Positions 1 through 64,000 of a stretch of 64,000 bases of DNA are shown here, one piece after another. Every line of letters starts with the position of its first letter. Position 1 is the stretch's first letter. The stretch covers positions 32,016,012 to 32,080,011 of the forward strand of contig CP154954.1 of assembly GCA_039621445.1 (NCBI GenBank), read 5' to 3'. Made by a program: the position numbers and the translations under genes. A model generated the notes under the pieces. The model was given only the letters and a program-made list of their open reading frames with translations. It was not told the DNA's origin and ran no database searches. This stretch comes from Euglena gracilis. Its lineage: Eukaryota.

Positions 1-865
1 GGATTTTCGGGAGTAGGTATTACCCAGATATGACCCAAAGTCAATGGGTTGGCGGCCCAAAACGGGGGGGGGGGGGCTGGCAGGTCGAAAAACGCTCATT
101 TTCGGCCCAAAAAACATTTTTTTCCGGGCCCAGGAGGCCAAAAAACATCGTTTCGGGCAATTTTTTTTGATTTTTTCGACTTTTTTTACCCGAAAATCAC
201 CCTAAATCCATTGGTTTCGGGCCAAAAACGGGGAGCTGGGGGTCAAAAAAACAAAAACGCTCGTTTTCGGCTCGGAAACACTTTTTCGGGGTCCGGGAGG
301 CCTAAAAACATGCTTCTGGTAAAAAAAAATCGATTTTTTTCGATTTTTCGACTTTTTTTGGCCCAAAACGGTAAGTCGGAAAAAGTGTACAGAACGGCCA
401 TATTGGCTAAAAAACAGGGGGTGTGTGTCAAAGCCGGGATGCGCTTTTGTAGCTGCTGGGGGGTGTACAGATGTATCTGAAATACATCTGGTGGAAAACG
501 GGGTATTAGTGCAGCTGGGCGACTACTCGACAACGTTATAATTTCAGGCCCTTGGGCTTTCGTCTTGTAACCCTGGCATTACAACCAACCGTCTTGGAAT
601 GGTGTCACATTCAAAATCAAAGTCACAGGCCAGGCACAATTCTTTAGACAGAAAATGTTGAATTTCTGACATAGCAACAAAACGGAAAAAGCGAATTTTC
701 TTTCCAATACTATTTCATCGCCTTCCGGCACTAAATTGGAAATGAAATCAGGTGGTGCTACTCTAAAAAAAACACAACCCCTAAAAGAAAATTTGCTACA
801 GCAGCGAGGATGAGACCAAGGAAGATTGAGCAAACAGAAAACATGTGCAAATGTAGAGCACATGC

Positions 866-944
866 CTGCCGAGTGCGCCGCCGGAGAGGCCGCGAGGGGG
901 CCCGGCCGGGCAGCGGCCGTGACATGCGAGGCAGCGCAGCCCAT
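866..944 (-). CDS. First coding exon of another MGC-start gene (MGCAASHVTAAARPGP...)
   Basis: A poly-C tract and CAG acceptor lie 7 nt upstream of ATG 944. The exon is GC-rich, with a possible GC donor at 865. Confidence 0.45.
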
Positions 945-3900
945 CCTCAGCCTGGGGGGGGGGAGCAGAGGGCACGTGACGTCGGCAGCCTGTGGGGCCC
1001 AAGAGCATGGCTGACCAGAGGTGCTTGCTGGTACCCCAAAGGTCAAACTTACACTCCGCCTGCAGTTCTGAGCCGCCAGACTGCACCTAGTCTGGGGGTC
1101 ATTTATTGACTAAAAGAAATTTTCAATTTTCAATGGAATTGGTAGCCAGCCTCCGCGGAGCCTTCACAGAGCTCCAGGTAACCAAAAGCCCGCTTTTGAT
1201 TGCTTCTGATTGTTTTCTGGCCACTTTTGACTGCTTTTGGCCCCTTTAAGGCCATTTTGGTGGCCTTAAACCAATTTTAGACCATCGGCCAAAGCCAATT
1301 TTATACCAATCCAGTATAATTTTGGCCAATCCAGTATCTGCATCCACTGCACTAATCCAGTATTCCAAAAGCAACCAAAATGACCTAAATTGGCGTGAAA
1401 AAACCTAAAATAGCCCAAAAATGCCAACAATGTCCACAAAAAATTGTGAAAAATAACCCAAAATCAAAAAAAATGACATAAAATGGCCAAAAATGCCATA
1501 AACGTGCTCATATTGACTCAAATCAGCACACTTTTTGTCCAAATAATTGCAAAATAGACCCCAAATTAGAAAAACTAATCCAAAATAGCCAAGATGGGTG
1601 TAATATTGGAGATTTGTGGGAAATTTATCTTAATGTGTTTAAATCTTCAAAATATACAAAAAAAATGCCAGCACCGCCCAGCATCGCCCGGCATCATAAA
1701 CACCACTTCTGGTCTCCAAGCCAGCATCGCCCAGCATCGCTCAGCATCGCCTAGCGATGCTCAACATCATCAGAGGTGCTTGGATGGCAGAAGGTGCTCC
1801 ACAGCACACGGCAAACTGCCTCAAACGTGGGATGCTGGGGGAATGATTTGGGCCAGGTGAGACCAAATCCTCACGATACCATAGGCTTTGACATTTAAAA
1901 AAAATGGTGGTCCGTTTGCGCAAATTCACACATGGACCACATACACATTAGTGGGAGGCGTCCATTTGCTCGATGGGCAGAACGGGCGGTTCCCACATGT
2001 GCGCAAGGGTATCCTGTGTGCAATTGCACAAAAGAACTACTTGTGCAATTGTGAAAATTGGTTCATTCAGATGCCGATGTCAAATTTCGGGGGTCATTTT
2101 GTCGAAAAATGAGGTACAATACATTGCTTGCCATTGGAGTGTTTACTCGTTCAGGAGGGGCGTACGGTGCAATACCCTGTGTTTCCACTCTCCTCCTGTC
2201 TCAGTAATCCTCACTGTTTAAACTTAAAAAACAAAATTAATTTTGAGACCGTTACTGTGCAATTGCACAGCATCCTGACGTGCTTCTTCAAGGGTGGCCA
2301 GCCTTGTAAAGGCAGAACGATAAAACCATTTCTTTTGCAAACAAAAACAATAAGCTGCCTGGGGAAAAGCAGTAACGATATCATTTGCTTTGTTGCTATT
2401 GTTCATTCAAAGGTCAAACGACTTGCTGCTTCAGAAAGATTAGGCGACCTCTGGCGGGAGAGAAACACCGAAAAAACAACGCAGCTGAACAGGTTTTCAT
2501 CTGCATTGGGATGTTTCATTTGCGGATCTACCCTCTGTCATTGAATTCTGTGCAAGAAAGCCCAACGAGAACGATGCGCGATAAACGTCGAAGGAGATGG
2601 GAGAGAGTTTGGCTGTTTCCCAAAGCCACCGCACCACCAGCGCCGGGATCCGCAGGCTGCGCCCGCGGCGTCCCTGCACGCCCAGCAGGCAGTCCGCTGA
2701 CACTGGGTTGGCCCGCTGCTGACCACAGGGGTCACGTGGGTCCAACACCCGGGTCGCGGCAGCCCGCGCCTGCACCCCATCGGACCGTACACCCTGGTTG
2801 TGGGGCGTTTCATCCAACCATTCTCTCCAGAATAACTCTCCAAGCCAGGACGTTTTTCAGTCAGAGTGTATCAACCGACATGGCGCAGCCCCCAACATCC
2901 ACTCAGTGTTCGTAAAAACTGGCCTAATCAAAAATAAATACAAAAATACATACATAGCAACGAAAACCGTGACGCTTTGTACAGCCCTCAAAAAAAATGG
3001 GAAGGGGACTGGAGCCCCAACGGAAAAAAAAACGGTGGCTGGAAGCCTGAAGTTTGAGTGAGTGATCCAGACTTTTGAGTGACTGGGCAACAGTTGAAGC
3101 AGGTGGAGATTGGGTGGTTTAGCTAACTTGGGACGGGGCGTCGGGGTGGGTGAGGATTGGTCCCACAACATACCCCCACCCAGAAGAGAATTGGGGCCCA
3201 GACTGGCTGGCAACTGTCACTGACCTTTCAGACTCCCTCGGGGCCAGGGCAGAGTCGGCCAGGGCAGAGGAATGGCAGAGCGAGCGTGGCGGCCCCTCCG
3301 CAGCAATGACTGCGGCGAGGAGGACCTCCTGGTCGAAAGCCGCGGAGGGGATCCAATCAAAAACAACAGAATGTATGCCAAAACACCACACTTTCAGCAT
3401 ACAAGCGACATAAATCAGAACAACATCCAGAACTACTTCACAGAACGCACACCTTCCAACAAACAAACATCAATATCATGCGAGAAACAATGGACAAATC
3501 TGAGGGCTCCACTACAGAGAACAATTTCACAGAAGCATTAGGAAAGCAAACTCCCTGTAAAACTTAACAGTTACAAAATTAAAATGCCTGAAAAAGACAC
3601 CTGCACAACATAGCGTAAATTTATGCCACTAATGGCAAAAAAACACTGTCCTAATTGGCTGCCTAAGATCAGGAAACTAACCCTCAAAAGAATTCTTCCA
3701 AAAAAATCCTGAAAAATTGCCAGGTAATACTTTTTTTTTTGGATTTTCGGGAGTAGGTATTACCCAGATATGACCCAAAGTCAATGGGTTGGCGGCCCAA
3801 AACGGGGGGGGGGGGGGGCTGGCAGGTCGAAAAACGCTCATTTTCGGCCCAAAAAACATTTTTTTCCGGGCCCAGGAGGCCAAAAAACATCGTTTCGGGC

Positions 3901-4608
3901 AATTTTTTTTGATTTTTTCGACTTTTTTTACCCGAAAATCACCCTAAATCCATTGGTTTCGGGCCAAAAACGGGGAGCTGGGGGTCAAAAAAACAAAAAC
4001 GCTCGTTTTCGGCTCGGAAACACTTTTTCGGGGTCCGGGAGGCCTAAAAACATGCTTCTGGTAAAAAAAAATCGATTTTTTTCGATTTTTCGACTTTTTT
4101 TTGGCCCAAAACGGTAAGTCGGAAAAAGTGTACAGAACGGCCATATTGGCTAAAAAACAGGGGGTGTGTGTCAAAGCCGGGATGCGCTTTTGTAGCTGCT
4201 GGGGGGTGTACAGATGTATCTGAAATACATCTGGTGGAAAACGGGGTATTAGTGCAGCTGGGCGACTACTCGACAACGTTATAATTTCAGGCCCTTGGGC
4301 TTTCGTCTTGTAACCCTGGCATTACAACCAACCGTCTTGGAATGGTGTCACATTCAAAATCAAAGTCACAGGCCAGGCACAATTCTTTAGACAGAAAATG
4401 TTGAATTTCTGACATAGCAACAAAACGGAAAAAGCGAATTTTCTTTCCAATACTATTTCATCGCCTTCCGGCACTAAATTGGAAATGAAATCAGGTGGTG
4501 CTACTCTAAAAAAAACACAACCCCTAAAAGAAAATTTGCTACAGCAGCGAGGATGAGACCAAGGAAGATTGAGCAAACAGAAAACATGTGCAAATGTAGA
4601 GCACATGC

Positions 4609-4687
4609 CTGCCGAGTGCGCCGCCGGAGAGGCCGCGAGGGGGCCCGGCCGGGCAGCGGCCGTGACATGCGAGGCAGCGCAGCCCAT
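4609..4687 (-). CDS. Duplicated copy of the MGCAAS first exon
   Basis: Identical to 866-944 within the tandem duplication. Confidence 0.45.
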
Positions 4688-6376
4688 CCTCAGCCTGGGG
4701 GGGGGGAGCAGAGGGCACGTGACGTCGGCAGCCTGTGGGGCCCAAGAGCATGGCTGACCAGAGGTGCTTGCTGGTACCCCAAAGGTCAAACTTACACTCC
4801 GCCTGCAGTTCTGAGCCGCCAGACTGCACCTAGTCTGGGGGTCATTTATTGACTAAAAGAAATTTTCAATTTTCAATGGAATTGGTAGCCAGCCTCCGCG
4901 GAGCCTTCACAGAGCTCCAGGTAACCAAAAGCCCGCTTTTGATTGCTTCTGATTGTTTTCTGGCCACTTTTGACTGCTTTTGGCCCCTTTAAGGCCATTT
5001 TGGTGGCCTTAAACCAATTTTAGACCATCGGCCAAAGCCAATTTTATACCAATCCAGTATAATTTTGGCCAATCCAGTATCTGCATCCACTGCACTAATC
5101 AAGTATTCCAAAAGAAACAAAAATGACCTAAATTGGCGTGAAAAAACCTAAAATAGCCCAAAAATGCCAACAATGTCCACAAAAAATTGTGAAAAATAAC
5201 CCAAAATCAAAAAAAATGACATAAAATGGCCAAAAATGCCATAAACGTGCTCATATTGACTCAAATCAGCACACTTTTTGTCCAAATAATTGCAAAATAG
5301 ACCCCAAATTAGAAAAACTAATCCAAAATAGCCAAGATGGGTGTAATATTGGAGATTTGTGGGAAATTTATCTTAATGTGTTTAAATCTTCAAAATATAC
5401 AAAAAAAATGCCAGCACCGCCCAGCATCGCCCGGCATCATAAACACCACTTCTGGTCTCCAAGCCAGCATCGCCCAGCATCGCTCAGCATCGCCTAGCGA
5501 TGCTCAACATCATCAGAGGTGCTTGGATGGCAGAAGGTGCTCCACAGCACACGGCAAACTGCCTCAAACGTGGGATGCTGGGGGAATGATTTGGGCCAGG
5601 TGAGACCAAATCCTCACGATACCATAGGCTTTGACATTTAAAAAAAATGGTGGTCCGTTTGCGCAAATTCACACATGGACCACATACACATTAGTGGGAG
5701 GCGTCCATTTGCTCGATGGGCAGAACGGGCGGTTCCCACATGTGCGCAAGGGTATCCTGTGTGCAATTGCACAAAAGAACTACTTGTGCAATTGTGAAAA
5801 TTGGTTCATTCAGATGCCGATGTCAAATTTCGGGGGTCATTTTGTCGAAAAATGAGGTACAATACATTGCTTGCCATTGGAGTGTTTACTCGTTCAGGAG
5901 GGGCGTACGGTGCAATACCCTGTGTTTCCACTCTCCTCCTGTCTCAGTAATCCTCACTGTTTAAACTTAAAAAACAAAATTAATTTTGAGACCGTTACTG
6001 TGCAATTGCACAGCATCCTGACGTGCTTCTTCAAGGGTGGCCAGCCTTGTAAAGGCAGAACGATAAAACCATTTCTTTTGCAAACAAAAACAATAAGCTG
6101 CCTGGGGAAAAGCAGTAACGATATCATTTGCTTTGTTGCTATTGTTCATTCAAAGGTCAAACGACTTGCTGCTTCAGAAAGATTAGGCGACCTCTGGCGG
6201 GAGAGAAACACCGAAAAAACAACGCAGCTGAACAGGTTTTCATCTGCATTGGGATGTTTCATTTGCGGATCCACCCGCCGTCATCGAATGCTGTGCAAGA
6301 AAGCCCAACGAGAACGATGCGCGATAAACGTCGAAGGAGATGGGAGAGAGTTTGGCTGTTTCCCAAAGCCACCGCA

Positions 6377-7106
6377 CCACCAGCGCCGGGATCCGCAGGC
6401 TGCGCCCGCGGCGTCCCTGCACGCCCAGCAGGCAGTCCGCTGACACTGGGTTGGCCCGCTGCTGACCACAGGGGTCACGTGGGTCCAACACCCGGGTCGC
6501 GGCAGCCCGCGCCTGCACCCCATCGGACCGTACACCCTGGTTGTGGGGCGTTTCATCCAACCATTCTCTCCAGAATAACTCTCCAAGCCAGGACGTTTTT
6601 CAGTCAGAGTTTATCAACCGACACATGGCGCGGCCCCCAACATCCCCTCAGTGTTCGTAAAAACTGGCCTAATCAAAAATAAATACAAAAATACATACAT
6701 AGCAACGAAAACCGTGACGCTTTGTACAGCCCTCAAAAAAAATGGGAAGGGGACTGGAGCCCCAACGGAAAAAAAAACGGTGGCTGGAAGCCTGAAGTTT
6801 GAGTGAGTGATCCAGACTTTTGAGTGACTGGGCAACAGTTGAAGCAGGTGGAGATTGGGTGGTTTAGCTAACTTGGGACGGGGCGTCGGGGTGGGTGAGG
6901 ATTGGTCCCACAACATACCCCCACCCAGAAGAGAATTGGGGCCCAGACTGGCTGGCAACTGTCAGTGACCTTTCAGACTCCCTCGGGGCCAGGGCAGAGT
7001 CGGCCAGGGCAGAGGAATGGCAGAGCGAGCGTGGCGGCCCCTCCGCAGCAATGACTGCGGCGAGGAGGACCTCCTGGTCGAAAGCCGCGGAGGGGCGGGC
7101 CACACC
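6377..7106 (-). CDS. Probable late exons of the 24168 gene (about 7106-6970 and 6536-6377)
   Basis: GC-rich segments bounded by AG and GT with open frames (GVARPSAAFDQEVLLAAVIAAEG...; GVRSDGVQARAAATRVLDP...). Frame and assignment to this gene are inferred. Confidence 0.35.
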
Positions 7107-9466
7107 CTACACACTGACAGCACCCGGCAGGTGGAGAGGAGGAGGAGACCAGACGGTGTAGCGTTCCCCACCGCATGGTGGTGCAGAGTTTGAGGAGGAG
7201 TGGAGGGTTCTGATGGGGGTGAGACACAGCTGAAATTGCCACACAGCAGGGGGGGCTCGGAAAAGATTCGTAAAGAAACGTGCATTTTAGAAAAAATGCA
7301 AAAAAATGCACATTTTCGGGCGCAAAATCAGAGAGAAAAGGCACAAAGTTTGCGGAAACGCAAATAAAAATCCCCCAAAAAATCTTGCGAAAATGACAAC
7401 AAAATTAAAGAAATCAGATACAAATATGCGGAAAGTCAGTTTCAAAAAAAACTACAAAATGCGAAAACCAAAAATATCTGCAGAGAAAAAAACGGAACAT
7501 TTTGCTGCACATTTTCACCCTGCGCCTGGACACTGCTCATGGCACACCGCAGTAAGCCAGCTAGTAACGTGTGGACGGCAACTTCCCACACGTGACATAC
7601 ACCATTGTGTTCAAGCACAGAAACTCTTGAAGAAAACTTTTCTCCCGCGTCCATGTGGCAAAAAAAATACATGGCGTCAACGGAACAGACAACAAAAAAT
7701 GATCATTGTTGGACTCCCCTCTCTTTTGCGATTTTGGTGTTATTTGATCCACATGTAGGGCCAAGTTAAAGAAAAAAAAGTCGGTGTAGAGTTCAGCACC
7801 CACCCGGCCATCCCCTGGCCTCTGGTCTCGAAATAAGCCTCCCCTCTCTAATAACGACTAATTGTCAGCAAAAATCTGAAAATTGGAATCACTCAAACTC
7901 CCCTGAATTTCATCAGACAACTCCTGTACTCTGAAAATACCCCAAAATAGGTGTTTTCGCGGATTTTGAATTGTTGCCCTTTTTTTGGGATTAGTAATGG
8001 CATTTTTAAGACCTATTCATGCTTTAAAAAATATATATATATTGACTTTATTTTGGACACGCATCCTGTAAAGAGTTTTTTTTTTACTGAAAATTTTTAG
8101 CAAAAATCGAAAATATAATGCACCGTTCAAACTAGACCCCCCCTTGGGTTTTTTCAGCAACGGCCCAAAAAGGCAGACGGGTCCCCTGTTTTGCAAGGTT
8201 AACGGAGGGGAGGTTCAGGGGAACCACATGTTGGGGGTGATTTGAGGGCTAAAACTTCCGCCGCTTCACGGCAAAAATAGAGCAAACCATCCCTTCCAGG
8301 GGGTATCCACTTGGCCTGACCCCCCCCCCCCCGCAACCCTTGGGAGGTTGGGCTGGGGCATGCCCATCTCTGGGTCATAAACTACAAAAAAAAAACGAAT
8401 TCGTTTGCCGTCAGACAATCAAAATAGCCCAGAAAGGCAATTCAAATACCTCAACTTCTCTTTTCAGGGAATGTGCTGTTGGCACGGTGTGTTTGCCAAC
8501 GACACAGCATTCAACGCCACTGTAGTTCAATGAAAAGCCTGAGGTGGTGTTCTGGAAAAGTGCCGTTGACACGGGGGGGGGTCAACGGCACGGTGTGTCG
8601 TGGACAGTGGGAAGAGAGGTAGTTTGCAGCCCCGGCCATTTCAACTTTGGGCAGACTTTTCCCGAAAAGTAGAAACTATATCCCCCCCATCCCAGACAGA
8701 GCCTGTTACCCCCCCATCTTAAAGAATATTACTTTCTGATGGTGTATTTATTTGAGGGCGGCATATCTCACGCAGATCTCATTGTGACACAAGAAGAATT
8801 GGGCACCCATTGTGACACAAGAAGAACTGGGCATTCAAAAAACGGCGAGCGACGAAATCTACTAACCCTCGTGTACGTACCAAACATTAATAATGGCTGC
8901 TTCAGGCTTCGATATAAAAGCAGGCGGGTGGGGGTCGGACCCTCCAGTCTAGGGGGGGGGGGGAGGTGGGGGGACACCCCCACCTAAACAGTGGCGTGCC
9001 GGGCCGAAATTTTTTGACCCCCCCAAAACGGCGAAAAATGCCATTTTGGCACTTTTTGGGCAAAAATTTGTGAATAAATTTTCGGCGTGAAGCGGCGGAA
9101 GGAAAAATCTGACCTTTGGGGGGGGGGGTCCCTGGTACCCCACGGGTCCGGACCCCCCCTGGCAGGTGGGGGGTGGTCCGGACCCTCCGGTTTACGAGGG
9201 CGGGGTGCCTCCCCACCTAAACCCATACGGCCTCATTATAAAGAACCCTGACCCTGTTCTTGCATAAAAAAAACAAGGAAAAAAAATAACCAGGCTTCCT
9301 CTTGACTAACTCGGGGGAGGGGAGGCTTTCTGCTCATACCCTTCAAAATTGTCTTGTTCGGGCTTGGCACCTTCAGCCGGCTATACTGCTACCCACCCAA
9401 CGCTTGGTACATAAATAGGGGGGGGTTGTTTCGATAAAGCCAACTTTCCATTGGAATGTTACCTAT

Positions 9467-9697
9467 CCCCCCCTTGTCGTACGACTGGGTTCCTGAAACC
9501 TGTGACCGGGGGTGGTTACAACACCCCCATAACCTGCAACCTGACCGGGGGTGGTTGTAAATGAGGGGGTGGTTGTAGGTAAGGTGGTGTTAAATTTTTC
9601 GCAACCTGCGACCGGGGGGGGTCATAACACCTTCATGACCTGCGACCTGCGACCGGGGGGGTCGTAAATGAGGGGTGGTCGTACGACAGGGGGGGGG
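9467..9697. mobile_element. MITE related to 23601-23726
   Basis: TIRs CCCCCCCTTGTCGTACGAC / GTCGTACGACAGGGGGGGG and internal ACCTGCGACCGGGGG repeats. Confidence 0.75.
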
Positions 9698-12255
9698 CGG
9701 GCGGGTAAGCATGATTAAATGTGCACTCTAAAAGTTTTCACCATTCAGGTTCGGAAAATCATCACCCCACGTTTTAATGGCACACCAACGCCGCATGCGG
9801 ATGAGCTATGGCCCACACCCAAGAAGGTGAGACACGATGTCTGAGGCCCTGGCAACTTACAGAAACATGGCTGTTGGCCCTTCGCATGTTTCTTTTGCTG
9901 GTTTTCCCTTTCTCTTGCCTGCCAGAGTGGTGCTCTTCCCCCCAGGAAAGCAAAAATAAGCCAATTAGATCAATGAGCAAATTCGGTTGAATACGGTGCT
10001 TCCATTTCTTACCAAATAACAAGTAATGTTTTTTCTTTTTGTTTGCTTTTCAATTGAAAATTCTGCACATCCTTAATTTTTCGTGCCATCTTCTTTCCAT
10101 GTCTGCTTTCTCCATCGCTGCAGGACTACTCTCTTAAAAAATTTTGCAGTGTCGGTTCTGTAAAGATTAAATTTGCATCTTACTTCTCCCATTCTCAACT
10201 GTGACCTGGTGATGGTGTTTCGTGCAGGGTGGCAACTCTGTGCCTGGAGCACGACGACACACTGCGGCATCTCAAAAAGATCGTGATTTCACATTTTTAT
10301 TCATTACTTGAACAGCCACCCCCGAACCGGTGGGCCCGCAGGCATTTGGGTGTAACCTTCTTGGGACCGCTGCCATTGCTCATATGCTCTTGCCGGGAGG
10401 TGGGGTCAACACATGGGGATGATTCGACTAATGTGTTCAATAAAGCGCGGGGTGTAGACTTCTCGAACCTGCATGGGTCAAAACTTCGGGAATGAAGTGT
10501 TCATTGGAAAACAACAGAATATTGAATCTCTCAAAAGAAGGCTGAGCTGGGCAACACGGAGAAGTAGCCAACCTCTGTTTCCAGTCAGTCCATTGCCTGC
10601 CCCCACCCCCCGTATTCCCAGAGGCCCTTTAAAGAGCACACCAACCCCCGTTCATCTACAGCGGCAATTCATAACGCGCGTCAGATGGGGTAGATCGGGC
10701 ATATAGAGAGAGAAACCAGCCCAGCGAACCTGCGCACCTTGCGACTCGTTCAAGTGAAAGCGTCGGTGGCGTCAAGCCCCGTACATGACCAGCTTCCGAG
10801 ACCAACTTTTTCCATTGGGAAATTATGAAAAACACATGCAGTCCAGATTAAGACCTTCAAAATGAGTGCATCTGCGATTGGGGCTTGGTACCTCAAACGA
10901 ACCAAAATGAGAAGATAACTGCAAGGATATACATCTCCGGACCCTGCCAACCAAAAGATAAAAACACCAAAAAAGTCAAATCCCCGCAGGAAGATATGAA
11001 GATCGGGAGGGGAGTCAAAGTGGGTTCCACTCCACTCTTTGCTTTCAGGTTGCATTATTCAGAAGACAACTTTCCCCACCTTCATACACCTGTCGCTAAC
11101 GTGAGAAAAAAAAATCCCCCCTCGCAGTTCGCTAAATTGAAAATATTCCTGGCAAGATTCAACAGGAGGTTACAATAAACACATACCCTCAAGACAGATG
11201 AAACCCTGAAGTCAATCACCCCCACCATCCCACCCTGTCCAATCACCCAAGTGCGCAAAACAGGCTCAGAACTTTCCGGGGGGAGGGGGGGCTCACCTTC
11301 ATACACCCTGGCTGGGTGTACGAAGCCGACCTCTCTTCCTAACGTGAGAAATAAGGAAATCCCACCTCGCAGTTTTCTAACGCGCTGAGATGCTGCTTCT
11401 GGGAGAAATTGGGGAAATCAAACTGAATACTTCTGGTAGCAGCTCGCTGTCCACACCGGCACGTCGCCACCGCAGAGGTCTGAGCACAGATTCACTTAGT
11501 TACCCCGGTGGGCACTTTTCTCTGGGCCCGACCCCACCCATCCATACTTCTTTGAAAACCCACCCACCCACGATCCCCCCCCGGGGGGTCAACCACCCAT
11601 CCACCCATCCACCCGTCCAAAAACCAGCAAAAATCGGCTGAAATCCCTTTAATTTTTTCCCTGGGGGGGGGTCCAGCGGCCCCACACCCACCCACCCACC
11701 CTCGAAAAACCCCCAGGCGGGCGGTCACGCAGGTGTTAAATGAACCGATGGGTGTGAGCCACGATGGCTGGCAGCGTCCGGCGCAATGGGCACCGGGCAG
11801 CCGCAGGAAGTGTGGTGGATGATAGCCCCTCAGCGGCAGGCAGCCAGCCCTTGCCCTGGGTGGGTATGCCACAAAGCAGGGTTACCTCGGGGCAAGGGGG
11901 GCAAATCTGGTTTCAGGGTTTAAAAATACCTGTGCTGTTCCCTCCGTGCAACAATTTTCAACTTCAATTCCATTGAGATGGTGACTTCGACCAACCCCAG
12001 CTTTAGGGGGGTTTGCATGTAAAAACAAGCCCTGGGGGGGGGGGTCCCAGGTACCATAACAAAAAATCCTGCATAGAAAAGAAGGAAAAAAAAAAATCAA
12101 ACCTGTGTATGTGACCCTCTCATGGGTGGATTTTCAAGATTGGGCGGTTAGGGTCCCAGGAACCCCCCTATGTTCTTAAAAAAAATCCTGACAATATATG
12201 GATTCATGGCATAACAAGAGCAACGACACGACGACGCCAATAACAGTAACAAAAC

Positions 12256-12331
12256 GCCGCCACCACCACCACCAGAACCAGCACCACCATCACCACCACC
12301 ACCACCACCACCACCATAACTACCACCACCA
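12256..12331. repeat. (CAC)n microsatellite
   Basis: Direct reading. Confidence 0.9.
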
Positions 12332-14825
12332 TTGATTTATTGATTTGAATATATGGTCCGGGGTACCCACTTTTTGGGGTCAACTTTGGGGTCAAAAATT
12401 TTGGGCGCTTTGTGCCAAAAAAAACAACAACAAAGATGGCGGCTTTGGCGGCTTGGGGGTAACCTCCGGGGAGAGGGGGTCTGGCAGACCCACCCACCCT
12501 ACCCCTAAAAATTCCTTGAACGTTATGCTTTCTGCAGACTGGCTAGCGGACCCACCCACCGTGCCCCCATAAATTATTTGTTATTGTAGCCAGATCCAAC
12601 AAAAAATCAAACTGCTCCATAATCCTCCACAATAATAAACATACAGAAAACAAACAAACAAATAAATACATGAATGAATAAATAAAGAAAGAAAGAAATA
12701 AGAATACATTCATAAAGCAGGAGAAAACCTGAGAAAATTGATTCCTATTTGGGCAACTTGGTCCATTCTACATTCATCCTTTGTACATTCTTGTAACAAA
12801 ATTCTGGCGCAAAGTGCCGAAAGAAAAAATTGCCTTTTTTGTGGGCCGGTCGATCTCTTCTCATCAAACCTGGTCTCGGCAGGCTGAATTTGGCCACCCT
12901 GATGGATCTTGGAATGCCTCTCGGGCGGGGGGAGAGGTCGGCCACGCCATTAAATTCAGCTTTGGTCCCAGACACATTTGATCCAATGCAAAATCACAGT
13001 AGATGGTCCTTAAACTGTTAGTTAAAATCTTTTCATCACCCTTTGCTGTTTGGACAGTTTGCTCATCCAAAAATTTCTGAAGGGCAAATAATTGGTGGTA
13101 AAATGACGAAGATTCTTGATAAATCATACAAATACAAACTGCCAAAAAATGAAATTTTTGAGTCAAATTTGTTTCATAGCACAAAAGAAAAAATAGTGCC
13201 CTCCCAAAAAAGGTGGAAAACAGGTGCTACTGGCTGGACCCCCCCTGGGGGCAGGGTCCCCTCCGTTTCAATAAACCCCTGATTGTCAGCGTCACAAAGG
13301 ATAAAAAATTCTCTATGAACAAAAATGGATTTTTTGGTCATTTTTGGGGATACACAGATTATTCACAAAAAAATGGTTATGCACGTGTGATGCACAAAAC
13401 ATTTTTTGGTAATACAGAGGTGATACACAAGTCAGGTCACAATTTTTTTGATTGTACACGTGATACAATTTTTTTGATGATACACACCAAGTGAACATCA
13501 AACGACTGCTCCCCCCGGGGAGATGGCAAAAATGTGTGAATTTTTGGCTGTGCCGGGGGGGACTGCACCCCAGACCCCTTTCCGCCACCCTGCTAACCCT
13601 CACCCACCCTTCCCATTTTTTGAGAACATTTCATTTTTCGACGGCTTTACCCTGAAAAATGGCCCCCCCAAGCCCAATGAACAATGAGGTGACAATCTAG
13701 ATGGTCCGAACACCCGCTGTTCATTGGGCAAGGGCGTTCATTGGGCATGGGGCGGAGGAAAATACGAAAAATTTGCCCAGGGGGGGGGGAAGGGGGGACT
13801 TCCACCCCGCCCCATTCCCCCCCCCAAATAACAGTCAAAAGGACATTTCCGGACTTTTTTTGTGCAAAGGATTCTTCTGCTTTTTTTGACCCCACAAATG
13901 ACCCCAATATAGAAAGCACATTTCACAGCGATCCTGATAATGCAAAAGTAACTTAGACGGCCGTGAATGCACTTTTCTTGTTGAGTCAAAAAATCAGGCA
14001 GGTTTAGTGAAAATTCACATCCGCGCATTCTGGAAGCGGAGTGCGCAGGCGCACATTCTGAATGGTTGCGTGCCTCTTACAGACTGGGGGTAAACACCAC
14101 AAAAATGAGCTGTTTGCATTTAACACGACCACAAGGACCACACCCTCATATTCTACTTCAACTATATATCATGCTGTTTACAACTCCTTCGCGATGACTG
14201 TGGTACAGTGCATGGCTGGACACACACTTGGCACACTCTACACGACACTTGGAACACGGGCGACGCAGGCAAACCTGGACCTGGGTGTGCCACCTTGTGT
14301 TCATTGATGTGCGCTGATGGCTTCCAGAGGCTGGGAGTGGTGAACTCGGGATCGGCATGGGAAGGAACTCCTTGCAGCCATAGAGACACAGCCCTCCCGA
14401 GGTCAAAACAATAGGGTTGTCATGGAGTGTCAAAGCCGAAGAACGCGCACCTGTGCATTTTTTGGAAACCCCAAAAGAATGCGCAGGAGCACATTTTTCT
14501 GGAATGGACACAGGCTGTGGGAAGGGAGAATGTGCACATGCGCATTGATGTTGAAGGACACACTGAGTATGTCCTGTTGTTTGCCTGCCCTGAACCCGAG
14601 TTGTGCACTGTTATGATGTGGTTTTGGGCTTGCAGAACATGGGTGTGTGAGGGGGAGATGAATCACCCCACATCCACCTGTGCAATGACACGCCTCTGAA
14701 ATCGCTAACAAAAAGGCCAGCAGTGCACCATGGATGTTGCCCTGCCACAATGCTGTGCTAGCACCGGGTTCAAGAGTGCAAGACACGCCGTGGTGCCTAT
14801 GAGAAGGCACGTGCGTGCTTACCTA

Positions 14826-15127
14826 CCCCCCCCCCGGGAAACTGTCACCTGACAGGTTGGCCAATACCGGGGACCCTGACAACTTCCTATACTGACAGGT
14901 TGGCCGGTACCAGGGACCCTGACAGGTTCCCGGGCAAGACCCTGACAGTTTCCCGGGTAGGGCATTTCAAGGGAAAGTCAACGAAAAATGACCCTGACAG
15001 GTTGGCCGGTACCGGGGACCCTGACAACTTCCTATACTGACAGGTTGGCCGGTACCGGGGACCCTGACAGTTTCCCGGGCGGGACCCTGACAGGTTCTCG
15101 GGCATGACAGTTTCCCGGGGGGGGGGG
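14826..15127. mobile_element. MITE (TA-flanked) with internal GGACCCTGACAG repeats
   Basis: TIRs poly-C-GGGAAACTGTCA / TGACAGTTTCCC-poly-G, flanked by TA. Confidence 0.8.
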
Positions 15128-15952
15128 TAGGTAAGGGGCGACGCAGGAAGGGAATGCGCATGTGCGCATTCACCCCGATGTGCCATGTTTGATTGCAGCC
15201 ATTGCGGATGGGGTGTGGAGAAAATGTGTGCATATGTGCTTTCCTTGGTCTTCACAGCGGCCAGGTGTTGTATGGTTCTCAGTGCTGCAGCTTGAACTCT
15301 GAGTACAAGATAAAAAAGGGATCTATGTGGTGGGTGACGTTTGTTGTGGCCTTGCCAACAAGGCCACAGGTGGTCGTCCTCTGCCGTGTTTCGCTCCAGG
15401 GCTGCCTCGTCCTCGGACACCATTCGATCCTCGCAGGGAGGTCTACACTTCAGCCATGTGGTTTCAAACCCAGGCCAGGCGGGGGAGGTGGCGTGGAGGT
15501 TGGCCGGCCCACCTGGGAGTGCAACTATTCGGCAATGTATCTGTGGTTTAAAGCAAGACACAACACACTTTTTGTGCATATGCGCATTCACCGGCTTTTC
15601 ACTCATTCCGTGAAAGACTGCTGACCGCAGTTGGGAATTAGGGTACCCATCACTGAGGTATTTCCTCGGGCACTGAAATTCCTTTCTCATCCATTTTCCA
15701 TGGTGCGACACGGTGTATCGACACGGTCGATACACAGAAAAGGCAGACTGGAAAAAATCCTGGGTTCATCGGCAAGCTTTTTTTTTGTGATGTGCATGTG
15801 CCTGACCTATGGTCTCAAAGGCCTGGATAAATTTTGGGGCAAAGACTGACCCACCTCCCACATCCCACCCCCCACATCCGCCCGCCCACCAAGGCTAGTG
15901 GGGGGCCAATTTTTGTAAAAACAGTTGCGCAAATGCAGTTCAGAAGATAATT

Positions 15953-16078
15953 GCATCACCATGACCACTGCCATCACCATCATAACCCTCATCGCCATCA
16001 CCATCATCATGGCCATCATCATCGTTGTCGTCGTCGTCGTTTCCGACGTCACCATCATCATCGTGTCGTCATCATCAT
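15953..16078. repeat. Degenerate (CAT/CGT)n trinucleotide repeat
   Basis: Direct reading. Confidence 0.85.
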
Positions 16079-19000
16079 GCAAGCATTTGTAGTTTCTTTT
16101 TCGATTTTTATTGAAGAAGGCAGTGGGATGGTCGGCATAAGCACGCATCCTTCAGCAAAAAAAAACAGGCGGTTGGTATGGACAAGCAATCTCCCTTCTT
16201 TTCTCTCATATATAAATAGCCAGACCGGCTGGGTGGGCCACTGCAAAGAACAGGAGGGCACCGTAGCGGCTGGGGCTGAGCCACAAAGCGCCCCCACAGT
16301 TTTGAGTTGGGCGACAGGGGAGCCTTCAGACTCCGTACACCCAAATCCAAATAACAAACTCCAAATAACCTCTTTCACCAAAGGTCCCAAAGACCATCCA
16401 AACAAAACGGAGGTTTATGGGCCCTATGTCTGGCGATCACTGCTGTCAGTGCGGTCCAGCAGGGACGGAACAGCGCCACAGCCATAAAGCTCCACATGGG
16501 GTAGGCAGGGGAGACATACACCCGGACAGGAAGCCAGGCACGCCGTGTGCCTGGCGAGGGGACCGGCTCGGACTATGGCCCTCTTCCAAAAGGGAAAAAA
16601 AAAGATGAAGGGGAGAGAGGTGTGGCAGGACCTGGGGGAGTCCACTGCTTTGGGAGGGGACACAGGCAGGGAAGTGGCGGGGTAATCACTCGCCACCCGT
16701 TGGAAAGATCAGTCTCCCATTCTGAGAAGCCAATCAAAAAATCAAAGTCGAAAATCAGGCACTTCCGGTCGCTCGCCCCGTCCCCCATGGGGCATTGGTT
16801 TCTCAAGCTATTCGGACCAAAAGACCGAAATTAAGGGACTTCGACCATTTCTTCGAAAAAATGTACGGTCTGTAGCGCAGGCCGGGGGCAAGCACCTATA
16901 ATGAAGCCCAACATTTTGCCCATTTTAGGCCATTTAAAAGCCACTTTAGCATTTTAACCAAGAGGTGGTTCTGAAAATCATAATTCTAGGTCGTTTTTGT
17001 CCCAAAAAAAAAACTGCATCATAACCTGTGCAATTCATCGCTTCCAATTACAGGAGACGAAAATTACGGGAAAAATAATTGGAAAACGTTGACCTTGAAA
17101 ACATATGTAGGAAACTCAAAAATTGATGGGAACTCAAAAAATGGTCAAAATGGACTTCTGGTGGTCTTTTCTTATGATTGATTTGAAAATAGACCTCAGA
17201 AATTTGACTACCCCTGAGGGTATCTCCCTCAAAGGGTGTGGGAAAGGTACACTGGACAAAAGTACAGGAAAACAAATATATGGAAAAATCTGGGTGGCTT
17301 CCCATAATTTTTGTCTCCCGTAATTTTTGTCCGGATTGCATTCAGTAAAAGCACTATGAACAGCGAATCAAAAACACAAGAAGCTCAACAAATCTTCATT
17401 CATACCATACAGGAATTCTATTGTCGTTTACTGCAGGAAAGAATTCCATTGGAAAAAATGTCAATCTTAAAATGTAGCTCCAGGTGCCTGGGCTTTAGGT
17501 TCTTGCTGGAGAAATTTGCTGCCAAGAGCATGGGATCCCCAACATACCAAAAACACAGTCATTTGCCATTTGCGCCATTCAAGCAGTTTGACACTACTTA
17601 ACATCTTCAGGAGGTCAAAAAAGTTTTTTTTTGTGCTTTCCCTCCATTTTGAACAATCTTCAACTTCACCTACAGGTTTGGATAGGATCTGATGAGTGGA
17701 CTGATATCTGGGCAATCTTTCATTGGTTTTTTCCCCCTGCACACGATCATGAACATTGGCTTTCGAAAAAAGGAAATCTATGAAAATTCACGGAAAATCA
17801 CGGATAATCACAGATATATTTTCAGCCAGGACGGAAATAAAAAAGGAATCCTGTGGCAAGCCCAAAAAGAGGATGTCAATCTAAGCTGTCTTCAAAAAGT
17901 CACAGGTTTAGTGCCAAATTTTGAGTAAATTTGGAAACATAAATGGTCGTGGGCGTCATCCATTTCTTGCTCCCATCACTTGAGAACCGATTTTTGAACT
18001 TTGCGCACACTTTCTCATGGATTGTTTTTAATTTCAAAGGCAGTCCTCTTTTAGGAGGCCAAAATCCGCAGTCGACCCAAAAAAAAACATCAAATAACTC
18101 CCCCAAAATTTCAGGAAATTTGGCTTCCCAAGTGGGGGGTAAATTGATCGGGGTGGCACGGTACAGAAAATTGTGGAAATTGTGGGAAAATTGCAGTTAC
18201 CAATTCCCCGCCTGAAAATTTAATACCCCCAGCCAATACATTGGCCTGGGCAATCCAACATTTGGACAAGCCTTTGGGGACGCCTTAGGACACCATATTG
18301 GCTGCAACGTCCCAATTAAGGGGACAAACTCGATTGAAAAAATGGGTGTATTTTACCTGAAAGCCCAGATGGAAAACTTTGTGAGGGGTAGTGACTGCAA
18401 AAATCAGGGGGGTTAGGAAAAGAGGGGCCACAACCATTAACCCGATGCACGAGGGGGAAGGTTTGCATTGCTGCAGGACATTAACAATGCAAATTGGGAT
18501 GCGCGTGCCAATCCGGCCAGGAAATTAATCCTCAGGGTCGACAAACGAACCTCTTTGATAGATCCGTCCCCATCAAAACAATATTTATAACAATAGGAAT
18601 CAATTCCACCCGAAACAGACAATCTTCACACAATTGCGAGAAAGAAAAATGAGACGAAACGACCCAAAACTTCCATCCAATTTCATTTGTCCGCACCAAA
18701 CCTTTCCAAGAACTTTTGGAGGAACAACCATCCGGGGGGGGGGGGGTTAAATTTAGAAACATTGCGCTTCCTGGGTCCGAAATTGAGCATGCGGTGGATG
18801 CGAAAACTGCGGAAGAAAGACAAGACATTTCAGCACGTCCAGGTGTCAAATTATGTGCATTGCGTAGCAAGAAGCCCCTCCGATGTATGTCGGATAAAGC
18901 ACCCCTCACGTAAGAACTCTTTGGGTGTTTTCGGACCAACCCCTCACATATGGCACGTTTGGGGGATTTCAGAAAAGCGAATGAAAACTGCCCTGAAAAG

Positions 19001-19469
19001 CAAGGGGAAAATTTCAGCCAAGCCGAGGAAATATCATACTTTCTTCAACGTCACTTTTGTCGTATTTTGCAAAACATCTTGTAAAATGCCAGGTAAATTT
19101 TTTGCATATACAAAAGACATTTACAACAGGGAACAGAAAGCTGAAAACAAGGTACTCCCAGGGACAATTTTCGGCAGCTGCAATAGCAGCTGAAGGTGTC
19201 TTATATGGGGGGGAAGGACGTTATGGATGGCAGAGGTCCTCTGTCTTAAGTGCAACTGGATGGGTTTTTGTCGACAATTTTGGGTGCCTGCTGTTGTCTT
19301 TGTGCTTATTATTTTAGGCAGCAGCTAACTACCGGCCCCCAGGGGAGGCTATTCGTTAGTCGGGGGGCGGGGGTCCACTTCCTCAAACATGTGCAGATGG
19401 GGCTTTGATGGCATGCTTTGATGTTTTCTGTTACAGTAGGTCAAAACTACTCGCACAGGGTCATAACTA

Positions 19470-19869
19470 AACCCCCCCTCCCACTTATAAAACCCCCGGG
19501 GTTCAATGGATCCGGTTTGGTTGGTCGGCCGAAGGGGGGGGGTTATAAGTGGGGAGGGGGGCTTATAAGTCCCGGAATTGTTGGTGAAAATCCGACCCCC
19601 GAAAATGACCCCGAAACCCCCCCCAAATTGGCAAACATTCGTCAAATGTGGACAAAAATGGCATTTTAAAAGAGGTCGGTCTCAAAAAAACTGCCAAAAA
19701 TCAACTTTTGGTGGTTTGCGGCCGAAAAACCTGTCCCCGGCGGCTTTCGTTTTTCTTCCCCGGGGGGGGGGTTATAAGTCCCGGTTTGGTTGGTCGGCCC
19801 GGGGGGGGGGGGTTATAAGTAGGGGGGGGGTTTATAAGTGGGGGGGGGTTAATAAGTGGGAGGGGGGTT
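19470..19869. mobile_element. MITE with TTATAAGT repeats
   Basis: Inverted ends AACCCCCCCTCCCACTTAT / ATAAGTGGGAGGGGGGTT, flanked by TA. Confidence 0.7.
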
Positions 19870-20002
19870 TACTCGTACACCCTCCCCAAGGAAAAATGTG
19901 AAGGATCCACTGCAGTTCCGCACGACGTGCATGTTGCCATGTTGCCTGTCCCATTTGGTGGCATGGTAATATAAAATGTGCTCCGCAGAGCATTTCTGCA
20001 CA

Positions 20003-20780
20003 ATGCTACCCAAGCGAACCAGCCCTGAGCATGATGCTCAGCGGGCCCGGATTTGGGCTTCCTTTTGTGGTAGCTCCAGCTATGGGGACGTCGCCTCGGC
20101 CACAGCACCGTGCAGTCCATTGTCAAGCAGATTCGAGATTCGGGACAAATCGCTGCATGGACTGGTGCTGGGCGTCCCCCTGTGGCATCAGAGGTGTGCT
20201 TTCCCATCTTTTTGACGGGTGGATCAACGTTTTTATGCATGCTCGGGTACAAAACGCGCTGTTCCGCCTCGCCAACAAACATCCCTTCTCGGGGGCGACC
20301 CAGCTGGCTTTACATGCCGTCATGCTGGGAGCATTGACCAACCGACCCCCTGGAACTGTGATATAGGTGTACAAATGCTTCTAGGGCTTGTCTGTGTTGT
20401 TGTATATATTTGCTGATACCAGCGCGCCCTTCAAAATCAACGGTGCAGCGCATGTTGCGTCGGCTGGGGTGCCGCATCGTTCGGGTCGTGCAAAAGCCAC
20501 TGCTGTCCTTGACGAACAAGCGCAAGAGACTGGAGTACGCCAGGAAGCATCAGGTGTTCGACTGGTCGAAGATCATTTTGTCGGACGGAAAGATTGTCCG
20601 GGTGAGGCCTGGGGAGCAAGTGAGGTATGTTACTGCATCCTTGCTCGTCTAGATCGCTTTTTCACCATTTTAGACGGTAACTGTGCCTGGCATTGGTTCT
20701 TTTCTGGTACAGGTGCTAGAAACTCATTCGGGAGTCGAAATACATCGCAAAATACACCGTCCCTGTGCATTTTTAGGCGG
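20003..20780 (+). pseudogene. Tc1/mariner transposase relic (N-terminal half) with short introns
   Basis: HTH1 SYGDVASAT/STVQSIVKQ, linker GAGRPP and HTH2 LFRLANKHPFSGATQLA are present. Then SKSTVQRMLRRLG...KPLLSLTNKRKRLEYARKHQVFDWSKIILSD (first catalytic Asp). After a GT-AG intron (20625-20712) comes PVHF*A (VMVWG-like). Confidence 0.85.
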
Positions 20781-21074
20781 AGAATTAGGGGTATGATTGT
20801 CACTAAGAAACGTACTAGTATTGGGTTTACACATACACTTGAATTAGCCTAATTTTAGGCCCTGAAACAAGCCAAACTTTCTAATCATACCCATTTCCCT
20901 AATTATCACCATAATAATAATCCTAACACTAACCCAAACACTGCCCCTATCCTAAATCCTATATGGAGATTTCCAAACTACGAATTTGTTCGGGACAGCG
21001 CGAAAAACTGGAGAACTTTTCTCTTTATGAACGCAGGGGGTCTGATCGCACCTGTTTAACTACTGGGGTATGTA

Positions 21075-21251
21075 CCTCCCCCCCTTGTCGTTGACACGCC
21101 AATGTTCCAGGAGAGTTCCGTTGACACTGGGGGTGTGTCAACGACACGCCATGCCAATGTCATGTGATTCAATATGTAGTGTTCCAAAAAAGTGTCGTTG
21201 ACATGGGGGTTTTGTCAACGACACGCCGTGTCAACGACAAGGGGGGGGAGG
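21075..21251. mobile_element. Tc1/mariner-type MITE (TA TSD)
   Basis: TIRs CCTCCCCCCCTTGTCGTTGACACG / CGTGTCAACGACAAGGGGGGGGAGG, flanked by TA on both sides. Confidence 0.85.
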
Positions 21252-21659
21252 TATGTATGAATGTATGTACGTACGTATGTATGTATGTATGTATGTATGA
21301 GTGTGTATGTGTGTATGTGTGTATGTATGTGTGTGTGTATGTATGTATGTATGTATGTATGTATGTATGTATGTATGTATGTATGTATGTATGTATGTAT
21401 GTATGCATGCATGTATGCACGTGTATGTATGTATACATGTATGCATGTATGCATGTATGTATGTATGTATGTATGTATGTATGTATGTATGTATGTATGT
21501 ATGTATGTATGTATGTATGTATGGATGTATGTATGTATGTATGTATGTATGTATGTATGTATGTATGTATGTATGTATGTATGTATGCATGCATGTATGT
21601 ATGTATGTATGTATGTATGTATGTATGTATGTATGTATGTATGTATGTATGTATGTATG
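21252..21659. repeat. (TATG)n microsatellite
   Basis: Direct reading. Confidence 0.98.
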
Positions 21660-22116
21660 GTGCCCGTGAGGGCCATTGGCACTGAAGACCTAAAAAAAGG
21701 GCTCAAACGGAAAGGTCAATGCTGCTTGAGGTTGTGGGGCAGCCCCCAGGCCATGTGAAGGCTCCCTGTTAATACCAGGGACAACCGCACCTGAAGGGTT
21801 GGTGTTGGGTCACGGCCCTAGGAAACCAAGCAATCTTCCTTGACAAAAGCCATTTCCGGGCACCTGGCACCTTCGGTCGGCGCCGCTGGGTGTTCTGTGG
21901 CACTACCCACTTCAAAACCGACGAAAATGCCCTCCTGCCCCCCCCACCCCCCGCCTGCCAGAGTACCTACTACTACCTACCGACCTACCTACCTACCTAC
22001 CTACCTACTACTAGTACCTACTCCCGATCTTCAGCTATGTCAGCCTCCCCAGAAATAACTGCTTTTTTTTGCACCCTTTCCCGGTAAACCTGTCACCCAG
22101 CCCCCTCCCCCCCAAC

Positions 22117-22349
22117 CAAGCACCTTCGGTCACCCACCCCTTTGGGCCCCGCATCGCCCTGCATCGCCCAGCAGTATGGGCCAAATATGGACCCCACTTC
22201 AGCCATCCAAAATCCCTGCATCCAAAAAATACAAAAAAAATCCCCGCATCGCCCTGCATCGCCCTGCATCGCCCTGCATCAGAACCCCACCTTTCGCCTC
22301 CAAAATTCCCGCATCGCCCTGCATCGCCCTGCATCGCCGAAGGTGCTTG
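22117..22349. mobile_element. hAT-like MITE
   Basis: TIRs CAAGCACCTTCGG / CCGAAGGTGCTTG, 8-bp TSD CCCCCAAC, GCATCGCCCT decamers. Confidence 0.9.
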
Positions 22350-22509
22350 CCCCCAACCTGCCCCCCCCCCCCCGAGGAGGGTAGCTGTGCTTTTTTTCGG
22401 GGGAGGGGGATGGCGTCTTCACGAAGTGCGAAATGCCAAATAAATCTGTCTCTGAAGGGTTGGGGAGGGAAAAGAAAATTTGGCGCAGTCTGCGCCACCC
22501 AAGCCAGAC

Positions 22510-24168
22510 CCCGGACTGCAGCTGCAGCTGCTTTCGGCCCCCGGGCATGGCCCCGGGGGGTCGGGTGGGCCGCGGGGGGAGGAGGGGGGAGACCCGGTGG
22601 GTGCGGGGCAGAGGCCGGGGTTCCGCGGCCCAGGGCTTGGGGGAGTGGGCCACGATGGGCAGACGGGCCACACTGGGAAATGGGCCCTGCTGCCCGCCGG
22701 GCAAGCCGAGGGGCCAGAATAGCACTGTGTGTGTGCCCAATTCATTAAGCTTTACAGTATTTCCTTCTGGGCACGTTGGGCTTAAGGACGTTAAGCTTGG
22801 GGTAAGCCCAGGACATGATGAATGCTCCAAATTTCAAAATCCTGCCACAAATCTCACGTTTTCAAACCACAGCATGCATTACTTTACGTACCCTCTGTTT
22901 GATGTGTACGTGGTTTGATTTCATCTGCAATCTGTTAAGCAATCTTTTAGGCAATGAGCGCAATTTCAAACTGATGTCTCGTTTTGCACCTCATTTGCCT
23001 TCACTGAAATGCAGCAAATTGCAGCAGGGGGTGTAGTTTATTTGGGCATACGATATCAGGCCGCTTTATCAGGGTGCCCTAAGCTGTAGCCCCACCCAGC
23101 AGCCCACCCACCCAGCAGCCCCCACACCCATCCACACAGACCTGTGCAATTGCAGCACAGACCATGAAGGCAAACAGTGGGTGGGACGTGAGCACGTTCT
23201 CGCCCTGGGGGGTCCGCGGGGGCCCCCGAACACGGAACGTGAGGATGGCGTTTGGGCGGCGCCGCGGCAGGGGGCTGGCGCAGGCTGCCGTAGGGCCCGT
23301 CAGGTCCTCGTCGTCAGACAGCGTGCGGAAACTGACGGGGGCAGACCCGGGGGCTCAGAACTTAACCGGGCAACCAGAGGGCCAGTTACTGAGGAAATCT
23401 GAGAGGCCTGAGGATGGCACAGTGCACGAACACAATGAACAAGCCCAAACCCAGGCACGCACGCAAACATCCGGACACACAAACAGCTACACAGACACAC
23501 AATATCCACAACACCACGCCACGACACATCACGCGACATCGCAATGCCACAACACGCTGGAGGCAAAACAGCCAGACACAGGATACATTTGTTTCAATTA
23601 CCCCCCCCCCCCTTGTCGTACGACCAGGTTCCTGCGACCAGGGGGGTGGTCGTAATACCCCATAACCTGCAACCTGCGACCGCGCGGTGGTCGTAAATGA
23701 GGGGTGGTCGTACAACAAGGGGGGGGTAAGGAAAGAGGCCTGACCCCGTTGACTACTCGGCCCTTGCAACCTGATTGGGGGAGTGCTCCTCCTCCTCCTG
23801 CTCCAGCAGGTCGAACGAGGCGGTTGCGGCGGCGTGGGGCTTCACCGTTGGCTGCCCGGTCCCGCCCCCCTGCCGGTCATGGGCAGGGGTCGATGCCAGG
23901 GCAGGTGGAGAGGGGTGGGTCGAACCCCCCTCCGGTCCAGGAGGGAGGCGTGAGGGGAGACACCCCATCTAAACACCGTATGGTGCCCCCGCAACCCCTG
24001 GCAAGCCTGCCCCACCCACCGCTCGACTTGCTCCAACCAGTCACGTCGGTTTGGGTTGGCAGAGAGCAGGCTGGACTCTGCCCTCAGGGCAGCGGCGGCG
24101 GCGGCGGCCCGAGACGGCGGGGCCTCCGCGCGGGGCACGACGGTGGCGCAGGAGGAGGCGCAGCCCAT
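22510..24168 (-). CDS. 5' exons of an intron-rich host gene encoding an unknown protein with N-terminal MGCASSC acylation motif (probably continues towards ~6150)
   Basis: An acceptor AG lies 11 nt upstream of ATG 24168. GC-rich AG/GT-bounded exons sit at ~24168-24015, 23869-23771, 23331-23163 and 22686-22510, and their peptides match the paralogue at 40330-47864. Some junction phases are unresolved. Confidence 0.6.
23601..23726. mobile_element. Tc1/mariner-type MITE (TA TSD)
   Basis: TIRs poly-C-TTGTCGTACGACC / GGTCGTACAACAA-poly-G with TA flanks; a longer relative lies at 9467-9697. Confidence 0.8.
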
Positions 24169-24639
24169 GGCAGACAACCCTGGGGGTGGGGGGTGAGGGG
24201 GTCCAAGCAAATCGACGTCGCTGCCACCATGGTTGACCAACGACCATAAACATCCATCGCTATCCGGTGTTTCTGTGGTGAAAAGCCCAGAGGAGCCATC
24301 TTGTTGATGGCTCTTCATCAGTAGGTGCCCTCGCTTCACAACAAACTAAATTAGTTCCTTAGACAACAGGGAATGCACTTTTCTTGTTGGGTCACAAAAT
24401 TATGGTAGCTTTTGTGAAAATGCGCAATTTCCATTCTGGAAGCAGGGTGCGCACTTAGGCGGCCGGATTCGCACTTAAACGTTTTTTTTGAAATTTGCGC
24501 AACTACGCAAATCCACAATTTTTACGAAACCCCTGGGACCCTGCACCCTGCCCGCCGAAAAAAAAAATTGTAAACGCGAATGTAACTCGTTAGGTTTGAA
24601 CAATTCGAACCCCTTCTAATACAAATGATATGTACAAAT

Positions 24640-25200
24640 GATATGCATCGAGCCAGCAGGATGGCCAGCACTGCTGCGTCAGCAGACGCGCGACGGCCTG
24701 CGGCCAAGGAGGTGGCAGCGACCTCCACACCGCGATGGGGACCCCGGCCAGACCCGGCGCAGCACCTTCCCGCATCAAACGCAGGGCCGCAGACACCTGT
24801 GTTGCAGTCCAGGGTGAGGAGGGCCATGTGGCGACAGGTTGTAGGTACCAAAGCCGAGCCGATGAACGCCCTCCAGCGCTCCTCTTCATCTAGCCCCGCA
24901 TGTTTCCGCAGCATCTGGTCGACCCAGAAGGCGCGCACAGCCCCATCCACAGCCGCCGCGGTGAGGCACTGCTGCCCCAAGGCGTCCAGGACAGGGCACG
25001 AGCCCCACGGCACCCGCAGCCAGCGTTGGATGACACCCAGGTCCTCCTTCCACAAGCGGGGCAGCGCAGCCTTGAACCGCTTGCAACGCTCCGCCCGATG
25101 ACATCGTAGGAGGGCTTGCAGGTCTGGGAGTCGGGCAGAGATGGCGTTCTGCACTGCCGCTGCCAGCACAGCCACCGGCACTTCCCGCGGCAGGGACACC
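24640..25200 (-). mobile_element. Non-LTR retrotransposon (LINE) fragment, region N-terminal to and including RT domain 0
   Basis: QVSAALRLMREGAAPGLAGVPIAVWRSL...WPSCWLDAY resembles the (K)APGxDG and P-x-x-W LINE motifs; frameshifted. Confidence 0.65.
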
Positions 25201-25921
25201 CACGGCGCTCCGGGTCATCGAGCAGAGCCATCCAGTGGTGGCTGCTTCCCTATTCCAATAACCTAATAATATGCCTAAATTGAATAAAGTGTCATTGACC
25301 ACTTTCACTAGTTCTTTGTGCTGAATCCCACGGCTGGCCCCCTTTGCACTCCATGAAAGCGCACCCCAGCACGTACCAATTTCCTCCTCGCCCAATTGTG
25401 CTTGCACATCAATGTATTTGCGAAGGAACCCCCTTGCACACCTTTGTGTTTGGAAGAAGCCACCAAAGATGATACTTTTCACCTGCACTTCTACCCCGCA
25501 AAAAAGTACACCACATATTGTCAGATCCTTCACAAATACAAAACGCTCCCTTGGGAAAATCCTGAAATTACCTGCAAGCAGTCATTGCTTTCGCACATTT
25601 CGCCTCACTCACCTATCCTCAAAATTTACGTGTAAAATGCACAACTCACCAACATTCAATATTTGCTTCTCTTGACTGTTTGATGTTTCGGTGAATGCAA
25701 TGTAGTTTCCTATTCAGATTGTTCAGTGGTATCCTTCTTCTGTTGTAGTGATCTGTTCAAAAATTATTTTGTTGAGTTGGGTTTGGGATTTTGTTGGGTT
25801 GCGGAAACGGAAAACGGCTTCTTTGCATTCTCCTGTTTTATTTTCACAGGGTTCCTTCCATCATCTCCAAACGACGCAGTACTTTCAACCAGACCTCTTC
25901 CAGAAACCTCAAAAAAAAAAA

Positions 25922-25922
25922 A

Positions 25923-25960
<38 letters not shown>

Positions 25961-25981
25961 GTATATATATATGTATATATA

Positions 25982-26024
<43 letters not shown>
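25922..26024. repeat. (TA)n microsatellite
   Basis: Direct reading. Confidence 0.97.
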
Positions 26025-27727
26025 GGAAAATGATTGTGGCACTACAAACAGCTTTAAAAAAATCAACAAAAACGCTGCCTTTGGAATGTGTTATCCCCTT
26101 CGTGGTCCGGAAATTGTGTATCACGTGGAGGTCTTCCGAAAATGCCCAGTGACAATGAGTTGTCATAAACACTGTCTCTATATTTTTATTGGCAAGCAAT
26201 TTATGATTTTTTGGGGAAAAAAGAAGATTTGTTCGGGGAAATACTGAAAAGAAACATGATCGAAAACCGTATGGCAAAAACTTGATAAATATGCTTCTTT
26301 TTTAAAGACATTTTTTGTTTTAGAATGACGTAACATGAGACAGCAAGCAGAAACCCATCAAAAAAAATCCGCCACCTCTCCCAAGGCACTGGAATGCTAC
26401 AGCAAATTCACCGTTGAAATAGGGCAATAGGGTGGTTCAATGGTGCGCTTTACATGACACTGTTCTTCACAACAAACGCTGGGTGGTGTCCCAGAAAGGC
26501 GTCCTTGGCAAATACATTTCGTGCCTTGGACAAGGGGGGGATAAAACAGGGTCACCAGGGACCAAACCCTGCCGGAGGGGGGACCATGGGGAAGCGTTGG
26601 TTGAGTGGTAGATTCTCATAATTCCCAATATTTTAGCCCCCGGGGGGACCCGCCCCGCAGGGATCCGGGGTGGTCGAATAAGCCGCCCGCAGTGATTCCC
26701 CACAGCGTTTTGTTCATGAGGGACATCACTACCTACCCGCTTTCCCTTGAACCTGATGGGGAAAGGGAGACAGAGAATGTTTTATGAGTTGAATTTTACG
26801 AGTCTGCGAGTTGAATACCCAAATGATGAGCCAGTGGTTCCTTGTTCAAAGTTAGCGGCGAGCCCAGTTTTCGCGCACTTTGTCCCATGGCCAGGCAGCC
26901 ACTGCCCCCCCCGTGGCATTAGTGCCTGCCTGCCCAGGCACTCTGGGGCACCCTTCCCCCCCCTCAGATTGGTCAAATTAAGCCTGGCCAGCCCTCTTTG
27001 CGGAGCCCAGCTGAGATTTTTTTTCTTCAAAAGAGGATCAAGGCTGCGTTTTTCAAGGGCGTTTGGTGTTGTCACAGTAATTGGAATGCGGACTACTGGT
27101 ATTTTTTAAAGGTTGGAACCCCGGGAGGGGGGGACAGGGGAGGGGATAGGGTGGGTGGGTTCGCCAGACCCCCTCAGAGGTGTGAGGCCCTCTGTTATTT
27201 TTTGCATGAAGCGCAGGAAATTTTCTTTTGGAACCCCAAGATTGACCCCCAAGAGTGGTTCTCAGTTAGTTAGCCCCCAAAAGTAGTTCTCGGGTTTGCT
27301 CCCCCCGGACCCCCTCCCCAATTGGATGGGTGCAGAGGGGAGAGCTAACCAGCCCAAACTTCTACCATAGCTCCATCCCTACAAACCCCCTGGGGTCCTT
27401 AAAGAGGTATACAACCGCCAGCATGTATTGTTGATATATTTTTTGCGTGCTGGCCCCTTCTTGGTTTTGGCCAACTTTGGAAGCAAGCCGACTCTTGGTT
27501 TGCTCAAGGTCCCAATCCCATCTACCTTTTCAAACAACTGGTGGCCAGCTTTTATACATGGAAACAGATAGACAGCAGGGGAGGGAAATGCACGTTGCAT
27601 CCATTCTTTTGCATAATACTCAAATATTTTGAAAATTTGATTTTTTTTGCAGAATGAAACATTTGCGGAAAGCTTCTTTTTTGCAATTGTTGCATATTTT
27701 GTCACACATTTTTGGGGGGCAATTGTA

Positions 27728-28731
27728 CCTTTCCCCCCTTTGTCTTTGACACGGCTGGTCCATAACCCCCCCCCCGTGCAAGCACCTATGGTCATCCAGG
27801 ATCCCAAACCCAGTCACGCCCAATCACGCCCAGTCACGCCCAGTCACGCCCAGTCACGCCCAGTCACGCTAAGAGAAATCCCAGTCATCCAAGCTTCAAA
27901 CAGACATGATGCCTAGAATTTTGCAAAGCAACAAAATAAGTGAGGGTCTCTCGGGTCTGCAACTCAGTCATGCAGTTTGATGGGAAAGAGATGGCGGTCA
28001 ATGAAAAATGTTGTGGTGACAGTGTGGGAGGACCTTCAACAATATCAGTAAATCCTTCATTTTGGGCTCAAAGAACCCAATCAGCAACAGTACGCATGGA
28101 TGTAGTAAGCAGCAACAGTACCCCCCCCCCGTGCAAGCACCTATGGTCATCCAGGATCCCAAACCCAGTCACGCCCAGTCACGCCCAGTCACGCCCAGTC
28201 ACGCTAAGAGAAATCCCAGTCATCCAAGCTTCAAGCAGACATGATGCCTAGAATTTTGCAAAACAACAAAATAAGTGAGGGTCTCTCGGGTCTGCAACTC
28301 AGTCATGCAGTTTGATGGAAAAGAGATGGCGGTCAATGAAAAATGTTGTGGTGACAGTGTGGGAGGACCTTCAACAATATCAGTAAATCCTTCATTTTGG
28401 GCCCAAAGAACCCAATCAGCAACAGTACGCATGGATGCATGGCGTTTAGACATGGCTGAAGAAACAGGAAATTTATTCAAGCACATCTAATCAACCAGTC
28501 ACGCCCAGTCACGTCAAGTCACCGCACCTTTCAGGGTCCTCGAACCCAGTCACGCCCAGTCACGCCCAGTCATATCATAGGTGCTTGCCCCCGTGTCAAC
28601 CGCATTTTCCCGTACCCAAATTCCATTTTTTTATGGTACAGTACATATGGCACGGTGTGTCCATGACACCCCCCCCCCCGTCAACTGCACCTTCCCGATA
28701 TATTTTGGCGTGTCAAGGACAAGGGGAAGGT
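27728..28731. mobile_element. Host MITE (CCCCTTGTC..TGACACG TIR family) split by the 27779 insertion
   Basis: Left end CCTTTCCCCCCTTTGTCTTTGACACG and right end CGTGTCAAGGACAAGGGGAAGG. Confidence 0.65.
27779..28587. mobile_element. hAT-like MITE nested in another MITE
   Basis: TIRs CAAGCACCTATG / CATAGGTGCTTG, 8-bp TSD CCCCCGTG, CCCAGTCACG decamers and an internal ~340-bp tandem duplication. Confidence 0.9.
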
Positions 28732-31700
28732 GCAGGCAAACAGCTCTACTCCCAGACAACTGGAAGTTGCAAAATTCAAAGTTTTTGACCAATTCTACAC
28801 AGAAACTGAAACAGTGAAAATCATTGCATACTGAAATATGAGTTCAAGCAAGCTGGGCAAACCAACCAATGTCATTTTGCAAGTTTGCACCACTCTTTCT
28901 TTTGGTGTGCATTTTTTGTGCAGTTTTTGCGCATTTTTTGATCTGTTTTTTGGCATTTTCGAATACTTGTTAAAGACACTGTTTTGTTTATGCTTTTATG
29001 CGTCCTGTTACAGAAAAATCTGAATAATTGTCTGATTGTCCAAAAACATGCACCGTATTGCACACCAAATGCATTAATGTTGCAAAGTGATTTTTTTCTG
29101 AAGGAGATGAAAAAATTATGTCCTCTCCAACATAAAAGTGCATCTGCGTATTTGCATATTTTGAGGTCCCGTCCGTGGTCGGGGGCAGGGGACCTGCTCC
29201 ATTATGTGGGTGGCGCGCTCGTCCCTCGCGTTCATTCTGTGATGCCCCGCGCGTGGTATGTCCCTCACATGCCCAACTCCCACAGCATGGTTTGAAGCAC
29301 TCTTGTCAACTGACAGCACAACTGGTGTGGTTTGTTCATGAATTGTGCAGGATTCAGTGGTTGTGGTAGATTATTATGGGGCACATACATCTCTTTACAA
29401 TTTGGCAAATCCCCCCAGAGGGCTGCAGCCAGGCCCCGGTTTTGGCCCAGCCCAGACGCAGCGGCACCCCCTCCCTGGGGGTGCTGCTAGCCCTGCTACC
29501 CCTCCCCAAAAATAACACCACTCAAAATAAAATTCCCCAAATCCCCCAAAATCCCCCAAAAAGCCCACCTTGGGCCAAAAAAAATACAAATTCAGGCCCC
29601 CCAAAAAGGTCCCCCTGAAGCGCTGGGACGGATGAAATTTTCCCTGAAAAATTACCAAAAACCCAAATTTCAGACACAAAATGATAAAGTTTTGAAGATT
29701 TGAGTATTTTGAAGTGCAGATAAACATGCTAAATGTTCATTCATAGCAATTTACACATGGCGCAACGCGCCGGAGAAAAATTTAGTGTTTTTGGGAACCT
29801 GAAGGATGTGTTTTCGTGTTTTTTTTTCGGGTTTTGGTCGGTCAAATAAATATCCAAAAATAAGACCCCCTTGGAGGTTTCCAGCAACAGACCCAAAAAT
29901 AAAAATAAACCCAGGTCTTATTTGGGGGGGGGTAGCAATCCCGTTTTTGCTGGGTCCAGCCCAAGAATTTTTGGCGCAAAGCGCCAAATTTTTTTGGGGA
30001 AAAATGTTCAAAAATGGCCAAAATTGGTGTTTTTGAGCGTTTTGGAGGTTTCATCGGGGGGGGGGGGTCGAATGCTCATTAACTGTGTTTTGCAGGTCAT
30101 GTTTGGACAATTGTCCGATTTCGGCCCAACCTGGTCCATCTCACATCCAGCCAGGGTCCAGCCCCCTCCCGGGGGGGGGGGGGCTAGGCTAGACCGCCCA
30201 ACTTTCCAGCCCCCTTCCAGCAACCCCCCTCCAGGGTCCGTAACGAGATGCATGGCAAAGCAGCCTCAAACAACTGTCCTTGGCCTACATCCGTGGACGT
30301 TTTGGTCTGGAGCAGCCTGGCTGTGCGGAAAATTTGTTGAAAAACAAGTTTTGGGGGTTGGTGCCCCGAAGCTTTGGCTCTAAACTGTAATGGTAAAATT
30401 GCACCCCAACCATCAGTAGGGCTCCGGGTCAAATTGGAACCTAACCAGAGCAGCCCAGTAGCCCCCCCCACCCCCGTCGATCAGGGCCGCCCAGCTCAAA
30501 TTTGGTGTCGAAAGGTCGATTTTTTTTTACACACAATTTGCAGTTCTTTGGGAATTTTTTGCAGTGCCTATTTTCTGTGCCCCCCCCCCCGGCCACCTCT
30601 ATGGCGAGGTCACACGACCCTCCACCCAGACACTGAAAATCCGGGCGGAAATGGAAAATTCGATGAAAGATGAAACAGCAGGTGGGAGTTTTACTGCAAC
30701 AGCAGTGCAGCGAACTTCGAATGGAACAGCAGGAGCGGAAAAAATTGCAACAAAATCAGCAAGCTAAATCTGCCGAATCTGCAGTGGATCTGACAAAAGA
30801 AACGAGAGAAAAACCAACCAGAAAACCAGAAATTGTGCAGTTTGATCTCTTTGGTTACAACGATTTACCTGTGATTGAGGAAAATCCGGTTGAAATTGAA
30901 GGATATGAATACAGCAAACCTGGGACACACGCTGCACATGTCAGACAGGTCAGTCAGTGCACGTCCTGTAGGGACAGTGCCTGCAGGTGCAGGGCTGGTA
31001 CCACCAACTGCAGTAATCATGCATCAAATGATGAAAACTATTGTAGCTCCAAATTTTCTGGACAGCCAAAAGAATGGACTCAAAAGAGGGGTGGAGGTGG
31101 GTGAGGACACCCTAACCCCAAAATCTGACAAGCCGGAAGGACTGTACTGAGCCAAACTTTTTGTGAATTCAATCTCCTTGGGAAGGAAAGCGTGCCTCAT
31201 ACACTTCTGAGAGAGGAATCCTTGCTGTGCACACTCACTGACCTGAATGCTAAACATTTGCAGCTGGATATTCCCAAACGATGTGGTGATTCATGTTGTG
31301 CATCGGGAGGGGATATGAGGTTGTGATTTCTGCGTGATTGGGCTTTGTTGCATATACCCCCTTGCAGACAGAAAGACAGGAGGTATTCCTCTCATGCGTT
31401 TTTATTTGGGTAGCAAACAAATATGTATACTCCAAAACTTAGACCTTTCTGCTCCCTCCATCGGGTGTCTGTTATGCGGATTACTTCTAGGACAACAGAG
31501 CACAGCATCATTGTAGCAGCACTGGCAGTATAGGCCTGGGCTGAGGCCACGCGCGTTAGGTGGGCCGGGGTTGCTGCGGGGGTGGTATGGGGCGGCCAGA
31601 AATGCAGTGGTTGGGCGACGTCCAGGCAACAGCATCGATGCGGACTAACATAAGACTTGTCGACGTTCGCAAATGCGCACACCAACCCTTACACAAAATA

Positions 31701-34700
31701 TACATGTGGTCGATGTGCGCAAATGCGCACATCGACCCCCTCACTTCATATGTGTCATCGCTAGACGCAACATTTTGATCGGTCTGATAGCAGCAGAATT
31801 CTGAAGTTTTTTTATGCCACAATCGTCGCCTAATTTACCATCACATCACGTTGTCCAAATGGTGGATAGTCGGCCCCCTTCAAACAGGTTTGCAACATCC
31901 ATCATTACAGGCAGCACGGACACACCAATACCCATCGACGCAACAGCCAGGGTGTACAACCCACCTGTTTTACAGACAACAACACCAATCTGTCGCCAGG
32001 GGGGGGGGGGGAATGCGCTGGGCGGCCCTCGGAAAAAATGCGCAAAAATGCGCAAAAAATGCGCAAAAAAATGCGCTGAGTTTGTACATTCCTAAGGGAA
32101 AAAGGACTTAGAAAAATTTCCAATAATGAGCCCAAAATTAAACCAAAACCACCAAAAAACAACTGAAATGAAGGCATTTTTGGCCAAAAAAAAATGCATG
32201 AGGAAGGCGTCACTCTCTGTTCACCATAACCAACAATGTCAGCCATGGTGCCTCTTCCTTGTGACCAGGGGAGTGGGATTCGATGCGGGGTCTCTGAAAA
32301 CCCTAGTGTCCTCATCGTCATTGGATGAATACCCACACCTCATCACCCAAAGCTTGTTTCCTAACCTGTATTGTGAGGTGTAAACCTCATACATTGCTGT
32401 TTCACCAGGCACAGTCGGCGCTACAAGGAATTCACAAAAAATGTCGATTTGCGCAAAATGCGCACATCGACAAAGAAAATACCCTTTAAGTGCGAGATGC
32501 GCCGCCTAAGCCCCTACATAAACCGCCGTCTGAACAACCAAACCTTGGTTCATAACCGGAAGACGCCGGGGATGATTTTTGGTCGCAAAACCTCCCGAAA
32601 CCGATTTTCATTTGACCGCCCATCATCAAAAGTGCCAGTTTTGACAAATTTTGCCGTAATTTGCCAATTTGGGCGGTTTGGGGGTCATTTTGGGGGGTTG
32701 GATTTTCACCAACAATTCTTTGATTTAAAACCAGGTTGTGTGCAGTGCTGAGCTCTTCACCTGCCTGAAGGCCCAGCCTGGCAGCCCGGCGGCCCCGCCC
32801 AACCCAGCCCGGCCGGCCCGGCACGGGTGCGCAGCTGGCCCTGGCGGTTTATACGAGGCGATGGATGGGCCCCAGGGCTTCGGTTTATGTCCCCAGTGAT
32901 TTGCTTTCATTCCCCATCATGTTGTATGTATTTTGAAATTTTCGATTTTTTTTGACTCCGATAGGGCCCAAAAAAAGCACCAACTCAAAACAAGCCAAAA
33001 AAAAACACACAGTAGCATACCTAAATTGGCCCGGGGCAATCAAAATGCCTATAGATATGGTTCATTGTTGAGCAATTGTAAAAACAATTGTTTGGACCAC
33101 AAAACCGAGCCGGAACATGCGCCAGGTGTGTTGGCGGCCAGAACGGCGAATGGGGGGCCATACATGCTCTCCCGCGACTCACTTGGTCTGATGTATGTTT
33201 TCTTTTAATGGTAGAGTCGAAGCTGGCGGGGTTGGTAAATCGTAAGTTTGGAACCTTTAGTTAAGGTCAAACGGAGGTGCTTCGGAAAGCCAGGATCCAG
33301 TCGCTTGTGGCTGAAAGAAAATTCCGGGAACGGGGCCGGGGTCATGGTGATAATCGATGGTTTGCATTACTACGCCCCCCCCCTTTTTGGTGGTAAGCTC
33401 CGCTCTTACTCTAAAGAGAGAAGAGCTCAGCGACAAAAAAATACCCCCCCCCGTTTATAGCCCCCCTTCAGCTGACCAAACCAGCCAGACCTTATAAATC
33501 CCGGGGTGTTTACAAGTGGAGAGTGGGTAGTTTTCGATAATTTCTTTCCAATACTGGAAAATTTCCTCAAAATACCAGAAGAAAGTTCAGCTCAAAGCCA
33601 TTTTCCCAAAGTGCAACGTCCTTCCCTCCCAAATGCAGGATTGACAATGCCCATTACTGGGGATAAATATTCTTGTTTACACCGCTCATTCTGTTTTTTA
33701 GGCATGTTGGAGTTTATTTCCTTCCTTCATTTCAATTCATTGGGCGTCGTGGCTGTGAGCAATCCGGATCGACCTTTTTCTGGTTCAAACACTTATTTGT
33801 TTGTTGATGGTCGGTGTGAGCAAATGCGCACATCGACCATCAAAAAAATAAATAAGTGGTCGATGTGCGCAAATGCGCACATCAACCACCAGCACAAAAT
33901 GCGCGTGTGGTTGGTATCTGTGAATGGTGTGGTTGGTATCTGTGAAAATCTGTGAATGGTTGATGTGCGCATTTGCGCAAACCGACCACTTAAAATTTGT
34001 AAAATATACTCCACGTTTTTTTATAATACCACATGAAACACAAGACACACCTTTTCTTGGTTTCAGAAGTAAAGTTTGTCCAAGGATTTTGAATGGGTAC
34101 TGCTTGCAATGTGTGCCAAAGAACGGTGGCTTATAAATGTACCTTTGTTTTAACTCCGTATTACGCAGTGCTCTTCGTCCAGAACAGTTGATATGCGCAC
34201 TTGCGCACACCGACCATTGCGGATGCAATACTTTTGAAGCCATTGTGTGGTGACGAAATTCTGGTTTATATTATGCAAAACACACAGTAGAACACACTAA
34301 ATGACGGGAGAAAATTTGTTCTCTCCAAGGGCAAGTTTTTGCATGTCTTATCTCTAACCGGCACAACCGATCGTTTTTGCGTCATCAGTTTGGGAGTTGC
34401 GCGGGAGGAGTTGATGACGTGTAACCCCCCCCCCCAAGATTGCTGTACACTTTTCTGAAAAAAACAACGACTTACAGAATTTCAAAATTACGTGTGTGTA
34501 ATCCTCCTGTTTCCCCAACCGGGAGTCATTATTCTGCTTTTGCCACACTGATGCCTCGTTTTTTTCCTCAGAAAACATGCAACGCACCAGTTTTTGTGCA
34601 CAATATCAGGGTGCCCAGTCCCAGTTCTTTCACGCAACCCAACCAGGTGTAACCATTAAATATCTCTCTCCCTCCAAAACAATGAGTTTTGTGGCCACAT

Positions 34701-35029
34701 TTAAGACGCTCCGATTTTCCATTGTTTCCATGGACCAGCAGCATGCCCGCCTCCCCAGTCTGCCGTCCCGGTTGTGGGGGACAACAACGCCATCTCGGTG
34801 GCTGCTGCTGAACCGGGGGGTTAATGACGGCCTTGTGAAAGCTTAAATGCAACCCCCTATCATCACCTGATGTGACCGTTGCAGCAAAACACAAACCAGG
34901 GGGCAAGTTGTGGGTGTTTTCGATGGCCACCCCATGCCCAATGGCGCCGCTGCACGTGTGCCGGCGACGTGCCAGCGGCAGGCCACCTACCAGAGGTCTA
35001 CGGTCTCTAGATGGACCTGGGCCTGTCAC

Positions 35030-35154
35030 CAGGGTTCGATATAAGGACAGGTGGGGGGGGTGGTCCGGACCCCCCCTGCGGGCCAGGAGGGGGGGGGGGG
35101 GGGGGGGACACCCCCCCACCTAAACCATGTACGCCCTCCTTATATCAAACCCTG
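35030..35154. mobile_element. hAT-like MITE
   Basis: TIRs CAGGGTTCGATATAAG / CTTATATCAAACCCTG and 8-bp TSD CCTGTCAC. A longer relative lies at ~8903-9250. Confidence 0.85.
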
Positions 35155-37782
35155 CCTGTCACTTTGTCACTTTTTTCCCTTAAAAAAAGCCCCATGGTGG
35201 AGGAGAGTGTTTGGCAGCTGAGTAAATTGCACACCGAAGGAGCCATTGCAGGTAGTGTTTGAGGTCGTGTTTGATGTGTTCTGTCTTTTAATTTACTATC
35301 GTGGTCGGTGTGCGCAAATGCGCACGTCGTCATGGTGTGCCCATTTCGCACTCCGACGACGTCCATCTTTACACATGTGGTCGGTGTTTGAAAATGTGTA
35401 AACGCCGACCACGTGCGCATTTGCGCAAACTGACCACTTTTTTTATTCTCACCTGGTACTTGATACAGGTGTTTTTCAGTGCGTTTCTGTCTGTTTTCGG
35501 AGCAAAGCTGCGTTGTAAGCTCTTCCAGTTATTGTTGTTTCAAAAGGCTCTAGGCAGCGAGGTCAGTTTACAGTCCATGATATTTGACCCTTCTCATAAA
35601 TGGACGTGAGGTCTGTTTGCGCAAATGCGCACATGTGGTCGATGTGCGCATTTGCGCAAACCGACCTCATCATCTGCCCAAAACTCACGGTATTTGTCAC
35701 ATCAATTTCAGAAGTGTGAATTATCTGGTATTTATGGCCGTTCTTCGGGGGAACTGTACAATGGTCGATGGGCGAAATTGCGCACATCGACCTTCTTTCT
35801 TTGTTCAACAAAATCCCCAGGCACGCCTTCCTTTCTGCGTTCTTGGCCGGCGGTGTGATTGGACCCACCCTAGCCCCCCATGCTTGTTCCCCGCACTCCG
35901 GCAAACGTCCAAAGGCACAAATCCGAGGCCGGCGAAAACAAAAAGTGCGCCAAAACCCCCGGAGGGAGCCAGTCAGGGTCGCCAAAAGCCGGCGAGGAGA
36001 GCTGCATCGCACAAAAAGGAGGGAGGCGGTACTGGGGTTTTGCTGATTTTGCCGGTTGATATTTCATTTAGGGGGGTAGGTCCGGGGGTTTTCCTGGCAT
36101 GCCGACCACCAAAAAAGCAGCTAAAAAACAAAGCAATTTGTGGGACCGCTGTGGCCAAAAATGTAAATTCTGCCGGATTCATTGTCCACCTGTCGCCTCG
36201 CGCTCTCCCCCTTGCAACGCCGGTGCCAAAATCAAAAATTTGGTCGGTTTGCGCAAATGCGCAAATCGACCAAAAACCCTTAAGTGCGAGATGCACTGCC
36301 TAAGAGGGGGAGTTATAAATGTGGGGGGTTTATAAGTGGGAGGGTTCCCCTTTAACCAGCAAGAATCTGGCCAACTGCTGTGCACCGCAACTGATGAGAA
36401 GCCCATGGCTGTTGGAGTCAGACTAAATTTGACCAATCCCATGGGAGGGGGGCCAGACAATTTTTTTTCGACCCCCAAGCGGGGTCACTCCCACTCTTCC
36501 CAAAACCAGTCAATCACTGTTTTTTTTTTGGAAAATCAGTCAGTCACTACCTCCCCCCCCCCGCTACCCCCCCCGGGGGGGGGGGTCGTCACTCTGAAAT
36601 CCAAAAAGGAAAATTGACCACAAATGTGAAAAAAAGCAAAAAAAATTCCGACGCCTTCGGGGCCAGGTCACTGGAATGGTTTTTTTGCCAACCCCCCCCC
36701 CCGGGGGAGGGGGTCCGGGATGAAAACTAGTCAATCATTCTGAAAAAACCAGTCGTCTCCCCCAGGGGGGGGGTCGGCCAGTGACTAAATGATTGTACGA
36801 GGGGAGGCACAAAGCGCAGGAAATACTTTTGGGGGGTCGTCAGGGCTGTATGGGAGGCCTGGCGGGGGGGGGGGTCGGACCCTCCACCCGGGAGGTGGGG
36901 GGTTGGGTCGACACCCCCCACCCACCATGGCACCTGCTCAAAGAGAATTCCTTTCGCGCCGAAAAAAAAACGGTGCCCCCGAAAATATGGGAAGGCCTGG
37001 GGGGGGGTCGGACTGGTCGCACCTACGTGGAAAATCGCCACAAAAATATTATTCATTCCTGGAGGATCTGGCACAGCAGTGCCTGGACCAACGTTGGCCG
37101 TGTCCAACTCCCCTGGGTGGTGTCGGTGTGGGTGTCAGAGTGCCTGTCCAAGCAGGTCCCCCAGGATGGGGTCGGTCTCACGTTGAGCCTGGTCGGAACC
37201 TCGACATAATTGTCATGCCGTCACGGGTGACAGATGGGAGCACGTCAAACAGGGGCTGGAAAGGAGGCCGCCAACACGTATCTCTTCGTTCGGAGACGGA
37301 AGAGGTGGAGGTGGGGACAGCAATGGAACTGGGAACTGGGACAGAAGGCGATTCAGGGGCCGGAAGCAAGCACTCTGCAGGACGCCAACACTGTGGCAGG
37401 CAATGGTGACGGAAGAGACCTGAGGCAGAATTCCGTGGAAACAACGCGGCCTGCTTCCGTGGCAGGGTGGGGGAGAGACGCAACCCAGGAGGATGACACC
37501 AGTTTTGACTAACTGGCACAGGCTTCTATGGTAGGAAATGTGTTCCAACCGGGCTTCTTTTTACCAACCCCAGGGGGGAGGAGGGTGCCTTGTCCTATGG
37601 GCTGCCTGCCCTTAGCAGGCACACACCCCAGGGAGGGTCACTTGCCGACCCAGGCAAATTTCCCTTGAAAATGGCCATTTACGGGTCTCCGGCGCCGAAG
37701 GCATTGGGGGTGTGCTACAGGGTGTGCTACTACCAGTGGGGTCGAAATTGCCCTACCACCCTACCTGCCCACAGCACCTCCG

Positions 37783-38528
37783 TAGATGCACTTTGGCTTC
37801 CGTCTGGTTCAAGGCCTGGCGCTGCATTCCGCTTCTGGCCCTTTCTTCGGAGCAACTCCCAATAATTGTCCAACCCCATATTCACTGGGACTGCAAACTT
37901 CCGTTTTTGTGTTTTCCTTGCAATTCACCTCTCCCTTGGGTTTTTGGCTTATCTTTCCTACACTTGCTGCTGCCGCCGCTTCTGTTGCTGCTCGATTTCG
38001 TTCCCAAGAGGTGTTTACGGTGGTAAGGGGCCTACTCCTCCACTGCATGCCAGCGGGTACCGGTGTCACCGGCAGTGGGCCCTTTTTACCACCACGGCCC
38101 TCCGGGTCCCCCTGGGAAGGAAATACTTTCCGCCGCTGCTTGCTGGGCTGCTGCTGCTACTGCTTCCCTGACTCTTTGGACCCCCTCTGGGCTCTGTGCT
38201 CTTGTGGTTCCCAGTTCTTGCGTTGTGTTCTCCCATTGCTGTTCTCAATGGGATGGGCATATGGGCAGGAGGTGGTCCTCCACCAGCATCCCATACCAGA
38301 CTTGCACATGCGCTGTTCCCCCGTGGGTCTGCCCCGCCCTCCCCATGGGGTGCCCTTCTCTGTGGGCTGCACTTTTTGGGTGTATCCCCACCAGTTGGCT
38401 GGGTGCTGATACAGGGTATAGACACTGCTGTCCAAACCAACACGCCTTGCCAATGCTGGGGGGTGTTGGTGTCGGTGTGAATGTGCCCACCTTTGGCGTG
38501 GTTACGTCCAAGCTGCAGTGGCAAAATC
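37783..38528 (-). mobile_element. Solo 3' fragment / pseudo-LTR of the same PLE family
   Basis: Aligns by eye with 41124-41929 in the same orientation and ends at the same TAGATGCACTTTGGCTTC boundary. It keeps an intact CCCH motif, CKSGMGCWWRTTSCPYAH (38253-38306). Confidence 0.85.
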
Positions 38529-41500
38529 GGCTATTTGAGGTGCACATGCCCACAGCACCCCCCGGGGGGTGCGCACTTGACTCTGTATGAACTGTTACAG
38601 CTGCGCCTGATGCCGCAAAATTCTACAATGCCAGAACAGCACAAAATGTATCCACTGTTGAGATTTGCCTCCCAGCTAGTATGGTGTAGGTGGGGAGCGT
38701 ACCAAACGCCCACTGGAGGAGTTGGAGACACACACACTCAGGGAGAGAGGGCACATATACTATTATTCATCTGAGATGAATCTTAGATGTGTGAAGACTG
38801 TTGGCTGTGGCGTATTAATAATTATGATGGGGGGGACAATAAGGGGGGGGGTAATTACACCCCCCCACAAGGGTACAAAACTACCCCCCTAAAAAGTTCA
38901 CATCCCCCAAAGGAGAAATCACTGTCACATCTCAGGTCAGAAAGACACACACAATTCTCAGAACTGTCCTTCTCGGACCAAATTTTTCTATCGTCCAAGC
39001 CCAAAACTTTGACAGATAATCACTTGACTTCTTGCTTGACATTACAAGAAGGAGAAAAAATGGAAAGAGTGGTGCAAAATCAAGTATTTTGTGCTTTGCC
39101 CTAATAAGTGCGCAGTGCCCTAATAAGTGCGCACCCCTTGGGGTCCAAAATACTTCCTTAAAATGCACACAGCCACACAGCACTTATTCGGGGGATTTTA
39201 CAATCCGTTTTATGTTTCTAATGTTGTGGGTTGGTGGGGCCTTCTGTTTAACTCAGCAGACCTCCCCTGTGTGGGGGTGGGTGGGTGGGTGGGTGGGTCT
39301 GGGGCTGGACCCCCCCCCAACATGGGTGGTCCCAGACCGGGCTTCGGTGGGTGGGGGAACTCCCCTCTCCTCCTGGCGCCAGCAACACAAAAAAAAAACC
39401 ACCAAACAGTCTTCAAATAAATCAGGAGGGAGGGGCCCCACAAAGCTAAATGAATGTGTGGTTGAGTGCCAGGGCTTGAAGTCAGCCAACCCCTCCCCAG
39501 GCTTTCCCTGAGCCAGTTTGAGGGCTAACTTTGGGGGAATCGCTTATGTGTCAGGTGCACAATGATATCTGATTATATACTTTGGTGGCCAAATTCTAAA
39601 TACTATTCTGATATGTCCAATTGTTTGGGGGCCAATTGGGGGGAGGGGAAATATTCTTCCTGTAATAAGACGGGCCCATTTAACCACAAAAGAGATGCCA
39701 GCGAAGGGAAAGAAACAACACTCTCAGGGGAAGAACCACGGAGACAGATTGATATGAGCTGCACATCCAAAAGGTTTTGGACGTGCAGCCCTCCTTTTAT
39801 TTGTTGGGAATGGCCGGATCACAACCCAATCTCTTCCATGCTGCGAAAACCTTGGTGAAATCGTCTGGATTTGTCACTGAAAGTGCTTGGCCTGGAGGTG
39901 GCAAGGGGGTGGGGGTTCCCCTCAAACGGGGGGGGGGGACAACAGCCCGGGCCATCGAGCCTGCCAGCAGGGCCAATGGCCTGCTCAGAACAAGCACTGA
40001 ACCCACGGCAGAACGCAGCCGTCGAGGGCAGTGCAGCCGGGGCATCCACTTGATACCGATGGCGGGTGGGCGGGCACACTGGCTGTTTGCATGACCGGAG
40101 GGTGATCCATCAACCGCACCCTGCGTTGGGGAGAACACAGTGCCGCATGGGAAAGGCAGCAGCGCAAGTCAAAAGCAGAGCCCAACTTTCGTTGTAAATC
40201 CGCATTAAGCTCGGGGAGGGACCCTGAAGTATTTAAAAAAAAAGCAGTCAGTGACTGCATAAGGGGATCAGTCAGTCACTCGTCCACCTGTGGGGTAGTG
40301 AATACCAGCAATATTCCAATGTTGTGTGCGGTATGTTGTATGGCCTGGGACGATGCGGCTGGCGTGCGGCGGCGGTCGGGGTTCGACCCACTTCTGCAGG
40401 AAGTGCACCGCAGAGGAAGGGGGTGGCCTCTGCTAGGGCACAGGGAGGGGGGCTGCTCTCCCAGACCCCACTGCAACCCAGCCAAAATCAGGAAGCAACC
40501 CTGTGTCCATGTCCAGAAAGGACATCGCCATCGGCCATGGGAATCTCCAATGTCCACATGCGTTCTGCCAATTCTTCCAATTCTTTCCCCATTGCTTCAG
40601 CGTGTGGGTGCATCATCAGGAATGCAGAATGGTCGATGGAAAATGTTTTTGATGTTCGGCTCTATGATCCATATCTCAATTACCTCCCTGAACACCGAGG
40701 CGTGGCAAATGAACAGGGGCAAACAGGTCATAAAAAAAATCATACACATACACACTCAATAGCCCGCAAGGTTTTTGGAAGCAAAGCGCACGGCAGCAAC
40801 TCTGGCAAACACAAATGGGAGGTCGCGGAACCCCTTGGTGCAGGGGAGCCGGGGCTCCGCTGGGAGGACAAAGGTGATGGCGTTCCGCCGCTCCTTTGGC
40901 GGAGGGTGACCCTGGGCGTCCGGGGAATGGACCATCTCCTTTTCCTCCTGGAGAAGCAGGCGGCGGTTGATGGTGCAGGCAGGCGGTGCCGCATGCACGC
41001 ACACGCAAAAGCACACCACCAGAATGCTGTTTGTCCGGAAAACAAAACAATTTAAATTACGAATAACTGGAGGAATAATTTAATAATTTATTTTGCAGTG
41101 CAGGGGGTAACTGAAAAACCCCCTTAGGTGCACTTTGGCTTCTGTCTGGTTTAAGGCCTGGCGCTGCATTCCGCTTCTGGCCCTTTCTTCGGAGCAACTC
41201 CCAATAATTGTCTGACCCCATATTCACTGGGACTTCAAACGTCCGTTTTGTGGTTTCCTGGCCCTTCCCCTCCCCTTTGAGCTTTTGGCTCCCCTTTCTT
41301 GCTGCTGCTGCTCTGCTTCTGTTGCTGCTCGATTTCATTCCCAAGTGCTGCTCGGGGTGGTAAGGGGTCTACTCTTCCATTGCGTGCCAGCGGGTGCCGG
41401 TGTCACCGGCAGTGGGTCCTTTTTACCACCACGGCCCTCCGGGTCCCCCTGGGAAGGAAATACTTTCCGCTGCTGCTTGCTGGGCTGCTGCTGCTGCTGC

Positions 41501-42604
41501 TGTTTCCTCGACCCTTTGGACCCCACCTGGGTTCTGTGCTCTTGGTGTGGTTCCCAATTGTTGTGTTGCTGTCTGCGTCGTTGTTCGCAATTGGATGGGC
41601 ATGATGATGAGATCGTGCTCTTGGTTTGGTTCCCAGTTCTTGCGTTGCGTTCTGGTGGTGGTGGTGGTTATGGGATGCTGGTGGTCCTCCACCAGCATCC
41701 CATACCATACTTGCACATGCGCTGTTCCCCCGTGGGTCTGCCCCGCCCTCCCCATGGGGTGCCCTTCTCTGTGGGCTGCACTTTTTGGGTGTATCCCCAC
41801 CAGTTGGCTGGGTACTGGTACAGACACTGCTGTGCAAACCAGCACGCCTTGCCATTGCTGCGGGCGTTGGTGTCGGTGTGGGTGTGTCCACCTTTTGTGT
41901 GGTTACCTCCAAACTGTGGTGGCAAAATCAAGGCGGGTGGTTGGGAGTGTGTGTAGAAGTTGATTTTCCGGTGCCTCGGACTGTGGTCCAGCCTTCGGCA
42001 CTGTTTGGTTTGTTTTGCTAAACGGGTTGGTGCCATTTCTGATGGGGCTGGCTGCCTCCAGGAGCTTGTTGGGCACTTGGTGCATGCCCCGGCTCTCGCC
42101 TTTTTTTTGTCCCCAGGGACCCCCTTTGGCTGTGACCGGAGGACCACGGTTCTCGGCCTCGCCTATCCGCTCCCCTTCCTTCCAGTCGTGGCTCTCCTCT
42201 TTTGCTGCCATTTCTGTGTCCCCATCAGAAGAGAACCTCTCTTTGCCTGACGCCCTCGCCTGGCGCCTCATATTCTGTTCTCTGTGCTCTGTTTGTTCAC
42301 TCTGGTACCATTGAGGTTGGGTCCTGGTGCGTGTGCTTTTCCTGGGCCTGCTCTGCAACAGTACCTCGGTTTCCACCCATGCCAAACCGATGTGCTGCCA
42401 CTCGGCCTCCTCCTCCAGCTGTATGCGCAACACGCCCTCCTCTCCCAAACCACAATGGCGTTGCAGGTCTTCTTCTACCAGCAAGATGTTGAGCTGCCCG
42501 CCTCCAGCAACCCAGAATGCCCAACACCTCGCCAATCGGTCTTTGTTGTGTTTTGTACCACCACGCTTCTCTGTCTCCACCCCTTTCTCCCTCTCCCGTT
42601 CTCC

Positions 42605-42750
42605 TCTTTTGCTCTCTTTGGGTGACATTCCGGGTGGATCAGAAAGCTCTCTTCCCCCTTGTGCTGTGGCTGTGCTGCTCACCCAGGCACTCCCTGGTAA
42701 CTGTTGCAGTCAACTCTCCTGTCCTGTGAAAAACCTCATCCTCCAGTCTT
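42605..42750 (-). pseudogene. Second, degenerate J-domain copy
   Basis: The DNA CGGGTGGATCAGAAAGCTC and TGTTGCAGTCAAC recur from the first J-domain. It translates across frameshifts as ELTATVTRECLG...SFLIHPECHPKRAKE. Confidence 0.6.
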
Positions 42751-43199
42751 TCTCCGCTGGCCCCCTCTGTTCTCGGCACCCTTGGAAATTTGTTTTCTCT
42801 CTTCTGCCACTCTCTGGTCCGGCTGCTCCTCCGTCTTCTTCCACGCAGCACCCGCAGTGGGGCACCTTCAGTCCCCCCCTGGGGCTTGACCCCCGGCACA
42901 CTCGCCTCCCTCGTCGAACCTCCCTTTTGGCGCACCACTGCGCCCCCCCCCATGGCCTCCGGTTGCCTCCTGCCATAGTCTTCCTCTTCTCCCCATGTTC
43001 CGGCCCACCCTCCAGTCCTTCCCCTCCCCTGCGCCCTCTCCCGTTTCCTCCCATTGCCACCCCTCCCTCTCCACCTTCCCCAACACAGCGCCTTCTCCTT
43101 CCACCCCATTGCCTCTACAGCTGCACTGACCCCCCACCCCCAGCCCCCCGTGCCCCCCCCCCCGTCCCCCGGGGTTGGTAATGGTGCCACCTTCTCTGT

Positions 43200-43383
43200 C
43201 ATCCACCCAATCCTTTTCATCTCCCAGCTTCTGAAAAGCCTCTTTGCTCTTTGGGTGGGAACATTCATCCGGGTGGATCAGAAAGCTCATCCTCTTGTAA
43301 ACTGCCATGCAGTCCTGGCTGGGGGTGGTTTCTCGGACCCCCAGGGCTTGCCACGGAGTTGTTGCAGTCAACACTCGTGTCAC
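43200..43383 (-). pseudogene. DnaJ J-domain with intact HPD inside the PLE
   Basis: TPWQALGVRETTPSQDCMAVYKRMSFLIHPDECSHPKSKEAFQKLGDEKDWV; HPD at 43267-43275. Confidence 0.85.
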
Positions 43384-43599
43384 TGCTGCGCTCTACAAAA
43401 CTCATCAACAACTCCACGTCGTCATCAATGAAAACATTGCCCTGGCGACTAGCTTTCTCCCTCCTGATCTTTGCTCTGCGCTTCTGCACAGCTTTCTGGT
43501 AAGCTTCGGCTTTGTTCTCAGCCCTGGTTGGCACCATTAGCAGTGGTTTCCTCACCTTCAAGTGGGTTGTGTGGTGGCTCCTCTCTGGATCCGGGCTTC

Positions 43600-44020
43600 C
43601 GTCTATCATGATCGCGTCGTAATGACCCCTGTTTTGGTGGAACACCACCCGCCTGAGGGGACCTCTGGAGCCATGTTGTGTGCACTCTTGACAATGGTCA
43701 CCATGGTCCAGAAACACCCGCAGTCTGAATTTCAAGACAGGAGGCAACAAAGCCAGCTCCGGTTCTTCAGCCCAATGGATATGGCTGACCACTGATGCCA
43801 AATATCCCTCCTTGTCCCAGTCCAGGGTTGTCAGGGTTTGTCCTACCGACATTCCCGAACCCGGGATCTCTGTATCCCATTCCTCCCTGACATAAGCTGC
43901 TTACTTTGCGTACTTTGCATACTTTGCGGCGCAGTTCCAGTGCCACGGTGCCCTCGTTAGACACGGCAGCGCAATGGAACAGACATGACCCATCGGGGCT
44001 GCTAGCCACAGGGTTGCTTG
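43600..44020 (-). pseudogene. OTU-family cysteine protease (deubiquitinase-like) domain inside the PLE
   Basis: Cys box SSPDGSCLFHCAAV (~43960-44000) is followed by ALELRRKVC. After a frameshift come EGYLASVVSHIHWAEEPELALL and the His box VVFHQNRGHYDAI (~43611-43650). Confidence 0.8.
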
Positions 44021-44092
44021 GTTCTTCCTGACTACTTCCCCGCTGTGCCCACAGCAGCGTTGGCGTGCAGGGTGCTGACGGACTGGCACCTT

Positions 44093-44146
44093 GTGCTGGA
44101 ATGGGCACCCAACTTCTTGGTACAAACACCCGCTTCCAAACCGGCA
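44093..44146 (-). other. CCCH-type zinc finger (C-x5-C-x6-C-x3-H) in frame after the RT thumb
   Basis: CRFGSGCLYQEVGCPFQH in ORF 43901..44971. Confidence 0.7.
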
Positions 44147-44199
44147 CAATTTCTTTGCAAATGGGACAGCTTTGCTGTGCTCCTTGCCCTCCTTCTGCA

Positions 44200-45840
44200 C
44201 TTGCAGCCTCACCACACAAGTCATTTTGCGGAACCACGAACGCAGCTCCACCCGCCGGATTTCTTCCGCTTTCCACCAATCAGCAAGGAATTTGCTCCAC
44301 ATGCGGTCCAGTTCATGCCTAAAATACCCCCTACGGGTGGCTGCCAGGACAATGCCCTGCACTGCAAATTTGAACATTTGCAGCGTAGAGCACAGCCTTT
44401 GTGCTCTGATGAACTGGCCAGTGAGGACCCCTAAGCGCTGGGAGTCTGCGACCATTGACCCTGCCCCTGGGTACCTCCTGATTCGGATTGGGTACGTGCA
44501 ATCTCTGAAATGCATTCCGGTGAAGAACTTCATTTCCCCCGTGTGCACTAGCAGGAGCCACTTGAGGACCATTCCGAGGTACACAGATTCTCCATCATTG
44601 GTCTTTGTGTATTTGTACTGCATGCCATACTGCTCTGCAGTCGGGATGCATCCGGAAAATGAATGAATATCATCAATGAAACGGTAATTGTGCTCCATTT
44701 CCTCAAGTGTCTTTGTGGCGTCAAAACCTCTCTCAACAGGGTAGCAGTCCAGGTTGGCAATTTGGGGTGCACACGCCAACCCCATCCCAAACCCTTTCAC
44801 CTGCTTCAGCAGCGTGCTTCCCCTCTTGATGAACCCAGTGTCAATCACAAATTGCACCATTTCCAACACCTCCTCCTTTGACAAGCATCCAGAAGCATCC
44901 TGTGCTGCTTCCTCTGGCATGAGGTGCACCCACCTGTCTTTCCTTGCCCGCAGCTGGTGCCTCGCTTCCAATCTCTTTTCCTCCCATTCCCAAACCCACA
45001 GATCGCATCCCTGAGCCTGTCCTTCAACAACATCTGGTCAAATGAGGGGTACATTGTTACAAAATACACCGTAGTTGCCATTGCGCCCCGTTTGGCCACA
45101 TCTGTGACTTCAAAGCGCAACGGCTGTGCCACCTCCCCGACCGATTCAACAAACCAGCATGCCTTGGCCAACCCTTTCCTGCGGTTGTGGGCGTCCTTGC
45201 TTCGGAGTGAATGCATCACTTGTGTGTGCACACCCACCAACTCCTTGCCGGCGCCTGCAATGGACCCTTCTGGCTCTGTGTTTTCCTTTCGTTTTTCCTC
45301 CTCCTTGTCTTTTCTCACACCGCTTATCCACTGCAGGTTCCTTTTGGCAGATTTCCAGATTCCATAAATGTGTGCCTGTTGGGCTGCAGCCCTCTCTTTT
45401 CGAGGAAATCCCAATGCCTTTGGGTCAGGGCTTGTGGGTCTTCCTTGTCCACCTGAAAGGTGTGCCCCCACATATATCTGTACGTGTACATGGCCACCCC
45501 AACATGCGGTGCCCAGTCTTCCTTCAGAAACACCAAATGCTCTTGGATGGCCCGGATTTCTTTCTGGCCCATGTCTCCTGTGGGGAACATGGCGTTGTCA
45601 GAGCCTGTGAGCTTCTCCTTCACTCTCTGGATGATTGACAATTTCCAGGCTTCAAAATCTATAGGGTCTCCTCCCCTTTTCATCATTTACTGGATACAGC
45701 CCCTTTCCTAACTCCTGCAGCAAGGTCTCAGCCCTGTGTTCCAGCTTGTAGGCTTGCCCCTTGATCAACAACCCATTTACAAGCGGACTGTTGAACTTCC
45801 TGACATCTGCGGTGCCGATATGTCCTTTCCACACATCTTC
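44200..45840 (-). pseudogene. Reverse transcriptase domain (Penelope-like), frameshifted
   Basis: Split across ORFs 45652..45843, 45324..45686, 44845..45471 and 43901..44971. Motif A reads TTVYFVTMYPSF (catalytic Asp position is Tyr, 45064-45066). Motif B is QVKGFGMGLACAPQIANL and motif C is FIDD (44669-44680). The thumb reads GVLTGQFIRAQRLCS. Confidence 0.92.
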
Positions 45841-46339
45841 CACCCGTGGATGAAGGATATGACAGAAACTTTTGGGGTCTTTCTCACCGTTGATGTTTTC
45901 CCAGTTAAGAGTTCGGCTCTCTGTTTCGCGGTGAGGTCCTCATCTTCAAGCGCAGTGTAATTCAGCAACCAGCTGCCAATGGGTGGAACTTTGCGTTCGC
46001 ACACCCAAATGCGTTCTGCTGCTGTTCGGTCTGGGTGCAACTTGCAAACCTGCAATTCCCGGATCACTTTCCTCACCTCTGGTGCGTTCCATCCTTTGTG
46101 GGTGATTAGCAATTTCACAAAATCTCCTTTGGGCTTCTTCTTGAGCTCCTTGTGTCGCTTGAGCTCCTCCCGCACCAAACGCTCCAGAAAAGAGGTGATG
46201 GCGTCACAAATATCCGTCACCCACTGTTTCGCATCTGCCAGTCCTCTTTCCGACTTGCTGTACCACTCTCGGTGAAAATTTTCTCGGTGGGTGTTCCAAT
46301 CCGCCTTTACACCACCTTTATGGTACCCGCCAGTGCTCC

Positions 46340-46640
46340 CCAGTTGAAGCCCCGCGGCCACCAGGTGCCCAGGAAAGATGCCCACCAGCCCTCTCGATGG
46401 GCAGCTTTCTTGTGAAACTGTTTGTGCCTTTCTCGGCGTCCTGGGAACCTCTCCACTGGCCAACAGATCCATTCAAAAGCACTGGAGCTGTTGCGCATCA
46501 TCATGCTGATGGGGTCAGTCTCCCGGTTTTGACACCCCCAATGTGTTTTCATGCGCTCTTGCGCACCATGGTGGGCCAGGCCCACGTACCCCTTCCCTGA
46601 AGGCAAATGGTGCATGTAATAGATCTCTGAGATTGTGCCA
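46340..46640 (-). pseudogene. GIY-YIG endonuclease domain of the PLE
   Basis: ORF 46307..47008 reads SEIYYMHHLPSGKGYVG (GIY-x10-YVG), then ERMKTH (conserved Arg), HREGWW (conserved Glu) and PRGFN (conserved Asn). Confidence 0.85.
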
Positions 46641-46899
46641 GAATCCCTTCCTTCCACAAATTGCGGGACATGGTGGGAGTCACCATCTGCCCACCACCGG
46701 TGCTGGATGGAGGCCACCTTGGTCTGGACTTCCTTCACGCTCCTTCCTTCCAGATTTTTTACCAGGCACGATGGACCCTCCAGTTGAAAATCTTGAAATC
46801 TTTCCCGGAAAAAAAATGTTTTTTGTCCAAGGGTATGGGAGTGCAATTCTTGGATGTCATGTCCTGAGAGTGCAGGACCCCACGGCTTGCGCGGGTGAT

Positions 46900-47333
46900 C
46901 CCCCTTAGATGCACTTTCGCTTCTGTCTGGTTCAAGGCCTGGCGCTACATTCCGCTTCTGGCCCTTTCTTCGGAGCAACTCCCAATAATTGTCTGACCCC
47001 ATATTCACTGGGACTTCAAACGTCCGTTTTGTGGTTTCCTGGCCCTTCCCCTCCCCCTTGAGCTTTTGGCTCCCCTTTCTTGCTGCTGCTGCTGCTGCTG
47101 CTTCTGTTGCTGCTCGATTTCGTTACAAAGAGGTGCTCGGGGTGGTAAGGGGTCTACTCCTCCACTGCGTGCCGGCGAGTACCGGTGTCACCTGCAGTGG
47201 ACCCTTTTTACCACCACGGCCCTCCGGGTCCCCCTGGGAAGGAAATACTTTCCGCTGCTGCTTGCTGGGATGCTGCTGCTGCTGCTGTTTCCCCGACCCT
47301 TTGGACCCCACCTGGGCTCTGTGCTCTTGGTGT
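46900..47333 (-). repeat. Upstream pseudo-LTR (5'-truncated copy of the element 3' end)
   Basis: Near-identical by eye to 41120-41548. Both share the boundary CCCCTTAG(A/G)TGCACTTT. Confidence 0.85.
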
Positions 47334-47923
47334 ACCCCCCCAGGAGGGGTACTAAAATACACCCCAGGATGGCCAAGCAAAATTTTTTTCCTGTTCACGA
47401 GCTCGGCAATCGCAGATTTTTTTCGGGGGTTTTGACATCAGCAATGATCCTCCACCACCTGCTCCAGCCCGTGTGCAGCTTTGTTGATCGCCCACTCTGG
47501 GCGGAGGCGCGCCGGCAAAAGGCGGGGTCACCGGAGCAGTCGCCAAGGACCGTGGCCGTGGCTGTCGGACAGCGCGCCGGAGGAGGCGGGCCGGCCCGGC
47601 CGCTGGCCCGACACAGATCAAACCACAGCGCCAAATGCGCCGCCCCCCCCCCCCCCGCCCGTTGCCGCCCGGCTTCCACCCGCACCGTCGCCCCCGCAGG
47701 CCTCCGCTCTCCTCCGGTCCCTGGGCGCCTCCCTCATTGTTCCGCCGGGTTGGGAGGCGGGACTGCGTGGGGCCGTTGGACCCGGTCCGGGGGGTCGGCG
47801 ACCGGGGGAGCCGGGGAGGCCTCCGCAGGGCCGGGGGCGCTGGGGCACGAGGTGGGCAGCCCATCGGTTGTCTCTGGAGGGAGGGTCAGGGGAAGAAGAA
47901 ATGCATGCGGTTGCCCTGGGGGG

Positions 47924-48166
47924 CAGGGCTGTACGGGAAGGCCTGGGGGGGGGGTCAACTCCCGCCCACCGTGGGACCTGTTCAAAGAAAATTCCTTCAG
48001 CGCCAAGGCGCCAAAAGAAAAATTTGACCTAAAAATTGGCGCAACGGGAAATAAGGGAAGGCCTGATGGGAGGGACCCGCCCCCCATACCACCAGGATGG
48101 GGGTGGGGAGGTGGTCGACCCCCACCCGACACACCCATCTGTTGCGGGGCATCCCGTACAGCCCAG
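47924..48166. mobile_element. MITE
   Basis: TIRs CAGGGCTGTACGGGA / TCCCGTACAGCCCAG; related left ends at 36841 and ~59720. Confidence 0.65.
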
Positions 48167-48273
48167 CCTGGGAGTGACGTGTTTGTGTCGATGCATCGGG
48201 CGGAGGTCCCGGGACACCAGACATTGTGTGTGTTTTGCTGACACAAGGGCAACCCCCTCACCCCTCCCTGTGC

Positions 48274-48417
48274 GGAGGGCCCGGGCCAACCTTAGGGGTG
48301 GCCAAATTTGTATGTTAAGAATTCTGGCGGTCATATGCAAAAGGCTAAAGGCCAACTTTGCTTTGAGGGGTGACAAATTTGCATGTAAGGAGGAGGGGGG
48401 TCAAGCGCCCGGGGGGT
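48274..48417. repeat. Dispersed repeat family (copies also at ~58445-58590 and ~60890-61066)
   Basis: Shared GGGCCAACCTTA.GGG.GCCAAATTTG.ATGT.AAGAATT...GGCCAACT...CAAGCGCC.G core. Confidence 0.7.
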
Positions 48418-49530
48418 ATTTGGTACTTTATCCTGTGGATTGTTGAATGCGGTGGGATGGGAACTTCTAAAACGTAAAAGTCAGCCCCGTGTTTGAATGC
48501 TTGATCCCAAATTGATCCTCAGAGAAGTCGTGGAGAAACTTAATCCTAAGGTCGCAGAATAATTTCGACTCAACAAACCTCACAAATTTCCTGTTAAAAT
48601 TCCCTCCGACCCATTTTCCCCCTTCGTCAGGTACTTGTATTACTTGTACATGTATTTGGGAAGTCCCAAATTTTGTGCTGGTTTGTGATCATTTGTGGTT
48701 TTTTTGCGGCACGAATTTGTGGGAAACCCTGCACCCACCCACCTTTTGAAAACCTGGCCACCCTACCTCATCCCGCAGGGGGAGGGAATGCAAAATGGAC
48801 ATTTGGCGAGCGCGACGCCAAAAAAAAAAAAACGCTTGCAACGCGCAGGCGCAAAAACAGATGACGCCAAAAAAAAAAACGCAAAATAACGCAAAAAAAA
48901 GTTGCATATGTAAAATCCTTCAGGAGCTCCCCGGGATGTGCACTTTCTGCTGGAAAGGACTTAGAAAAATTTCCACCTCCACCAGGAAACTTTTATTTTG
49001 CATAAAAATATGCCGTTGTTGACAAAAAAAATGCAAAAATGGAAAAATTGGCAATTATTTGTCCCAGAAGAAAATTGGGGTCGAAAATGAAGATTTCTTG
49101 AAAGTCAAAATTTTCAAACAAAAAATAGGAAAATGGCCAAAAATAAAGCAAAAACTGTTGTACCCACGCCAACAGGGAAACTGACATCTGACAAACTGAC
49201 AAACTGATCAGCGAGTACAGAGGTCGGAAACAGGTCCCTGTGAAGACAGGGGACCAGAGGGCGATTTTCTGGGGGTCCGGGTCGAAGAAAATAAAAATTG
49301 GCATTCTTTTGACCCTGGCCGACACAAAAACTCTTAAAATATATTAATGGAAGACATGTCAGCAGATACAGCCTCCTATGATGACAGGTCAGCAGTAACA
49401 GACAGACAGTTTCCCAGGGGTGGACTGACCCTTTCTGAACAGTCCCTGTGAGGACCCCTGGGCCAGGGGTGCTGAAATGGCTGAAAGTTTGGGCAGGCTG
49501 GATGTCACCACCCCCCTTGGTGGCATTGAT

Positions 49531-49939
49531 CAGGGGGGGGGGGGGAATGCGCTCGCCCGGCCTCGGAAAAAATGCGCAAAAATGTGCAAAAATGCGCAAA
49601 ATGCGCAGAAAAAATGCGCATTTTTGGAAAAAATGCGCAAAAATGTGCAAAATCCGAGAAAAAATGCGCAAAAATCACGAAAATGCAAAAATTACCCAAA
49701 AACATGGAAAAATGGCACCAAATTTGAAGAAATTATGTAGAATAATGAGGAAAATGTAAGTTTCAAAAAAAGTCGAAAATTTCAAATTTTTGCAAAAAAT
49801 TACAAAAATGGTCAAAAAATGCGAAAATTTTGGAAAATCACGAAAAAAATGTGCCAAAAAGCAAAAAAAATGCGCTGAAAAAAATGAAAAAAAAATGCGC
49901 AAAAAATGCGAAAAAATGCGAAACGCATCCCCCCCCCTG
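49531..49939. mobile_element. TIR element with AAAAATGCGC repeats
   Basis: Ends CAGGGGG..GAATGCG / CGCATCCCCCCCCCTG, with flanking direct repeat CATTGAT. A related left end lies at ~31997. Confidence 0.75.
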
Positions 49940-50041
49940 CATTGATCCTCCAACCCAGCCTGAACTGGGCATTGCAAGGAGAGACATGGAAACAAAAAGC
50001 GTGGAAATGGCAGACCGTTTGTGCGTCACGTGTGTTGGCAT

Positions 50042-53000
50042 TCAGGCCATCATACGGTGCGCTTTTAACTGGAAGAAGCGGGCGGAATGTTCATGTGTCG
50101 CTGAAGGTTTTTCTACTTCCTCTGCCTGTGGGTCGAAATGAAAGCAGCTTGCGACGACGCCAGCAGCAGCATTCCCATTGAAGATACAAATACTGACCAC
50201 TTCCGCTTAGCCTCTGGGTGAGGGGGGGACTTTTTCCAGGCCTAAACCCGCCCACTTTTTTTCGAAAACGGACCCATGCACGGTCTCCCCCTGGAGGGGG
50301 CGCCCACCCACCCACCCAACCACCCAAAGCTCACCCAAACTTGGCTGAAAACACTCGAAAAAACGTTTTTTCCAGCCCAAGCTTCACACAGGTGGGACTG
50401 ACCCATGGCCAAGGTTCTTTTTACCTACCGTGGGGGGGGGAGGGAGTGCCTCGTGATATGGGGTGCCTGCCCATAGCAGGAACATCCCTCCCCCCCGAGG
50501 AGAGTCAGTTTTTCAGCCCCGGCACCTGCCAACCAAGCCAATTTTCGGTGGGTGTGCTAAAGCACGACCCACGCCCAAAACGCGACCTCCCCAGGGGGTC
50601 GATGCCCGAACCTCCTGCCTGCCCTTGTCACTCCCTGGGGGAGCAAACTTACCAAAAAAAAAGAAGCCTGCCCATGGAGCACACCGCCCCAACGACCTTC
50701 CCACCCACCCATTCGTGAAATCCCCCCAGAGGGGTCACGCAGGTGTTAAGTGAATATGGCCACGGATCACAAGGAATTCGCCGCTGACCAGTTTGGTCTT
50801 CGTCATCAGCTATTTCCGTCTCCATCCGGAATGGCAACCTTGCGACAAAACTTGATTCTGGATGGTCCAGGAAAAGATACCGATCAAAGAGAAAAACATG
50901 CTTGCGGTGTGCCTTGAACTCGAGAGGCAGCTGCACCACGGTGTCCTGCTGTCACAGCAGGGGTCAGCGCAGGGCAACCACCTCTCATGGTCTCACAGGC
51001 AGAGGAGGGACAGCGCATCGCCACCCGTGGCCCACTAAGCAGTTGCTGGGCTCGTTACTAGCACATGGGGCTCATTAATGCAAACCATGGGAACGGGCGC
51101 TTTAAAAAATCCCACGTTATGTGCGGCGGACCAACCGGGGGGACAGAGTCTCAACCAGGCAGAATTCCCTTCTGAATAACTTTTGGGCCCCGGAGCATCG
51201 GAGACACCGAGGGTGCGCCCTCGCAGCACCTCTCTGGCAACGCCCTCCCTGGGTCTGCAAAACCATAAAGGGGTGTACACTGCCAGCTGCCCCCCAGGCA
51301 TTATTATTTTTAAGGCGCCTTAAAAAAACCTTAAAAAACCTTAAAAAAATCACCCCGGGGAAGTTTTTCTTCCCTGTGATGGCCTTAAAAAACCTTAAAA
51401 TTATCCCTGAGAAAAATTTTTCTTGCACCAAACAAATAATGGTATGTCTGAAACCCCGCATTAAGCCAGTCAATACAGAAGCGGTTGTGAACAAACAAAA
51501 CTGGATTGGTTGCCAAGGTTTCTGGCATAGTTCGGTTGGCCTCGGTTCACCAAAGGCTGTGACACACGGCCAGAAAAAGCAAAACTTGTAACCACGTCTT
51601 TCTTGATTTGAATTACTTGAGACATTCTTAGAGGAGTCAACCCAAATTGCTCAAAAGTGCAATTGCAGCAAAAGTTGCATGAACCACAAAAAATGCCGAT
51701 TGGGACAATTTACTACGCTGGAGCAGTTTCCCACACTTGCCACAGCATTTCAAGAAGCAAAACAGCGCGTTCTCCAATTGAGCGGTGATTCCGCGAATTT
51801 TTCCCACTTTCTTGCCCAAGCACACTAAAGTTTTGATCCCCGCACTTATGTGCAGCAGTTGGAAGAAATTTCTCGTTTGGAGCAGAAATCTTGCCATGTG
51901 GAGAAATTCCTGCTGAATTTGCAAGCTTTCACACCTGGAATCTCGAATAGAATGGAATCGCAAATAGGATTGAGAATTTGCAACAACAGTGACAAAATGA
52001 CACAGTGGATATCCGAACCGCAATCGCGGATTTGCAGACCCGCAATGCGGCAACCCGTGCAACCACACCGGATAGCCTCATGAACACCGAGAAAATAATC
52101 AAACTTTTTCATGTGAGCAATACCAAACGCGTGCCCATGCAGTGTGCCGCCATACACGTTGCTCAACACCTTGTTGCATGGGATACAGAGTGGGTCACCT
52201 CGAAACTCGAAACTGGAAACCATCCATTTTTTTTCATTGCAATTACTTTAAATTTCTGACCCTATTCAGGACATTTGCTTGCCTGTTGACAACAACTGTC
52301 CCTCATGGACCGCCCCTGATCCCCATAATTCGCCCGAGGCTTCTTCCTTGGGCGTTCTGAAACCACAGAGGAGCCTGAAGCCATCGGACCATCTTCGGGA
52401 TCTGACATTTTAGCTGAGGAAAAAAATGCCTTAAAAAACCTTAAAATTTTTTTAAAATCCTCAAAAAACCTTAAAAAACCTTAAAAAACCTTAAAAAAAG
52501 CCTTACAAAAATTTGAGAAATTTCGCCTTAAAAAAATAATGCCTGCTCCCCCCCCCATGTTCGGAAGACGAACGTTGGGCCAGAGAACAGCGAAGGTGCA
52601 ACAAAGCCCCAAAACAATTGGAGGATTTCAAGCAGTTCTAAAGTGATTCCATCGAGTCGACTTTGCCAAGCTTCTTTCTGACCCCACCCCCTAGTCCTTG
52701 ACCCAACAAAATACGGGGAAAATGCAGTTGACACGGGGGGCACAGTGCCAAGTACAAGGGGGTATACAATAAACAGAAGAAAAATTGTCGACTTTGGTCA
52801 AACCTAAAACCATGATTAAGACCAATGGTGTGGGTATTCTGTTGCCAAAATATGTTTATTTTTTCGCATATTCCAGCAATGCTCTCCGGCCATTGGCCTT
52901 GGCGTTGAGCTTCTTCAACCCCCACCCAAAAACATTAAGCTCACATTTTCAAAACGCCCCTGAAAAGGCGTCAGCAAAAACAAGGATAGCAAAAAAAAAA

Positions 53001-56000
53001 CACAGGTTGTGTAAACCAATGACCAGTAAAACCATCCTCTTTGAGCAATTTCATCTCGTTGGAAAAAAATTTTGGTGCTGTTGTTGGGATTTGTTGGGAT
53101 TTGTTGGGATTTGTCGCTGGAGGTTATTGACCAGCACCACCCCACCACCGACCCAGGCAGCGAGCCGCAGGGTTGGGCACGAACGGCGGAGAGCAGCGCA
53201 GGGGAGGGAGGCTGGCGATGACAGCGGCGAGGTGGGGTGAAGTCCCTCCCTCCCGGTCCAACGCCGCGCAGGGGCACGCACAAAGTCGCCGTCGCCCGTG
53301 GCCCGCTTCGCACACAGATGGAAAAGCAACCCTAGGTTGATGTAGCAGTGGGTGAAATGACGCCTGCCTTCAAATGAAACCCTGACCACTATAAACACTC
53401 CAAGCGCCAAAACCTGAGGTGCATGACAAGTTCCATTGCATTCCAGGCATTCCAGGGGTTCCATCGGTTGGAGGAGGGTGCTCTGACCTCTTTGACCCAG
53501 AACTGGGACATGGCCGTGCTCCCGAGTACCGGGGTCAGGCTAATGTAATGGCGAGAGTGGCTCCGGGGGAGGGGGGCTTCCAACCGGAACCAACATTTTC
53601 TGTACCATCCTCATCAAACGGCATGAAATAAGAGTCTCGAAACCTCGCTGTTGGTCACAAAATTATGAAGCCACCAGCTGAACACAAAGCCCAAATCGAG
53701 AAAGAGTCCTATTTGGGTTGGATCTGACAGAGATCCGGGGCTGTCACAAAAGCTACTTCTACGCAGAGCTCAGTCTTTTTTAAAAATCTAAATTAAAAAA
53801 AACTAAAAAAAGGGGGGGGGAAGGCAGAAAACGAGATGCTTGGAGGCAGTGCCCCAAAAAGACAAATTTCCCCATGCAACCTCCCGAAAATTTCTTCAAT
53901 TTTTTCTTCAAAAAATGGCAGAGAAAAACTTTCTTTTCACTATGCAAAAAAAATTATGCAAAAAATGCAAGTTTTCAATTCTTCTCCCCTCGCTTCCAAA
54001 AGTGCAAATGTGGAAGCTTGCATCCATCTTAAGCGGCCGGGTTCGGTCTGAAGAAGGGTTTCTTCTTTAGAATGGCAAATTTTCTATTTTTACGAAATCC
54101 CTGGGACCCTGAACCCTGACACATGGAAAAAAAATTATGAACTGTTGCAACCCTGTATTGAAGGGGTGTAACTCCAGGTTGTCTTGCATGCATGCTGCTT
54201 ACCGAGTGAGGCGAGGAGGGCCGAGGGTGAGACTGGTGCTCTTGTATGCCAAACTGGTGGGAAGTACACACCCGCCGTTATTACAATTGGTACTGGTGCT
54301 GACGCGGTGCCTCAACTGGCCAGGGCACAAGTAGCAATATTACATCACACACTACATACTGCGTTGGCCAGCCGTCATGCAACTGATGGCGCGCACAAAC
54401 AAATTTTGTTTGTGGGCGCATTTGCGCGAGCACAACGCCAAACGTTGAAATTAAAATGGCATGTCCTTGCGCGCTGAAGCGCCCACAAACAAATTTTGCT
54501 TGTGTGCGCAAATGCGTGCACCAACCACTTGGGAAACTGATATGCGGATGGTCTGTGCATTGGCGCAGACACACAACATGTTCATGCTAAAGGACACTGA
54601 GGATCACCACAACGAGGTTTTTGAACGTGATACGCGTTGGTGTGCTCATTTGCGCGTACGAACAAAGCGCGCAAATGCGCCTACTAACATTTAATCATTT
54701 ACTTCAAAACGATGCATCTGTGCGAGCCTAAGCGCACACAAACAAAATTTCTTTGTGCGCGCAAATGTGTGCACGAACACATATTAGTTGTGCGATACCA
54801 TCTCCTCGTCTGTGACGGCTGGTGAACGCAGTTGCGTGCGCCCACCATTGGTTGTGCGCCGCGATGGCGTGGCGATGAAATTTCTGGTGAGAGATAGTGC
54901 ACAATACGTACAGAGGTACTGCGTAATGCACATAGAACGCGGTATCTGACAGGCGAACATTTGCTGCATCGGTTGGGCAGTTAAGCGTAATGAATTGATG
55001 ACGTGCAAACGACCTGTGACTGTTGGACGCTTTTTCTGCAACAGTGCTGCGTTACAAGATTTCAACATTTGGGACGTGAAATACCCGGGATGCATCAGGC
55101 CGGAATCTGTTTTCTGGTATTCTCCACTGTGTTTCCCTGGGAAAACATGCAACGCACCAGTTTTTGCACATATTTGTGGGGGATAAGTCCCACCACTTTC
55201 ATGCAACCAATCGAGTGGTAAAGGTTCAACACATCCTACGTCCAAAATAACCGGCTTTCAAGAACTGGCTTTCTCTCCGGCTGCCGGTTGCCATGAGCTC
55301 GCACCACATCGTCCCGCCAGTCTCATGCCCCTGTTGCGGGGAATACCGCGGTCGCTTCGGTGGGTGCTGTTGCACCGGGGAGGTCGGTGCCAGCCTGCCA
55401 GCCAGCCAGCCAGCCAGCCTGGCGGGTGCTGAAGCATCAGCAGGTGATGTAACTGCAGCAGCGGAGCCCAAGCAGCCGGCCAGCGGCAGGGCCTTTGGGA
55501 TCCTAAAATCGGTGCCGGCGGACGTCCACAGTTATCGGGTGGTTGCGCACCCACCTTCAGGAGATACGCTGCTCTATTTTTCGTGGGACCTGTCACTAGA
55601 CCAGAATTGGCCCCATAATACCAAGCGTTGGAGGAGACGGTGTGGCCGTTGGGGTTGAACCCCTTCAGAAGCTTGTGAACGGTGTTTGTTGCAGGGCCAA
55701 ATGATTTCGTCGTTTTATTCCTCCATTGGTGGTTCAATTACGCTAAAACACGTCACGTTGTTTATGGCGCTAAGGCGCAAATGAACCGTTTTGAAATTCT
55801 GGAATTTCTGTAGGCAGTTGATTTGCGCCTTGGAGCCCATGAACAACTTGATGCACACTTTAGCGCACATGAACCACGAGCGATTTGCCGGCGTTTGACG
55901 GTTGTGTATTTTGTACGTTCATGGACTAATCAGAATTCATGAACATAATTTGTTTGTGCGCGCATTTGCGCCCATAAACACATTTTTGTCTGTGCGAGCT

Positions 56001-57788
56001 TCAGCGCCTGCGAACCGACGCCGTCGAAAAACGTTGTGACAAAAATCCAAATTATGTTTCTGGACAGCCCGCTGGTCCACGCCATCACGGTCCCTTTGTC
56101 GCGCTGTTTATCGACGGTGTCAGTTCATGGACGCTAAAGCCCAACCCTTGAAGAACAAAACTGTGTTTATGGGCGCAAATGCGCGCACTTACAAAATTAT
56201 GTTTGTGCCCCCATGAAAACAATTTTGTCCTTCAAGGGTTGGGCTTCTTCTTCCGGTTCTGTGCAACAAAACTGGTTGTGCGGATCCCGGTCATAAATTG
56301 GGTGGAAGACACCCATCCCTTTCATTCCTGTGGACCCTCTTGCTTCCCCCTTTGCATCATTTGCCAAACACCACACGCTTACCTTCCTTTCCCTACGCCC
56401 TGCCCACCGGCTTGGCCACACCACACCCACACACCCCGGCACTTCCTGCGCGCGCTTTTGCCAAACAAACAACATACACCACAATGACGCGGCACAAGCG
56501 AAACAGTCTGGCAAACACTCACGACACACACCGCCGGCAGTTTGAGGACACCCGGCGTTCCTGTGCCTGTTTCTTTTTTTTCGGGGGTTTCGACAGAGCC
56601 CATTTCCGGACCCCACAAAAAACACCATTTTTCGCCAAAGTCCCAGGGGTCACACCGCCAAAAGCACAGTTTTGCTCATTTGTTGACTCTCTTGTCACCG
56701 TGTTTTCAAACCCCCCTGGATCCACACAACCCAAATGAAAAATTTCATTAATTTGTGCACATGCACAAACCAACACGAAAAGCTGAAAAGCAAAAAAAGC
56801 TTAAATGCGAATCCGGCCGCTTCCTGTCCCGCTTCCCGCCAAATGTGGAAGCGTCCTCTCACTCTTACCGTCCATTCTGTCTCACTCAAGCTTTCACCAC
56901 CAGAAAAAAATACTTGCCAACCCCATTCCCCACCACTACCTTGGGCCTGCCCGCTCAATCTCATTCCATTTTATCCTCCGAATCCACAGTCAATTCTGTG
57001 AAATTATGGACCACCAACCACCACGTCCTTCCCTGCACCACATTGCCACCACCTTTGCACACACACCTTTGCCCCACACACCTTTGCCCCACACACCGTT
57101 TTTTGTCAGCTTTATGAATGGTGTTTAGATATCCAGTCCCCCAAAAAACCCAAAACGATCAAAGATGAGACTTGAAAAAACCCCTCCACCAAAATACCAG
57201 CCGACCAGAGGGTCGCTTAGCAATTCCCGTGGGTCCAACTCAGAGCCTGGAAAGTTTGGACTGGCTGGGTGCTGGGTGTTGGCGGACCCCCTCCATGGGG
57301 TCCCCCGGCTGGAACTGGGCCGAATGGGGGGGGGGGAACGGTGCCAAAACATTTGAAGCCACAAAAATGCGTCTATCTCGTAAAATTCTTCGAAAACTAA
57401 AAAGAAACCGTTCCCGCCAGCCGCCCGAAGAGAAATAATACCTGTCGATGGGAGGGTGGAGGGTCCAAGGCTAATTTCCAGCCGGCTGGCTGGAGCGCCC
57501 CTCCCCCCAGAAGATGGGGTCAGGGTGTCAAACATTCTTAAACAACGCCCTGAGGGCGAACAAATAGGGAATACCTATCGGGTGGAACACGAGGTGTCGG
57601 CATATCCGTTACTCCTCCGGGAAGGATGAGGTAAAAAAAAAATTCGGAATATAAAAAGCTGCGGGGGTCGTCTAAGCTGGTGGGCATCACGTGGGGAGGG
57701 GAAGGTACGCTGGTCATGCGCCGGCATTTGGCTTGTGAGTGCGATGTGGATCCAATGGTCCATGGAGCACCAGAGGGTCATGGGGCAG
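50042..57788 (-). CDS. 3' part of an intron-rich gene of unknown function (7 exons)
   Basis: Exons 57788-57709, 57614-57575, 54253-54203, 53599-53488, 53305-53282, 50945-50789 and 50121-50042 are AG/GT bounded. All six junctions are phase-compatible and give one open frame ending ...HVFLFDRYLFLDHP...FFQLKAHRMMA*. Confidence 0.6.
51295..52545. mobile_element. hAT-like non-autonomous element with internal coding-like cargo
   Basis: TIRs CAGGCATTATTATTTTTAAGGCG / CGCCTTAAAAAAATAATGCCTG. The flanks CTGCCCCC and CTCCCCCC match at 7 of 8 bases, and there are AAAAACCTTA subterminal repeats. Confidence 0.75.
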
Positions 57789-60700
57789 CTACGCTCAAAA
57801 AGAAACCCAACTTTCAAACGCCCCTTTCTGGATCAATCATTCGGGCTGGGACCTGAAACAGGGGAAATCTTGCGTACCACGTGGTGGGAGGGGTCCGGCC
57901 CAGACGGTATTTTTTAGGGCGGTTTAAAACCCTTAAAACCCTTAAAATTTTAAAGCATTTTAAAAAAAAATGCTTTAAATTTTCGGGCCAAAATGCTGTG
58001 AAACCCGTTCAAAAAAACCCCTGAAGTAATTCTTCTTGCGAAGTTTTTGAAATTCGAGTCGAAAATGTAGTCGCTGAATCTCGGCAAAAACAAGCCAATT
58101 CCGGGGGGAAAATGATTTCTGGCATCACTGGAACATTATCTATCCACCCAAACTCGAAAAAAAAAACGGAGACTTCTTTGATTTTGGACCCCGTTCGATG
58201 GTGGGATGACCCTTGGACTTCCCTTGAAAAACGACGCCGTTAAAAGGTTAAAAAAGCAGTTTGAAAATTCTGAAAAATTACATCTAAAAAATAATACCCC
58301 CTGGTCCAGCCAGCCGGCTGGAAAATGGTGTTGTTTGGACCCTGAGGGTTGGGGGTTTGGGGGGGGGGGAGTACGGCCGACTGCCAGTTGGACCAGGTTG
58401 GTCCCCCCCCCCCCCGGGCGCTTGGCCGGGCCATGACTGAAGGTAGGGCCAGGGGGCCAACCTTATGGGGGCCAAGTTTTGCATGTCAAGAATTTTGGCA
58501 GCCATGTACAATAAGGCCGAAGGCCAACTTTAGGGGGGGGGGGGGGCAAGTTTGCATAAAACGGGGGCCAAGCGCCTGCGGGGGGGGGGTAATTTACAAA
58601 TCCCCCAAGTACTCAAATACTCATTTCTGGTTATTTTTGACACCTCTTTCAAAATTTTCGGCCCAGCCTTGTGCTGAGCTTCAAATTTTATTTCAGCGGA
58701 TTCTGGGGGGGGCCTCCGCAGTCAGGCTGGGAGCTGAAGGCTGGCTGGGAAAAAAAAGGAGCTGGCTGGATGGACGCCCTTGGGTGTAGGGTCCCCACAG
58801 AGAAAGGAGTTTTTGAGACAGCTGACTTGCACAAAATTTTGAGGATGATGATTCTGAATATGAGCTGGAAATAATTGGGAGGAGACAATCATCAGAGGGA
58901 GGGAAGATTGCAACAGTACGCACTGTATTAATTATACGCACTGGATTTTTCATGCATGTGGGAATTTGTAAAAAGAGATGACAAAGAAATGTGGCGGACA
59001 AATTTTTCTAGACCTTGGAATTTGTGGAGAGTTTGTTGTGAAATATTTTTCAAAAATATTTCTTTGAAAGGACAAATTACCTCCCACCCGTATCAATTAC
59101 CCCCCCCTGTGAAAAAACTGTGGAAATGGGGAGGCTACTTTGGAGTATCATGTAGGTGGCGTTAAGGTTAGGATTTTCACACGGACCTGACATTCTCAAG
59201 ATTTAGGCTCAAATCCAAAAAATTCATTTCATGCCGTGCACCCAGCATGTTGGGGGAGGCTGTCGATATCGCTGTGGTTGCAGACCTCTTGTGCATTCCC
59301 GCAATTTTCTTGCATTCTGTCCTTTTTGAGTGGCACACTTCAACCCACCGCTGTCCTTGGCCTCGGAACTCCAGATCAAGTAGTGCAACCCCTGGGGTGT
59401 TTGGGGGTGTTTTTACCAACCCTGGGGGTGCCTTGTGCTATGGGAGGCCTGACCATAGCGGGCACCCCCCCTGCCTGCCCATAACACCCACCCCCCGGGG
59501 GAGGGTGCGCACTTCCTTAAAAAGGAACCAGCACAAATTAAAGCTCGGCCGTGATGGGGATGCCCAATAAAACTTAGAAAAATGAATAACATAACGATTC
59601 CGGTGCTTTTCCCCCCAAAGTTTGCTCCAAAATTCATTTAACACCATTGTGATTTCCCTGCCCAAAAAATAGGTGGATGGCAATCAATCAGAAAGAAGGC
59701 AGGCGAATTGTGCCTCCTCCAGGACGGTACGGGAAGGCCTGGCGGGGTCAACTCCCCACCCAGGAAGTGGACAATGGCCAGACCACCCCTTGGCACCGCG
59801 CAAACTAAAATTCCTTCTGCACTGAAGGGGCGGAAGGAAAAGCTTCACCTAAAAAACCGCCACAGGAAAAAGAAGAAAGAGTGGGGATCGGACCCCCACC
59901 CACAAAATAAAAAAAAAAAAAACGAGAAAAATATTTTGCCCGAAATACAATAACAATAATACAGGCAATTTTTGAGTCTCCCGGACCCAGAAAAACGGTT
60001 TTTGAGCCAAAATGAAGAAAATGAACGTTTTTCGACCCCCCCCCCCCGGCCCTATGTTTTTGGCCCGAAACCCATGCACTTTGGGTCACTTCCGGAAGTT
60101 CACTTCAGGGTCATTGCCGGAAGGATGGGGGCACCGCCACCCAATGCACTTCCTGGGATTAACGTTTGGCCCATGGGATCCCTGATCAAGCAATTTGGCG
60201 GTCCTACCACTGGGTTTGTGGATAGTGCAAACGTCCAAATCAGACTCACGTATCAGATGGAGAAGGAAGTTTGTTGGCAAGGCCATTCACAAAGCGGCTC
60301 TCAGGGATAAGTGGAGTCGCAGGGGACGGAAGAACAATTCGTCGACTGGCCACACCCTACAACCGTTGAACCATTGTCGGGGGTTGGACGTCTTCTGACG
60401 TGCTACATCCGGCAAAAGATCATGTATGAGTCATCAATCCATTCATCCATTGGTCTGAAATAAAGCAACTTCTTCAGAAATTTTCCAAAGTGGAACCAAA
60501 AGACATATTGTGCGCTAATGATGACAGCATCCTGCACAAACTGCCTTGCACGTTTCTTTTGGGGTGTCGTGGGACCTGACAGATGCACAAACAAACATTA
60601 TTATTTAAGGCGTTTGAAAATTCCCATGAATGAAAAAATGAGAGTATTAGGTTAAGAAATTTCCTATAAAGAGTGTTTTTGGACTAAGGGAACCACAGGC

Positions 60701-61522
60701 ATTAACAAACCAGAAGGAACATGCAATGGCACAGGCAAGGGACGAAGACGCTTTACACTCGACCTTTGCGCAGGGGGGGTATTGCAAAAAAATATAAGAA
60801 AAAAACAGCAAAGATGAGAGCAGCAGAGGTGGGTTCTTCCTTGGCATACCTCCCCTTGGCGCTTGGCCCGGGCTATGATTGAAGGCAAGGCAAGGGGGTC
60901 AAGCTTATGGGGGCCAAATTTGCATGTGAAGAATTTCGGCAAGACAAATGCAACATAGGCCAAAAACCTTCAAAAATGGGGGGCCAGGATTGCAAGTTAA
61001 GACCGAAGGCCAACTGTAGGCCAGGTTTGAATGAAAGGAGGAGGGGGGCCAAGCGCCCGGCGGGGGCAAAACACACCTGAGGGGGTACAAGTGCCAATGG
61101 GAAAAACTAGATTTGGATTTTCAGCTATTGCTGTTATTCCTGAAGTTCACAAGGAGGTGCCACAGTCTGCACCTCCTTACAGACAGAGGTGCTTTGCAGC
61201 AAAGCCTCAGAGTTTGTCAGCAAAACATACATTTAAGCCTGTTCTTCACTGTGAATGACTGCATTGTCTTTTGTCAGACCTAGGGGTCGTTGAGAATCCA
61301 CGACGTGGGTAATGCATTTGCAATTTGTTAAATTGAATTATAATCATTCTGGAACAACTTCCGCCATGTTACTGTCTTCGGGGGTAATGAGTCAAATGGG
61401 CAGGTTTGCATCATACAACCCTGTGAGTGTGCCAGCAGAACAGGAAGCCTGGGGGTGGAGGGGAAATATTGCTGAGAGGAGAGAAATATTACACAACGTG
61501 CTTGACCTGCTTTCTCCGGCAG

Positions 61523-62647
61523 CAAGCACCTATGACAGATTCCAAATTTTAGCCCGCGGTCGGCTGCAGTCGGCCGCGGTCGGCTGCGGTTGGCTGCGGT
61601 CGGCTGCGGTCGGCTGCGGTCGGCAAAATAGTTGGCTGTAGGTGGGGGGCAGGCCAACAAAAAATGAGCATATATCACAATCACACAATCCACAGTTGCC
61701 GAATTTTGGCCACTTTTCGCTGCTTTTGGCCAGTTTTTGATGCTTTTGAACTGCTTTTGGCCAATGTTGCCTAATTTTGGTCGATTTTTGCTGCCTTTGC
61801 CCATTATTTCCTGCCTTTTGCTTTCTTTTGGTCACTTTTGTTGCTTTTGCCCACTTTTTGCTGTGTTTTGGCTGCTTTTGGCCAGCTTTTGCTATGCTTT
61901 GACCTCTTTTGACCACTTTTGGCCTCTTTAACCCACTTTTGACCACTTTTCTCTGCTTTTGGCCATTTTTACCCACTTCTGGCCACTTTCAGGCCACTTT
62001 AAACGTCTCTTTGTTGCTTTTGACATCAAGAGCAGTCAAACGTGACCTAAAAATGGCCTAAAAGTGGCAAAACATGGTTAAAATGGCCAAAAGTTCCGAA
62101 AGCAGGCAAAAACAACAAAAAAAATTCCAAATATGGCCCAAAATGACCCTGCTTTTGGCCGATTTGGGTCACTTTAGCAGCTTTTGTTCACTTTTGGCAA
62201 CAAACTGGCGCAAAATGCTCAAAATGGTCAAATTGGACCAAAAAGAGACCAAAAAATGGGCAAAAATAACAAAAGAAAAGGTCGAAAGTGGCTTTAAATG
62301 GTCAAAAATGGCCCTAAATGGCCCAAAATGGCCCAAGAGCAGGACAAAATGGCCCAAAATTACAAGAAGTGGTCAAAAAGTGGCCAAAAATGGTCAAAAT
62401 AGGTCAAAATGGGTGAATTGTGGTGGCAAATGGGCCAAAAGGGGACAAAAGCGACCAAAAATGGCCAAAAATGGCCAAAAGTGGCCAAAAGTGGCAACAT
62501 GAGCCAGATGAGCCAGAAAAATCTCAACATCTGGGATAAAAATGAGCCTAATTTTTCGTTCTCACTGAAAAATTGACATCAATTAGAAAAAATTTGCGCG
62601 GTCGGCTGCGGTCGGCTGCGGTCGGCTGCGGTCGGCATAGGTGCCTG
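61523..62647. mobile_element. hAT-like non-autonomous element
   Basis: TIRs CAAGCACCTATG / CATAGGTGCCTG, perfect 8-bp TSD TCCGGCAG, subterminal GTCGGCTGCG decamer arrays. Confidence 0.9.
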
Positions 62648-63224
62648 TCCGGCAGATACAATTATCACAGGCCTCATTCAAGCTCCTGAGGACTTCGAAT
62701 GCTTCAGTCAAACAAAGCCATGCCCATTTTAAACAATAATGCAATAGCTCAAAAGAAGAGGTGGATATTTCATCTGTTGACTCTGATCACCAGGCACTTT
62801 GAAAAAAAAAGGGCCTGGTCGTTGCATCGAGGAGGTTGGTATAGGGTGGATGCCACTGACAAAAACAACAATGCCATTTGGGATCGTGTGCTGATTTAGC
62901 ACTAAAAAAAACCCACCGTACCACTCCAGTTAAATCATAAAGAGATATGAGCAATTAGTAGATAAATACTTTTTATTTTTATATATATATTTTTGTATCC
63001 TACCAGTGAAAAAATTAAAACAACAAGCATTGTGCCGCATAAGATTTCAGGGATGCAACATGTGGCTATTCACAGAATTTAACGTTGTATTGGGGGAAAC
63101 AACACATTTTTTAAGTAATCTCTGTGAATTTGTGTGAATTTATGGTCAAACCAGAGTGAGCTCCCCCCCCCACTCACAAAAAAGCAGCAACGGCAACAGA
63201 CGCAGCACACTCCAAATGAACGCC

Positions 63225-63530
63225 GACCGCGGCAGAGCTGGAGCGTGGCGCAGCTGGGATTATCATTAGGCAGGAACCGTTGCTGTGAGGTGCTTATGGG
63301 GGGGGGGTGGAGGGAGAAGGTGATCAATGTGGTGAGATGGGCCAGCTGAAGTGACTCGTGTCGGCGGATGGAGTAGAGCGTCTTCGGAGCCATACGGAGC
63401 AGTTGGATGGGGGCATCGGTCAGGGAGGAGGGGAGCGTGGTGTGGTCCCAAGGTCCCAAACCAATGCCCCCCACCCCTGTGGAGGACAGCAGGGGCGCCA
63501 GCAGCAGCGTCTGCGCAGCCCCCCGCCTGC
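63225..63530 (-). CDS. Possible upstream exons of the same orphan gene
   Basis: GC-rich, exon-like segments with AG/GT boundaries; frame not resolved. Confidence 0.25.
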
Positions 63531-64000
63531 CCATCCCCGAGCCGAAACCCGATCCCCCAGCCCACACGACGCAGCCCTCCCCCAACCCGGCGCCGGCAGG
63601 AGCGGACAACCAAGCTCACCCTCCTCCCATTCGCAAGAAATGACCCGGGAGGGGGGGCATTCTTGCGGCTGCTATGAGCTACTAGCGGCATTCCATCTCC
63701 CCCCTGGGGGGGGGGGGGTGCTGAAAACCCTTAGGCAATAGCCTGGCGGATTGTGCACACACGTTGTTTTGGACGCCCACCCCTCCCTTCCCTGTGCCAC
63801 GCTCTCCCTTTGCGCCACCATGGATTGGCAAGCCAGCCAGCCGTTCACGACACAGTTTTGCACTGCACACGCGCCTTCCTTGGAATCATTGGGAATCAAT
63901 TTCCCTTGGGCTGGTGCTCATGTGCGCTGTCACACACGCGACACATGGCCCATCCAGTGGTTCCATTGACCCCACACCGAGTAAAGACTGCCCAAGGAAC

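Follow-up and report, generated by a model that had tools for sequence, protein, structure and literature searches.

J-domains bearing the HPD motif dock Hsp70, trigger its ATP hydrolysis and hand a nearby or attached polypeptide over to it. Functional parallels to the element reported here, in which a selfish replicon would rely on or recruit Hsp70 or Hsp90, are offered by three systems: the hepadnavirus P protein, which relies on Hsp70, Hsp40 and Hsp90; telomerase, which relies on Hsp90 and p23; and the polyomavirus large T antigen, the J-domain of which uses Hsp70 to remodel a host complex. To our knowledge, hepadnaviruses and telomerase obtain these co-chaperones from the host in trans and have no J-domain of their own. 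T antigen is not a reverse transcriptase (RT), whereas in the present element the J-domain is fused to an RT polyprotein.

Accessory domains known in retrotransposons include PHD fingers, chromodomains, methyltransferases and Josephin domains. In the Chlamys/Naiad clade of Penelope-like elements (PLEs), the accessory domains described are PHD, SAP, zf-CCHC and, in Chlamys-1_cBra, a Josephin-like protease; this clade typically lacks a canonical hammerhead (Craig, Yushenova, Rodriguez & Arkhipova 2021, PMC8557442). The Dualen non-LTR retrotransposons (Kojima & Fujiwara 2005, as cited in PMC8557442) also carry a deubiquitinase-type cysteine protease of the Josephin-like kind, which is thought to interfere with protein degradation (PMC8557442). 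Dualen differs from the family reported here in its RT class and endonucleases, and a J-domain goes unmentioned in the main-text account of it (PMC8557442).

The window analysed here is a 64,000-nucleotide stretch of Euglena gracilis contig CP154954.1 (assembly GCA_039621445.1, positions 32,016,012 to 32,080,011), and all coordinates below are positions within it. It contains a Penelope-like insertion of 6.2 kb on the minus strand (47337 to 41118), and tblastn with the relatives P0001 and P0002 maps one element at about 47236 to 41117 on that strand. Self-comparison reveals a direct repeat (46900-47333 = 41119-41548; 434 bp, 94% identity, spacing 5781 bp), and three sites (41118, 37776 and the internal junction 46900) have the 3' end ...AAGTGCAyCTAAGGGGG in common. 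From the repeat and the coincident 3' ends, the insertion resolves into a 5'-truncated unit (47337 to 46900) placed head-to-tail with a full unit (46899 to 41118). The locus thus comprises:

46900..47337, minus strand: upstream partial tandem copy (pseudo-LTR), holding the ORF start MGSDNYWELL at 47002 to 46973; from the direct repeat and motif positions
41118..46899, minus strand: full-length unit of about 5.78 kb with the end ...AAGTGCAyCTAAGGGGG; from repeat spacing, coincident 3' ends and tblastn
41119..41548, minus strand: terminal 430 bp, the downstream pseudo-LTR copy, with a second MGSDNYWELL at 41221 to 41192; from self-comparison and motifs
37776..38528, minus strand: separate 5'-truncated family copy, consisting of tail and terminal repeat only, about 85% identity; from self-comparison

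The head-to-tail pair is the pseudo-LTR arrangement typical of Penelope-like elements; the sister copy is an independent, 5'-truncated insertion. A G-run closes the upstream flank of the insertion, and the ORF of P0002 continues across a unit junction. Summed depth in the DNA contigs of run X1 (catalogued as 'DNA?' and labelled with the organism of the RNA runs) declines along the element in the 3'-to-5' direction, this depth not being a copy number. An Rfam scan of 37500-47600 (E<=1) detected no hammerhead ribozyme, its sole match being weak and unrelated. Pseudo-LTRs, 5' truncation and the lack of a canonical hammerhead are common to this locus and the Chlamys/Naiad elements as described in PMC8557442, as is the G-run at the insertion junction; the length of the window element lies within their 3.3-8.2 kb range.

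Upstream and downstream of the J-like peptide, the minus strand retains the remnants of a multi-domain polyprotein:

46322..46741, minus strand: GIY-YIG nuclease, with EIYYMHH (46627 to 46607), KGYVGL (46594 to 46577) and ERMKTHW (46558 to 46538); from motifs and the family profile
45679..45936, minus strand: linker between endonuclease (EN) and RT, the site of the CxC motif in relatives, which is deleted here; from comparison with P0001
44252..45521, minus strand: reverse transcriptase; from motifs and the P0020 model
45369 to 45319, minus strand: RT motif 1/2, IYGIWKSAKRNLQWISG; from motif search
45063 to 45034, minus strand: RT motif A, FVTMYPSFDQ; from motif search
44803 to 44750, minus strand: RT motif B, QVKGFGMGLACAPQIANL; from motif search
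44686 to 44666, minus strand: RT motif C, YRFIDDI; from motif search
44488 to 44453, minus strand: RT thumb, IRIRRYPGAGSM; from motif search
44093..44146, minus strand: CCCH zinc finger, CRFGSGCLYQEVGCPFQH; from motif search
43610..43994, minus strand: OTU-like cysteine protease/deubiquitinase, with the Cys motif DGSCLFHC (43994 to 43971, in a shifted frame) and the His motif GHYDAI (43627 to 43610)
42137..42193, minus strand: conserved tail motif, SHDWKEGERIGEAENRGPP, corresponding to ...GEAxNPGP(P) in relatives; from motif search

Pfam matched neither RT, GIY-YIG nor OTU in the window's ORF pieces, and recovered the CCCH finger only as PAN3 CCCH at E 0.089 (P0006 gives a weak Nab2-type CCCH). 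As Pfam misses the RT and the nuclease in the closest members too, we used profiles and structure models of the relatives. Of 1739 candidates searched with the RT ORF, 19 are longer homologues at E<=1e-3, with EukProt EG_transcript_489 at the top (87% identity); in an exhaustive phmmer search with P0003, the cluster representatives number 1113 at E<=1e-3, falling to 412 at <=1e-10 and to 109 at <=1e-30. One cluster holds 169 members that share at least 90% identity and lie on different contigs, the longest of 2.3 Mb, and hence this is a multi-copy genomic family. The distant members include one from Diplonema papillatum that carries the annotation 'ubiquitin carboxyl-terminal hydrolase 26', which indicates that such annotations hide transposon proteins. 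Among ESM Atlas neighbours we also observed unnamed or RVT_1-bearing clusters from Streptophyta, Chlorophyta, Cnidaria and Rotifera, which we record as a lead only.

The N-terminal region of the family is a nuclease of the GIY-YIG type: a consensus of 24 sequences reads GxIY...YVGQT...R...HW...E...N, followed by CPC and then by PLE-style RT motifs, and the family N-terminal profile (A3) matches the I-TevI structure 1ln0 (E 1.6e-4) in an alignment spanning the GIY, YVG, R, H, E and N positions. In P0075, P0106 and P0131, Pfam GIY-YIG gives weak matches. The first 235 residues of P0001 contain four isolated cysteines, with no CxxC pair and no CCHH finger. In the linker, all 24 aligned relatives have C432 and at least 90% of them have C430; the CxC region reads ETCPCFSHILHP in P0001 vs KS-FCHILHP in the window. 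The RT yields only weak RVT_1 matches in relatives (best E 1.4e-4), and the family profile has no significant RT match by sequence in the PDB (best E 0.26 and 0.39). An AlphaFold2 model of the P0020 RT (63-sequence alignment, pLDDT 85.8, pTM 0.81) has telomerase RTs as its first 14 Foldseek matches (E 8.1e-10 to 1.7e-6), with group II intron RTs next in rank; on this model TERT is the closest structural relative of the family RT. The model also has helices at 87-113 and 127-143 between motif 2 and motif A, which would fit an insertion-in-fingers domain.

These features compare closely with the Chlamys/Naiad clade as described in PMC8557442: both have an N-terminal GIY-YIG with conserved R, H, E and N, the CxC motif between EN and RT, and a TERT-like RT. 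An EN region free of CCHH or CxxC fingers is common to P0001 and Chlamys, unlike Naiad (PMC8557442). The DK(G) motif of Chlamys/Naiad is DR(A) in the family, and further characters set the family apart from that clade as presented there: the module of OTU (or USP or JAB) and J-domain, the CCCH-rich tail and the Euglenozoa-type protist hosts (PMC8557442). On architecture and motifs, we would class the family as a permuted, Chlamys-like PLE with N-terminal EN.

The original prediction described an intact-HPD J-domain encoded by a retroelement. The J peptide is encoded on the minus strand from 43392 to 43192, within the ORF 42868..43392(-), the start of which is SAAVTRVLTATTPWQALGVRETTPSQDCMAVYKRMSFLIHPDECSHPKSKEAFQKLGDEKDWVDDRE. 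Its components are:

43192..43392, minus strand: J-domain helices I-III, including HPD (43275 to 43267); from Pfam, phmmer, BLASTP and motif positions
43356 to 43336, minus strand: PWQALGV, helix I motif in the translated window
43299 to 43267, minus strand: YKRMSFLIHPD, with HPD at 43275 to 43267
43245 to 43225, minus strand: KEAFQKL, helix III motif
43209 to 43192, minus strand: WVDDRE, the last J residues before a G-rich insert

The window ORF contains helices I-III only, with helix IV outside it. The peptide matches Pfam DnaJ (PF00226) with E 6.5e-5 over profile positions 3-47 of 63, so that the predicted DnaJ hit is present, with a score (23.4 bits) below the gathering threshold of 27.8 bits. 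Searched against PDB chains with phmmer (E<=1), it gives 34 matches, nearly all of them J-domains and the best the J-domain of DNAJC27/RabJ (2ys8, E 9.6e-6). BLASTP aligns it to the J-domain of P0059, the nearest intact one, with 45 of 63 residues identical (71%, E 2e-34). The J-domain match claimed for the peptide is thus borne out by the Pfam, phmmer and P0059 comparisons: the J-like stretch in the window is real and beyond chance.

The copy that carries it is no longer intact. Comparison with P0001 counts 10 frame changes between the start codon and the J-domain, so that the window copy cannot make an RT-J polyprotein. The OTU and J frames differ, with the break near 43386-43394, and a deletion has removed the CxC motif plus a stretch of about 37 residues. 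After the HPD, the window has E (HPDE) vs K in other copies (HPDK); the base giving HPDK at 43266 is present in 10 short-read contigs of run X1, accounting for 99% of the depth. A 170-nt contig is identical to the window over 43254-43423, spanning both the HPD and the break between OTU and J frames. At the frameshift site 44996, all three covering contigs have an extra T; the window may here carry either a deletion of its own or an error of assembly. Beyond helix III, two further segments follow:

42650..43191, minus strand: G-rich insert of about 0.6 kb, private to this copy, which breaks the J-domain after helix III; from DNA contig depth and relatives
42552..42649, minus strand: degenerate second J helices II-III, FLIHPECHP (42645 to 42619), followed by the helix IV start DREAWWYK (42575 to 42552)

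In the place of the G-rich insert, relatives have about 20 residues. Summed contig depth in run X1 is 0-212 in the bins covering 42512-43159 vs 42,490 and 70,177 in the flanks, the J bin (42,490) comparing with 36,777 in the neighbouring OTU bin. The stretch 43288-43187 aligns to 42649-42561 with 74% identity over 106 columns (blastn), and DREAWWYK lies in another frame beyond the insert. We considered an intron and rejected it, there being no spanning RNA joint and no DNA-contig cover, with a degenerate duplicate of the J segment adjoining. The G-rich segment is read as a private insertion or duplication.

Transcript data were drawn from three RNA runs, with about 5-6% of each sampled and at least 92% likeness required. 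They place 88, 68 and 118 reads on 6.45 kb of the element, most of them on the terminal repeat, with a depth of at most 0.22 in the J bin; at this sampling the three runs provide no support for expression of the window copy, which is not evidence of its silence. The window copy is a dead element and its J peptide the relic of a functional domain. The frame is lost within about 35 codons upstream of the J-domain in the window, in P0001 and in the metagenome locus L001, the three nearest euglenid-type copies, and chance decay alone may be insufficient to account for this shared loss.

The relatives show what the intact protein looks like. One ORF encodes GIY-YIG, CxC linker, telomerase-like RT, CCCH, OTU, J-domain, coiled coil and a CCCH-rich tail, and the RT-(CCCH)-OTU-J order occurs in a single ORF in P0002, P0003, P0005, P0011, P0013 and P0014. 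That the J-domain is encoded by the retroelement itself is therefore upheld by the intact relatives, where it shares one ORF with RT and OTU. Pfam DnaJ is found in seven of the eight closely scanned relatives, six of them above the cut-off; the eighth, P0001, lacks the match since its ORF stops about 30 codons short of where the J-domain would lie. For a wider survey we took the 38 of 165 proteins with at least 300 residues after the RT thumb and scanned them with Pfam at E<=0.01. DnaJ is present in 13 of these long-tailed proteins and absent from 25; 12 of the 13 score 29.1-70.5 bits, above the cut-off, and P0011 scores 25.2. A J-domain HMM built from five family seeds matches 21 of the 165 proteins, of which 20 show the HPD and one, P0068, has a match that ends before it. 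HPD conservation across family copies, a check named in the original prediction, thus holds in all 20 J segments that reach the position. The prediction had also named a domain out of frame and unconserved as evidence against it; the J-domain is out of frame in the window copy, and in the family it is in frame and conserved.

The presence of the domain is uneven. J-less relatives include lineages with OTU and PHD (P0009, P0010, P0012, P0016, P0033 and P0036), which marks the J-domain as an accessory rather than a universal component, and its absence from 25 of the 38 long-tailed relatives indicates that some members can dispense with it. Where present, it is of two types. The first is a divergent type with the pattern PW..LGV...HPDKCxHP...EAFQKL..A..W, seen in nine of the 13 proteins; it matches part of the profile with 25-42 bits and most resembles DNAJC27. 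The second type, seen in P0006, P0021 and P0063, is full-length and canonical: its matches span profile positions 1-63 or 2-63 with 56-70 bits, and in P0063 the J-domain most resembles DNAJB-type and trypanosome DnaJ chains. P0018 has a canonical sequence pattern, yet scores 30.4 bits over profile positions 7-51. The existence of two types points to replacement or repeated capture, and suggests that the J-domain may have been exchanged or taken up more than once in the family.

Structure prediction, made on P0059, agrees with the J assignment. The J region is modelled at pLDDT 88-98 with helices at 201-205, 213-226, 237-252 and from 254 onward, and the top Foldseek match is the DNAJC27 J-domain 2ys8 (E 2.2e-4, TMt 0.64, 33% identity), with OTUD1 and nairovirus OTU domains ranking below it for the N-terminal half. 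DNAJC27 (RBJ/RabJ; 2ys8, 6jmg) is thus the closest solved J-domain both by sequence (E 9.6e-6; profile E 8.2e-7) and by fold, and shares with the element J-domain the HPDKCxxP motif, an extension before helix I and EAF in helix III. DNAJC27 differs in being a cellular fusion to a Rab-like GTPase, whereas in the element helix IV is predicted to continue into a long coiled coil.

Might the J-like stretch be a host DnaJ fragment captured by chance at this locus, or the family itself a host multi-domain gene? The different frames of the J-domain and the region upstream of it in the window, and a Pfam score below the cut-off, would fit a captured fragment. Against this, the same J type occurs in the same place and in frame in many relatives from other sources. 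A metagenome scan with the pattern [LIV]HPD[KR]CxH[PQ][RK] gave 557 stretches and 137 relatives, with 80 loci kept. P0003 matches three of these 80 by tblastn (E<=1e-5), namely L001, L002 and L006, in the J region alone, and with the same query and threshold RT and OTU are absent from them. A further locus examined, L008, encodes a cellular J protein, and the remaining loci share its match pattern; the metagenome J loci are mostly cellular J proteins of about 33% identity to the element J region, a distance that speaks against a host fragment, as does the match of P0003 to only three of the 80. A host gene is at odds with the pseudo-LTRs, the 5'-truncated sister and the many decayed multi-copy relatives. 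We give either version of a host origin next to no credence.

The J-domain keeps regular company with deubiquitinases. A deubiquitinase-type domain is found in 26 of the 38 long-tailed proteins: OTU in 19 (PF02338, 10 of these above the cut-off), USP/UCH in five, JAB in one and a weak Josephin in one; nine of the 38 have neither J-domain nor deubiquitinase. Among the 13 J-bearing proteins, eight have a Pfam OTU, P0018 has JAB/MPN and P0063 has USP/UCH (E 1.5e-32); P0003 and P0023 display GDGSC...HYD motifs without a Pfam match, and P0156 lacks the motifs. J-bearing relatives thus pair the J-domain with one of three unrelated deubiquitinase folds: OTU, JAB or USP. We placed these proteins on an RT tree built from those 93 of 126 rows with RT matches that spanned half of the core or more (294 columns, quick IQ-TREE, SH-aLRT support only). 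Of the 11 J-bearing rows that it includes, 10 belong to one clade of 31 rows (99%); P0021 (OTU and J) and P0063 (USP and J) fall in one RT clade with 99% support, and USP-only and Josephin-like members fall in distant RT clades.

The OTU Cys and His motifs (GDGSCLF ... HYD) are conserved in the relatives, and the solved OTUs best matched by the family profile are those of nairoviruses (E 4.9e-8). The nairovirus L-protein OTUs (6dx3, 3phw) are the best solved matches to both the family profile and the P0059 model and, like those of the family, ride on the polymerase protein of a genetic parasite; unlike them, they are N-terminal fusions to an RdRp, and identity is only 15-20%. OTU domains serve as polyprotein-processing proteases in some RNA viruses. 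The conserved Cys/His motifs and the viral character of the closest solved OTUs by profile would be compatible with a similar role here, in which the OTU would chiefly cleave the polyprotein and the J-domain and tail be released separately, possibly also via an NPGP motif. Such a motif, ...GEAxNPGP(P), follows the J-domain in four proteins (P0005, P0028, P0138 and P0156), and the broader W.EG.R.GEA..[PR]GP fits six, the window form being degenerate (NRGPP). The tail motif is ExxNPGP, though, rather than the canonical 2A motif DxExNPGP, and the unrelated USP and JAB folds in the position of the OTU speak for deubiquitination over specific cleavage. Hence, we regard a chiefly proteolytic OTU as highly unlikely.

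We consider it probable that the J peptide is the J-domain of a Chlamys-like PLE, which would recruit Hsp70 for the element's own protein or RNP while the deubiquitinase shields it, with the window holding a dead copy. The HPD of the J-domain would dock host Hsp70 onto the element's own polyprotein of more than 1,200 residues, or onto its RNP; the Hsp70 so recruited could then help the TERT-like RT to fold, to load RNA or to be remodelled. The deubiquitinase, in turn, would strip ubiquitin and thereby shield the same protein from ubiquitin-dependent degradation, so that J-domain and deubiquitinase together may form a self-supplied proteostasis module. The recruitment of Hsp70 in cis for the RT, as the original prediction proposed, is plausible.

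Alternatively, the J-domain and the deubiquitinase may act on host machinery, by remodelling host complexes, blunting ubiquitin-based restriction, or promoting nuclear import or uncoating of the RNP. The J-domain always lies in the C-terminal accessory region beside deubiquitinases, PHD and CCCH fingers, and its absence from 25 of 38 relatives with an otherwise similar RT would fit a host interface better than a core folding role. The sequence data are compatible with both readings. Since the simplest effect of a J-domain joined covalently to a polypeptide is to bring Hsp70 to that polypeptide, we find an action on the host rather unlikely, and favour delivery of Hsp70 to the element's own protein. 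A broader proposal, which we put forward tentatively as a serious possibility, is that a deep Euglenozoa-type lineage of PLEs carries a proteostasis kit composed of an Hsp70-loading J-domain and an exchangeable OTU, USP or JAB, with the J-domain perhaps acquired or replaced more than once.

Our searches of the literature, supplements being outside their scope, found no paper that describes PLEs in Euglena or links such elements to a J-domain, and no report of any retrotransposon that encodes one. The terms DnaJ, J-domain, OTU, chaperone and Euglen- are absent from the main text of PMC8557442, as distinct from its supplementary consensus and domain tables, and a look-up of terms in PMC9940879, PMC10161547 and a 2026 bioRxiv paper on DAM returned no PLE J-domain and no Euglena PLE. 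We thus found no earlier report of what appears to be a Chlamys-like PLE lineage with an accessory module of deubiquitinase and J-domain.

The family extends permuted Penelope-like elements to Euglenozoa. The retention of the J-domain, its invariant HPD, its pairing with three deubiquitinase folds and the occurrence of two J types speak for selection on these elements to control their own folding and turnover. The assembly of telomerase RT depends on host chaperones; since the family RT is closest to telomerase RT, an element that carries its own co-chaperone would provide a genetic handle on this dependence. Should retrotransposition prove to depend on the J-domain, the family would provide the first known case of a co-chaperone encoded by a retrotransposon and, with it, a compact system in which to study the chaperone requirement of TERT-like RTs.

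The region encoded downstream of the J-domain and a coiled coil in this Penelope-like family carries a conserved tail motif of the form SH[ND]WKEGxR[ILM]GEAxxPGP(P), which we found in six protein relatives of the window element. In four of these it includes the tetrapeptide NPGP, and in this respect resembles the 2A ribosome-skipping peptides; however, the spacing in the element proteins is ExxNPGP, whereas that of the canonical 2A peptides is ExNPGP. The occurrences of the motif, and the regions of frame loss upstream of the J-domain, are as follows:

Window 42137-42193, minus strand: degenerate tail motif, reading ...GEAENRGPP
Proteins P0002, P0005, P0019, P0028, P0138 and P0156: tail motif
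Metagenome locus L001: tail motif, reading ...GEATNPRPT
Window 43386-43420: frame loss
Protein P0001, C-terminus: frame loss
Metagenome locus L001, 256-437: frame loss

In all three of the nearest euglenid-type copies (window, P0001 and L001) the reading frame is lost within about 35 codons 5' of the J-domain, at a separate place in each; in other relatives it is intact across the region just upstream of the domain. The loss in these three copies could reflect decay, or it could indicate that expression of the J-domain together with the tail is regulated. Farther upstream, at window position 44996, all three covering short-read contigs have an extra T relative to the window. This site coincides exactly with one frame change of the window copy, and the difference may be due either to a deletion private to this copy or to an assembly error in a homopolymer. 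The J-domain of the window copy is itself interrupted by a low-complexity G-rich insert of about 0.6 kb (42552-43191, minus strand), bordered by a degenerate duplication of about 100 nt of the J segment. This insert has no coverage from the short-read contigs of run X1 that cover the other parts of the element.

Marine metagenome contigs encode a cellular-looking J protein of 407 aa with the signature HPDKCNHP (L008, 1117-2340, plus strand); loci L009-L068 have the match pattern of L008. The L008-type protein has an N-terminal ITIHGLNARPDLNGLDGIVL... module, similar to that immediately N-terminal of the canonical J-domain in the element proteins P0006 and P0018. It is a possible source architecture of the captured J-domain.

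The 1436-aa P0002, encoded on a 5370-nt contig, is circularly permuted: RT, OTU, J-domain, tail and CCCH fingers are followed by FPIPVQMGSDNYWEPL..., the N-terminus of the following element unit. A single frame is therefore open through the head-to-tail unit junction.

In the size-fractionated RNA run X24, 84 and 72 reads have a match to the window that is limited to about 37 bases (46878-46915); on both sides they run on into the same foreign sequence (agreement 0.99). This short piece is common to another abundant transcript. In a GC-rich stretch of the window (24522-25581, minus strand) there are two ORFs, each about 230 aa long, that overlap and may be part of another repeat or retroelement.

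The superfamily also includes members combining an RT with a USP (P0092 and its cluster; Diplonema papillatum KAJ9462022.1 and others), which are annotated as ‘ubiquitin carboxyl-terminal hydrolase 26’ in a published genome; the paper on the Diplonema genome does not use the term ‘Penelope’ in its main text. By this annotation, transposon proteins have thus been filed as host genes.

What the first reader, a model, noticed from the sequence alone, without database searches (positions are those of the whole stretch)
43600..44020. OTU deubiquitinase-like domain directly after the RT
The catalytic Asp-x-x-Cys box (PDGSCLFH), the W-x-x-x-x-EL helix and the His box (GHYDAI) are all present, in OTU order and with plausible spacing, across frameshifts. 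Viral OTUs counter ubiquitin-based defence. Inference: this one protects the element protein from degradation or cleaves the polyprotein.
Basis: partly seen in the sequence, partly recalled or inferred. Interest (0 to 1): 0.76.

Follow-up and report, generated by a model that had tools for sequence, protein, structure and literature searches.

The report
Broken deubiquitinase domain in a retrotransposon
The stretch is a real but broken OTU-type deubiquitinase domain belonging to a decayed copy of a Euglena-type Penelope-like retrotransposon, whose relatives carry other ubiquitin-removing enzymes at the same place, which suggests these elements need to strip ubiquitin to survive in the cell.

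Summary
On the minus strand, 43586-44003 encodes an OTU cysteine-protease domain. It is 89-90% identical to the OTU domain of an intact 1264-aa Euglena gracilis transcript protein. That domain folds with pLDDT 93.8 and matches OTUD1 and nairovirus OTUs.

This copy is dead. One indel at about 43995 and a 19-nt insertion at 43904-43930 put the Cys box out of frame and create a TAA stop. The RT motif A aspartate is Tyr, and there are further frameshifts upstream.

The host element is a Penelope-like retroelement of the N-terminal GIY-YIG (Naiad/Chlamys) type. Its order is GIY-YIG, CxC, TERT-like RT, CCCH finger, OTU, J domain. It has partial-tandem pseudo-LTRs and no hammerhead.

RT relatives carry USP, JAB/MPN+, Josephin or Ulp1 after the RT instead. 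OTU, USP and JAB are each followed by a J domain. This favours ubiquitin removal over polyprotein cutting, but neither was assayed.

My literature searches found no report of OTU or DnaJ in Penelope-like elements, or of such elements in Euglenozoa.

The parts
47003..47333 (-). 3' tail of a preceding, 5'-truncated unit (pseudo-LTR) lying upstream of the full unit
   Evidence: blastn: 47003-47333 matches 41222-41548 at 93.7%. Direct-repeat families D1, D2 and D4.
41222..47002 (-). One full unit (5781 nt) of the retroelement. The ORF start, MGSDNYW, is at 47002. The reading frame is broken in several places.
   Evidence: tblastn of P0001, P0002 and P0059. Repeat spacing of 5781-5785 nt.
46343..46627 (-). 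N-terminal GIY-YIG endonuclease (IYYMHHLPSGKGYVG ... R, H, E, N). There is no Cys between GIY and YVG.
   Evidence: An HMM built from 21 distant relatives hits this frame at E 3e-18. The relatives match Pfam GIY-YIG (9 of 45) and I-TevI 1ln0 at E 6.4e-4.
44221..45540 (-). Reverse transcriptase core and thumb. Motif B starts at 44803 and the motif C FIDD Asp is at 44674. The motif A Asp is replaced by Tyr at 45066. The frame changes at about 45372 and 44996.
   Evidence: AF2 model of relative P0004 has pLDDT 91.8, and Foldseek ranks 1-13 are all telomerase TERT. RVT_1 gives weak hits in 10 of 45 relatives.
44093..44146 (-). CCCH zinc finger between the RT thumb and the OTU
   Evidence: mapping. 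Weak zf-CCCH hits.
43920..44003 (-). OTU N-terminal piece with the catalytic Asp-Gly-Ser-Cys box (SSPDGSCLFHCAAVSNEGTVALELRRKV). It is out of frame with the RT and with the rest of the OTU.
   Evidence: 89% identical to P0001.
43901..43930 (-). Lesion: three 9-nt tandem repeats (43904-43930), which add 19 nt relative to P0001, and a TAA stop (43901-43903) in the RT frame
   Evidence: Contig depth falls to 67-279 here against thousands on either side. An independent 2018 DNA run's contig spans 43871-43998 without gaps.
43586..43900 (-). OTU C-terminal piece: AAYVREEW ... HWAEEPELALL ... GHYDAI (His 43622-43624, Asp 43616-43618)
   Evidence: (90% identical to P0001).
43195..43386 (-). J domain (DnaJ) with the HPD motif, in a third frame
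   Evidence: tblastn of P0002. Pfam DnaJ E 6.5e-5, 23.4 bits, below the 27.8 cut-off. Homologues pass the cut-off.
41931..42514 (-). C-terminal region of the element protein. It is charged and low in complexity, with no family assigned.
   Evidence: tblastn of P0002 residues 883-1080. No Pfam hit.
41119..41221 (-). First 103 nt of a next unit, including the start codon. It ends at the element's 3' terminus.
   Evidence: blastn: 96% identical to 46900-47002. tblastn of P0001 residues 1-34.
37777..38528 (-). Separate, heavily 5'-truncated copy (3' tail plus the same 103-nt end) that stops at the same unit position
   Evidence: blastn at 84-93% identity. Repeat families D1-D5.

Best explanation
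The stretch is the OTU deubiquitinase domain of a decayed copy of a Penelope-like retroelement of the N-terminal-endonuclease (Naiad/Chlamys) kind, from Euglena gracilis or a close relative.

In intact family members one long protein carries, in order: GIY-YIG endonuclease, CxC motif, telomerase-like RT, CCCH finger, OTU, J domain. The ORF starts in the preceding partial tandem copy.

My reading is that the OTU is an isopeptidase that removes ubiquitin, or a ubiquitin-like modifier, from the element's own protein or RNP or from a host factor. The J domain would recruit host Hsp70. Together they would shield the large element protein from ubiquitin-dependent disposal.

Shown here: the domain identity, the fold, the conserved catalytic residues, the element's anatomy, and the breaks in this copy. 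Inferred: the deubiquitinase activity, its substrate and its benefit to the element. The window's copy is itself inactive.
For: OTU identity
- The window pieces are 89-90% identical to the OTU of P0001, which is named EG_transcript_489 of Euglena gracilis by its source.
- PF02338 is matched above the gathering score in 5 of 8 scanned homologues, and at E<=0.01 in 13 of 16 domain rows.
- The family profile's best PDB hit is a nairovirus OTU, 6dx3, at E 4.9e-8.
- The AF2 model has pLDDT 93.8. Foldseek top matches are OTUD1 and nairovirus OTUs at TM 0.69-0.76.

Selection on catalysis
- Among 54 stored proteins with the domain, Cys is present in 50 of 50 that cover the column and His in 45 of 46. 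The third residue is D in 34, N in 6, G in 4, Y in 1 and V in 1. Domain identity between these proteins goes down to 26%.

Deubiquitinase rather than generic protease
- I scanned 45 of the 55 representatives of at least 650 aa. Seven carry UCH/USP, 2 Josephin and 1 Ulp1. All lie C-terminal of the RT.
- P0018 and its cluster carry JAB/MPN+ with an intact HxHx7Sx2D motif.
- A J domain follows OTU (P0002, P0006, P0011, P0014), USP (P0103, P0219) and JAB (P0018, P0053).
- On the RT tree the JAB row sits inside the OTU clade (SH-aLRT 100). The USP rows group separately (SH-aLRT 92). A 21-row clade of minimal elements has no extension.

Element class.

Family activity: P0001 is an intact transcript-derived ORF. 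A few RNA reads at 90-99% likeness lie on the stretch.
Against: - No activity was measured.
- P0001's own OTU scores just under Pfam's cut-off: 17.9 bits in the whole protein and 23.1 bits for the domain alone, against a cut-off of 23.3.
- The third catalytic residue is Gly, Tyr or Val in 6 of 46 sequences.
- The proteins counted include members of the same 90% clusters, so they are not independent.
- Many relatives come from automatic gene models on unnamed contigs, and some may be fusions. P0110 carries a kinesin domain.
- One relative has a calpain-type hit, which is not a deubiquitinase.
- Eleven long C-terminal extensions have no family assigned.
- The tree is a quick LG+G4 search with midpoint rooting and no reference PLEs.
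- Some viral OTUs both process polyproteins and deubiquitinate. I state this from general knowledge, not from a call.
- The window's own copy is a pseudogene.
Confidence: 0.68

Rival explanations
1. The OTU is chiefly a processing protease. It would cut the very long element polyprotein, or read-through products of tandem copies, into endonuclease/RT and accessory parts. I recall from general knowledge that the OTU-like proteases of some RNA viruses do this.
For: The ORF is very long and has many domains. In P0002 it runs on in frame into the next unit's start, MGSDNYW. The best structural matches include viral OTUs that lie inside replicase polyproteins.
Against: The family consensus shows no conserved Gly-Gly-type site between RT and OTU or between OTU and the J domain. 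Pfam finds no ubiquitin-like domain. The domain is replaced in relatives by USP, Josephin, Ulp1 and the metalloprotease JAB/MPN+, and the common denominator of these is isopeptidase action.
Confidence: 0.15
2. The OTU is a passenger: a host or viral gene piece once captured by the element and carried along without any role in transposition.
For: Retroelements do pick up host sequence (Arkhipova and Yushenova 2019, PMC6431247, passages read). Accessory domains vary widely among relatives: PHD, kinesin, calpain.
Against: The catalytic Cys is kept in 50 of 50 and the His in 45 of 46 sequences that cover those columns, while the rest of the domain has diverged to about 26-50% identity. The domain is kept in frame with the RT throughout a 17-row RT clade. 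Ubiquitin-removing enzymes of other families were acquired at the same place.
Confidence: 0.07
3. The domain acts on a ubiquitin-like modifier (SUMO-, NEDD8- or ISG15-like) or on chromatin ubiquitin marks. Its role would be to alter silencing or target-site access rather than to protect the element protein from the proteasome.
For: One relative carries Ulp1, a family whose members act on SUMO. Some family members add PHD fingers, which read chromatin. The nairovirus OTUs among the best matches were solved in complex with ISG15 as well as ubiquitin (entry titles).
Against: Nothing here distinguishes substrates. USP, Josephin and JAB relatives outnumber Ulp1: 7, 2 and one large cluster against 1.
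Confidence: 0.1

Closest known systems
Chlamys / Naiad Penelope-like elements (Craig, Yushenova, Rodriguez, Arkhipova 2021, PMC8557442; sections 6 and 9 read)
   Same: N-terminal GIY-YIG endonuclease without a CCHH motif inside the core. KR-rich block. CxC motif before the RT. A long motif A to motif B spacer. Partial tandems forming pseudo-LTRs. 5' truncation. No hammerhead ribozyme. Length within the 3.3-8.2 kb given for Chlamys.
   Different: The main text of that paper contains none of the words OTU, ubiquitin, DnaJ or Euglen-. Here the C-terminal extension is CCCH + OTU + J domain, and the host is a euglenozoan. The DK motif reads DR in this family, while more distant relatives have PVDKA. 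I could not see the paper's supplements.
Chlamys-1_cBra of Chara braunii (same paper)
   Same: A Chlamys element with a long C-terminal extension that has weak homology to Josephin, a deubiquitinase-type cysteine protease. [quoted passage not shown]
   Different: A different protease family (Josephin, not OTU). No J domain is mentioned.
Dualen non-LTR retrotransposons; NeSL/Utopia non-LTR elements
   Same: Retrotransposons with a ubiquitin- or SUMO-type cysteine protease in the element protein. Dualen has a Josephin-like domain (as cited in PMC8557442). NeSL and Utopia have an Ulp1-like domain (PMC4640811, passages read).
   Different: A different retroelement class (non-LTR, with APE/RLE endonucleases), different protease families, and in NeSL/Utopia an N-terminal position.
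Helentron OTU-like cysteine protease
   Same: An OTU-like protease encoded inside a eukaryotic transposon protein (PMC6431247, passage read).
   Different: A rolling-circle DNA transposon, not a retroelement. No sequence comparison was made here.
Nairovirus L-protein OTU domains and human OTUD1
   Same: The closest solved structures and the best profile matches: TM 0.69-0.76, E 5e-8 to 1e-6. A compact OTU of about 150 residues with the Cys in D-G-x-C and the His/Asp in H-x-D.
   Different: Only 15-21% identical. These are different host molecules, namely an RNA virus polymerase and a cellular protein. No common descent beyond the OTU superfamily is shown.

Membership tests
OTU-like cysteine protease (Pfam PF02338) | Profile match at or above the curated cut-off (23.3 bits) | tested here: met
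   Met at family level: P0011 38.9, P0014 35.4, P0007 29.4, P0006 25.4 and P0016 24.5 bits. 13 of 16 domain rows match at E<=0.01. The nearest intact relative, P0001, is marginal: 23.1 bits for the domain alone and 17.9 in the whole protein. The two window pieces give no hit on their own.
OTU-like cysteine protease (Pfam PF02338) | Catalytic Cys (in D-G-x-C) and His (in H-x-D/N), in that order | tested here: met
   The window has PDGSC and GHYD. Family counts: Cys 50 of 50 and His 45 of 46 sequences that cover the column. Third residue: D 34, N 6, G 4, Y 1, V 1.
OTU-like cysteine protease (Pfam PF02338) | OTU fold | tested here: met
   AF2 model with pLDDT 93.8. All listed Foldseek PDB matches are OTU domains with probability 1.00 and TM up to 0.76. 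The OTU part of the P0004 model gives the same result.
OTU-like cysteine protease (Pfam PF02338) | An uninterrupted reading frame in this window | tested here: not met
   The Cys box is out of frame, and a TAA lies at 43901-43903. The lesion is also seen in an independent run's contig.
OTU-like cysteine protease (Pfam PF02338) | Ubiquitin or ubiquitin-like isopeptidase activity | not testable with these tools
   This needs an enzyme assay.
[quoted passage not shown] | GIY-YIG endonuclease N-terminal of the RT | tested here: met
   The window frame at 46343-46627 hits the endonuclease HMM of distant relatives at E 3e-18. Those relatives hit Pfam GIY-YIG (9 of 45) and I-TevI.
[quoted passage not shown] | CxC motif between EN and RT | tested here: met
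   P0001 has TCPCFS, P0014 TCACFS and P0011 QCPCFS. 23 of 45 relatives have C-x-C followed by G(H/C)V. In the window copy the motif is deleted.
[quoted passage not shown] | RT most like telomerase RT | tested here: met
   For the P0004 model, Foldseek PDB ranks 1-13 are TERT chains (E 4.7e-9 to 1.6e-6). The first group II intron RT is at rank 18. This is a structural ranking, not a phylogeny.
[quoted passage not shown] | Insertion-in-fingers domain between RT3(A) and RT4(B) | tested here: inconclusive
   The motif A Asp is residue 713 and the motif B Gln residue 801 in P0001, 88 residues apart. That is long, but no reference alignment was available to define the IFD.
[quoted passage not shown] | DK(G/A) motif upstream of the RT core | tested here: inconclusive
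   PVDKA-type motifs occur in 16 of 45 relatives. This family has EDRAPH at the aligned place.
[quoted passage not shown] | Partial tandem copies forming pseudo-LTRs; 5'-truncated copies | tested here: met
   A 331-nt tail of a preceding unit lies upstream and 103 nt of a next unit downstream. A separate 752-nt 5'-truncated copy ends at the same unit position.
[quoted passage not shown] | No canonical hammerhead ribozyme | tested here: met
   An Rfam scan of 36000-49000 at E<=1 gave one unrelated weak hit and no hammerhead.
[quoted passage not shown] | Chlamys as opposed to Naiad: no CCHH motif inside the GIY-YIG core | tested here: met
   There is no Cys between IYY and YVG in P0001, P0059 or the window.
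[quoted passage not shown] | RT branches within the clade in a tree that includes reference PLE and TERT sequences | not tested
   No reference PLE sequences were on hand.
DnaJ / J domain (Pfam PF00226) | Profile match and HPD motif | tested here: met
   The window ORF 42868-43392(-) scores E 6.5e-5 and 23.4 bits, below the 27.8 cut-off, and has HPD. Homologues pass: P0006 64.5, P0014 34.4, P0002 32.9 bits.

The most novel reading that the evidence does not exclude
A deep clade of N-terminal-endonuclease Penelope-like retroelements, abundant in Euglena and Diplonema and in unnamed protist genomes, has repeatedly captured ubiquitin or ubiquitin-like deconjugating proteases. Five families are involved (OTU, USP, JAB/MPN+, Josephin, Ulp1), always downstream of the RT. 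Three of them are paired with a J domain. If so, the protease and the J domain form an exchangeable proteostasis-evasion module, and ubiquitin-dependent disposal of the element protein or RNP is a main host barrier to this class of retrotransposon.
Probability: 0.45. Interest if true: 0.75.

Novelty: new variant of a known kind. Interest (0 to 1): 0.6.

Why it matters
Penelope-like elements are the retroelements closest to telomerase, and how they deal with the host cell is little known.

A lineage that keeps an OTU deubiquitinase and a J domain in its single protein points to a specific host barrier: ubiquitin-dependent disposal. The point is strengthened by relatives that swap in USP, JAB, Josephin or Ulp1 at the same place. 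It also points to a testable counter-measure.

There are practical consequences for annotation.
- These elements appear to be missing from the repeat descriptions of the Euglena gracilis and Diplonema papillatum genome papers. Passages found by term search show no mention of Penelope-like elements.
- Some copies are annotated as host genes. For example, 'Ubiquitin carboxyl-terminal hydrolase 26' of Diplonema papillatum is an RT-USP element protein.

The window copy itself is only a fossil.

Tried and rejected
- No whole genome is held for this window, so other genomic copies could not be surveyed directly.
- Pfam on the separate window frames gave no OTU, RT or GIY-YIG hit. P0001 at E<=10 gave only the OTU.
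- PDB sequence search with the family profiles gave no convincing RT hit. The best was 8bgj at E about 1. The Nup205 and huntingtin hits lie on low-complexity stretches.
- A word-based search with the OTU profile among longer proteins returned 9 hits, all from this element family. No cellular or viral donor could be named.
- The Atlas search of the unassigned extension of P0085 gave nothing.
- TRF did not report the 9-nt triple repeat at its score threshold.
- Sequencing runs: no run holds half or more of the stretch's sampled words (best 0.42). Only 4 RNA reads were laid from each of two runs, none at 99% or more. There is therefore no evidence that this copy is transcribed.
- I considered and rejected a programmed frameshift. 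The intact relative P0001 reads straight through, and depth shows that the insertion is rare among copies.
- Complex prediction was not used, because no ubiquitin sequence was available from the session.
- The search of earlier findings returned nothing for this genome.

Full report
**1. The observation**

The finding lies on the minus strand. Three minus-strand frames through 43400-44100 show the following.

- The RT frame (43901-45037) reads ...ATLWLAAP and then goes out of register.
- PDGSCLFHCAAVSNEGTVALELRRKV lies in a second frame (43920-44003).
- AAYVREEW...HWAEEPELALL...GHYDAI is back in the first frame (43586-43900), after a TAA at 43901-43903.

The closest relative found is P0001, a 1264-aa protein. 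Its source names it EG_transcript_489 of Euglena gracilis in EukProt. It reads straight through...LAAPDGSCLFHCAAMSNEGTVALELRRKVAAYVREEW....

Against P0001 the window has two lesions.
- It lacks one base next to the G run at 43995-43998.
- It has 19 extra bases made of three 9-nt repeats at 43904-43930.

The two window pieces are 89% and 90% identical to P0001's domain. 'Directly after the RT' is loose: a linker of about 75 residues with a CCCH finger (44093-44146) lies between them.

**2. Is it an OTU?**

- The split window pieces give no Pfam hit.
- PF02338 is matched above its cut-off by P0011, P0014, P0007, P0006 and P0016, and just below it by P0001 and P0002. P0018 has no OTU.
- Of the 16 rows of the domain alignment A4, 13 match at E<=0.01.
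- A profile of 19 homologues finds nairovirus OTU domains first among solved structures (6dx3, E 4.9e-8). OTUD2 and a Wolbachia OTU follow.
- The AlphaFold model of P0001's domain has mean pLDDT 93.8.
- Foldseek against the PDB lists only OTU domains: OTUD1 4bop at E 6e-8, and nairovirus OTUs at TM 0.69-0.76. The viral library gives the same picture.
- In the 54 stored proteins that carry the domain, Cys is kept in 50 of the 50 that cover the column and His in 45 of 46. The residue two places after the His is D in 34, N in 6, G in 4, Y in 1 and V in 1. These rows include members of the same 90% clusters, so they are not independent.

**3. What carries it**

tblastn of P0001, P0002 and P0059 maps one element on the minus strand.

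| Feature | Window position |
|---|---|
| ORF start, MGSDNYW | 47002 |
| GIY-YIG endonuclease | 46343-46627 |
| KR-rich block | about 46142 |
| CxC motif (TCPCFS in P0001) | deleted in this copy |
| RT | about 45540-44221 |
| CCCH finger | 44093-44146 |
| OTU | 43586-44003 |
| J domain | 43195-43386 |
| C-terminal region | down to 41931 |

- **Endonuclease.** An HMM built from 21 distant relatives hits the window frame at E 3e-18. Those relatives match Pfam GIY-YIG (9 of 45) and I-TevI.
- **RT.** It is too divergent for Pfam. RVT_1 gives only weak hits, in 10 of 45 relatives. A model of relative P0004 (pLDDT 91.8) has telomerase TERT at Foldseek ranks 1-13. Group II intron RTs appear from rank 18.
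- **Repeat structure**. A 331-nt tail of a preceding unit sits at 47003-47333. The full 5781-nt unit follows. After it come the first 103 nt of a next unit (41119-41221). A separate 752-nt 5'-truncated copy (37777-38528) ends at the same unit position. The ORF's first 34 codons therefore lie at the element's 3' end and are supplied by the upstream partial copy. In P0002 the frame runs on into the next MGSDNYW.
- **Hammerhead.** Rfam finds none.

All this fits the N-terminal EN+ (Naiad/Chlamys) Penelope-like elements of Craig et al. 2021 (PMC8557442; sections 6 and 9 read). The Chlamys-type endonuclease there also lacks CCHH. The DK motif is altered here: DR in this family, PVDKA in relatives. 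The IFD could not be defined without reference alignments.

**4. State of this copy**

Besides the OTU lesions, this copy has:
- Tyr in place of the motif A aspartate (45066);
- frame changes at about 46330-46376, 45372 and 44996;
- four stops in the 45372-46376 match;
- a J domain in yet another frame.

Contigs of public runs of one coded organism cover the stretch at word depths in the thousands. Depth falls to 67-279 over 43892-43928. One contig of an independent 2018 run spans 43871-43998 without gaps. So the insertion is real and particular to this copy or a few copies. Only 4 RNA reads were laid from each of two runs, none at 99% or more. This copy is a fossil. P0001 shows that the family has intact, transcribed members.

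**5. What the domain is for**

A profile search of 1.84 billion representatives gave 3434 hits at E<=0.001, 843 at 1e-10 and 195 at 1e-30. Of the 55 listed representatives of at least 650 aa, I scanned 45 with Pfam. Ten were left out to stay under the size limit: P0074, P0077, P0153, P0164, P0178, P0186, P0192, P0193, P0210 and P0214.

Families matched among the 45:

| Pfam family | Proteins |
|---|---|
| RVT_1 | 10 |
| GIY-YIG | 9 |
| UCH/USP | 7 |
| DnaJ | 2 |
| Josephin | 2 |
| Ulp1 (C48) | 1 |
| UCH_1 | 1 |
| Calpain | 1 |
| Kinesin with Microtub_bd (P0110, probably a fused model) | 1 |
| PyrI_C | 1 |

- The USP, Josephin and Ulp1 domains all lie C-terminal of the RT.
- P0018's cluster has JAB/MPN+ with an intact HxHx7Sx2D motif.
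- Full-length examples: P0222 of Diplonema papillatum has GIY-YIG ... UCH; P0219 has UCH ... DnaJ; P0053 has JAB ... DnaJ; P0059 has OTU.
- On a quick RT tree the OTU rows form a clade with SH-aLRT 100, and the JAB row sits inside it. The USP rows group together (SH-aLRT 92). Josephin and Ulp1 lie elsewhere. A 21-row clade has almost nothing after the RT. The tree has 77 rows: 91 sequences had enough RT, and 14 near-duplicates were dropped.

Five families of ubiquitin or ubiquitin-like deconjugating enzymes, one of them a metalloprotease, thus occupy the same place in related elements. Three of them are followed by a J domain. The simplest common function is removal of ubiquitin-type modifications, with Hsp70 recruitment beside it.

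Polyprotein processing is not excluded, but it has no conserved cleavage motif to support it. No assay was possible.

**6. What is known**

Craig et al. report a weak Josephin-like motif in Chara's Chlamys-1_cBra. They cite Josephin-like proteases in Dualen, with a suggested role in disrupting protein degradation. Ulp1-like proteases occur in NeSL and Utopia elements (PMC4640811, passages). OTU-like proteases occur in Helentrons (PMC6431247, passage).

The words OTU, ubiquitin, DnaJ and Euglen- do not occur in the main text of Craig et al..

Full-text searches gave no relevant paper for any of these term sets:
- Penelope-like with OTU and GIY-YIG;
- Penelope-like with Euglena;
- Penelope-like with deubiquitin-;
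- Penelope-like with DnaJ;
- retrotransposon with OTU domain and Euglena.

Term searches of the Euglena and Diplonema genome papers found no mention of Penelope-like elements. I judge this a new variant of a known kind.

**7. Verdict**

- The wider pattern of swapped deubiquitinases with a J domain is the interesting part and deserves a proper phylogenetic and biochemical test.

Noticed in passing
window 41119-38529 (minus strand): About 2.6 kb lies between the element's 3' terminus and the next 5'-truncated copy. It has no similarity to the element. The two ORFs I scanned there gave no Pfam hit. Its nature is unknown.
   Followed up: partly
P0130, P0222 and other members of that cluster (Diplonema papillatum, KAJ9462022.1 and KAJ9437456.1): Proteins annotated as the host gene 'Ubiquitin carboxyl-terminal hydrolase 26' are GIY-YIG + RT + USP retroelement proteins. 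They are present as several paralogues.
   Followed up: partly
P0007 and P0023 (EPS58167.1 and EPS57251.1, labelled Genlisea aurea): Two RT+OTU proteins of this protist-type family are filed under a carnivorous plant. They may come from trapped or associated protists rather than the plant genome. This was not tested.
   Followed up: no
P0002 residues about 1080-1270; window 41308-42072: The C-terminal part of a family member holds four repeats of a CWY...C...CPYWHP (CCCH-like) finger before the frame runs into the next unit's start codon. The window's counterpart is only 25% identical and is broken.
   Followed up: no
window 43448-43558: Contig word depth in two DNA runs is several-fold higher here (up to about 39,000) than over the rest of the element. 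This suggests a short segment shared with many more repeats.
   Followed up: no
P0028 and P0031 (cluster of P0017): In this sub-lineage, which sits inside the OTU clade, the PDGLCLFH box lies about 730-750 residues after the RT motif C instead of about 230. Extra sequence seems to have been inserted between RT and OTU.
   Followed up: no
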